NCBI GenBank assembly: GCA_012295275.1 | Contig: CM022669.1 | Location: 14,632,001-14,696,000, forward strand | DNA from: Chrysomallon squamiferum | Taxonomy: Eukaryota > Animalia > Mollusca | Reading direction: 5' to 3' | Length of the DNA stretch: 64,000 bases | In this document: positions 1-64,000 of the stretch, one piece after another | Position numbering within the stretch: the stretch's first letter is position 1 | Layout of the letters: each line of letters opens with the position of its first letter | Translations under genes and position numbers: made by a program | The notes under the pieces: generated by a model | Told to the model about the DNA's origin: nothing | What the model saw: the letters and a program-made list of their open reading frames with translations, nothing else | Databases searched by the model: none

Positions 1-102
1 GTTGCTTCTGTTTTAGTTAGTATTGTATTATTATCGTTGGTTTGTGTTGTCGCTGTTGTTATTATCGGTGTGGCTGTTGCTGTTGGTATTGTTGTTGACT
101 CA

Positions 103-141
<39 letters not shown>

Positions 142-375
142 TTTTTATTATTATTATTGCTGTTGTTGTATTCAATGAAATAATAAAATAATGCAGAAGT
201 TAAGTACTCGGTACAGGTTCATTTTATTACATTCATCCTGATTAAACAATCATCATTAGCTTTTCATTGACATGGTTGCCATAGCAGCATACAGGATACA
301 TTAACGCGCGTTTTCAAAGCAATAATTTACTTGAATATGTATATTAAACATGTTGAAATGTTTACAGCCTTGAAC

Positions 376-414
<39 letters not shown>

Positions 415-1381
415 GAACTGAAATAATGAATGTATAATAAAATTATATTTCATCATAACCATTTGAGGGTATAAATCGTTCTTTTCGTCTGCAAATAATG
501 CCTATGAAAGAGTAACTACCCTGTCGCAGTTCTGTGGGTTGTTCTTATCGATTACAGAAAAGTACCTTTCCAGCAGAAATCATAGGCAAAAAAAAAAAAA
601 ATATATATATATATAAAAATTAAAATGTGCACAGTGTTTTTTAAAAAGTGTCGTAAAGTCTCAGGATAGCGGGAAGTAACTCCTTTCAGTACGCTAATAA
701 AAACCTACCTTGTGATCCCTTAAATTATATTTCGATTTTTTAACAATAACAACAACAATAAAAATCTATTCTTGGTTCGAAACTTTAAAACGAACTCATG
801 GTGACTACTACAGGAAATATTTAAAAAATTTACTTTGATCGTAAAACGAAATGCAGTTTAGAAATATAAAACCGCAAAGTATGTAATATATATATATAAG
901 TACAGATGTATGCAGTGTAGTTATCATGGAGGTGTACATACTGTTTTAACTACTGTGTTACATCTTCAAAGTGCCTGGATTTGAGGAAATCAGAAGTAAC
1001 TGTTAATACAAAGTCTTATGAAGAATTAAAGGAAAAAAATTGCTGTCACTGAAATAAAGTTTTCTGATCTTTTCTTCTTTTAATAAACAATTTTTGCATT
1101 TCTTCTTCTTCTTTTTTTTTATTTTTTTTATTTTTTTTTTTTTTTTTTTTTGTTGTTGTTGTTGTTTTGGTTCTATTATTATTATTTTTTTAATCTTTTT
1201 TTTTTTGGTATTTAATATTTGGTTATTTTACTTTTTCTAAAACGGATTTGTTTTCAGTTTCATCTCTCATAACGTTTACGTTTATTTTGATTTTAAGGCT
1301 TTTAAAATGTACCGTTTGCGAGATCGATAAGCGGTTATCTTGAAATGATGGTGAAGTTTAAAATAATAATAATAATAATAA

Positions 1382-1424
<43 letters not shown>

Positions 1425-2268
1425 ATACATACATACATAAAGGAATAAATGAATGAATGAATTAATAATAAATTATTATGAAACTTTTTATTATTTTATT
1501 TTTAGCCGCACAATTTAAAAGATAATCTTTATGACATCTCTTAGAGTTGTCGTTGTATCGCCAAACCTCGATGACGTCACATCAGCAGACCTGGACAATA
1601 AATACGACATTTCTGATCAAGTTTATCGACCAAGACTAACAATACAAGGTGCTGTTAAATCAATAATGATAGAAAAGATTACATCTGTTTGTGGGATATC
1701 TCTCTGTGCCTAAAACAAAACAAAATGCGTCATACTGTTTCAGTAGTTTTCATATCTCTGTGTTAACAAGCTGGTGTTTTTGTTTAATTTTACCTTTGGT
1801 CTGCCTCGGATAAGTAAAGTTTCGAATAACACTCGCGGAATTTTATATATTTGGTATAAACCCTTTGCTATAATCGTGTGGACAAAGCTTTCTTTAAAAG
1901 ATTTTGGCAAATCATTAACTTCACTTTGGAATAACCAAAGGTCAGACTGTAGTAAAGGATTATTATTTTGTATTTCCTTTATATATATATACATATACAT
2001 TTATTTTTGTTATTAATATGTGTAATATAATATATATATATATATGTTTTATTCTTGTTATATAGTTTGACCTATATCTGTGTAAACGATATTATAAATT
2101 TCTGTAGCCTTTCGTAAAATCAATATCTTTACAATAAGAAAGAAACGTAAGGGCTTTTCATAATAGAAAGAGTTACTTTAGGGATAGACAAACAAACAAA
2201 GAGACTACACACGTCTTCAGTTGCACAGTGTTATAAAACAGTCGCGAGAAACTGTACAGGAAGAAAAC

Positions 2269-4329
2269 ATGGCCTGCGTGTGCAAAATATCTCAAAGGAA
2301 ATTTGTTCTGTTTATCGCACTGATTTTGATTTATTTGGCGTTAACGATTTTTTTTCAACAACAACGTTATTCTTCACCGCGGTCAGGCAGTATTCCGATT
2401 CCAAAAGAGCAGCGTTCTGGAGGAGTTCTGATAGTAGGGGCGGGCTTGTCGGGAGCGGTGCTGGCTCATCTTCACGCGACTCTTCTGAAAAAGAAAGTTC
2501 TCATAATCGAGAAAAGGGACCACATAGGAGGCAACTGCTACGACTACGTCAATGAACGCGGTATACGAGTTTCGAAGTACGGAGCGCATCTCTTCCACAC
2601 GAAAAACTCTCTCGTCTGGCGCTACCTGTCCCAGTTCTCGAAGTGGATTCCTTACGAACACAGAGTGGTCGCGAAAGTCGACGGAAACTACGTTCCTGTT
2701 CCAGTGAACATAGTCACGGTGAATATGTTATTCAACGAATCGATAAAAAATGCAGAGGAGATGCAACAATGGCTGGAGAAGCATCAGATACGAAACGACC
2801 ATCCAAAGAACGGAGAAGAAGCTGCCAAAGCGCGAGTTGGAGAAGTTCTCTTTGATAAACTGTTCAAAGGTTACACCTACAAGCAGTGGTCGAAGTACCC
2901 AAAAGACTTGGACGCCTCGGTGCTTCAACGCATTCCAGTTCGAGACAATTTCGATGATCGTTATTTTCCCTACGACGACTACCAGGCGTTGCCAGGAGAC
3001 GGGTACACGGCCATGATTTCACAAATGTTGAATCACAGTTTAATCTCCGTCAACCTCAACACAGATTTTGTTAACTTCAAAAATACCAACAGAATTTCGG
3101 TCAAGACATTCAGCAAGACATTTTTTACCGGATCCATCGATTTGTATTTCGCTTCGTCTGGTCTAGAGAAGCTAGAATACAGGTCTATCAACTTTGAAAC
3201 TATTCACCTGGAACAAACGTTTTTCCAGCCAAATGTTGTCGTAAACTACCCAGGGGGACCGGGAAACTTTACAAGAATCGTTGAATACAAACATCTGTAC
3301 AACCGAGACGTCGTGGGTACAACAATAGTCAAAGAATATTCTACCGATTCGGGAGATCCGTACTATCCTGTTCCAACTGAGCGAAACAGAAAGGTGTATT
3401 CGAAATATGCAGCTTTGGCGGAAGAGGAAGAAAAACGAAATAACGTATATTTCGTCGGCCGCCTTGCCAATTACAAATATTTCAATATGGACCAAGCTGT
3501 TCTTAATGCCATACAGCAGTTTAAAAGAGCATATCCCAGTGTTTCGTTTACAAAGGAGCAACTGTTTCCAAAGAGTTTGGCTGACGCTAATGCAATATTT
3601 ACAAGACACGTGAAAGGAAGCGCATCAATCTCTTTTATTACCAGCCACTGCAAAGAAAATTTGCGATGGCTGCATGATGACTTTTTTAAGTTATGCAGCG
3701 AAACTAAAGTTAATATATTTATTTATGAAAAATGTGGAAAGGACCAACAAGGAGCCGAGTTTGCTAAAAACTACCCGAAATGCAACGTCGTTCAGATAAC
3801 ACTTCCCAACGTCGGCAGAGAAGGTCATACCTGGGTGTATCACATGTTAACGAAACAAGCCGAGTTTTCTGACGTAAACGTCTTTCTTCAAGGCGGAAAA
3901 CATGCCGCTACAAGGCAAGTGATGCAAGGTATTGGGCAACTGAAATCGCTGATGAAAGACAGGACAAAATACCTGATTTATTCAGAGAGCAAAATGCTAT
4001 ATCGTCACTATATCACATTCGGTTCAGACGTCTGTTTTGAATTACACCATAACTATCTGGGCTGGAGCAAAGAACAGTTTCACAACTGCACGTGCGAGTA
4101 CTATTATCGCATCACAAAAACGAGGAAGAACTGTTTGAGATTTCGCGTTAATTTCAAAGGTGAGTTCTTGGTGACTGGTGTGTTGCTGCATCGCAAGCTG
4201 GCAGAATACAGAAGCCTGCTCATGACGTGGTACTCAGATCTGTCCTTTAAGAATAACCCTGAACAGGGTCACCTTGTAGAGAGGATGTGGAATTTATTTT
4301 TTAGGTACCCAGCAAATGTCCAGTGTTGA
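2269..4329 (+). CDS. glf: Membrane-anchored UDP-galactopyranose mutase (bacterial-type Glf/UGM) fused to a C-terminal DUF3431-like domain; coding region intronless
   Basis: Uninterrupted ORF with first ATG at 2269 (the track's start at 2221 is a TTG directly after the acceptor-like tcttcag). N-terminal RK-FVLFIALILIYLALTIFF signal anchor. UGM motifs in order: GAGLSG (FAD), GGNCYD, YGAHLFHT, YEHRV, YTYKQW, RIPVR, YQALP..GYT, TRIVEYKH, EY, DPYYP, GRLANYKYFNMDQ. The C-terminal ~240 aa carry ENLRWL, IYEK, LPNVGREGHTW..H, VFLQG and GHLVERMW, recalled as DUF3431-type motifs. Confidence 0.9.
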   Translation: MACVCKISQRKFVLFIALILIYLALTIFFQQQRYSSPRSGSIPIPKEQRSGGVLIVGAGLSGAVLAHLHATLLKKKVLIIEKRDHIGGNCYDYVNERGIRVSKYGAHLFHTKNSLVWRYLSQFSKWIPYEHRVVAKVDGNYVPVPVNIVTVNMLFNESIKNAEEMQQWLEKHQIRNDHPKNGEEAAKARVGEVLFDKLFKGYTYKQWSKYPKDLDASVLQRIPVRDNFDDRYFPYDDYQALPGDGYTAMISQMLNHSLISVNLNTDFVNFKNTNRISVKTFSKTFFTGSIDLYFASSGLEKLEYRSINFETIHLEQTFFQPNVVVNYPGGPGNFTRIVEYKHLYNRDVVGTTIVKEYSTDSGDPYYPVPTERNRKVYSKYAALAEEEEKRNNVYFVGRLANYKYFNMDQAVLNAIQQFKRAYPSVSFTKEQLFPKSLADANAIFTRHVKGSASISFITSHCKENLRWLHDDFFKLCSETKVNIFIYEKCGKDQQGAEFAKNYPKCNVVQITLPNVGREGHTWVYHMLTKQAEFSDVNVFLQGGKHAATRQVMQGIGQLKSLMKDRTKYLIYSESKMLYRHYITFGSDVCFELHHNYLGWSKEQFHNCTCEYYYRITKTRKNCLRFRVNFKGEFLVTGVLLHRKLAEYRSLLMTWYSDLSFKNNPEQGHLVERMWNLFFRYPANVQC

Positions 4330-5191
4330 AATCTCAAATGTCTGTTCGTAAATATCGAATATTTTAACGATACATTCAAACACAGCTTTTCATTCAGTTT
4401 TCATCAGACATTTATTCTGTCTCTCTCTAACTTTTATTTATTTATTTATATTTATATTTTTTATTTTTTATTTTTTTTAATTAATTAATTAATTTATTTG
4501 TTAGTGTTTTTATTTTCTATATTATTGTACTGTTTTCGGTAGAACTGTTATCAACTTCATCAGCAAAACAAAAAATCCTCACTTATAAACTTAAAAAGAG
4601 AAAGAGACAAAGAAAGAAAGAAAGAGGGAGGGTGGGAGGGAGAGAGATTGAAAGGAATAACCTTCTGATTTTGCCTGAATCACTAAAATAAAATTCATTT
4701 GGAAACGGTAACATTTTCAGAGGCCGAATCGCTAAACATTTTATCACGTTTTGGACATATTCACAAGCGTACTGGCCTCTTCTTTTTATCTGAAAAACCA
4801 ATTCGCTTACTTAGTCTTTCTCTCTGTCTGTCTGCCTATCTGTCTTAACCATCCATTCATCTATCCGTCCTTCCGTCCGTCCATCTATCTATCTGTCTGT
4901 CTGTCTGTCTGTCTGTCTGACTGTCTGTTTCTATATCTGTACGTTTGACTATCTCGGATAATAGCAACACTTAGGCCTGCATTTTATCTTCTGCAAATCA
5001 AAAAGCTTTACCCAGTAACTATGAAGGGTTCTCGCTGCAGTTTACATATCAGTGAAATTTCCTGGCAAAAGCAGAGGAAATTATTCACGTCTGTCTCTTT
5101 ATCAGTCAACATTAGACGCATTTTCTTTCACACAAAAAGGCAATCACAAGCAAATAAATAGAAGCATGAATTTTACTGATATAAGTCAACA

Positions 5192-5242
<51 letters not shown>

Positions 5243-6083
5243 GAAATCAAATGGATCTAACAAACTAAACACTTTGTTTTGTCAGACTTTCCTGTTGGAC
5301 GGGAAGAGTATTTTTCAAACGGAAACTTAAATAATCAAATCTATATCTATATATCTATATATATATATATATATATATAAATTCTTCTGGAAGCTGTTTG
5401 AACGAATAGTTGTAAGACAATCTGTACATTAAATACGTTGTTTAATGCGTATTATTATTATTATTATTATCATCATCATCATCATCATCGTCATCGTCAT
5501 CATCAACAACATTATTATTATTATTATCGTCCACAGGTAGAAAAATTTCAAACTTAAAATCTGAGAGCGTATCGTGAAATGAAATTTAAATGTAAAGAAT
5601 AAATTTCACTGCGCGCAGAATGTTCGATTTCGGAACAAAAGTTCGGAATGGACTGTTATTTCTTACAAGAAGGACCATACTTCGAATAAATATTAATTTT
5701 ATCTTTCAGATAAAATTAAAATCAAAATGACACAACTGACAAAAAGAAATTTAGTAAAAAAAAAAAAAAAAAAATCATTTCGATTCGGTAGACAGAAAAT
5801 GTTTTCATTAACAGGTGATTCATTTTGATTCTGGGGGTTGTTTTTTTTTTTTTTTTTTTTTGAGATATGAAATTACAGGATACTTTTACAAATATACAGC
5901 TGTACAAATAGCTAGTGGTAAACTTTTTTTTTTTTTCATAACAAATAAAACTGTGGATGACAGAAGGGAGAGAACAATAACTTATTTGAAAGAGCAGCGT
6001 CAACAGCTGATGTAATGTGTAATGTAATACACACACACAGACAGACAGACACGCATGCAAACTGAAAGTGGGATGGGTGTTTA

Positions 6084-6116
<33 letters not shown>

Positions 6117-6264
6117 ATTAAAACCTTGTATCTAATAATAGTTTTATGTCATTTGTTGTTGTTGTTTTGTTGTTGTTGTTTTTTATATGGAAATATGGCG
6201 TCGTTCAATTTTTTTTTTCTTATACTTCATCATTATCTAAGACTGATCGAGAAAAAAAAAAAAG

Positions 6265-6296
<32 letters not shown>

Positions 6297-6417
6297 AAAA
6301 AGAGAAAAATAAGTTGGAAGTTTGCTAAATTTATTAATCTTAGATTATTTCTTTGTTTCATCTTCTTTTCTTTCTTTCAATTTCTTTTTTTTTTTTTTCC
6401 TTTCAAAAAACTGAAAC

Positions 6418-6595
<178 letters not shown>

Positions 6596-7362
6596 AAAAG
6601 CCATATTCGTCCCGCTGAGGAATGCGACCCTGTATTATAACAAGGCCTCGTCCTGTCATCTGACAATCACCACCGATTAGCCCGAAATACGACACTGTTA
6701 GACGGGTTGGACCCGTGTTTTCCTCGACGCGGGTCGTGCTAGCATCCTACCTATACCGTTACTCTATACACATCTATCTTACCGGTCACTGTTTTTTTTT
6801 TTTTTTTTTTTAAAAAGATCTCGAAACGCGATATATATACTTTCACTCTCAACCTGTCCCAAGGGTCAAAGGTCACGGCGGATCTCTCTCTTTTTTTTTT
6901 TTTTTTTTTTCCTTTTCTCGTCACAGTGGTTCGATGACATTCTTAAGATGGCAGAGGGTGTTGTTTATGATTCGAACAATTTGCACTCAGCGTTTGGTCT
7001 GCGGTTCAGTATCCAGTCGCTTAACGACGTTCTGTTTCAGAAGATAGCAAAGACACGGCGTTAAATCAGTTAAAAAACAGAAAAGACATATCAACAACAA
7101 CGACGAAACAAATAAGTAAGAAAACGAGATTGTTTTGGGTTTTTTTTTGTTGTTGTTGGGGGTTTTTTTAAAAAGAGGAAAGAGAAAAATGTAAAAAAAA
7201 AATTTAAAAAAAAAAAGAAGAAAAAAAAGGTTTAAGGTTTAAACATGAGTTGAACATCCTTGTATTTGCTGGAGATATTGATTTGTTAACGAAGTTAGAG
7301 GATTTCGCTTGGATGGCTTTCAATATGTGTTCACTGGAATAACTACAGACGTGATTGTTTTC

Positions 7363-20237
<12,875 letters not shown>

Positions 20238-20719
20238 CGTAAACTGTCCTTGCTCTTCTGTGAAAGGAAAATCTAAAACGAGACACCATTTGTTTCAGAC
20301 ATTTTATCAAGAACCACAATTATGTCGATTGTTTCCCACATACTGTTGCCAAAACTGATAATTTGTGTTAATAAAAGATCAGCACTCAAAAAACAAATTA
20401 AGAAAAAGAAAGAAAGAAAAAGAAAAGAAAATAGGAAAAAAGAAAGAAAGAAAAGAAGAAGAAGAAGAAAAGTTTTATAATTATGAATGGGACGAAAGTA
20501 AATAACTTCAGTGTGTTTTATAAAGAGCTCTTCAACGCGAGGTAAAAAGACCCGATTTGGAATGAAGCAGTATTTTACCGTTTAAAAAATGGTTTTGTGT
20601 TCTTAAAGCAATTTGCTTCGATTGCACCATAATTTATTATAGATATATAAAACAGTAATAATAATAAAAATATAAATAAGTAAATAAAATAAGAATGAAG
20701 AAGAAGAAAACGTATTTTT

Positions 20720-20802
<83 letters not shown>

Positions 20803-21151
20803 GCATTTATTAAAAAATTATTCCTCTGTTTCAGTTTCATAAAGGTTATTTGTAATTGTGCATAAAATTACAAGTACAGTTTTAAAAAAACAGCAACAAC
20901 AATAATTCTAAATTAATGTATAACTGCGTGAAAAAGAATTTCTGTCGTTGAATATTACAGAAAACTGAATGTATTTTTGGGAATATGGGTGTAAAACAAT
21001 GTAAGTAAAGATTTATAAATCTGCAAAACTATAAAGAGTTATCTCCCCTACTATAATTTTGTTATTTATTGTTCTGAAAAACGGGGTAACAATAAAAATA
21101 ATCTAATTCTTTTATCTAACTGTTTAATTATTTTTATTGTTGTTGTTGTTA

Positions 21152-21209
<58 letters not shown>

Positions 21210-21737
21210 CATGAAATGATAATAAATGCAATGTCAAATTATTTCTTATTATTAACCACTGTTTTCACTTACTCTCACTATTTCAACGAAAACAGCATTT
21301 CTTTACAATGGAGATTTATTCTTTAAAATTAGAAGAATTGTTGATCAGTTATGTATGCAGTATTTCAACGTAGTCCCTGTTTAGCTATGTAATACTCTGA
21401 GTATGCAATGTCTCTGTGTAAGTGCCTCCCTTGATGCAATGTCATTTTCTATTTAATTAGATGATTGTTACAGTTATTAGTGTTATTATGAAAAGTGGCC
21501 GCTGGCGGTCGTTTTGAAGGAGTGGTTGTTGTTGTAACGTGCGTGACTTCAGTCACGACAACATTAAACAGTATATATTTACAACTTTTAAATATGCGAA
21601 GTCTCCTTACGATTTAGACAGAGATGTATTTATATATATATTTTTAAAATATAATTATAATTGGCATGAGTGTATAGATTCTGTATTTAAATATTAATTG
21701 TGTATCATGTATGTAATAGTTGATATATGTTATGTGT

Positions 21738-22032
<295 letters not shown>

Positions 22033-22763
22033 GTGTTTGTGAGTTCATGTATACGTGTGTGCTCTCTAGTGTTTGGGTAAACAACAAAATAAATAAATAC
22101 ATAAATAAATAAAAATAAATTTAATAATAACAATAACACTGACAACGTCAACAACAACAACAGTAACAGTAGCAAAGAAATTACAACAACAACAGCAATA
22201 ACGACAGTAGTAAAGGTACTGGTATCATCTGTGGTAATAGTAATTACTAATAGTAGTGGGTACTAGTAACGTTTTAGTTGCAAAATAGTATAAGAAAAGA
22301 TAGCAGTAGTAGCGGAGTAGTAGCAGTGGTGATAGTAGTAGTAGTAGTAGTAGTAGTAGCAGTAGTATTTGTGCTAGTAATGGTAACTCTAATAGTGGTA
22401 ATGGTAAAATAGTATTAATAATAGTAATAATAATCATAGTAATAATGAAAGCGCTGATAAAAAAATAAAATAAAATGTAAAATATTAGTGGTCACGTTAC
22501 TCTGTAGCTATAACTTTTTTCTAGTCAGTGTATTACTTCGGTATCACGAAGTCGTGACTAATTCACGACGGCATCAGCTGTTTGAAGACTGCGCGAAATG
22601 TATTTTTGCTAATCAAAGAAAGAGAAGTTATCTCTTCATCGGCAAACAATGTCGAGAGACAGTTTTGAAATGACACACATAGAGTTTATTTATAGACTTG
22701 TCATTGACATGATTGTAAAATTGAAAACATCAGTCTGCTACCTGCTACTGTTTCCTGTATTAT

Positions 22764-22794
<31 letters not shown>

Positions 22795-22848
22795 GCACAT
22801 ATATATAAACACACACACACACACAAACACATATATATACAAACACAC

Positions 22849-22879
<31 letters not shown>

Positions 22880-22914
22880 AATATATATATATATATATAA
22901 ACACACGCTCACAC

Positions 22915-22964
<50 letters not shown>

Positions 22965-23335
22965 ACACGCTCACACATACACACACATATATATACATAC
23001 ATACATACACCTACGCACACGGACGCACACGCACATACATACAGATAAGGAAGGATCGAAATTTAAGAAAATGCAGTTGATGGGGGAAAGAAAAAGAAAA
23101 AAAAAAGAAAAAGAAAAGAAGAATGAAAAAGAAAGAAAGAAAAGAAAGGAAGAAAAAAGATGAATAGGATTGTTATAGCGGGTTCTGCTACTCCTGAATC
23201 TATACATGGTAAAACTATTATTTGGTTTTCTATAAATTATTATAATTCTGTTATTAAATAATTTTGCTGAAATGATATTATTGAAAAAGCAAAAATAATG
23301 AATAAATAAATAAACAAATATATATATATAAACAT

Positions 23336-23370
<35 letters not shown>

Positions 23371-23982
23371 TAAATATACATAATTACATATATACATACG
23401 TACGTACGTACATACATTCATACACTAACTGTATCATCACTGACAATGAAAATGATCAAATCGATTGTTTTTGTAACAGATTGCAAACAAAACTGTAAAA
23501 TATAGTTTATCTTTCAACGAAAACATCTAAGGAAAATACTTTAATATCTAAGAGAAATAACCTTTTGTAGTTTTCATCTGAAGTTGTAAAGTTTTCTTTA
23601 ATAACACATTTGAAATGGAAATCAGAGTCATGAAAGTTCAGATAAACAGTTAAATATTTTAACAACCGAGAGCCACAGAATGATAAAATGAAAGATTAAA
23701 ATGAAATGATTTGTAGTTGTTTTTGTCTGTGAAAGACACTTCCGAAACATATTTTAATCTTTAGACAAAAACAAAAAAAAACAAAAAAACTATAAACACA
23801 CGCACAAGTACACACACACGTACCTATTTATACGCTGACGTACATATGTATAAACACGTACGTAGATATATACATAAATACATTCAAAATAAATAAATAA
23901 ATAAATAAATAAATAAATACACAAAAATATACAACCAAAAGACAGCCAAAAAAAAAAAAAAATAAAATAAAAAAAATGAAAC

Positions 23983-24014
<32 letters not shown>

Positions 24015-24654
24015 AAAAAAAAAAAATAAAAAACAATAAAAAAATAAAAAATAAAAATACAAAACCAACGAAAACAACAAACAAAAAAAAAAATTGTAGC
24101 TGTTTCATACCAGTTTCGGGATCGAAATAAGGGTAAAATCAAAGGTAATAAAAATAAAGAAAAAAAAAAAAAAAAAAAAGGAGTGCTGACGTCATAAAAG
24201 TGTACTAGGAGCAGAGAGGTGTGAAAGGTAAAACAGAAAATCAAAGAGGAAGCTATTTCCGCAGATCAAACAAATATTAAATTATTATTATTATTATCTT
24301 TGTTTTGCACTAACTACAAAGAGACAGTTTAAGAACCAAGCCCAAGTCACAATCTATTATCGCACTGACAGAACAGACACCGAAACAGTTTATCTAAACA
24401 ATACGTAATTCATTATTGTGTTGCAAAGAAAACACTCGACCATGTTCCCCTAAATCTTCTGATGCCCTGGAAAGGGGTTGTAAGATTCTTTTCTGTCCTT
24501 AACTGATCTTGTTTGTAATAAAACAATGAATTCTTTTAAATGCGTCTGGTAAGTATAATGATAAGAAAACGATTTATTATTATTATTATTATTATTATGG
24601 TTGTTGTTGTTGTTCTTCTTATTATTATTATTAGTAGTAGTAACAGTAATAGTC

Positions 24655-24690
<36 letters not shown>

Positions 24691-24720
24691 TCATTATTTG
24701 TATTTGTATTATTATTATTA

Positions 24721-24775
<55 letters not shown>

Positions 24776-25576
24776 TGTTATTATTATTTTACCTTTAGAA
24801 TTTTATATATTTTATCGATTATCGATTATTGTTATTTAAAAAACTGCCGATTCAGATACTCTGATAAAGACTTAAAACCGCCCTCACAAAGTATTTCAAG
24901 TATTTGTTTACAATTTGCTTGCGACAAGACTATCTTTACTTGTCACACCTGAAAATGATGCAGTTTTAAAAATAATTTCGAGATTTTTCTTTCTATACTC
25001 ATATACCTTTATAATTTGGAGAACGTTAGTTAAAAGACAGCTAACAAGATATATATATATATTATTGTTTTGAAATCAAAATATGCTCCCGAAAATTGCG
25101 TTTCATTTTCGTTAACATTCATTATATTTTTATTCGCTTTTATTGTTTTCGTAAGAGGAGACAGTTTTGTCTTTCTCTGGACATCTGGAATCGACGGAAT
25201 GTGAAAAATATATTAAACCTCATTCCGTGATTACTAGAAACCCAAATATGTCACATATTATTAACTTGTTTTAACTGAACGAATGTCTGTGAAACCATAT
25301 TAATAGTCTAATAAATGTATTATTATTATTATTATTTTTTTTTTTAAAGAAGATATATATGCGAAATTGCCTAATCTCAATTTTCAATTTTCTTTATCAA
25401 AAAGATTTCAGAAACTGAGCCTATAAACAAAAAAAAAAATAAAAATAAAAACTATTATCTAGATTAAATTCTAAGCATATAAACAAATGATAGAATTTAT
25501 ATATTGCATGAAGATGTTAAAATTTTTTTTTTTTAAATTATAATAATAATAATCATAATCATAATCATAAAATATG

Positions 25577-25611
<35 letters not shown>

Positions 25612-27140
25612 ACAAAAATCACAAATAATAATAATAAAATAATATAAAATAGAATAAAATATAATTAAAAGAATTTTATGTTAATAATAAAATACAATTA
25701 AAATAAATAATAAAATGAAATAAAATCACGCAGCTTTTTTGCATTTTAATAATAATAATAATAATAATAATTCTTGAATTCACGCACGTACACACATATC
25801 ACGCAGTACGCTAAAACCTGGGGCTATGTTCCAGAAACTGCTAACTGTAACTATTCTCTCCTTGATGAAATTTTTATGTTTCCGAAGACATGTTTATGAA
25901 CGTCGTTAGCCGGTGGTGTCGTAGTATAAACTAGAAAGCAACTATGATATATAATAACACCTTAAACAAAGATGAATATCCTTTGTATATATATATATAC
26001 ATACATACATATATATATATAACTGAAAGAACTATTTTCTAATACACTTATTTTGCTTATATTTTGGATTTGAATAAATTATTAAGCAAATAAATAAACA
26101 AATAATACACAGCAGCAACAATGAATTAATTAATTAAATGAATTTATGTAATAAATAAATAAATAAATTAATTAATTAATTAATGGAGAATTAAAGACTT
26201 AATCAACAAAATGAAGATATCGCTAGTTTGAAAATTCTTCCCATTTATATATACTTTTATCACCAAATGCCTTCAGTGTAACATAACAATATACTAAAAA
26301 TGAGATACTAACAGAGATTAAAACTAAAACGTATTTTTATATTTTTTTTCTTCCAGCTATACTGTTAAACCTAAGTATTAAAAGTTTTTATAACTTTCAC
26401 ATATCACGTATATTGTTGTGCTTCGTGGTCACGTTTATTGTTACTGTACATAAACAATCAATTATTTATGCAGTTTGTGTTTTGCAACGTCAAAGTACAG
26501 CAAAGAGATAATAATATATTTATATAAATTGTCATCACGTTTCCGAAGCGGGTTTCCTCTTCTTTCTTTTTTTTCCATTACCTATGATGTTTTAGGTATA
26601 TATCAGATGATACTAAGAAAGAGTCTAATTATATTCAGCGTACTTTCTTGTTTTATTTTTCTATTTCGTATAAAAAGAAAAATCTGTACTTTAAAAAGAC
26701 TGGGCCCCGCCATTTTTCTATACTTCTGACGTCATTGCTCTGTTGTCAGATAAAAATACATCTATCAGACCATGTACGCGATGACGTCACAGTTCCAGTT
26801 GTCAGGGCTGAATTTTTAAGGGAGCAAAATGGGCAATTGTCCCTCCCAAAAGAAGAAGAAGAAAAAAAAAAATTATAAAATTAGATTTATTATTAAAAAT
26901 AATTTACCGAATTTTGCAGTATTGGAAGAGAAAAAAAAAAAAAATAATAATAATAAATAGTAAATAAATAAATAAAATGAAATAAAATAAAATAAAATAA
27001 AAATAGGAAGTGAAAACTAAACAATTTAAAGAAATGAAACTGAGGTAAATAAAATCAGATACATTCTTCGGAACATTCTATATTTTTATTTTTATTTTTA
27101 TTTTTTTCAAAGAAATGGGATTTATCATTCATTTTAGTTC

Positions 27141-27179
<39 letters not shown>

Positions 27180-27465
27180 TGTCATGTAATTTAATTTCTG
27201 TGTCAAGGGGCTTTGAACATCAAGGTCTAAATCCCGCCAAGTCAGGTGCGAAAGGGTAAAATGGCGGCATTCAAATGTTTCTAAAATTATTATTTTAATG
27301 TCTTCCCTCGTTATGAGTGATAATTTGTCATCCAAAACATTAAAATAATAACTTGGAAGCATAAAGAATTTTGTAAGACCATTTATTCGTACGGCCAAAT
27401 AAATAATTTGTGAGTATCATGGAATGAAATAAAATGCAATACGTTTTATATTATTATCATTATTA

Positions 27466-27509
<44 letters not shown>

Positions 27510-28594
27510 GTTTGTTGTTGTTGTTGTTGTTGTTGTTGTTCTATTGTTCTCCTTCACAGAAATCAAGATGTAAAAAGCGTTATATCATGATATAAATTCT
27601 GTTAATCTAAGTCATCGTGATTATACAATTTCGAAAATTTTTCGTCTTCATAAATCGTGTTAGACATCACATCAAACAAAACGACGACACCCTTTCTTGC
27701 GACAGACGTGAGGAACGTGACCGGATTGATTACGACAGAAACCACAACGACTTTTTTTATTAACAGTCGGTCAACATGACGGCTCTGAGTCGTTCGCGCC
27801 ATTTTGCCGACGTCATTATGGCCTGACGACCTATAAATTCAGACTGGAACCCCCCCGGGCAGACGATAAAAAAAAAAAATAATAATAACATGGGATAAAT
27901 GTATAGTCTGTTTCTAATTCCCAGCAGTGATACACATAAAAATTATTCCTTCTGTTCTTTCAGTGTTATTATTCAGAGATTTCAAACACCATAAAAATCG
28001 GTTATTTGTATATACAAATGAAAATTAGTATATGCTTATTTGTAAAGTATATCCTTTTCTTTCCTTAAGTAATCACTAAAGTTAAACATTAGATTCGATT
28101 TTTTAATATACAATTATGAAGAATAGAGTTTTTAAAATAGCTGTTGTTTTGGGTTGGCTGCAGCTGCATTAAAGTCTCTTTAATGATATCTGAGAATTTC
28201 ATGGTTACTTTTGCAATTTCTTAATACTTCTAATAATGAATTTTAAAAAATAAAAGTGTATAAAAAAAATACGAAGGCGTTATAACAAAATTCATTATAT
28301 CATATCCTGAGCTTATATATATAATATAATTATTTATATCAAATAATGAGATTATGTAATATAATTTAGAATATATATATATAAATATAACAAATCTCAA
28401 AGCTAATAACGTTCCAGAATATAAGTATTAAATCTAAAGTGTACATTTTGTGATGGAATAAAATAAAATAAAGCAAAATAAAATAAAATAAAAAAAAAAA
28501 AAGAAAGAAAAATGTCTAATTATATTCAGGAGGAAAATCGCAGAGTTATTGTATCTTTCATAAACAATATAATATATGATTTTCTCAATAAGTT

Positions 28595-28689
<95 letters not shown>

Positions 28690-29414
28690 AAACATTAAAT
28701 AAATAAATAAAAATATATATATATATATAAATAAATATTAAATAAATAAATAAATAAATATTAAATAAATAAAAATATATCAAATCCAAGCCAGCAAGTC
28801 AGGTTAGGATACTTCATGCATATCGCATGCACTTACATTGCGTGTCATATGAATGACGTGAAAAACAGGTATCAGACGACATCTCAATGAAATGAAGTAA
28901 CTGTCAGAAATGACGACAGACTTTGTCTTTTGACAAACTTCAAATAAATCGGGATTTCTCTTTATATTTTTTTTTATCACTTTTTTTTTTTTTTTTATTA
29001 CAGATATTTTATTACCAATATTAGGACACTGTACTTTCTCGTGATTAATATTCATACACCAATCTAAGGGAGCCTTCCGACAAACCCATTTTTTTTTTTT
29101 TTTTTTTTTTTTTTTCACCAATCAATTTTCTTTTCATTTTTGTTTGTATCGTAAGACCGAAATTCATTTGATACTCAAAGATAAACAATGATTTCGCTCC
29201 CTTATCTTAAATCTTAGGTCCGCCTCCAACGTTCATTTATTCAAATTTCTCTAAGAATAGGTGCGACAATTATTCGGATATTTTTAAACTGGCCCTAACT
29301 AGAAAACACCACAGGTCATAATATATATAAAGTGTCAGGCTTCACTTTCCTAAAACAGAACTTAAAACATACGTTCTGACGAAAGGGAAAGCGGTACTTG
29401 GTTGCTGCATCAAA

Positions 29415-29622
29415 ATGCTCTTTCCTTTGGCCTTGCTGATGTTCGCCGTCGTCGAGGATGTTGTAGGACATGGTCGACTTCTGGAGCCGCCGTCGCGGCA
29501 AAGTATGTGGCGGTTTGGATACAAAACTCCAATCAACTACAACGACAACGAGTTGTATTGTGGTGGTTTTGCGGTAAGATAGCGAACAGAATAAAACTGA
29601 CATGTTTTATTATTATTAATTA

Positions 29623-29669
<47 letters not shown>

Positions 29670-30101
29670 ATTATTATTATTATTATTACATACAGGCTGA
29701 GGATCCCATATCCGATATTTCTGAATCCAGAATTTTTTTTAGGGGCAGCAAAATAGTTTATTACAGTTTATTTTATTTTATTTTATTTTATTGTGCATGC
29801 GTGCGTGCGTGCGTGCGTGTGTGTGTACAAAACTATTAAATAAATTATTTATGAAACTCCAGACAACTACAACGACAACGAGTTATATTATGGTAAGATC
29901 TTTCTTGTGTGTTAATATATATTATATTAAATTTCTGCAGACTGTTTATATAAGCCGTATATGAAATATAAATGGAATTAAGGTTTAAACGTAATCGTTT
30001 ATTCTCTGGCAGTCTCACAAGCATTTCGGATAAAGGATTCTCAACCTGTATTATTATTATTATTACTGAGTACGATATTATATCAGTAAGTATGTAACAC
30101 A

Positions 30102-30192
<91 letters not shown>

Positions 30193-31356
30193 TATCTGCA
30201 TTAGTTTCTTTATGCATGTCGGAATTCTTTATATTATGTACTGTGCATAAATCCCTGACGTATATTTTGCCGCACTACAGTCATTCAGTGACGTCATTTA
30301 TTTAACAGTATCAATGGGAAAAAAACGGTGGCAAGTGTGGCGTGTGTGGCGATCCCTGGGACAAGCCACATGAAAACGAAGCGGGTGGAAAATACGCCAC
30401 AGGAATTATTGTGCGCCATTATAAACAAGGGCAGATAATTGACATCACTTTAGAGATTACGGCCAATCACAAAGGTATATTATAATTAATATATAATTAT
30501 AAGGTTTATATTCGCTGCTGTAAAATTTCATTTTGAAAAATCATCATTATTATTTTTTTCTTCTTAATTATTATTATTATTATGATGATTATTATGATTG
30601 TTTATTGTTATTATGGTTGTTGTTGTTGTTGATATTATTATTCGGCTGCAAAGAGAATTAAAAACAGTAGGTTTCAAAAACAGTTTTATTGTGAGATAAT
30701 TTTATTTATTTTTATGTTTTTCCTGTAGCTATATTAATATTTAATCAGTAATTAAATAAAAATTAAACAAAAATTAAAATATCTTCGAAAGACAATAAAT
30801 CTTAACTACATCTAATCATTAAACATAAATAAATAACTCAATAAATCAATAAATCAATAACAAAAAAAAACAAAACAATACTTATAATAATAATTCACTT
30901 TTCATATCTGTTTTTATTTTGTGTTGCTATTACTATTAGTATAAATCTCTATTCTTAATATTTTACTGAACCAGGCTATTTCGAATTTCGAATCTGTCCT
31001 AATAACGATGTCAATAAACGGGTCACACAGAAATGTCTTGACAAGTATTTGCTACAGCTGGAAGATGGAAGTACAAAGTACTTCGTAAGGACAAGGCGAA
31101 CGGGACTTTACAAAATGAAACTGCGACTGCCCGACAAGGTCACGTGCAGTCAGTGTTTGCTGCAGTGGAAGTACAATGCAGGTATGCAAGACACATAAAA
31201 CTCATTCCGCCTCGTTCTCATGCTGCGTCTGCCTGAGAAATGTAGTCTGCTCCTCTTCGTTTTCTCCGACTGTGATTCATTTTCTGTTGTCGTTCTGCCC
31301 AGTTTTACTTAATCTTTTGTCTCTCACTCATTTGGCCTCTTCGAATATGTTCATAA

Positions 31357-31444
<88 letters not shown>

Positions 31445-31941
31445 ATCTTATCAGAATATATAGAACTTCATTGTATTTCTTTTTCTTTTTTTTTGTTATT
31501 TTATTATTGCTTTTTATTTACTTACTTAATTACTTGCCTTTGGTAACTATTGACACCTATATAACATTTTTTTTCATTCAAGGAAATTCGTGGGGTTGTG
31601 AAAACAGTCATTGCTGTGTGGGCTGTGGTCATCAAGAACAGTTCTACGGCTGCGCAGACGTTTCCATCTCGTCAGTGTACGGTCCTTTTCCGACGCCACC
31701 GACTACGCCCTGGATACCACGCCCGACCACTCCCTGGATACCACGCCCGACCACGCCCTGGATACCACGACCGACCACACCCTGGATACCACGACCGACA
31801 ACGTCCGATTTTGATTTTAAGAACTGCCACGCTCTTGGTCGCTGGACTGGAAACGCTGGTATGACGTATTGGTGCATACTTAATTGCTCCCGTGGGTCGT
31901 GTCCTACAGGTCTTTGTTCTCCGGAATGCAGACAACACTGA
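29415..31941 (+). CDS. Secreted lytic polysaccharide monooxygenase (AA15 / chitin-binding type-4 family), copy 1, with PTTPWIPR linker and C-terminal Cys-rich domain
   Basis: Exons 29415-29573, 30309-30474, 30975-31181 and 31583-31941, all GT-AG and phase-consistent. Signal peptide ends ...VVG|HGRLLEPPSR (His1). Further motifs: YNDNELYCGG, GKCGVCGDPW, ITANHKGYFEFRICP (second brace His), CSQCLLQWKYNAGNSWG, GCGHQEQFYGCAD. Confidence 0.92.
31700..31803 (+). repeat. Coding 24-bp tandem repeat encoding (PTTPWIPR)x4 linker
   Basis: CCGACCACGCCCTGGATACCACGC-type units inside LPMO copy 1 exon 4. Confidence 0.92.
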
Positions 31942-32064
31942 AATAAACTAGTTTTGTTATGTTCATTTGTTGTTGGTGTGTTTTTGTTGTTTTTATTGTT
32001 GTTTTTTTTTTTTTTTTTTTTTTTTTGAGAGGTATGTCTTCTTATTTTATATAATTTTTTTAAA

Positions 32065-32095
<31 letters not shown>

Positions 32096-32310
32096 GTTAC
32101 TATTGCTATTATTATTTTATTTATTTAATTTATTTTATTTATTTTATTATTACAGCAATATATTAAGACTATTTTATTGATTTGTTGTTTAGTCGATCTC
32201 TGTATTTTCGTTTATTTATTCAAGTTTTAGACGTTTGAAGTTGTTATTAACTTAATTGTGGAAACTTTCATTTTACACTACCCAATAATGGATCTCATAA
32301 TATTGTTTCG

Positions 32311-32344
<34 letters not shown>

Positions 32345-32358
32345 CCACACACACATAT

Positions 32359-32400
<42 letters not shown>

Positions 32401-33428
32401 ATACAGGAACCCGCACCCAGAGATTTCGAACACCATAAAAATTCATCATTTACATTTAGCGACTATCAGTATATGCTTATTTATAAGGTGTATCTTTAAA
32501 GTAAAATATCATAATTCATTTTTTTTTTTTTTTTAAACCTGCATTAAAGTCTGTCCATAATACGATTAATAATATTTGAAAATATTATGGCTATTGTTGC
32601 GGTTTTTCAACATTTTTAATAATAATTCGTTTTAAAGTTAAAAACAAATAAATAAAATACTGAGCCTATATAATACAATTCTGTATATCAAAAGTTTCTT
32701 TCACAAATCTGCCAATTCAGTATCCACGCTCCTCTACATATGTGCAAAAAAAATCAATAAAAAAAAAAAAAACATCTGCTGACTTTCCAGAATATAAGTA
32801 TAAAATTTAAAGTGTACATTTGGTAATACAAAGGAAAATTCTAAATATGTTCGTGAGTAAAATTGTTCTTATAATTTCTTTCATATATATATATAAGGCT
32901 ACGTTAACAATTTTGAAGAAAAAAAAAACCAATCAAGTTATCATACTTCACGTGTTGCATCTCTATCGTATGCACGTGCACTGCATGCAGCTGAATTAGA
33001 ATTCGTGAAAAACAGGCACCAACTGATACGGCACTGAAATCTCACTGAAATGAATTAACTGTGAGAAGTAATGTCTATTTTACGATACAACTTGGTTTTT
33101 TGATACATTTTATTATCAGTATTGTAAGACAGTGTTTGTTTATTATTATTATTATTATTATTTTTTTTTTTTTATTAATATTCATACACAGATCTAAGGG
33201 AGGTTTCCAACCGACCAATTTTTCACTTCCATAAATGTTTTTTGTTTTTTTGGGGGGAGGGTTGAGGGGAGGTTCGGGGGTGGCAGTTATCCAAATATTT
33301 TTAACTGGCCCTAACCAGAAAACCCCACACGACGTTATAATATACAGAAGTGTCTGCTTCATTTTCTTAAAACAGATTGAAAAAAGAAGTATTATCTAAG
33401 GGAAAGCGGTATTTGATTACGTGTCAGA

Positions 33429-35449
<2,021 letters not shown>

Positions 35450-36631
35450 GACAACTAACTTTGATTTTGAGGATTGCCAAACTCGATGTCGATGGACCGG
35501 TAAATGCTGGCATGACGTTGTGGTGCAGACTGAATTGCCAACGTGGGTCGTGTCGTAGAGATCTTTGTTCTCCTTAATGCAGACAACAAACTGGATATTC
35601 TTGTTTTGTTATGCTTGTTTGTTTGTTTGTTCTTTTGATTCGTTTTACTTGGGACAATGATTTATTTTGATGGTCAAACAATCCTGTATTTGATATCGAA
35701 TAATAATTAATATAAAAAAAAATATGTCCGTTTATTCTTAGTTTTGTTTCATAACCTTCTGCAGCTTTTATACTGAAATCGTGCTGACTGATTCGAGGGA
35801 AATCTAAATTTCATGTCTCATTGAATTGTAATGTAAACAGGGGCGTATCAGACCGTTCAGAAGTGGAATTTTGTTTGTTCTACTTGTCAAAATGAAACTA
35901 ATCTTACTATATATACAACGACAACAGTAACAAATATACATCGATATTCCTCTGCTCTGGTAAACTGTTTATATTCGAAATTATCTAAAGAACTAATTGC
36001 CTTCGTATCATCAACTGCTATTCCGGAAATTAATAAATAATAAATTATGGACGAAGGGTTGCGAAACACTGCTATCATTTGTAACTGCTCACGGAATTTT
36101 CATCGAAATTATATGAATAAGTCCCTAAAAAAAAAAAATAATTAAAAAATAAATAAAAAAATAAAAAAGGAAAAACCAGTCAAAAGCGTAAACATGAACA
36201 CGACGTACACGACGTACACACCATCATGTACAAACGATCAAACACATTTAGATAGGCCTACACACTTATAAAGAGAAACGCGTAGAAATACATTCATGTA
36301 CATATACTCAAAATTGGAGACGAATGCACGCCTGGGGATCTTCTGAGGCATTTTATTTTTCTATCTTTTTTTCGAATCTTTTTTTTTTTTTTTTGTGCAC
36401 TAAATTCTTCAACTGATGTTATCATCGGCATTATTATTTGACCTTGAAAGCATGAGAAACTAATCGTTGTTGTTTAGATCTTTCGACGGGTTTCATCATG
36501 CGATGAACTACACGCAATGAATCATAGATGTTTCCCTGCTGCAGGATTGGCTCATAGGGGAAACCTAATTACAGAAAAATAGAAGAGGATATTATGTTGA
36601 ATAATTACAGACAAGCTCGAATATTCTCGGG

Positions 36632-36698
<67 letters not shown>

Positions 36699-38353
36699 TT
36701 GTTTGCTTTACGCACGTGCGTAAGGGGATATATCTCTGCATGCGTACTTGCACATGCAGATGGTTTTAAACATATACAACACACGTTCGTGCATATAAAC
36801 TTTTACCCATACACTTTGCAGTTAGCGACACGTTTGTATACAGATAAAATAGCAAACACATACAGTTTACCTGTATGCATAGGTACAGAAAAACATCCAC
36901 AGTTTTGCAAATATGTACATTATGTTTTAACAAGTCAACACCAAAGTTTGTGGTTTATGGTGAATTATGGAGAAATCCTTTGTCTATAAGTGTTAAAGTA
37001 AGAATGATCACATTCTGGGCAAAGGTTGTAAAAGCAGTAAAGAGTATAAACTGTCTGGTGTGCTATACTTGCTATTATCGTTTAACCATAGAATAAATGC
37101 TTTAATCAAGTCATTGTTATTTTTTTTTATAAAAGCTATATCAGATGAATGTGGTTTATGTAACATTTATTCATGTGTCTAAGTGGATATCTTGTGGTTG
37201 AAACATATTGTTAATAGAATTTTATGTGATCAATTCTTGCAAAAGTGGAATAGATGTAAACTTGAGTCATCCAAAGACAATAATTATAGAATGTTTAAAT
37301 TAGAAAATTATCTGTTAATGCTGCCAACCAAAACTGTCAGAAGATGATACAAATTTGGAACCAGTTATGTTAAGCTCCCTGTAGAACCTGGCTGATGTTT
37401 TAATATTGAAAACAAAAATCAGAATATGTCATTTATTTAATTCCGATATTAGTGATGAATTCACTATATTTTTAACTCTACACCTCTATCTTTTGAGGGA
37501 AATAAATATATACCATATTATTATTATTATTTTAGATCAAATGCAATAACATTTCAACATTTATTTTCTACAACAACAACAAAAAAGTCACTTTTGTATA
37601 AACTTTCGTGATTTTTACACATTCTCATCGAGAGAGTTAGTCTACCGGGTTAAATAATAATTAATATGTTTTGTGCCACTACAGAAAATACGGTTTAAAC
37701 TAAGTTGTGTTTACATCTTCTCAAAAACTGCAAGCGGTGCAGTTTTTAGAGAAATAAACTTCTTGTCTTGTAAAACGAATTAATCAATCGATCAATTTAT
37801 CAGTCAACAAAATGTGAAACAATAACCTTGCCCATAACAAGTTAGCCAGTGAATGACCTTGCGAATTTTATCTATAATTATCAAGTAAAACCAGTCCCTT
37901 ACGTTTCGACTGCGACATTCTGCAATATAAAATAAACCATACTAAGAGGCTGTTTGCTGACAGCTTGTTGCCGTCAAGATTGATGATGCTGATTATTTTT
38001 GTTGCCGTAGTTGCTGTCTACGTGACAAATTGAAATTTCGTTGCTAAAAAGTCTGGTGATAAGTAATAATAATAAAAAAAACCTGTTAGTAATCTTTTTT
38101 CTTTTCTTTTTATTTATTTATTTTTTTTTTTTATTACTGTATTATCAGTGTTATCGATTTATAACAGCCTTTATTTTTTTTTAACATTTTCCTTCCTGAC
38201 CTTTCTGGTATTTATGTATTTTTGTAAGCTGTTAGCTGTTGGGTATGGTTAGTTTTTGCAACCCGATCGTAAAGAGAGTAGCCATGGGCGATTGGTATCC
38301 AGATTTACTCTAAGATTTTTATCTTTTTTTATTTATTTTAATCTCTTTATTCT

Positions 38354-38402
<49 letters not shown>

Positions 38403-38488
38403 TTTTGTTCAGTTACTTAACAGGCAAAAATCTGTCTCCAAAATTCCTGTAAAGATTGTGATCGTTCAAACCACTGATTTACTGTGGA

Positions 38489-40554
38489 TTAATGCTCAAT
38501 AAGATCGCATATTTCAAATTTCCATCGTCTGTCTCTGAAATGAAAAAAAAAAAAAAAAAGTGTTAAATTTAATAAACTTTCAGGTTAGTTAATTATTATA
38601 GTATCTTAATTAACTACTTACAGTTACATCTTCTGTCATTATAAATATTTATTGCACACATATACACAATCAAACATACATACATACATACATAAATACA
38701 CAGACACACATACACACGTGCCTACATGCGTACAAACGTATATACTACACACACATGTATAGATATATATGCATACATTTATATAAACTCAAAAAAGGCA
38801 AATTGTCCATTTGTATTTGTACTGGACAATAATTGGGGTAAAAGTATATTTAAGGTAGCTACTGTTCATGAAATCAGTTATCAAAAAATACATAAACATA
38901 TCTAAACAAATTATGGATATGACATCCTGCTGATGTTCTGAATAGACGGAGACGTATAACAAAGGAGAATTAAAAACACAAACGTACTCATAACTGTTTA
39001 AATGGTAGCTGTCTGCCCCTCGCAGAACTTTTCCCGCGGACACGACAAACTCCATGTGTTCATCAAATCTGTTTACGTGTTTCGTATATTCGCAGTCAGC
39101 TGCCAAGTAGCCTGGAAAAATGTGCAACAACATATCTCCTTTATTGAAACTAGATACTGCCATTTACTTTATACAGAATCCACTAGGTTATTCATAATAT
39201 TCATAAAAAGGAATGCGAACTTTAAGCCTTTAAAAATAAAATTATTTAAATGTTGTTGTTGTTGTTGTTGTTGTTGTTATTATTATTTATTTATTAATTA
39301 ATAAATTAATTAAATAAATAATAAAAATTTAAATACAAATGAAAGTAACCAGTAGTAATCATATCCTAGGAAGTTGCTAGTATTTCTTGCGGTTTTCACG
39401 GCTAACACGCTCAGTTCTTTTGTATACTCGTATAAAGTCCCAAGTTCTACTTTTAACTGTTAGGTTAGATCTATGACACCCTTGAAGACCTGTCGATTTT
39501 TGTCAAAGAACCAGTAATGTTGTATCTATTCTATTATTAAATGATTCTGGTTCAATAATAACTTTCTAAACTTTTTTCCTTATTTATTTTTATTTATTTA
39601 TTTATTTTAAATGATCTTAGTTTGGGTGAAAGATTATACCTGTTGCTTGGCAGCACTCAAATTTAAATCTTCTGTCTTCGTAATTGTTGTCATGGTAACT
39701 AGATATTCCTGTGACGATTCAATTCAAAGGACATTGATAAAATACTGGATTGTCGAACTCATTAACATACCCTACAAATAGTTGCCATATAACACTTAGA
39801 ACCGAAATGAACTTTTCAGCGTTTTACCAAATAACTGCAAGGATCTGAAAGCAAGCTTCTTACGTAATGTTAATTAATTTAGTTGTCGTGCACATCTCAC
39901 TAACATGCTGTTGATGACGTTGTTTTTATTTGTTACAGTTGGCAATTTTGATTTTGGTTTTTATATTTTTTGTATTTGGTTCCCTTTCTTTCTGTTGTTG
40001 TTGTTGTTGTTGTTCTTTCTTTCTTTAATTTTTCTTATTTTACCCCCCCCCCCAAAAAAAAATACCAGGCGAGTAGGTCTTGGAAATTCAGGTTAATATT
40101 CTCACTAAGGAATTAAAAGAAAACTTCGAGCATTCGAAAACTCGGGGGGAAAAAATAATAAATAATAACAATGGCAACACGAAATTTTCAGACAAATACA
40201 TATAACGGATTATAAAAAGTCGGAATAAAAATGTTGAAAACTGTCTATATCTTTTAAAAATCAAATATAAAAATTCAGACGTGATCAATGTTTTAGATTT
40301 GTTTAAAGTTGGAGATTGGGTCCGCTGTTGCCTGAGGACAGAATAATCATTTTTTGATTAGCAACAACGGATTTTTTTGTTCTCATAGACAGGAAATAAA
40401 CCTAGTTTAGGTGGAGCTGGCGGGAATGGGAAGTAAATAAAATTAAAAAATAAGAAAGGGAATGAGATATGATATCATTTCAAACATTTTGTGGGGCTTT
40501 TTTTTTTCTGAAATTATTTAAATATATTATTATTACTATTATTATTATTATTAT

Positions 40555-40620
<66 letters not shown>

Positions 40621-40914
40621 TTCATTCTTTATTTATTATTTTAAGATTAAAAAATAATTGCTGCCACAGAACAGTAATAAAGGCCTTGTCATACCGGACC
40701 ATTCACAGTTCGTCAGTATGACGTCATTTCCTGGAGATCTACAGCTGAAGTCTCAAATCCTGTCTTCAAAGTAATTGTCGTGTAGACTGATAATGTGGGC
40801 GAGAAACTCGCCGCCAGGTCACGTGAACGAAAATGGCTGGTCATACTGGTTGATCCAGCCCAGAGCGCATGTCCACAAACATATGATCACAATAAAACCA
40901 AGTCTTAGCTGCAT
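38489..40914 (-). pseudogene. Dermatopontin / hemagglutinin-amebocyte aggregation factor-like gene with three in-frame TGA codons
   Basis: Exons 40914-40695, 39771-39640, 39111-38988 and 38534-38489 join in frame: MQLRLGFIVIICLWTCALG-WINQYDQPFSFT*PGGEFLAHIISLHDNYFEDRI*DFSC...CEWSGYVNEFDNPVFYQCPLN*IVTGISSYHDNNYEDRRFKFECC...CEYTKHVNRFDEHMEF...SYHLNSYEDRRWKFEICDLIEH*. Three S.H.N..EDR.(W/F).F.C repeats are the dermatopontin signature. Confidence 0.88.
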
Positions 40915-41006
40915 GTTTTTGAAAATGTATTTATTATTAATCTTACCGCTGTTATTAATATTGTTATTATTATTTATTATCATCATCGTCATCATAATCA
41001 TCATCA

Positions 41007-41060
<54 letters not shown>

Positions 41061-41100
41061 TGATAACTAATTCACTGATTTACTCAAATTTGTTTTTTGA

Positions 41101-41190
41101 ATATAATATAATATAATATAATATAATATAATATAATATAATATAATATAATATAATATAATATAATATAATATAATATAATATAATATA
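41101..41190 (+). repeat. (ATATA)n pentanucleotide microsatellite
   Basis: About 18 perfect units, seen directly. Confidence 0.95.
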
Positions 41191-41604
41191 GATTTTAATT
41201 TGATTCTAAATTAATTTCAAATAAAAATTAATTAAGTAAATATAACTATATTAAATAAAAGCCTAATGGAAATTTTACCGTCATGGCTGTTCTATATTTT
41301 TCGCTGAAATGTTTGTCTGAAGTATTTCGTTTTATCTATATGTCAGTCACGTATTCCTAATTTGAAAAACAATGATAAGCCTTTTATCTATAACACAGTA
41401 AACTGTTTGTAGTATTAAATAAAAGAAATAAAATGTATAATATTATTAAAAACAACAACAACAAAAAAACAAAAAAAAAACAGTACAATATGGCAGGGTT
41501 GGAAATATAAAACTGATCAAATAATCAACGCAACATTTTATTTTTGCTTATATACAGTTAAATTATTATTATTATTATTATTATTATATTATTATTATTA
41601 TTAT

Positions 41605-41639
<35 letters not shown>

Positions 41640-41780
41640 ATAGCAGTAGTAGTAATGGTAGAGTGGTAGTGGTGGTCGTCGTAGTAGTAGTGGTAGCAGT
41701 AGTATCAGCAGCATAAACAGCAGTGGTAGTTGTACTAGTAGTTGTACTAGTAGTAGAAGTAGTAGTAGTAGTAGTAGTAA

Positions 41781-41831
<51 letters not shown>

Positions 41832-42050
41832 AAGTAGTAGTAGCAGTATAGTGCCGAAATATTTATTAAGGGAAATAATTGGTATGTGAATACTGTTATT
41901 TTATGTGTGATTATTTCCCCTGAATGAACATTGTGACAATTTCTCTTCGTTTATTTGTTCTGTTTTGTTTTTTTTCCTGCTTAGAATGCTAATGGTGACA
42001 TTATAATATATAACGAATTATATTTGATAAGCTATCTGCACTTTCTAATC

Positions 42051-42086
<36 letters not shown>

Positions 42087-42419
42087 TCGTTGTGATAGAC
42101 AAAGAGTTAAATAAGCAGAAACAAGATAACACTATGTCTTTTATATCTAACTGTTACATGAATATCAGAATAACCACATGTAGGTTAAAACAAGAACAAA
42201 AACGAATGGGCCAGGAAATTTACTGACGCAAATTTTAATGTTAAATCTGAGCATCACAATTATAGTTATAGCAGCTTTTCCAAATATCCTGTTAATATCA
42301 AGCACAAAGGTTTGCATACGAAGATAAGAACATTCAAGCCGTTCTAATATAAAAAAAAATAATAATAAAAAATAGAAAAAAAACCAAAAACATTATAAAA
42401 CGAAACGAAAGAAATTAAA

Positions 42420-42486
<67 letters not shown>

Positions 42487-42608
42487 GTTTAAAAATAATA
42501 ATAATAATAATAAATACAAAAATTATAAATAAAAAAAAGAAAACGAATTGAAAAAAAAAAATTATAATTTTTTTTTTAAAAAGGTTTTTAAAGTCTATAG
42601 ACTATTTT

Positions 42609-45749
<3,141 letters not shown>

Positions 45750-47238
45750 AGCAGTAGTAATGTTCTGCACCCGCTGAGTTCTGACGTCTCAGGAAACTAC
45801 AATTTCTACACACGCTATATAGATATGTAATTCTCGTGCGTAGGTGTGTCTTTCTTCAATACAAAAGACATTTGATTCATTGCTTATTTCTATGTGTTTC
45901 AGATTGTTGTCTGTTTTATTTTGTTTTTTAAATCTACTCCTTCATATACTTACTTTTTTTTCACGACGTTTTTAAAGCAGGAGTTTTCAAGACGTTGGCT
46001 CCACTCATGGAAGCGGGAAATAGTGATATTTTTAGAGATTTCTGTGTGTTATATAATTTAACTATAACAAATATATTTATTTTAGAAATTTTTAGAAAGT
46101 TCTAACTGGATAAAGATAATTTAATAAGTAAAATATATGAAACACAGCAAATTATTTTCTGCTACCTATTATTATTCGTTGTTTCGTTTACTGTGAAACA
46201 TAAATATACATTGATGGATTTTTAGAGGGTCGCTGAATTCGGAACCAAATTAAACCCGGAAGAACATACTTCCGGTCCCCCGAGCTATAACGTCCTTTTT
46301 ACTGTGTTTGTCTTCGATAACATATTCAGCATTTGTTTCATAATTATCATGATTCAGGATTTAAGATAGGTATTTCAAACACACACCTACACACCTACAC
46401 ACCTACACACACACACAAAACAAACACAAAAACACAACAACATATCACTGTAAAGAAACAAAGGCAAAGCTAAAGAGACATCATAAATTATCCAGATTCC
46501 TGACTGCTAATAATATTGTATTAAATTAACTTTTGATGGAACAAAGGATTGGCCTTAATTTCATATACACTTGTTATATATCAGTCATGTGTTCTCGACT
46601 GACCAAGCCTTTACAATAAAGTTTAGCAGTAATATAAAACGGTAAATTGATATTCATCTTCTTTTTTTCCCCCACTTTCTTTCTTTTTCATCTCGATGCT
46701 GATTTATGAAAAGGTATGAATTACTCATCACATACAGTTTTAAAATTTATTTGTTATCGACTGTTAATATGTTTTAGTAAAAATAATGTTTGACAATAAT
46801 TTTTTAAATTTTTTTTAAAGACGTATGAAAAGAGATGATTTATTAAACGTAACAGATTTAAAATGTCAGTAAAACACTCGTAGCGGTTCGCCAAAGACAC
46901 GCAGAGTTGCAAGTGTTTGAAGTGTGGTTTGTAAAACACAACTTAGTTCTGAAAAGAAATTTAATTTGCAGATATACCCATAATATGTGAAGTAAACTTT
47001 GAAGTCATCAGTGTGGTCTGGATTAAAAAAAAAAAAAAAAAAAAAAATTACACACACACACACGCACGACAGTATTGTCGTGTTTCTGTTGTTATATAAC
47101 CACTATACCGCTAAAAGCCAGATTTTGCAGAACTTATTTGGAGTTGGAGATTAATATTACTTTACTATATTATTCTATGTCTGTGAATCTAATTTTATTA
47201 TTATTAGTAGTACTATTCTTCTTCTTCTTCTTCTTCTT

Positions 47239-47269
<31 letters not shown>

Positions 47270-47736
47270 TATATATATATGTTTCATCACGAATTTTAAC
47301 CACTTTTTATTTATTATTATATATTTTTAAATCATCTTTTGTGAAATGTAATTCATTAAGGAAAATGAACCAGATAAAACGAACTTAAACCTATAAAAGG
47401 ATTGTTAAAATGCAATTAAGCATCTATTTTAATTAACACTGAAGGTCAAACTACATTAACAAACAAAAAAACAAAAAATAAATAAAAGATCATGTCATCG
47501 CACAAACCAGTATGTCATAAAACCCTTAAAGGTCAAAAAATAAAAAATAAAAAATAAATCGGATTAAATTCGCACAGACAGTATTTGTCATTAACTCTTT
47601 CGAAGCAGTTTTGCACAATGCATTTTCCAACTGTTTTTTTTTTTTTTTTATATATATATTTATTTATTTTTGTTTATTATTATTATTATTTCCCAGCAGT
47701 TTGTTTATTCAGTAGCTGTTTCAGACTTGATTTAGT

Positions 47737-47775
<39 letters not shown>

Positions 47776-48495
47776 TTTTATTTATTCGAATATTCCGCTA
47801 ACTGCTCCCCAGTTTATGTATTTATATGCACCTTCTCTTCTTCCTCTTTCTTATTATTAACAACAGTATAAATATCGATGTTGTGTATTTTTTTACTTTT
47901 TTTTTTAAACGAATTACTTATTACTAAGCATATTTTAATATTAACTATTATAAAGCGTTAATAATACGTTTTGCGTATTGAATAAACAAGAGAGGTAACT
48001 CTGTCTTTTTTTTAGTAGCAAGGAAAACGTGTCGATGTCTTTGGTAAACTTGACAATGCGTCACAGGTTAGGTATCCTACAGAAATTAAACTTTAAGGGC
48101 TGATTATGGAGGATTGATTCTGACAAAACACAATGCTTCATATCAGAGTGCAAACACCTGATTAAAACTCATTCACTACAAAACGTCTGATTAAACATCA
48201 CTGACAACGGATGGCCTTGGAAACATTTCAAAGCATTTCCACACCTTTTATTCAGTTGATTCTTTAAACATTAGAAAACATCTCTTTATACATGTTCTGA
48301 GAGTGCAATTCTGAAAATTATGTAGAGAGAAAAATATTCTTGCGTTTTAGCTGTAAGCTATCGCGTTATTGGATTTTCCAAGGCAGCCTGTGAGTTTTTC
48401 CAGTGTCAAGGTTTCGCCGATTCTGAAGTATCGGAGAAATTACTTTATCTTTCTCTTGCAGAAGAACAATGATCCTATACCAAATGGCTTCGTTA

Positions 48496-48543
<48 letters not shown>

Positions 48544-49007
48544 TATAAAATATGATGATTATATAAATAATTATAATATATATATATATCATTATTATTT
48601 TTTTTTTCATCATTCAGATTTTGTATACACTTCTGAGTGCAAAAAACTGTTAATAAATGTGTGTGTATGTGGTATGTTGTATGTATGTATGTATGTATGT
48701 ATGTATGAATTATTATTATTATTATTATTATTGTTTATGTGATTCGGTTTAGCCCAACGTTATTTGAAGCATATATATATATTTCGCATTTTCGTAACAG
48801 ACAACTGTCCAATTTTTAACATTTTCATATACAAAATTTTTGTAAATATTTAACTAAACGGGATCTGTTTTTGAACAGGTGAATGTTTAAATTAACGGCG
48901 AATTTCGGCTGCTGCTACATCATCATCGTTTCCTGTGAGATTTATTTTGAATTTAAGTTTAAATATATTGTTACTTTCGATCCGATGGATTTGATCAAAC
49001 TGTACTG

Positions 49008-49067
<60 letters not shown>

Positions 49068-49399
49068 TTACTTTTAAATTATTGTAATTATCACAGTCTG
49101 CATGCTGCTGTCCTTTTTGTACACTAAGAAAGTAATTCAGATAGTGACCAGGTGTTGATATGAAATACTCGTTAAAGAAAGAACATAAACGTGCGGTATT
49201 GACAGATACCATCAATCACACGGATATATCCTTGTGAACAGTAAGCAGATCTGTTTGACACGGCGTCAAAAAAATTATTTCAGAATGGAAATAAGATCTA
49301 AGAAAACAAATTAATGGAGGAAAAAAAAAAGAAGAAGAAACGAGACAGATAAAAAACCCAAAGAAAATTATCAGTTTTAGTCTTTAATTTATGATAATG

Positions 49400-49527
<128 letters not shown>

Positions 49528-49838
49528 TCTCTCTCTCTCTCGTGCATGCAAACGCACACATATTGAGAATAAAACTTTTAAATATATTTATTCTAATTTC
49601 TCTTAGCTGCTTGTGTAACTCATTTTGGCGTTTTTGTTTTTTTAATTTTTAAGTTTGTTTTATTTATTTATTTATTTTTTTAAAGTGTTCATAATGAGTC
49701 ATAACTTAAATATTTAATTAAAGGTTTCTTTTCTCTGGGGCTTTGAACAAGTACAGAAAAATGAAGATTACTGTATTGATGCTATTATTTGTTTTGTTTA
49801 TATGCTTCAAATAATGTTGGGCTAAACCGAATCACATA

Positions 49839-49905
<67 letters not shown>

Positions 49906-50057
49906 TGCATACATACAAGCATACTACATGCACACACACATTTATTAATATTAACATTTTTTTGCACTCAGAAGTGTGTACAAAATTTGAATGATCAAAA
50001 TATAAATAATAATTTTGATGCCTTGTCGTGTACCAAATGAGTATTCTTTACTTTCAG

Positions 50058-50385
50058 AGAGTCAACTTGGCCAGTATAATCAAGGATGCCTCAATGTACA
50101 CTGGAGGAGATGGTGACAAACCAACAAAGCACCCTGTTGTAGCAGCCATTGAAAACCTCTCAGAAAAACTAGAAGAATCACCACCAAAAGAGGAGATCTC
50201 ACAGTTATTAGCCACAATCAAGTCTGAATGTGATGTTGATCTAGCCCGCCGATGTTTAACAGGAAATAACAAAGCTTATCCGGGTTTTGCTGAAAACATG
50301 GAATCTGTTAGCAGATGACGTTGAATTTGTGAAAACACTTTTGAAATGTTTTTGTTCTCTTGTCAATGGACAGTCTTATGTATTT

Positions 50386-50388
<3 letters not shown>
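50058..50388 (+). pseudogene. ARMC6: Isolated, frameshifted ARMC6-like (armadillo repeat-containing 6) exon fragment
   Basis: After the acceptor ctttcag: RVNLASIIKD...HPVVAAIENL...ECDVDLARRCLTGNNKAYP / VLLKTW...LLKCFCSLVNGQSYVFD, resembling ARMC6 GVDLSNIVK...C...A.R.LA...AYP...W...L..GQPDLLD. There is an extra G at 50282-50284, the fragment is cut off by a (CT)n tract, and no flanking exons were found. Confidence 0.72.
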
Positions 50389-50473
<85 letters not shown>

Positions 50474-50914
50474 ATATGACATAAAATGAGGATAACGGGA
50501 AAATTAATATAGTCAGCTAATCCTATTCTGAAAAAACTGTGGTAATACTAATTTTGAGACCGAACACGCATTTCAGAGAGAGATAGACAGAGAGAGAGAG
50601 AGAGCTGACCGCGGTTAAGAAGGAACTATATTATAAGGCAGAAAGGTAAAAGGTCAGCTATTGTGACGTAATAATCAGTTTTAATATTCATGAATAACGT
50701 CACCGTTATAACTCTTTTCTAAGGTAAGAATCGGCAAGAATAACGAGATATATCTGCAGATAGATTAGTTTGTAGTTCTTTTCTTTCTTTTTAGGGGGAA
50801 CTTTTAAAATAATACGTAACATTACAGTAGGCGATAATGGTAAAGTTATAAGCGATATTAGATCATTATTTGTTGATACAGATTTCATTTCAGGAATTAA
50901 CTTTTGATGAATAC

Positions 50915-50949
<35 letters not shown>

Positions 50950-51449
50950 TTAACATGCCTATAAGTTATTACTGACAGGAGGAAGCCAGGAAGCCATTAT
51001 AAAGCATCATTATAATCAGAAGGTTAAAAGGTCAAGCACTGTGACGTAATAAAGATTTGTAATATACACGTAGCAACGTCAGATTTATAAGGTTAAAAGA
51101 AACTGGAATAAACTGCGTATCCTTGACCCGGTATAAATCTGTCTCTTTGAAATTAACTTCTTTACTACGAGGAAACTGCAAGAATAACTAGATATATACT
51201 ATTCTGTGACAGGTTACCTGGCAGCTTACCAATGTGTGAAACAGAGACGTTTTAATCTGTAATGTCACTCTCTCGATATTGAATCATTATTTGTTTGTGT
51301 AGCTTTTATTACAAAATCAACTGTTGATTATTATTATTATTATTAATCAATTGGTTATGATAGAAGAAGCAGTAGAGAAAGATTAATAAAACTACTACCA
51401 GTGATGATAATGATGATGATGATATAAACATCAACCAAAACACTAATGA

Positions 51450-51489
<40 letters not shown>

Positions 51490-52633
51490 AATATCAACAA
51501 CGCAAAAACAGTGATAAATAGAAAAACATGTCATTTGGTCAGTAACATTATATTAAAAAACCTCAAAAAGATACGTTTTGTGAACATAAAAGAATTTTCT
51601 ATTAAAATAATGAAAAAGTCAAATAAATTACAGTATATATTATTATTAATCAAACAGTCAAGCACAGACATGTTATTTGACATTATATATATATACATAC
51701 ATACATATATATATATATATTTACAAATTAATCAGTTCAAAATTGGTGAAAGAAAAACCGTCTACATATAAATAAATAAAAAAAAGAGTTTGTGGATTTG
51801 GGAAACTGGAAAGAAATAATTTCAGTGACTGTATGAAATCACTGTTTATATAAAAGATGCAAAATGTAATATCAGTGGGAACTTATCAACGTGAAATACA
51901 TAAAATCCCAATATTTATGTGGCTTCATATGTAAACTGTATTATTAATCATTTTCATATTTTATTGTTATTTTGTCCAGAATTAATATTTCCTTCAAAAA
52001 TAAGTATAATTATTTCAGAAGAAAAATGAACGAATGAGATTATAATTGAATATATACCATAATACATAAGAATGTGTAAAAATAATTAATTTATGATTTA
52101 TATTGATAGTTGTTACATTTGTTTTAAAATCCTATTATGTACAAAAGAATATTTATTTATATATGTACATAAAGAAACAAAATTTATATATAAAAAGTAC
52201 AGGAAAAAATGTATCACAGACAAAATTTCAAAAATGTTATTAAAGCAGGTGAAAAAGTTAATGCACTTCAAAGTAATACAATATAAAAAAAATTATGAAA
52301 CAAAACTATTATAGTTTTCTAATTATAAATATATTTGTTTTTCTTGTCATTTATTTCATGTTCATATTGAAAGAGTTGAAATCTGGTTTAAAATTAGACT
52401 TTTCTTTTAAATTAGTTTATACAAAAGCAATATTTTCAGCAGCTTGGGTGTTGTTTTTCATTTTGCATTTGTATTCCTTTCAAATATAAGATTTCTAATG
52501 ATATAAATATGTATTGCATTCTTAATATCAGTTTCAAAGGAGACAACTATACCACGATACACAGATTATGAAAAATGTTTAAACATAAAAACTTCACTCT
52601 TGATCTTTGGTTTATCTGAGGTAATGATAAAGA

Positions 52634-52676
<43 letters not shown>

Positions 52677-53198
52677 TGGAAGTGTTTATTTAAGGAAAAT
52701 TATTTTCAGTGTATGTGTGTGTGTAAATTGTAAAAAGACTTAGGTGAAGTAAAAGTGAGTTGCTTTTGCATAGATTGAAAATGTGAATTCAAGACACAAA
52801 GTCCTTCAATATATTTTTTTCTGCTCCAAATTCTTCTCTTCTCTTTCTTTCATTTTCAAATTATATTTGCAGCTTTATTTACAAATATAATATTAGTGAA
52901 ATCCAAAATGTTGACAGAAAGTGTCAGAATAATATAGTTCAGAAAATTATAAAACTATTCCTCAGCTGTTTCCAGAATAATCCTTGGAGTTAGTCTCAGT
53001 GATGTAAAAATAATAATCAGTATTTTCATTAAAAAAACCAGATAAAAAACCCAGCTTATTATAGTAAAATAAATTGAGTTTTAAGTATACCAGATGCCAA
53101 ATACAAAGCACTTTCTTTCTAAAAAAAAAAAATGCAAGCAGAAGTAGAAGTATTTGAATATTTGACTGAACCCTCAGGATATATGATGACCTTTCTGT

Positions 53199-55178
53199 TC
53201 ATGTTTCAGATTTGACCTCTGTGTCAGGTTTAACATCAGCCTCAGGATTCAAAAGCATGTCCAGCTGGGTGTGTATGTTGTGAGTGGCCTTTGCAAATGC
53301 TCTCACTGCTTCAGTTGCTGTCTGGGGAAAAAAAAAAAAAAAAAAAAAAAAATGTACATTTAAAAATCATTTTAAAATATATATATTTTTTGCACATTAT
53401 AAATATCCAAACAAAGATACAATGTGTGACAGAACATACACAGTGCAGAGACAGATAGACAGACAGACACACATCCACAGACAGATGCACATATACAGAT
53501 ATCTACACACAGATGCACAGACAAGTTTTTATTACTCATATTAACATGATTTATTCATACTGAGATCAAAATTAATTTATTTTTCAGTTTGATTTGAATT
53601 TGAGTTTTTAATTAATTTTTTTTTTTTTTTTTTTTTATTTTTTTTTTTTTATTATTTTTTTTTTTTACAGCATAACTTCATCAGATTCTGGCTTTGTGGT
53701 AACATTTATTGATTATTTTTTTTTAAATAAAATTCTTAAGAATACGAAATGTGAGTTAAAAGTATAACATTAACATAAATTGATTCTCAAATTATAATAA
53801 TAAATATCATTCACTATATCAGATTTAAACCACAACAAATGAAAGTTGCAACATACATTATGTAATAATATGTGTTACTAAAAACCCTATAGTTTTCATA
53901 GTTTACCTTTAACCTGATGATGAAAAAGAATCAGATTAATTTTTAAAATCTGTACTTACATTTTGAAATATTTATTTTACAGCTAGGGTAAGTATTAGGC
54001 ACAGAATAATCAGCAATAGAGAATCATTTCTATTTTGATAATTAATTTAGTTGTCTTTGGAACCTACATATATAAACTAAATATGAAATAATAGAAAAGT
54101 TAAGATGATATTGTTTTATATATATATCATTTTAACTCTTCTGTTTTTTTATATTTAGTTGATGATTTGCTAAATATAAGACAAATAGCAATACTAACTG
54201 AAACATAATTCTAACAGTATACAAGATATTATAATTTTTTCACTATTCACATATCAGCAGAAAGAACAAACACATGTATACATATACACAGACCAATACA
54301 CATATATACATAAACACAAACACCCAGAAATATACACACAAAATGAGTCATACTGGGTAGTCATACTATGATAGTCATACAGTTAGATAAGCATATCCTG
54401 TTAGTCATATTCTGTGATAGTCAATACAAAGATAGTTACATATTAAGGTATTCATAAACTGTGTTTGTCATTTGCTGTGATAGTTATAAAAGGCAGCAGT
54501 CATATCATGTAATATTCAATACTGTAATTACATATTGCAATAGTCATACGCAGTATTAATTATTTCATGTGACAGTCATATACTGAGGTCCTGTGACAGT
54601 CACAAGCTGGGTTAGTTATATAAAGTGTCACTCTGAGAGTCATACTGTAGTAGTTACATGCTGAGATAGTCATACACTGTAGTAGTCATATGCTGAGATA
54701 GTCATACACTGTAGTAGTCATATGCTGAGATAGTCATACACTAGTAGTCATATGCTGAGATAGTCATACTTTGTAATAGCCTTATTCTGAGGAAATCATG
54801 TGCCACAATATTTACTTAATATAATAGTCATGTAAATACTATATTAATAAACTGTATTAAAAACTTTAGTTATAAATGCAGACCAGCCATATTGCAAGGG
54901 AGGTGTATACTCAAGCTCTAATAGTTGTATACTGTATGAACTCATAATGGTCATTTACTGTGATAGCCATATTCTGTGAGGTAATGTTTTATACTGATAC
55001 TATCATCCAGTCATTCTTCTTAATAATATGTTTTAGATATATTTTCTGATGAGGTAATCACATTGTTGCAATACATTTTTTTCCATAATATAAAACTAAA
55101 AAAAAAAAAAAAAAAATTAAAACTGCTATTATTTCTTCAAAAATACAAATAAGTAAAGTCTTTACAAGCAGTGAAACT

Positions 55179-55237
<59 letters not shown>

Positions 55238-56620
55238 CGTAAAATAGTAATAAGAGTAGTAGTAATAATAATAATAATAATAATAATGGCACTAATTATA
55301 ATTTAATGATAATAACAAATCATTAATGTAATAGTAATAACAAAAAAGAAAAATTTGATTAAAACTGTGTCCTTCAGTACAACATTATTTGAGATGAGGC
55401 AAAAAATAAATAATAATAATAATAATAATAATAAGACAATAATAATGATTTAATAATGATAACAAATTTATAAATCTAACAATAACAAAAAAGGCAAATT
55501 TCATTCAAACTCTGTCCTTCAGTACAAGATTCCTTAAAACGAGGCAAAATAATAAAAATAGCACCAATGTCAGTTATCACTAACTACTTCAAGCTTCATT
55601 CAGCTCTTTACAGTGATCTTGGGGTTTATTTGGCCAAGACTCAATCTTTGCTTCCCAATCGATATTTGCCTCTTGCCAGATTCTCCGATGGGGCACTAGA
55701 TGTTCTTTCGGCATCACCGAGGATTTATCAGCCACCACCCAAACTGTTGGTTTTTTAGTTATCTGGGGCACGGCCCACGTTCTATCTACCTTAAACTTTC
55801 TCCTGGCGTTGAACTCTTTGATCTTCTCCAGGGTGTTCTCCATATGCTCGCTGCTGGCTGCCAAACCCTTCACCCAGGGATGCTGCAGGGCTGACTTGGC
55901 TGCGATTCTCTTCTTGGGGTCGAGGTTTAACAGTCTTTTCACCAGGTCCTGTAAAAAAAAAAAAAAAAAAAAAAAAAAACATTATCGTTTGCTTGTATGT
56001 TTAAAATTATCAGTACACTCTGAGAACTATTTTGTTTCTTTTTTTGAGATTGTAAGATTATTGTCATGATTTTTTTTTGTTTTTGGATGTTATGTTAGAT
56101 TTAAAATGTGGAGCCTATGTATGATTCAAATTATAAAATAGGACAGTTATAACCGATTCAAAATTATGGGACAAATCCTAAGTAAATATTGAAAAATGTG
56201 GTAAGTTATATTCTTTATAAATCTTGACTGTATGTGACTTTAGCTGGTTTGTGTAAACATACAAACTAAATTTTATAACTGAAAAGAGTGAAAAAATTAT
56301 GGCATGATTGTGGATCTTTTTACAAAACACTATTAATAAATACTCTCAGAATATTCTAGTTCATGTGAAATACCTTGGCATTCTTGGAGATGTCATCCCA
56401 GTATGGCTCATGAAACTCATACTTTCCCTTGATGACATTCTTATACATCTCCATATCATCCTGTCCAGCAAAAGGTTCATAACCACAAAGTCTGAAACCA
56501 AACAAAAAAACAATGTTTTAAAAAACAAAATAATTAGCATTTACCTCTTGGAATAATTTCCATTTTATTTAGGAAAACACTCAAAGTATACAAAATAAAA
56601 CCTAAAAAGAAGTTATCAAA

Positions 56621-56676
<56 letters not shown>

Positions 56677-58002
56677 TTATACATTAATAACTCCAAAGAA
56701 ATACATAAATCAGAAACATAGCAAACAAATAAACTTGTATATAAATTAAGAACTATATCAAATTAACATTTTACATTAATGTAGTAATCTTACCTATCAT
56801 ATGTCTATAACATGTCTGGATTACTTACCAAACAAAAGTGACTAAACCAACAAATAAATAAATAAATAAATAAATATACACATTACTTACAAAATGTATG
56901 CTATTACTCCAATACTCCACAAATCAACTGATTTGTCATATGTCTTTCCCAGCAATACCTCAGGAGCTGTAATAACAAGAACAGAATTTCAGTAATATGT
57001 CTTTCTTTAAAAACATCTGTCTCATTTACTGTCATTTTAGAAGTCTTTAAAAAACCCAACATGGAACCTGATAAGGCAACAAATAAAATTTCAACTTTAA
57101 TAATTATTGTTGGTTTTTTATAATAATATAAATCTATGTATTAATTACCATTTTTATCTAGTTCAGTAAATATATGTGTACGAACAGGTGTGTATTATCT
57201 GTGTATCATGTTTAAGAACAAAATACAAAATTGTATATAAAAGTCTCTGAAGATAAATAAAAATGATGATGATAATGATTGTTATTATTATTATTATTAT
57301 TATTTTTTTTTTTTTTATCTTACCCTTTTTAGACAAAAAAAAAAAAAAAAGAAGAGTTTTTTTTTGGGGGGGTTTATTTTGTTTTTAAAGTAAAAAATGT
57401 CTGTGAAGTGCTGTGTATACTAATATTATATCTAATACACTAACCACAATATCCAGGTGTTCCACATACAGTATGCAACTGTATTTCTGGACCCATCATT
57501 TTGGACAAACCAAAATCAGCTGCAATAGTAAAGAATCTCATGTAAATTATTCTTACAAAATAACTAAAAAAATATATATTAATAATAAAGAAATAAAAAT
57601 AAATAAAGAAAATAATAAAATTAAAAAAAAATAAATTAAATTAAAATAAAATAAAATAAAATAAAGTAAAATAAAATAAAATAAAATAAAATAAAATAAA
57701 ATAAAATAAAATAAAATAAAATAAAATAAAATAAAATAAAATAAAATAAAATAAAATAAAATAAAATAAAATAAAATAAAAATAAAATATAAAATAGAAC
57801 AGAACTAATAGAACAGATCAGAACAGAATCAAATCAATGAAACAGACAAACAAAAAATAAATAAAAAAATACAAAATAAAATATATAGAGAAAGAAGTAA
57901 AATGATTTAAAACAAAGAACTGCTTACATAAATTAATTTAAAACAAAATAATAAAAATTAAATGGATTTTAATAACTTAGAAGAATAACATTGTTGTAAA
58001 AG

Positions 58003-58083
<81 letters not shown>

Positions 58084-58843
58084 AAGCAAACACACTAAGA
58101 AAAAATATAGAAAAAAAATATTTGTTAACAAAGAAATGAAATACTTACCAACTTTCAAGTTGGATTCATCAGATAAGTTTTCATATAGAAGATTTTCTGG
58201 CTGCAAACATATAACAGTAATACAGTAATAATAACAATACATTAATAATAATAATACTAATTATAATAATAATGATGATGATATTGGGAACTTAATAAAT
58301 AAATAAATAAATAAGTAATGACAGTAATAATAATAAATAATGATAAACTTTAGTAAAACGACCCATCTGAAAAGAAGAAAATGGGGTTTCTCAGTGTATG
58401 TGTACAGTCAAATCAAACAATCCATTTCTCAAGTGAACTAACTGTAGTTTTAATTTGATTTTAAAAAACAGTGGATAGATGAACACTGTTTCATTAACTA
58501 ATCTAAATCTAATTTAAAGAATATTAAAAAAATTAACCTTACCTTTAAGTCCCTGTGTACAATATCATTATCATGGAGATACTGAAAAAATAAAACATAC
58601 ATTTATGTAATTTCAGGTAAGAATATACTCTTGCAACTCATTTACAGAATTATTTAAAGTAACAGAGATTATTATTTCTGAACAAATATAATGTTACACA
58701 AGTCATTGTGAAAATGAGTGTCTTTGTAAATTAATTAGTTTTTCATATCCACAAGTTATAATCAATTGTATTTCCATACCAGCTTTTGGTCCATAAACAT
58801 TAATTTTCATCCTGTTCCCTATATTTTCCACTCAATATTATGC

Positions 58844-58905
<62 letters not shown>

Positions 58906-60706
58906 TAATAATAGCAACAGCAACAGCAACAACAACAACAACAATAATAATAATATTAACAACAATAATAATAATAATAATAAAAATTAAAAATAAATAA
59001 ATAAATAAATAACCAGATAAAAGCTACACTCACTGCAACTGCACTGAGCATATGATTGACTGCTAGGGCTGCATCCTTTTCAGAATAAACTCCCCTCGAA
59101 ACAATCCTGTCAAACAGCTCTCCTCCAGTGACCAGCTCAAGTACCAGCGACACATTGTGTGGAGTCTCAAAGATTTCCTTCAGTCTAATCTGTGAAATAA
59201 AACGTTTACAGGTGATAAGCTGATAAATTTTAATACTTTTTTTTTTTTTGGTAATGTCAGATGTTGTTTTACTTTCATCTGGAAAGTTGTATAATCCATT
59301 ATACTGATGGTGTTGAGCAAAGTAATAATTAATTACACTTTCTATTATATCTTGTCTGTATTTGTATGTATGTATGTGTGTGTATGTGTGTGATAAAATA
59401 TAAATATATGTGTGTTTGTGTGTGTGTCTATGTGTGTAAATAAATGACACATATGTGTTGAATAAATATATGTTTAATTTCTAAATATGTAAATATACAT
59501 ACACAAACACACATACACATTACACATAGGTAGCTAAAAGACAAGTATTCTAGTCTTCTAATATTATTTCATTCTCTGTTTTTGAAGTATGACAACCTGT
59601 AAGAAAACAATTATAATAAGTGAACAGCACTGTCAAGAAAAGAAACTCAGCAACACGTAAAAATACACTTACAACATTCGGATGTGACAGTCGGAGAAGA
59701 ATACCAATTTCTGTCCTTACAACTTTCTTGTCAACCTGTGAAAAAACAAAATATAAATAAAACAGAAATAGAAATAATTATTTTTATTTATAGGATGACC
59801 TATGACCACAATTTATTAAATTATAAGAAATAACAGAAACAATAATATTCTAAATAATGATGTTACTGGTTTAATGCATTTTATAAATACAAATGTAAAA
59901 TTATCAAGACATATATAAAACATAAAATGGCTACACTTACTCTTTTGTTGATAATTTTCACAGCCCATGGTTTTTCTGTACCTCTTTCTTCACACTTGTA
60001 GACAACTGATGTGGCACCTCTGAAAAAAAAAAAAAATGAAACAAAATGACACGAAATATATTTTTACTGATTTACAGCATAAAAATACCTGATTAAGAAC
60101 AAATCTGTTTGTAATTCTATATAACATTAGAAATGTCAGTTAAAGTTAAATCTTAGCTGTTACCAATATAAACTATAATAAATATTAAATAATTATTTTG
60201 AAAACAAAACATGTCTTTTCCTTTTTTTTATTTATTTATTTATTTTTTTTTTTTTTATTTATTCATGTCACTGATGACTAGAAGAATATATGTAATAATA
60301 ATGTAAACAGACAGCCTAACCGTACTTATTGAAACACAAATAATGCAATAACAGAAGTTTAAAAGGAATAACAGTTATTTTGGAATATTTTAAAACTTTC
60401 ACATCAGTTACCAAAATGTAATCATATTATCTCCAAAATACTTCAAAAGAGATACATATGGGCTAATGATCAGTAAGTGGACATATAAATAATCCAGTGA
60501 AAGTTGTGAAAGTTATGAAAGTATTTGTTTGAATAATATAATATTTTTTAGAACATGAAATAAATTATTATTATTATAATTATTATAGAAATATTTCACC
60601 TCATAAAATTTCGCTGTTTTATCTTAGGATATATCAATATACCATTACCTATAGTAATGATTAGAACTAGTACATTAAACATCGTTGATGTATATCAAAA
60701 TACCTA

Positions 60707-60748
<42 letters not shown>

Positions 60749-60924
60749 CGATTTTTGATGCATAACGGTAACACCTTGGAAATAAATTATTAATGACATT
60801 TAACAAGCAATTTCCTTTGTTTGACATACCTGCCTAGCTCTGTCCCTAACATATATCGGTTTTCAAGAATTTCATCTTTGATGCTCTCAGCTATCCAAAA
60901 ATCTTGTTTATCCTCCTTTGGCAT
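53199..60924 (-). CDS. CAMK4: Calcium/calmodulin-dependent protein kinase IV
   Basis: Eleven phase-consistent GT-AG exons: 60924-60830, 60019-59941, 59735-59673, 59189-59034, 58581-58543, 58200-58149, 57519-57445, 56966-56891, 56491-56374, 55948-55790, 53321-53199. CaMKIV-typical motifs: DFWI..S, ELGRGATSVVYKC, VDKKVVRTEIGILLRLSHPN, LELVTGGELFDRIV, HRDLKPENLLY, DFGLSK, TVCGTPGYCAPE, EFNARRKFK. Confidence 0.93.
54345..54990 (+). repeat. Degenerate ~16-bp satellite (TAGTCATAYNCTGTGA-like) with a homogenised ~32-bp higher-order core at ~54638-54770
   Basis: Recurrent AGTCATA motifs; core unit AGTCATATGCTGAGATAGTCATACACTGTAGT repeated about 4 times, in the last CAMK4 intron. Confidence 0.75.
57640..57790 (+). 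repeat. (AAAAT)n pentanucleotide microsatellite
   Basis: Seen directly, in a CAMK4 intron. Confidence 0.95.
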
Positions 60925-61607
60925 TTTTTCAGCATATATAAAATAAACAATCGAAAAGCAAAGCCGAATGTCGTTGCTAACTAATGCTTCTGATCTTTGA
61001 TTCGGTAAACCTCGGATTATTCAGTTGACATGGGGAAAGAGCATTCGGTAATCCTCGACCAATTATCGGATGATTACCGAGATATTCCGAACGTGAAATC
61101 AAAATGTGCTGGCATATCCGTAAATATTACAAGATCCTTATTATTAATGAATGAAAATTTAATTAACCTCAGCATATTTTATTATTAACGGCTACTGAGT
61201 AGTTTTTACAAATAATATTATCGATAACTTTACAGATCTGTACAAAATAAAATTTTCGGAATAAATATACCTAAAACATAAAATTAAGGGTTACAGTTAT
61301 GGTTAGGGTTAGTAATCCGACAACAATATTCTATATAAAAACATCTATTAAATTTGGTACCGGTAAACTAACATTGTATCCGGCTACTTTTTAATTATTG
61401 TACTTGCTTTTATCAGCTGGCAAGATAAGATTAGGTCATTTTATATCTATTAAGTTAAAATTATTATTATTATTTTTTTATTATTATTATTATTTTTTAT
61501 GATAATACCACAAGCATAACTATTGCTTGCTTATGTGTTTAGTATTATTCATATAAATTGTAACAACGGCACAATCAAAATAGTAGTTGTGCATTGAAAT
61601 TATCTGG

Positions 61608-61657
<50 letters not shown>

Positions 61658-62262
61658 GCTGTGTCTACCTTCTCGATCCGCGCTACATTATTATTATTAT
61701 TATTTTATTATTAAGGCGTATAATTAGAAAACATACTTCCAGAAGTTATAATTTTCAGTTCACTTCATAACAAATAAATTAAAGCTTTTGTTCTTGCTGG
61801 TGATGTTTTGTTTTTGTGTTGTTGTTTTTTTAGAAGTGTTTCTATTTGTAACAGTCAGTGATACTCAGATTTCAGCAGATCGACTTTGTATGGGCGGTTT
61901 TATTTCCGTATGTTATCCGTTACTGTTGCCGCCCAGGAATAACGATTCTTTTTGTTGTTTTCGTGAACACTAAAGTTTAAACTGTCAGTCAGTGTGTTTG
62001 AATGTATTGCAACACTATTAATTACATTAATTATGTTGCTATCTTGCTATTTTAAAAAATTAAATCGTTCTCCGTTTATTTTAGACAGACTTCAATAAGG
62101 TTTTTCTAAATTCGTAATTAATATTTTATGTAAAATTACGACTAATACGAGTTTTCCTTTTCTAAATTTAATTTTCCTTTATTAAAGTTCTCAACATATC
62201 TCTTGAATTTCCGTGGAGATAACAGATGTTACTCAATAGGGGGAGATAATAATAATAATAAT

Positions 62263-62331
<69 letters not shown>

Positions 62332-63838
62332 GTTATATACCCCAAAAGCTGACATATCATTACTAAGAATATCAGTATTACAAGATTTATTACACTGAAA
62401 TAATTTTATACATATTACAAATGGTATATGTTAATGTATCCACACTGCTTTCGAGTAATATAGCCTTCTCTGGCAAATAGCCATTTTATTGGCAATAAAA
62501 ATGATCCAGGAATTAAGCAGTTAACTAAAAACGAATTTTATCACAAATTATAAAACCTATATATAGTCAGTAATAATAATAATAATAATAATGAAAAGTA
62601 CCAGTAGTAGTATTAATGATATATAAATAAGTAAGTAAGTAAGTAAAAAAATAAATAAATAAATAAATAAAATAAAATAAAATAACAATATAAAGTCAGA
62701 ATCCAAAACCTAGTGGTAATATAATTACTACTATTACCACCACCACTGTGTTACCACCATTAATAATAAACAAGAAACAGGATAGCAAATCATTAATATT
62801 TTATTACACACTTTGTTATATAATTAAATATATCTATAGTAATACTATCATATAAAAGTAGTTTTAAATTATTCCATTACAATAAAGATATTCATAAACT
62901 TGTCCATGATGTTTATGTTGAGCACTGTTTATCTGAACATATTTCAGGTTACTATAACCATGTTCACTGCCTATAAATACTTTTATCTAATTACTTCAAA
63001 TATAGTCTATAATGTTTTATATCATATAAATTTATAACATAAAAATTTAGCAAAATCTGTATAAATATGAGGTTATCAGACACATTACAAAATATCAAGG
63101 ACATTATAAGCATTAAGTTAGAAAAGAAGTGCTTAGATCATGCATGGTTTTCATAATAAAAAGTAGACATTGTTGGGTTTAAAAGCATGAAATAAACACT
63201 GCCTTATAAATTTATACATAGTAACTGATACATAGTAATTTATACACAGTAACAAAAACAGTGAGCTATGTTTAGTGACAAAATAAAAAATAAATAAAAA
63301 AAAAAAAAAAAAATTTAAAACAAGCTAAACATGCTTATGTTAAACTAGATAAAATGGTTTTAAAAATAAATGTTTAATTTGATATTTTATAATTATTTTT
63401 TTTTATTTTTTTTTTTTCATTTTTTTTTTTTTTGCAATTTTATATCTCTTGTTTAGAGCTATATCATATACCTTTAGAGCTGTATTATATACCATATGAC
63501 CCCATAAAAGAAGACCACAACCCAAAAACAAATTTGACTAAAATAAAGAAATGAAAACTTAGAGTCATAGAAAAATATCTGATAAATACACAGAATAATA
63601 ACAAAATAAATTAATGCATCTGAATACTTCTAGATACATGAAACACTTCACTAAACAACAAAAATAAAACAAAATAATGTTTAACAAACAGATGAATTAA
63701 TTCTAAATCTGAAAATCACCTGCCAGTACTCACTTTTGTACCCTCCCCACCCCACAAAATTAAAAAAAATTAATGTTAAAGATCCATCAATTAAATGTAT
63801 AGTAATTGTTATTAAAATTTAATAAACAGACAGGCATA

Positions 63839-63871
<33 letters not shown>

Positions 63872-64000
63872 TGATTCCCCCTCCTTTTTGTTTAGTTCTG
63901 TTTTTATTTTTTTAATTATTATAATAATGATTACAAAACACAGCAGAATCTGATCATCACAAAACAAAGCTAACCTGTAACATTATCATTTTAATTAACT

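What the first reader, a model, noticed from the sequence alone, without database searches (positions are those of the whole stretch)
2269..4329. Bacterial-type UDP-galactopyranose mutase re-targeted by a type II membrane anchor and fused to a DUF3431-like domain: candidate luminal galactofuranose system in an animal
Seen: one intact ORF with a short basic, Cys-containing N-tail, a single ~18-aa hydrophobic segment, a Ser/Pro stem, a complete UGM domain with the FAD and substrate-binding motifs preserved (GAGLSG, YGAHLFHT, YTxKQW, RIPVR, TRIVEYKH, PYYP, GRLxxYxY), and a second domain with LPNVGREGHT and GHLVERMW. It has four N-glycosylation sequons (NES, NHS, NFT, NCT). Established: characterised UGMs are soluble cytosolic enzymes making UDP-Galf; Galf is known from bacteria, fungi, trypanosomatids and nematodes (eukaryotic-type enzyme) and is absent from mammals; tail-TM-stem-catalytic domain is the standard Golgi glycosyltransferase layout. 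Inference: the protein could make UDP-Galf inside the Golgi from imported UDP-Gal and pass it to the fused domain acting as a transferase, a one-gene Galf pathway needing no UDP-Galf transporter.
Basis: partly seen in the sequence, partly recalled or inferred. Interest (0 to 1): 0.92.

Follow-up and report, generated by a model that had tools for sequence, protein, structure and literature searches.

The report
Membrane-anchored furanose mutase–transferase in a mollusc
An intact gene in what is probably a mollusc genome joins a membrane anchor, a bacterial-type enzyme predicted to make five-membered-ring (furanose) sugars and a domain predicted to fold like a sugar transferase, so it likely makes and attaches such sugars inside the secretory pathway, which would offer a route to the unexplained furanose sugars of marine invertebrates.

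Summary
2269-4329 is one intact 686-residue frame: basic tail, one hydrophobic helix (12-29), a prokaryotic-type UDP-galactopyranose mutase (above the TIGR00031 cut-off; 11 of 12 listed substrate contacts identical) and a C-terminal domain. That domain misses Pfam DUF3431 directly but is a diverged relative of it, and its confident model has a GT-A glycosyltransferase fold without DXD. An independent sequencing run holds the gene with its flank, under purifying selection. The layout is not unique: a Gigantopelta orthologue (62%), choanoflagellates and many unnamed eukaryote-like proteins share it. DUF3431 is also fused or adjacent to the mutase in viral loci (11 of 77, controls 0 of 53) and fused once to the distant eukaryotic-type mutase. 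Best reading: a type II secretory-pathway enzyme that makes a UDP-furanose in the lumen and transfers it. Galf is likeliest; Araf is a real rival. Not shown: activity, topology, donor, acceptor, how the flavin stays reduced. The four sequons are at chance level. Bacterial-type mutases in animals were published in 2026, without mention of an anchor or a transferase domain. New variant of a known kind.

The parts
2269..4329 (+). Single uninterrupted ORF, 686 aa (anchor + mutase + DUF3431-like domain)
   Evidence: covered end to end by contigs of run X2 with no indel listed inside the frame; 15 of 24 differences synonymous, pN/pS about 0.16
2269..2301 (+). Short basic N-terminal tail, residues 1-11 (predicted cytosolic)
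   Evidence: sequence; charge count N +4 against C +2
2302..2355 (+). Hydrophobic segment, residues 12-29; predicted type II signal-anchor
   Evidence: hydropathy; helix 9-35 in the model
2356..2424 (+). Ser/Pro-rich stem, residues 30-52
   Evidence: pLDDT under 50 at 35-49; variable in alignment A1
2425..3531 (+). Prokaryotic-type UDP-galactopyranose mutase domain, residues 53-421
   Evidence: model matches D. radiodurans UGM 3hdq at TM 0.95 by target, rmsd 1.7; active-site table
3532..3624 (+). Helical linker, residues 422-452
3625..4305 (+). DUF3431-like domain with predicted GT-A fold, residues 453-679
   Evidence: model pLDDT 92.5; fold searches; Atlas; 61 of 101 aligned rows hit PF11913 at E 0.05 or better
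3649..3735 (+). Cys461 and Cys489, a covarying pair (predicted disulfide)
   Evidence: both in 51, neither in 48, one alone in 1 of 100 rows
3802..3828 (+). LPNVGREGH motif, residues 512-520
   Evidence: N514 96%, G516 98%, R517 91%, E518 84%, H520 86% in 101 rows
4267..4290 (+). GHxxERxW motif on the last helix, residues 667-674; E671 is the candidate catalytic carboxylate (inferred)
   Evidence: E671 98%, R672 92%, W674 100% in 101 rows

Best explanation
The gene encodes a membrane anchor, a mutase domain with an intact active site and a domain predicted to have a GT-A fold, and the protein likely sits as a type II protein in the ER/Golgi, where the mutase would turn UDP-galactopyranose into UDP-galactofuranose and the second domain would likely transfer the furanose to a glycan or glycolipid. 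Steps: (1) residues 12-29 anchor the protein, tail in the cytosol (segment shown, orientation inferred). (2) UDP-Galp enters by the ordinary Golgi UDP-Gal transporter (general knowledge, inferred here). (3) The FAD mutase contracts the ring (family membership shown, activity inferred). (4) The DUF3431-like domain, lacking DXD and so probably metal-independent, uses the furanose donor, with E671 as candidate base (fold predicted; donor inferred from gene pairing). (5) Transfer next to the mutase would drain the 11:1 unfavourable equilibrium without a UDP-Galf importer (inferred). The acceptor is unknown.
For: Mutase: above the equivalog cut-off; 11 of the 12 D. radiodurans UDP-Galp contacts in Table 3 of PMC3624792 identical when mapped by hand on the alignment (F175 is L198); 27 of 28 checked positions equal the majority residue of 95 single-domain mutases. 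Fold: the 26 Foldseek PDB rows printed at E under 0.001 (30 matches counted) are all glycosyltransferases; best Z 11.5, rmsd 5.7 over 176 (ArnC) and 10.3, rmsd 3.6 over 189 (core-2 GlcNAc transferase, metal-independent per the PDB title). Window keeps 12 of 12 core positions of the domain. Pairing: 11 of 77 viral mutase loci carry DUF3431 within 6 kb (3 fused, 5 abutting, in different orders), against 0 of 53 loci of two other sugar enzymes, Fisher p 0.003; P0262 fuses DUF3431 (E 4.8e-18) to the eukaryotic-type mutase (T. cruzi UGM E 1.7e-94), a separate fusion. Topology: 20 of 23 anchored fusions have the charge bias of type II proteins; only 1 of 96 mutase-only proteins has such a segment, and it is a degenerate fusion; the C461/C489 pair is absent from all 18 readable viral or virus-like, anchorless domains; P0014 puts the same two domains behind a membrane-anchored epimerase. 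Real gene.
Against: No activity or location data. Prokaryotic-type mutases need reduced FAD, lack an NADPH site and are reduced about 10,000-fold more slowly than eukaryotic ones (PMC7662398); no luminal reductant is known to me. Sequons are not enriched (1.32 against 1.15 and 1.13 times expectation, p 0.17 and 0.35). Within alignment A2 the Cys pair does not track N-terminal hydrophobic segments (26/22/21/28, p 0.31), and the anchored choanoflagellate proteins lack it. The window's own charge difference is small (-2). Fold similarity is generic (TM 0.3-0.46 by query; nucleotidyltransferases score Z about 9). 66 of 77 viral and 80 of 80 bacterial mutase loci have no DUF3431 nearby; the viral query itself held a DUF3431 domain and some loci are near-copies. 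Six homologues keep the mutase but have lost the second domain's motifs and six have a degenerate mutase. RNA support is two short contigs at depth about 2, neither over the anchor. I found no report of Galf in molluscs.
Confidence: 0.42

Rival explanations
1. Same luminal mutase-plus-transferase design, but the sugar is L-arabinose (UDP-Arap to UDP-Araf) or another pyranose such as fucose or GalNAc.
For: P0014 is anchor-epimerase-mutase-DUF3431-like in one chain; its epimerase is closest to 341-482 aa eukaryotic epimerases, 12 of 20 rows (query included) with an N-terminal hydrophobic segment, and one of these maps to 411-416 aa land-plant clusters. I take this to be the Golgi UDP-xylose 4-epimerase (MUR4) group from recall; no database name confirmed it. 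MUR4 faces the lumen (PMC3283625); UGMs can interconvert arabinose inefficiently (PMC6861824); starfish gangliosides carry Araf and Fucf as well as Galf (PMC8228791).
Against: The window's active site equals that of the Gal-converting D. radiodurans enzyme at 11 of 12 listed contacts, including H109 and R305. P0014 is one unnamed protein from another branch of the tree. No genome was held to look for a host UDP-xylose epimerase.
Confidence: 0.2
2. The mutase works in the lumen but feeds other transferases; the DUF3431-like domain uses a different donor, binds sugar or has a scaffolding role.
For: P0005-P0010 keep all mutase residues yet only 3-6 of 12 core residues of the second domain; P0131, P0136, P0140, P0141 and P0150 keep 11-12 of 12 with a degenerate mutase. 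DUF3431 also occurs alone and fused to other transferase, ankyrin or lectin-like domains. No DXD.
Against: Fusion to both mutase classes and adjacency in viruses without other sugar genes in the flanking ORFs scanned (L006, L019) point to a shared metabolite. Reciprocal loss also fits paralogues that complement each other in one compartment.
Confidence: 0.2
3. The hydrophobic segment is a reverse anchor (catalytic domains in the cytosol, like plant UDP-Ara mutases on the Golgi surface) or a cleaved signal that yields a soluble secreted protein.
For: A cytosolic site would solve the flavin-reduction problem; characterised mutases are cytosolic (PMC7278926; PMC6861824); the window's charge difference is only -2; sequons are uninformative.
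Against: 20 of 23 anchored homologues show the type II bias, many strongly; covarying Cys pairs 461/489 and 476/505 suit an oxidising compartment; the anchorless viral versions lack the first pair. No signal-peptide predictor was available.
Confidence: 0.15
4. The ORF is bacterial or symbiont contamination, or a dead recent insertion.
For: No intron in the coding frame; GC 0.43 against about 0.29 in the window; nearest single-domain relatives are bacterial at 55-61%.
Against: One contig of run X2 runs from the upstream flank (1478) into the ORF (2826), and depth on the ORF (44-48) is like the unique flanks (35-55); purifying selection; full-length orthologue on a 40.8 Mb Gigantopelta sequence; grouping the window and Gigantopelta proteins with the nearest bacteria is rejected, p-AU 0.004.
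Confidence: 0.02

Closest known systems
Prokaryotic UDP-galactopyranose mutase Glf (TIGR00031, PF03275; D. radiodurans 3hdq)
   Same: Above the family cut-off, same predicted fold (rmsd 1.7), 11 of 12 listed substrate contacts identical.
   Different: N-terminal membrane anchor and a fused GT-A domain; eukaryotic host; 0 of 80 nearest bacterial loci carry DUF3431.
Bacterial-type UGM genes in animals reported as HGT candidates (Ciona, Mytilus, Mercenaria, Ruditapes, Amphiura, Notodromas; PMC13390645)
   Same: Same InterPro family in marine invertebrates; single-exon; function unknown.
   Different: The main text has 0 hits for transmembrane, membrane, Golgi, signal peptide, glycosyltransferase, fusion or DUF3431. 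The Ciona gene spans (1,385 and 1,839 bp) are shorter than this 2,061-bp ORF. I did not see those proteins' sequences, so some of the bivalve ones may share this layout.
Eukaryotic Galf pathway of Aspergillus and trypanosomatids (cytosolic GLF/UgmA, UDP-Galf transporter, Golgi GfsA or LPG1)
   Same: Same predicted product and a Golgi GT-A transferase step (PMC7278926).
   Different: Different mutase class (13-15% identity in structural alignments); here the mutase is predicted luminal and fused, so no furanose importer would be needed.
Plant L-Araf pathway (luminal MUR4, cytosolic RGP/UAM mutase, UAfT importer)
   Same: Pyranose-to-furanose step feeding Golgi transferases; P0014 links a MUR4-like epimerase (recalled assignment) to this family.
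   Different: Plant mutases are FAD-free, unrelated to UGM and cytosolic (PMC6861824); a luminal FAD mutase would skip the double membrane crossing.
Pfam DUF3431 (PF11913)
   Same: Same motifs; Atlas features 0.97 and structure TM 0.73 for the Gigantopelta domain.
   Different: The window's domain scores below detection and the orthologue below the cut-off (19.5 against 25 bits). No function in the 3 papers listed for the term; one read by passages calls it only a salt-induced unknown.
DUF4422 / WbbM N-terminal domain (6u4b; GT111 galactofuranosyltransferase by recall)
   Same: A transferase-type gene coupled to glf (L215); an ERL-type last helix; appears as a weak Atlas lead (0.87, 15% of members).
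   Different: No profile-profile similarity (hhalign E 0.41).

Membership tests
Prokaryotic-type UDP-galactopyranose mutase | Score above TIGR00031 and PF03275 cut-offs | tested here: met
   329.9 against 303.75 bits; 222.7 against 26.3
Prokaryotic-type UDP-galactopyranose mutase | GxGxxG FAD motif, His loop and UDP-Galp contact residues | tested here: met
   11 of 12 Table 3 contacts identical; 27 of 28 positions as in 95 single-domain enzymes
Prokaryotic-type UDP-galactopyranose mutase | Three-domain UGM fold | tested here: met
   TM 0.95 by target to 3hdq, rmsd 1.7 (predicted model)
Prokaryotic-type UDP-galactopyranose mutase | UDP-Galp/UDP-Galf interconversion with reduced FAD | not testable with these tools
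   needs an enzyme assay
Eukaryotic-type (long) UGM of fungi, trypanosomatids, nematodes | Sequence and structure closer to AfUGM/TcUGM than to bacterial UGM | tested here: not met
   none of the 13 PDB sequence hits is the long type; TM 0.56-0.64 and 13-15% identity against 0.86-0.97 for bacterial enzymes
DUF3431 (PF11913) | Pfam gathering score of 25 bits | tested here: not met
   no hit at E 5 for residues 429-686; orthologue 19.5 bits. Filed as DUF3431-like, not as a member
DUF3431 (PF11913) | Homology through relatives, shared motifs and predicted structure | tested here: met
   61 of 101 aligned rows hit PF11913 at E 0.05 or better; Atlas; conservation list
GT-A glycosyltransferases | GT-A fold | tested here: met
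   model pLDDT 92.5; Foldseek and VIA-align lists led by GT-A enzymes, Z 11.5-11.9; predicted model, generic similarity
GT-A glycosyltransferases | DXD metal-binding motif after strand 4 (typical, not universal) | tested here: not met
   FLQGG in the window; Asp at 541 in 0 and at 543 in 1 of 101 rows
GT-A glycosyltransferases | Conserved catalytic carboxylate on the C-terminal helix | tested here: inconclusive
   E671 98% conserved, but no residue-level superposition was available
GT-A glycosyltransferases | Sugar transfer from a nucleotide donor | not testable with these tools
   needs an assay
DUF4422 / WbbM-type galactofuranosyltransferase | Detectable profile similarity | tested here: not met
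   hhalign E 0.41 with an 18-sequence profile, no better than unrelated controls
DUF4422 / WbbM-type galactofuranosyltransferase | Closest structural match is 6u4b | tested here: inconclusive
   not among the printed rows; lists are cut at 50
Type II Golgi membrane enzymes | Short basic tail, single N-terminal helix, stem, C-terminal catalytic part | tested here: met
Type II Golgi membrane enzymes | Luminal marks (N-glycans, disulfides) | tested here: inconclusive
   sequons at chance; Cys pairs covary but do not track the anchor within A2
Type II Golgi membrane enzymes | Observed Golgi location and luminal C-terminus | not testable with these tools
   needs cell biology

The most novel reading that the evidence does not exclude
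DUF3431 is an unrecognised family of furanosyltransferases, and a eukaryote-wide family of anchored mutase-DUF3431 proteins makes UDP-furanoses inside the secretory lumen, where no pyranose mutase has been described in the papers I read. In marine invertebrates this is the missing pathway for Galf and Araf on glycolipids, and paralogues with one dead half work as complementary pairs.
Probability: 0.4. Interest if true: 0.87.

Novelty: new variant of a known kind. Interest (0 to 1): 0.73.

Why it matters
Furanose sugars are reported in starfish gangliosides and sponge glycolipids (PMC7278926, PMC8228791), and the passages I read name no enzymes for them. Described pathways make the UDP-furanose in the cytosol and import it. 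This gene gives a directly testable candidate for a luminal mutase, a candidate function for a widespread unknown domain (fungi, algae, viruses, animals) and so a possible new glycosyltransferase family. It also poses a mechanistic question: how a flavin that must stay reduced works in an oxidising compartment. A single chain that makes and transfers UDP-Galf would be a useful tool, since the donor is costly and hard to obtain.

Tried and rejected
Sequons as luminal evidence: chance level. Cys pair as a marker of anchored forms within A2: not significant. DUF4422/WbbM membership: no profile match; 6u4b not in printed fold lists (inconclusive). Profile search of the PDB with A2: 2 hits at E 0.1, meaningless. 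Docking of the two domains as separate chains: no verdict, median 0.22 against a mark of 0.34; not evidence either way. Direct recent transfer from the nearest bacteria to the window's lineage: rejected for window plus Gigantopelta (p-AU 0.004), but neither 'all animal-like plus near bacteria' (0.28) nor 'animal-like plus algal-like' (0.24) is rejected; the backbone is unresolved and the outgroup has long branches, so donor and direction stay open. PF11913 in 301 genomes of the Kaistella phylum sample: 0, but the control did not ring either, so inconclusive. Viral relatives of P0262 and of a stand-alone viral DUF3431: none beyond the source. Flanking repeats: only microsatellites, no terminal repeats of a mobile element. 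No host genome was held, so copy number, a host UDP-xylose epimerase and a UDP-Galf transporter could not be checked. Literature: 10 searches listed no paper whose title or abstract start describes an anchored or DUF3431-fused mutase; the library lacks most subscription journals, and most listed papers were not opened.
Full report
1. Observation. The frame 2269-4329 (+) encodes 686 residues without a stop. Residues 12-29 are the only membrane-length hydrophobic stretch (Kyte-Doolittle 19-mer 2.66; next best 1.05); the full-length model shows a helix at 9-35 and disorder at 35-49. The four sequons are real, but 4.8 are expected from composition. Pfam finds GLF (E 5e-66) and no DUF3431.

2. A real host gene. 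The window is about 29% GC and rich in microsatellites, with spliced LPMO-like genes 25 kb downstream. Of 4 runs listed I laid 3. Run X2 (kind not on record) covers the whole ORF at depth 44-48; one contig runs from the upstream flank at 1478 to 2826, and no indel is listed inside the frame. Of 24 substitutions in the ORF (15 in the main contigs, 9 in a lower-depth variant), 15 are synonymous where 21% would be expected: pN/pS about 0.16, p 1.4e-5. RNA run X1 gives two identical contigs inside the ORF (2859-3127, 3430-3605; depth 2-2.5); X3 gives none. That is weak, does not cover the anchor, and DNA in the library is not excluded. The best database hit is a full-length protein of the gastropod Gigantopelta aegis (XP_041356356.1, 62% over 99%), so the host is probably a mollusc (inference).

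3. Mutase domain (53-421). It passes the TIGR00031 equivalog cut-off. The best PDB sequence hit is D. radiodurans UGM (E 3e-87) and the model superposes on it at rmsd 1.7. Mapping by hand on the alignment, 11 of the 12 substrate contacts in Table 3 of PMC3624792 (passages read) are identical: F199, Y202, T203, W207, H131, R221, Y232, N326, R336, Y366, Y404; F175 is L198. At 28 positions that I chose, the window equals the majority residue of 95 single-domain mutases at 27. It is not the long eukaryotic type.

4. Second domain (453-679). A search of 1.84 billion representatives gave 506 hits at E 0.001 or better. I aligned the window's domain with 100 proteins, chosen for full-length domain matches; 61 of the 101 rows hit DUF3431. 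The Atlas puts the Gigantopelta domain with DUF3431 by features (0.97) and structure (TM 0.73). The model is confident (pLDDT 92.5). The Foldseek rows printed at E under 0.001 are all glycosyltransferases; VIA-align gives Z 11.5 for ArnC (rmsd 5.7, 176 aligned) and mannosylglycerate synthase (4.6, 181) and 10.3 for core-2 GlcNAc transferase (3.6, 189), with nucleotidyltransferases near 9. So the fold is GT-A-like, but no solved family is close. There is no DXD. Conserved residues are E463, Y486, K488, the N514-x-G-R-E-x-H520 motif and G667-H-x-x-E671-R-x-W674; the window keeps 12 of 12 core positions. DUF4422/WbbM and RgpF come up only as weak leads, and a profile comparison with DUF4422 fails.

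5. Is the second domain tied to the mutase's product? Among 274 proteins stored at that point, 40 carry both domains, including 5 cluster-mates and one fragment. In viral contigs, 11 of 77 mutase loci (source locus excluded) have DUF3431 within 6 kb: 3 fused, 5 abutting (upstream, downstream or divergent), 3 further off. None of 53 loci of two other sugar enzymes does (42 dehydratase, 11 GT4; p 0.003). Caveats: the query held a DUF3431 domain and one of six seeds came from it, two pairs of loci are near-copies, and the controls may be other virus groups. P0262 fuses DUF3431 to the eukaryotic-type mutase, which shares only 14-18% identity with the bacterial type (PMC3624792), so that fusion arose separately. 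Against: 66 of 77 viral and all 80 nearest bacterial loci lack it. Unchecked notes from this scan report the same link in a phage, a fungal UDP-Galf transporter fusion and a diatom; I saw them after my own tests and count them as leads only.

6. Topology. I took the 23 fusions with a hydrophobic segment before the mutase, leaving out 5 N-terminally cut gene calls, 3 without a clear segment and 4 viral or virus-like proteins; 20 have more positive charge on the N-side. Only 1 of 96 mutase-only proteins has such a segment. C461 and C489 covary (51 both, 48 neither, 1 single of 100) and are absent from the 18 readable anchorless viral or virus-like domains of 19, some of them duplicates; C476/C505 also covary. 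Against: no sequon enrichment, no association of the Cys pair with N-terminal segments in A2 (p 0.31), and relatedness inflates all these counts. Type II is the likeliest orientation, not a shown one.

7. Distribution and origin. Named holders of the layout are Gigantopelta and the choanoflagellates Choanoeca perplexa (2 proteins) and Hartaetosiga balthica; the rest are unnamed, and 'animal-like' and 'algal-like' are my labels. In a 52-row tree of the mutase domain (degenerate copies left out) the window groups with Gigantopelta and P0002 (100/99) inside 14 animal-like rows (99/95); bacteria, viruses and algal-like rows form an unresolved backbone. Joining window and Gigantopelta with the nearest bacteria is rejected (p-AU 0.004); wider groupings are not. 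A recent bacterium-to-snail transfer is therefore unlikely. Old transfer through algae or viruses, and inheritance with many losses, both stay open.

8. Mechanism. Best supported: an anchored luminal mutase supplies a UDP-furanose to a fused, probably metal-independent GT-A domain, which would pull an equilibrium that favours the pyranose 11:1 (PMC7278926, passages). Galf is favoured by the active site. Araf is the main rival: P0014 places an epimerase of a membrane-anchored plant and green-algal group (MUR4-like by recall) before the same two domains, MUR4 faces the lumen (PMC3283625, passages), and UGMs accept arabinose weakly (PMC6861824, passages). The main difficulty is the flavin: prokaryotic-type enzymes need it reduced and lack an NADPH site (PMC7662398, passages). 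Homologues with either half decayed show that the two activities can be split between genes.

9. What is known. PMC13390645 (abstract, passages, supplement search and part 6 of 15 read; tree figure not seen, only its labels) reports bacterial-type mutases in Ciona, Mytilus and Notodromas, with Mercenaria, Ruditapes, Amphiura, diatoms and other algae among the tree labels, as HGT candidates of unknown function. Its main text never mentions a membrane segment, Golgi, glycosyltransferase or DUF3431; unread supplement parts could bear on this. Galf, Araf and Fucf occur in starfish gangliosides and Galf in a sponge glycolipid (PMC8228791, PMC7278926; passages). PMC6994554 and PMC8724618 (passages) gave no Galf in molluscs. 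'DUF3431' is in 4 papers, 3 listed; PMC4212599 (passages) assigns no function. The other searches were seen as listings only.

10. Verdict. Observation confirmed; interpretation partly supported. The mutase is a member of a known family, and its presence in animals is published. New, as far as my searches reach, are the conserved anchor, the GT-A fold of the DUF3431-like partner, the repeated mutase-DUF3431 pairing and an animal copy with both halves intact. New variant of a known kind; interest 0.73; 0.87 if luminal furanose synthesis and transfer are shown.

Noticed in passing
window 29415-31942 (+) and 33429-about 35590 (+): Two tandem, spliced genes with signal-peptide-like starts and exon-wise hits to PF03067 LPMO_10. 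Read by eye, the last exon of the second copy stops before the Cys-rich tail that the first copy has. They show that the window is an intron-bearing eukaryotic genome.
   Followed up: partly
window 55595-55981 (-): Weak protein-kinase C-terminal match (E 3e-4), probably one exon.
   Followed up: no
window 3432-3583: Run X2 has a second contig here with 9 differences in 152 bases at lower depth, and X1 has a contig with 6 differences that leaves the window after 3534: a divergent allele or a paralogue.
   Followed up: partly
P0014 (unnamed, 1006 aa): Anchor, NDP-sugar 4-epimerase, mutase and DUF3431-like domain in one chain: a possible three-step furanose pathway.
   Followed up: partly
P0262 (753 aa); BFVD A0A481Z5S5 (Pithovirus LCPAC202, 769 aa): P0262 fuses DUF3431 to a eukaryotic-type mutase. 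The best viral fold hit is a protein of similar length named flavin amine oxidoreductase, perhaps the same layout; its sequence was not seen.
   Followed up: partly
L001 6001-9390 (P0013): GT41-like domain, mutase and DUF3431 fused on a 720-kb viral contig.
   Followed up: no
P0005-P0010; P0131, P0135, P0136, P0140, P0141, P0150: Reciprocal decay: one set keeps the mutase and loses the second domain's motifs; the other has a degenerate mutase and, except P0135 (8 of 12), an intact second domain. The three named choanoflagellate proteins are in the second set.
   Followed up: partly
L079 6886-11489 and 73 other bacterial loci: The nearest bacterial mutases follow a conserved GT4-like gene (74 of 80 loci); in L079 a 380-aa ORF without Pfam hit and a cytidylyltransferase-like gene come next.
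   Followed up: no
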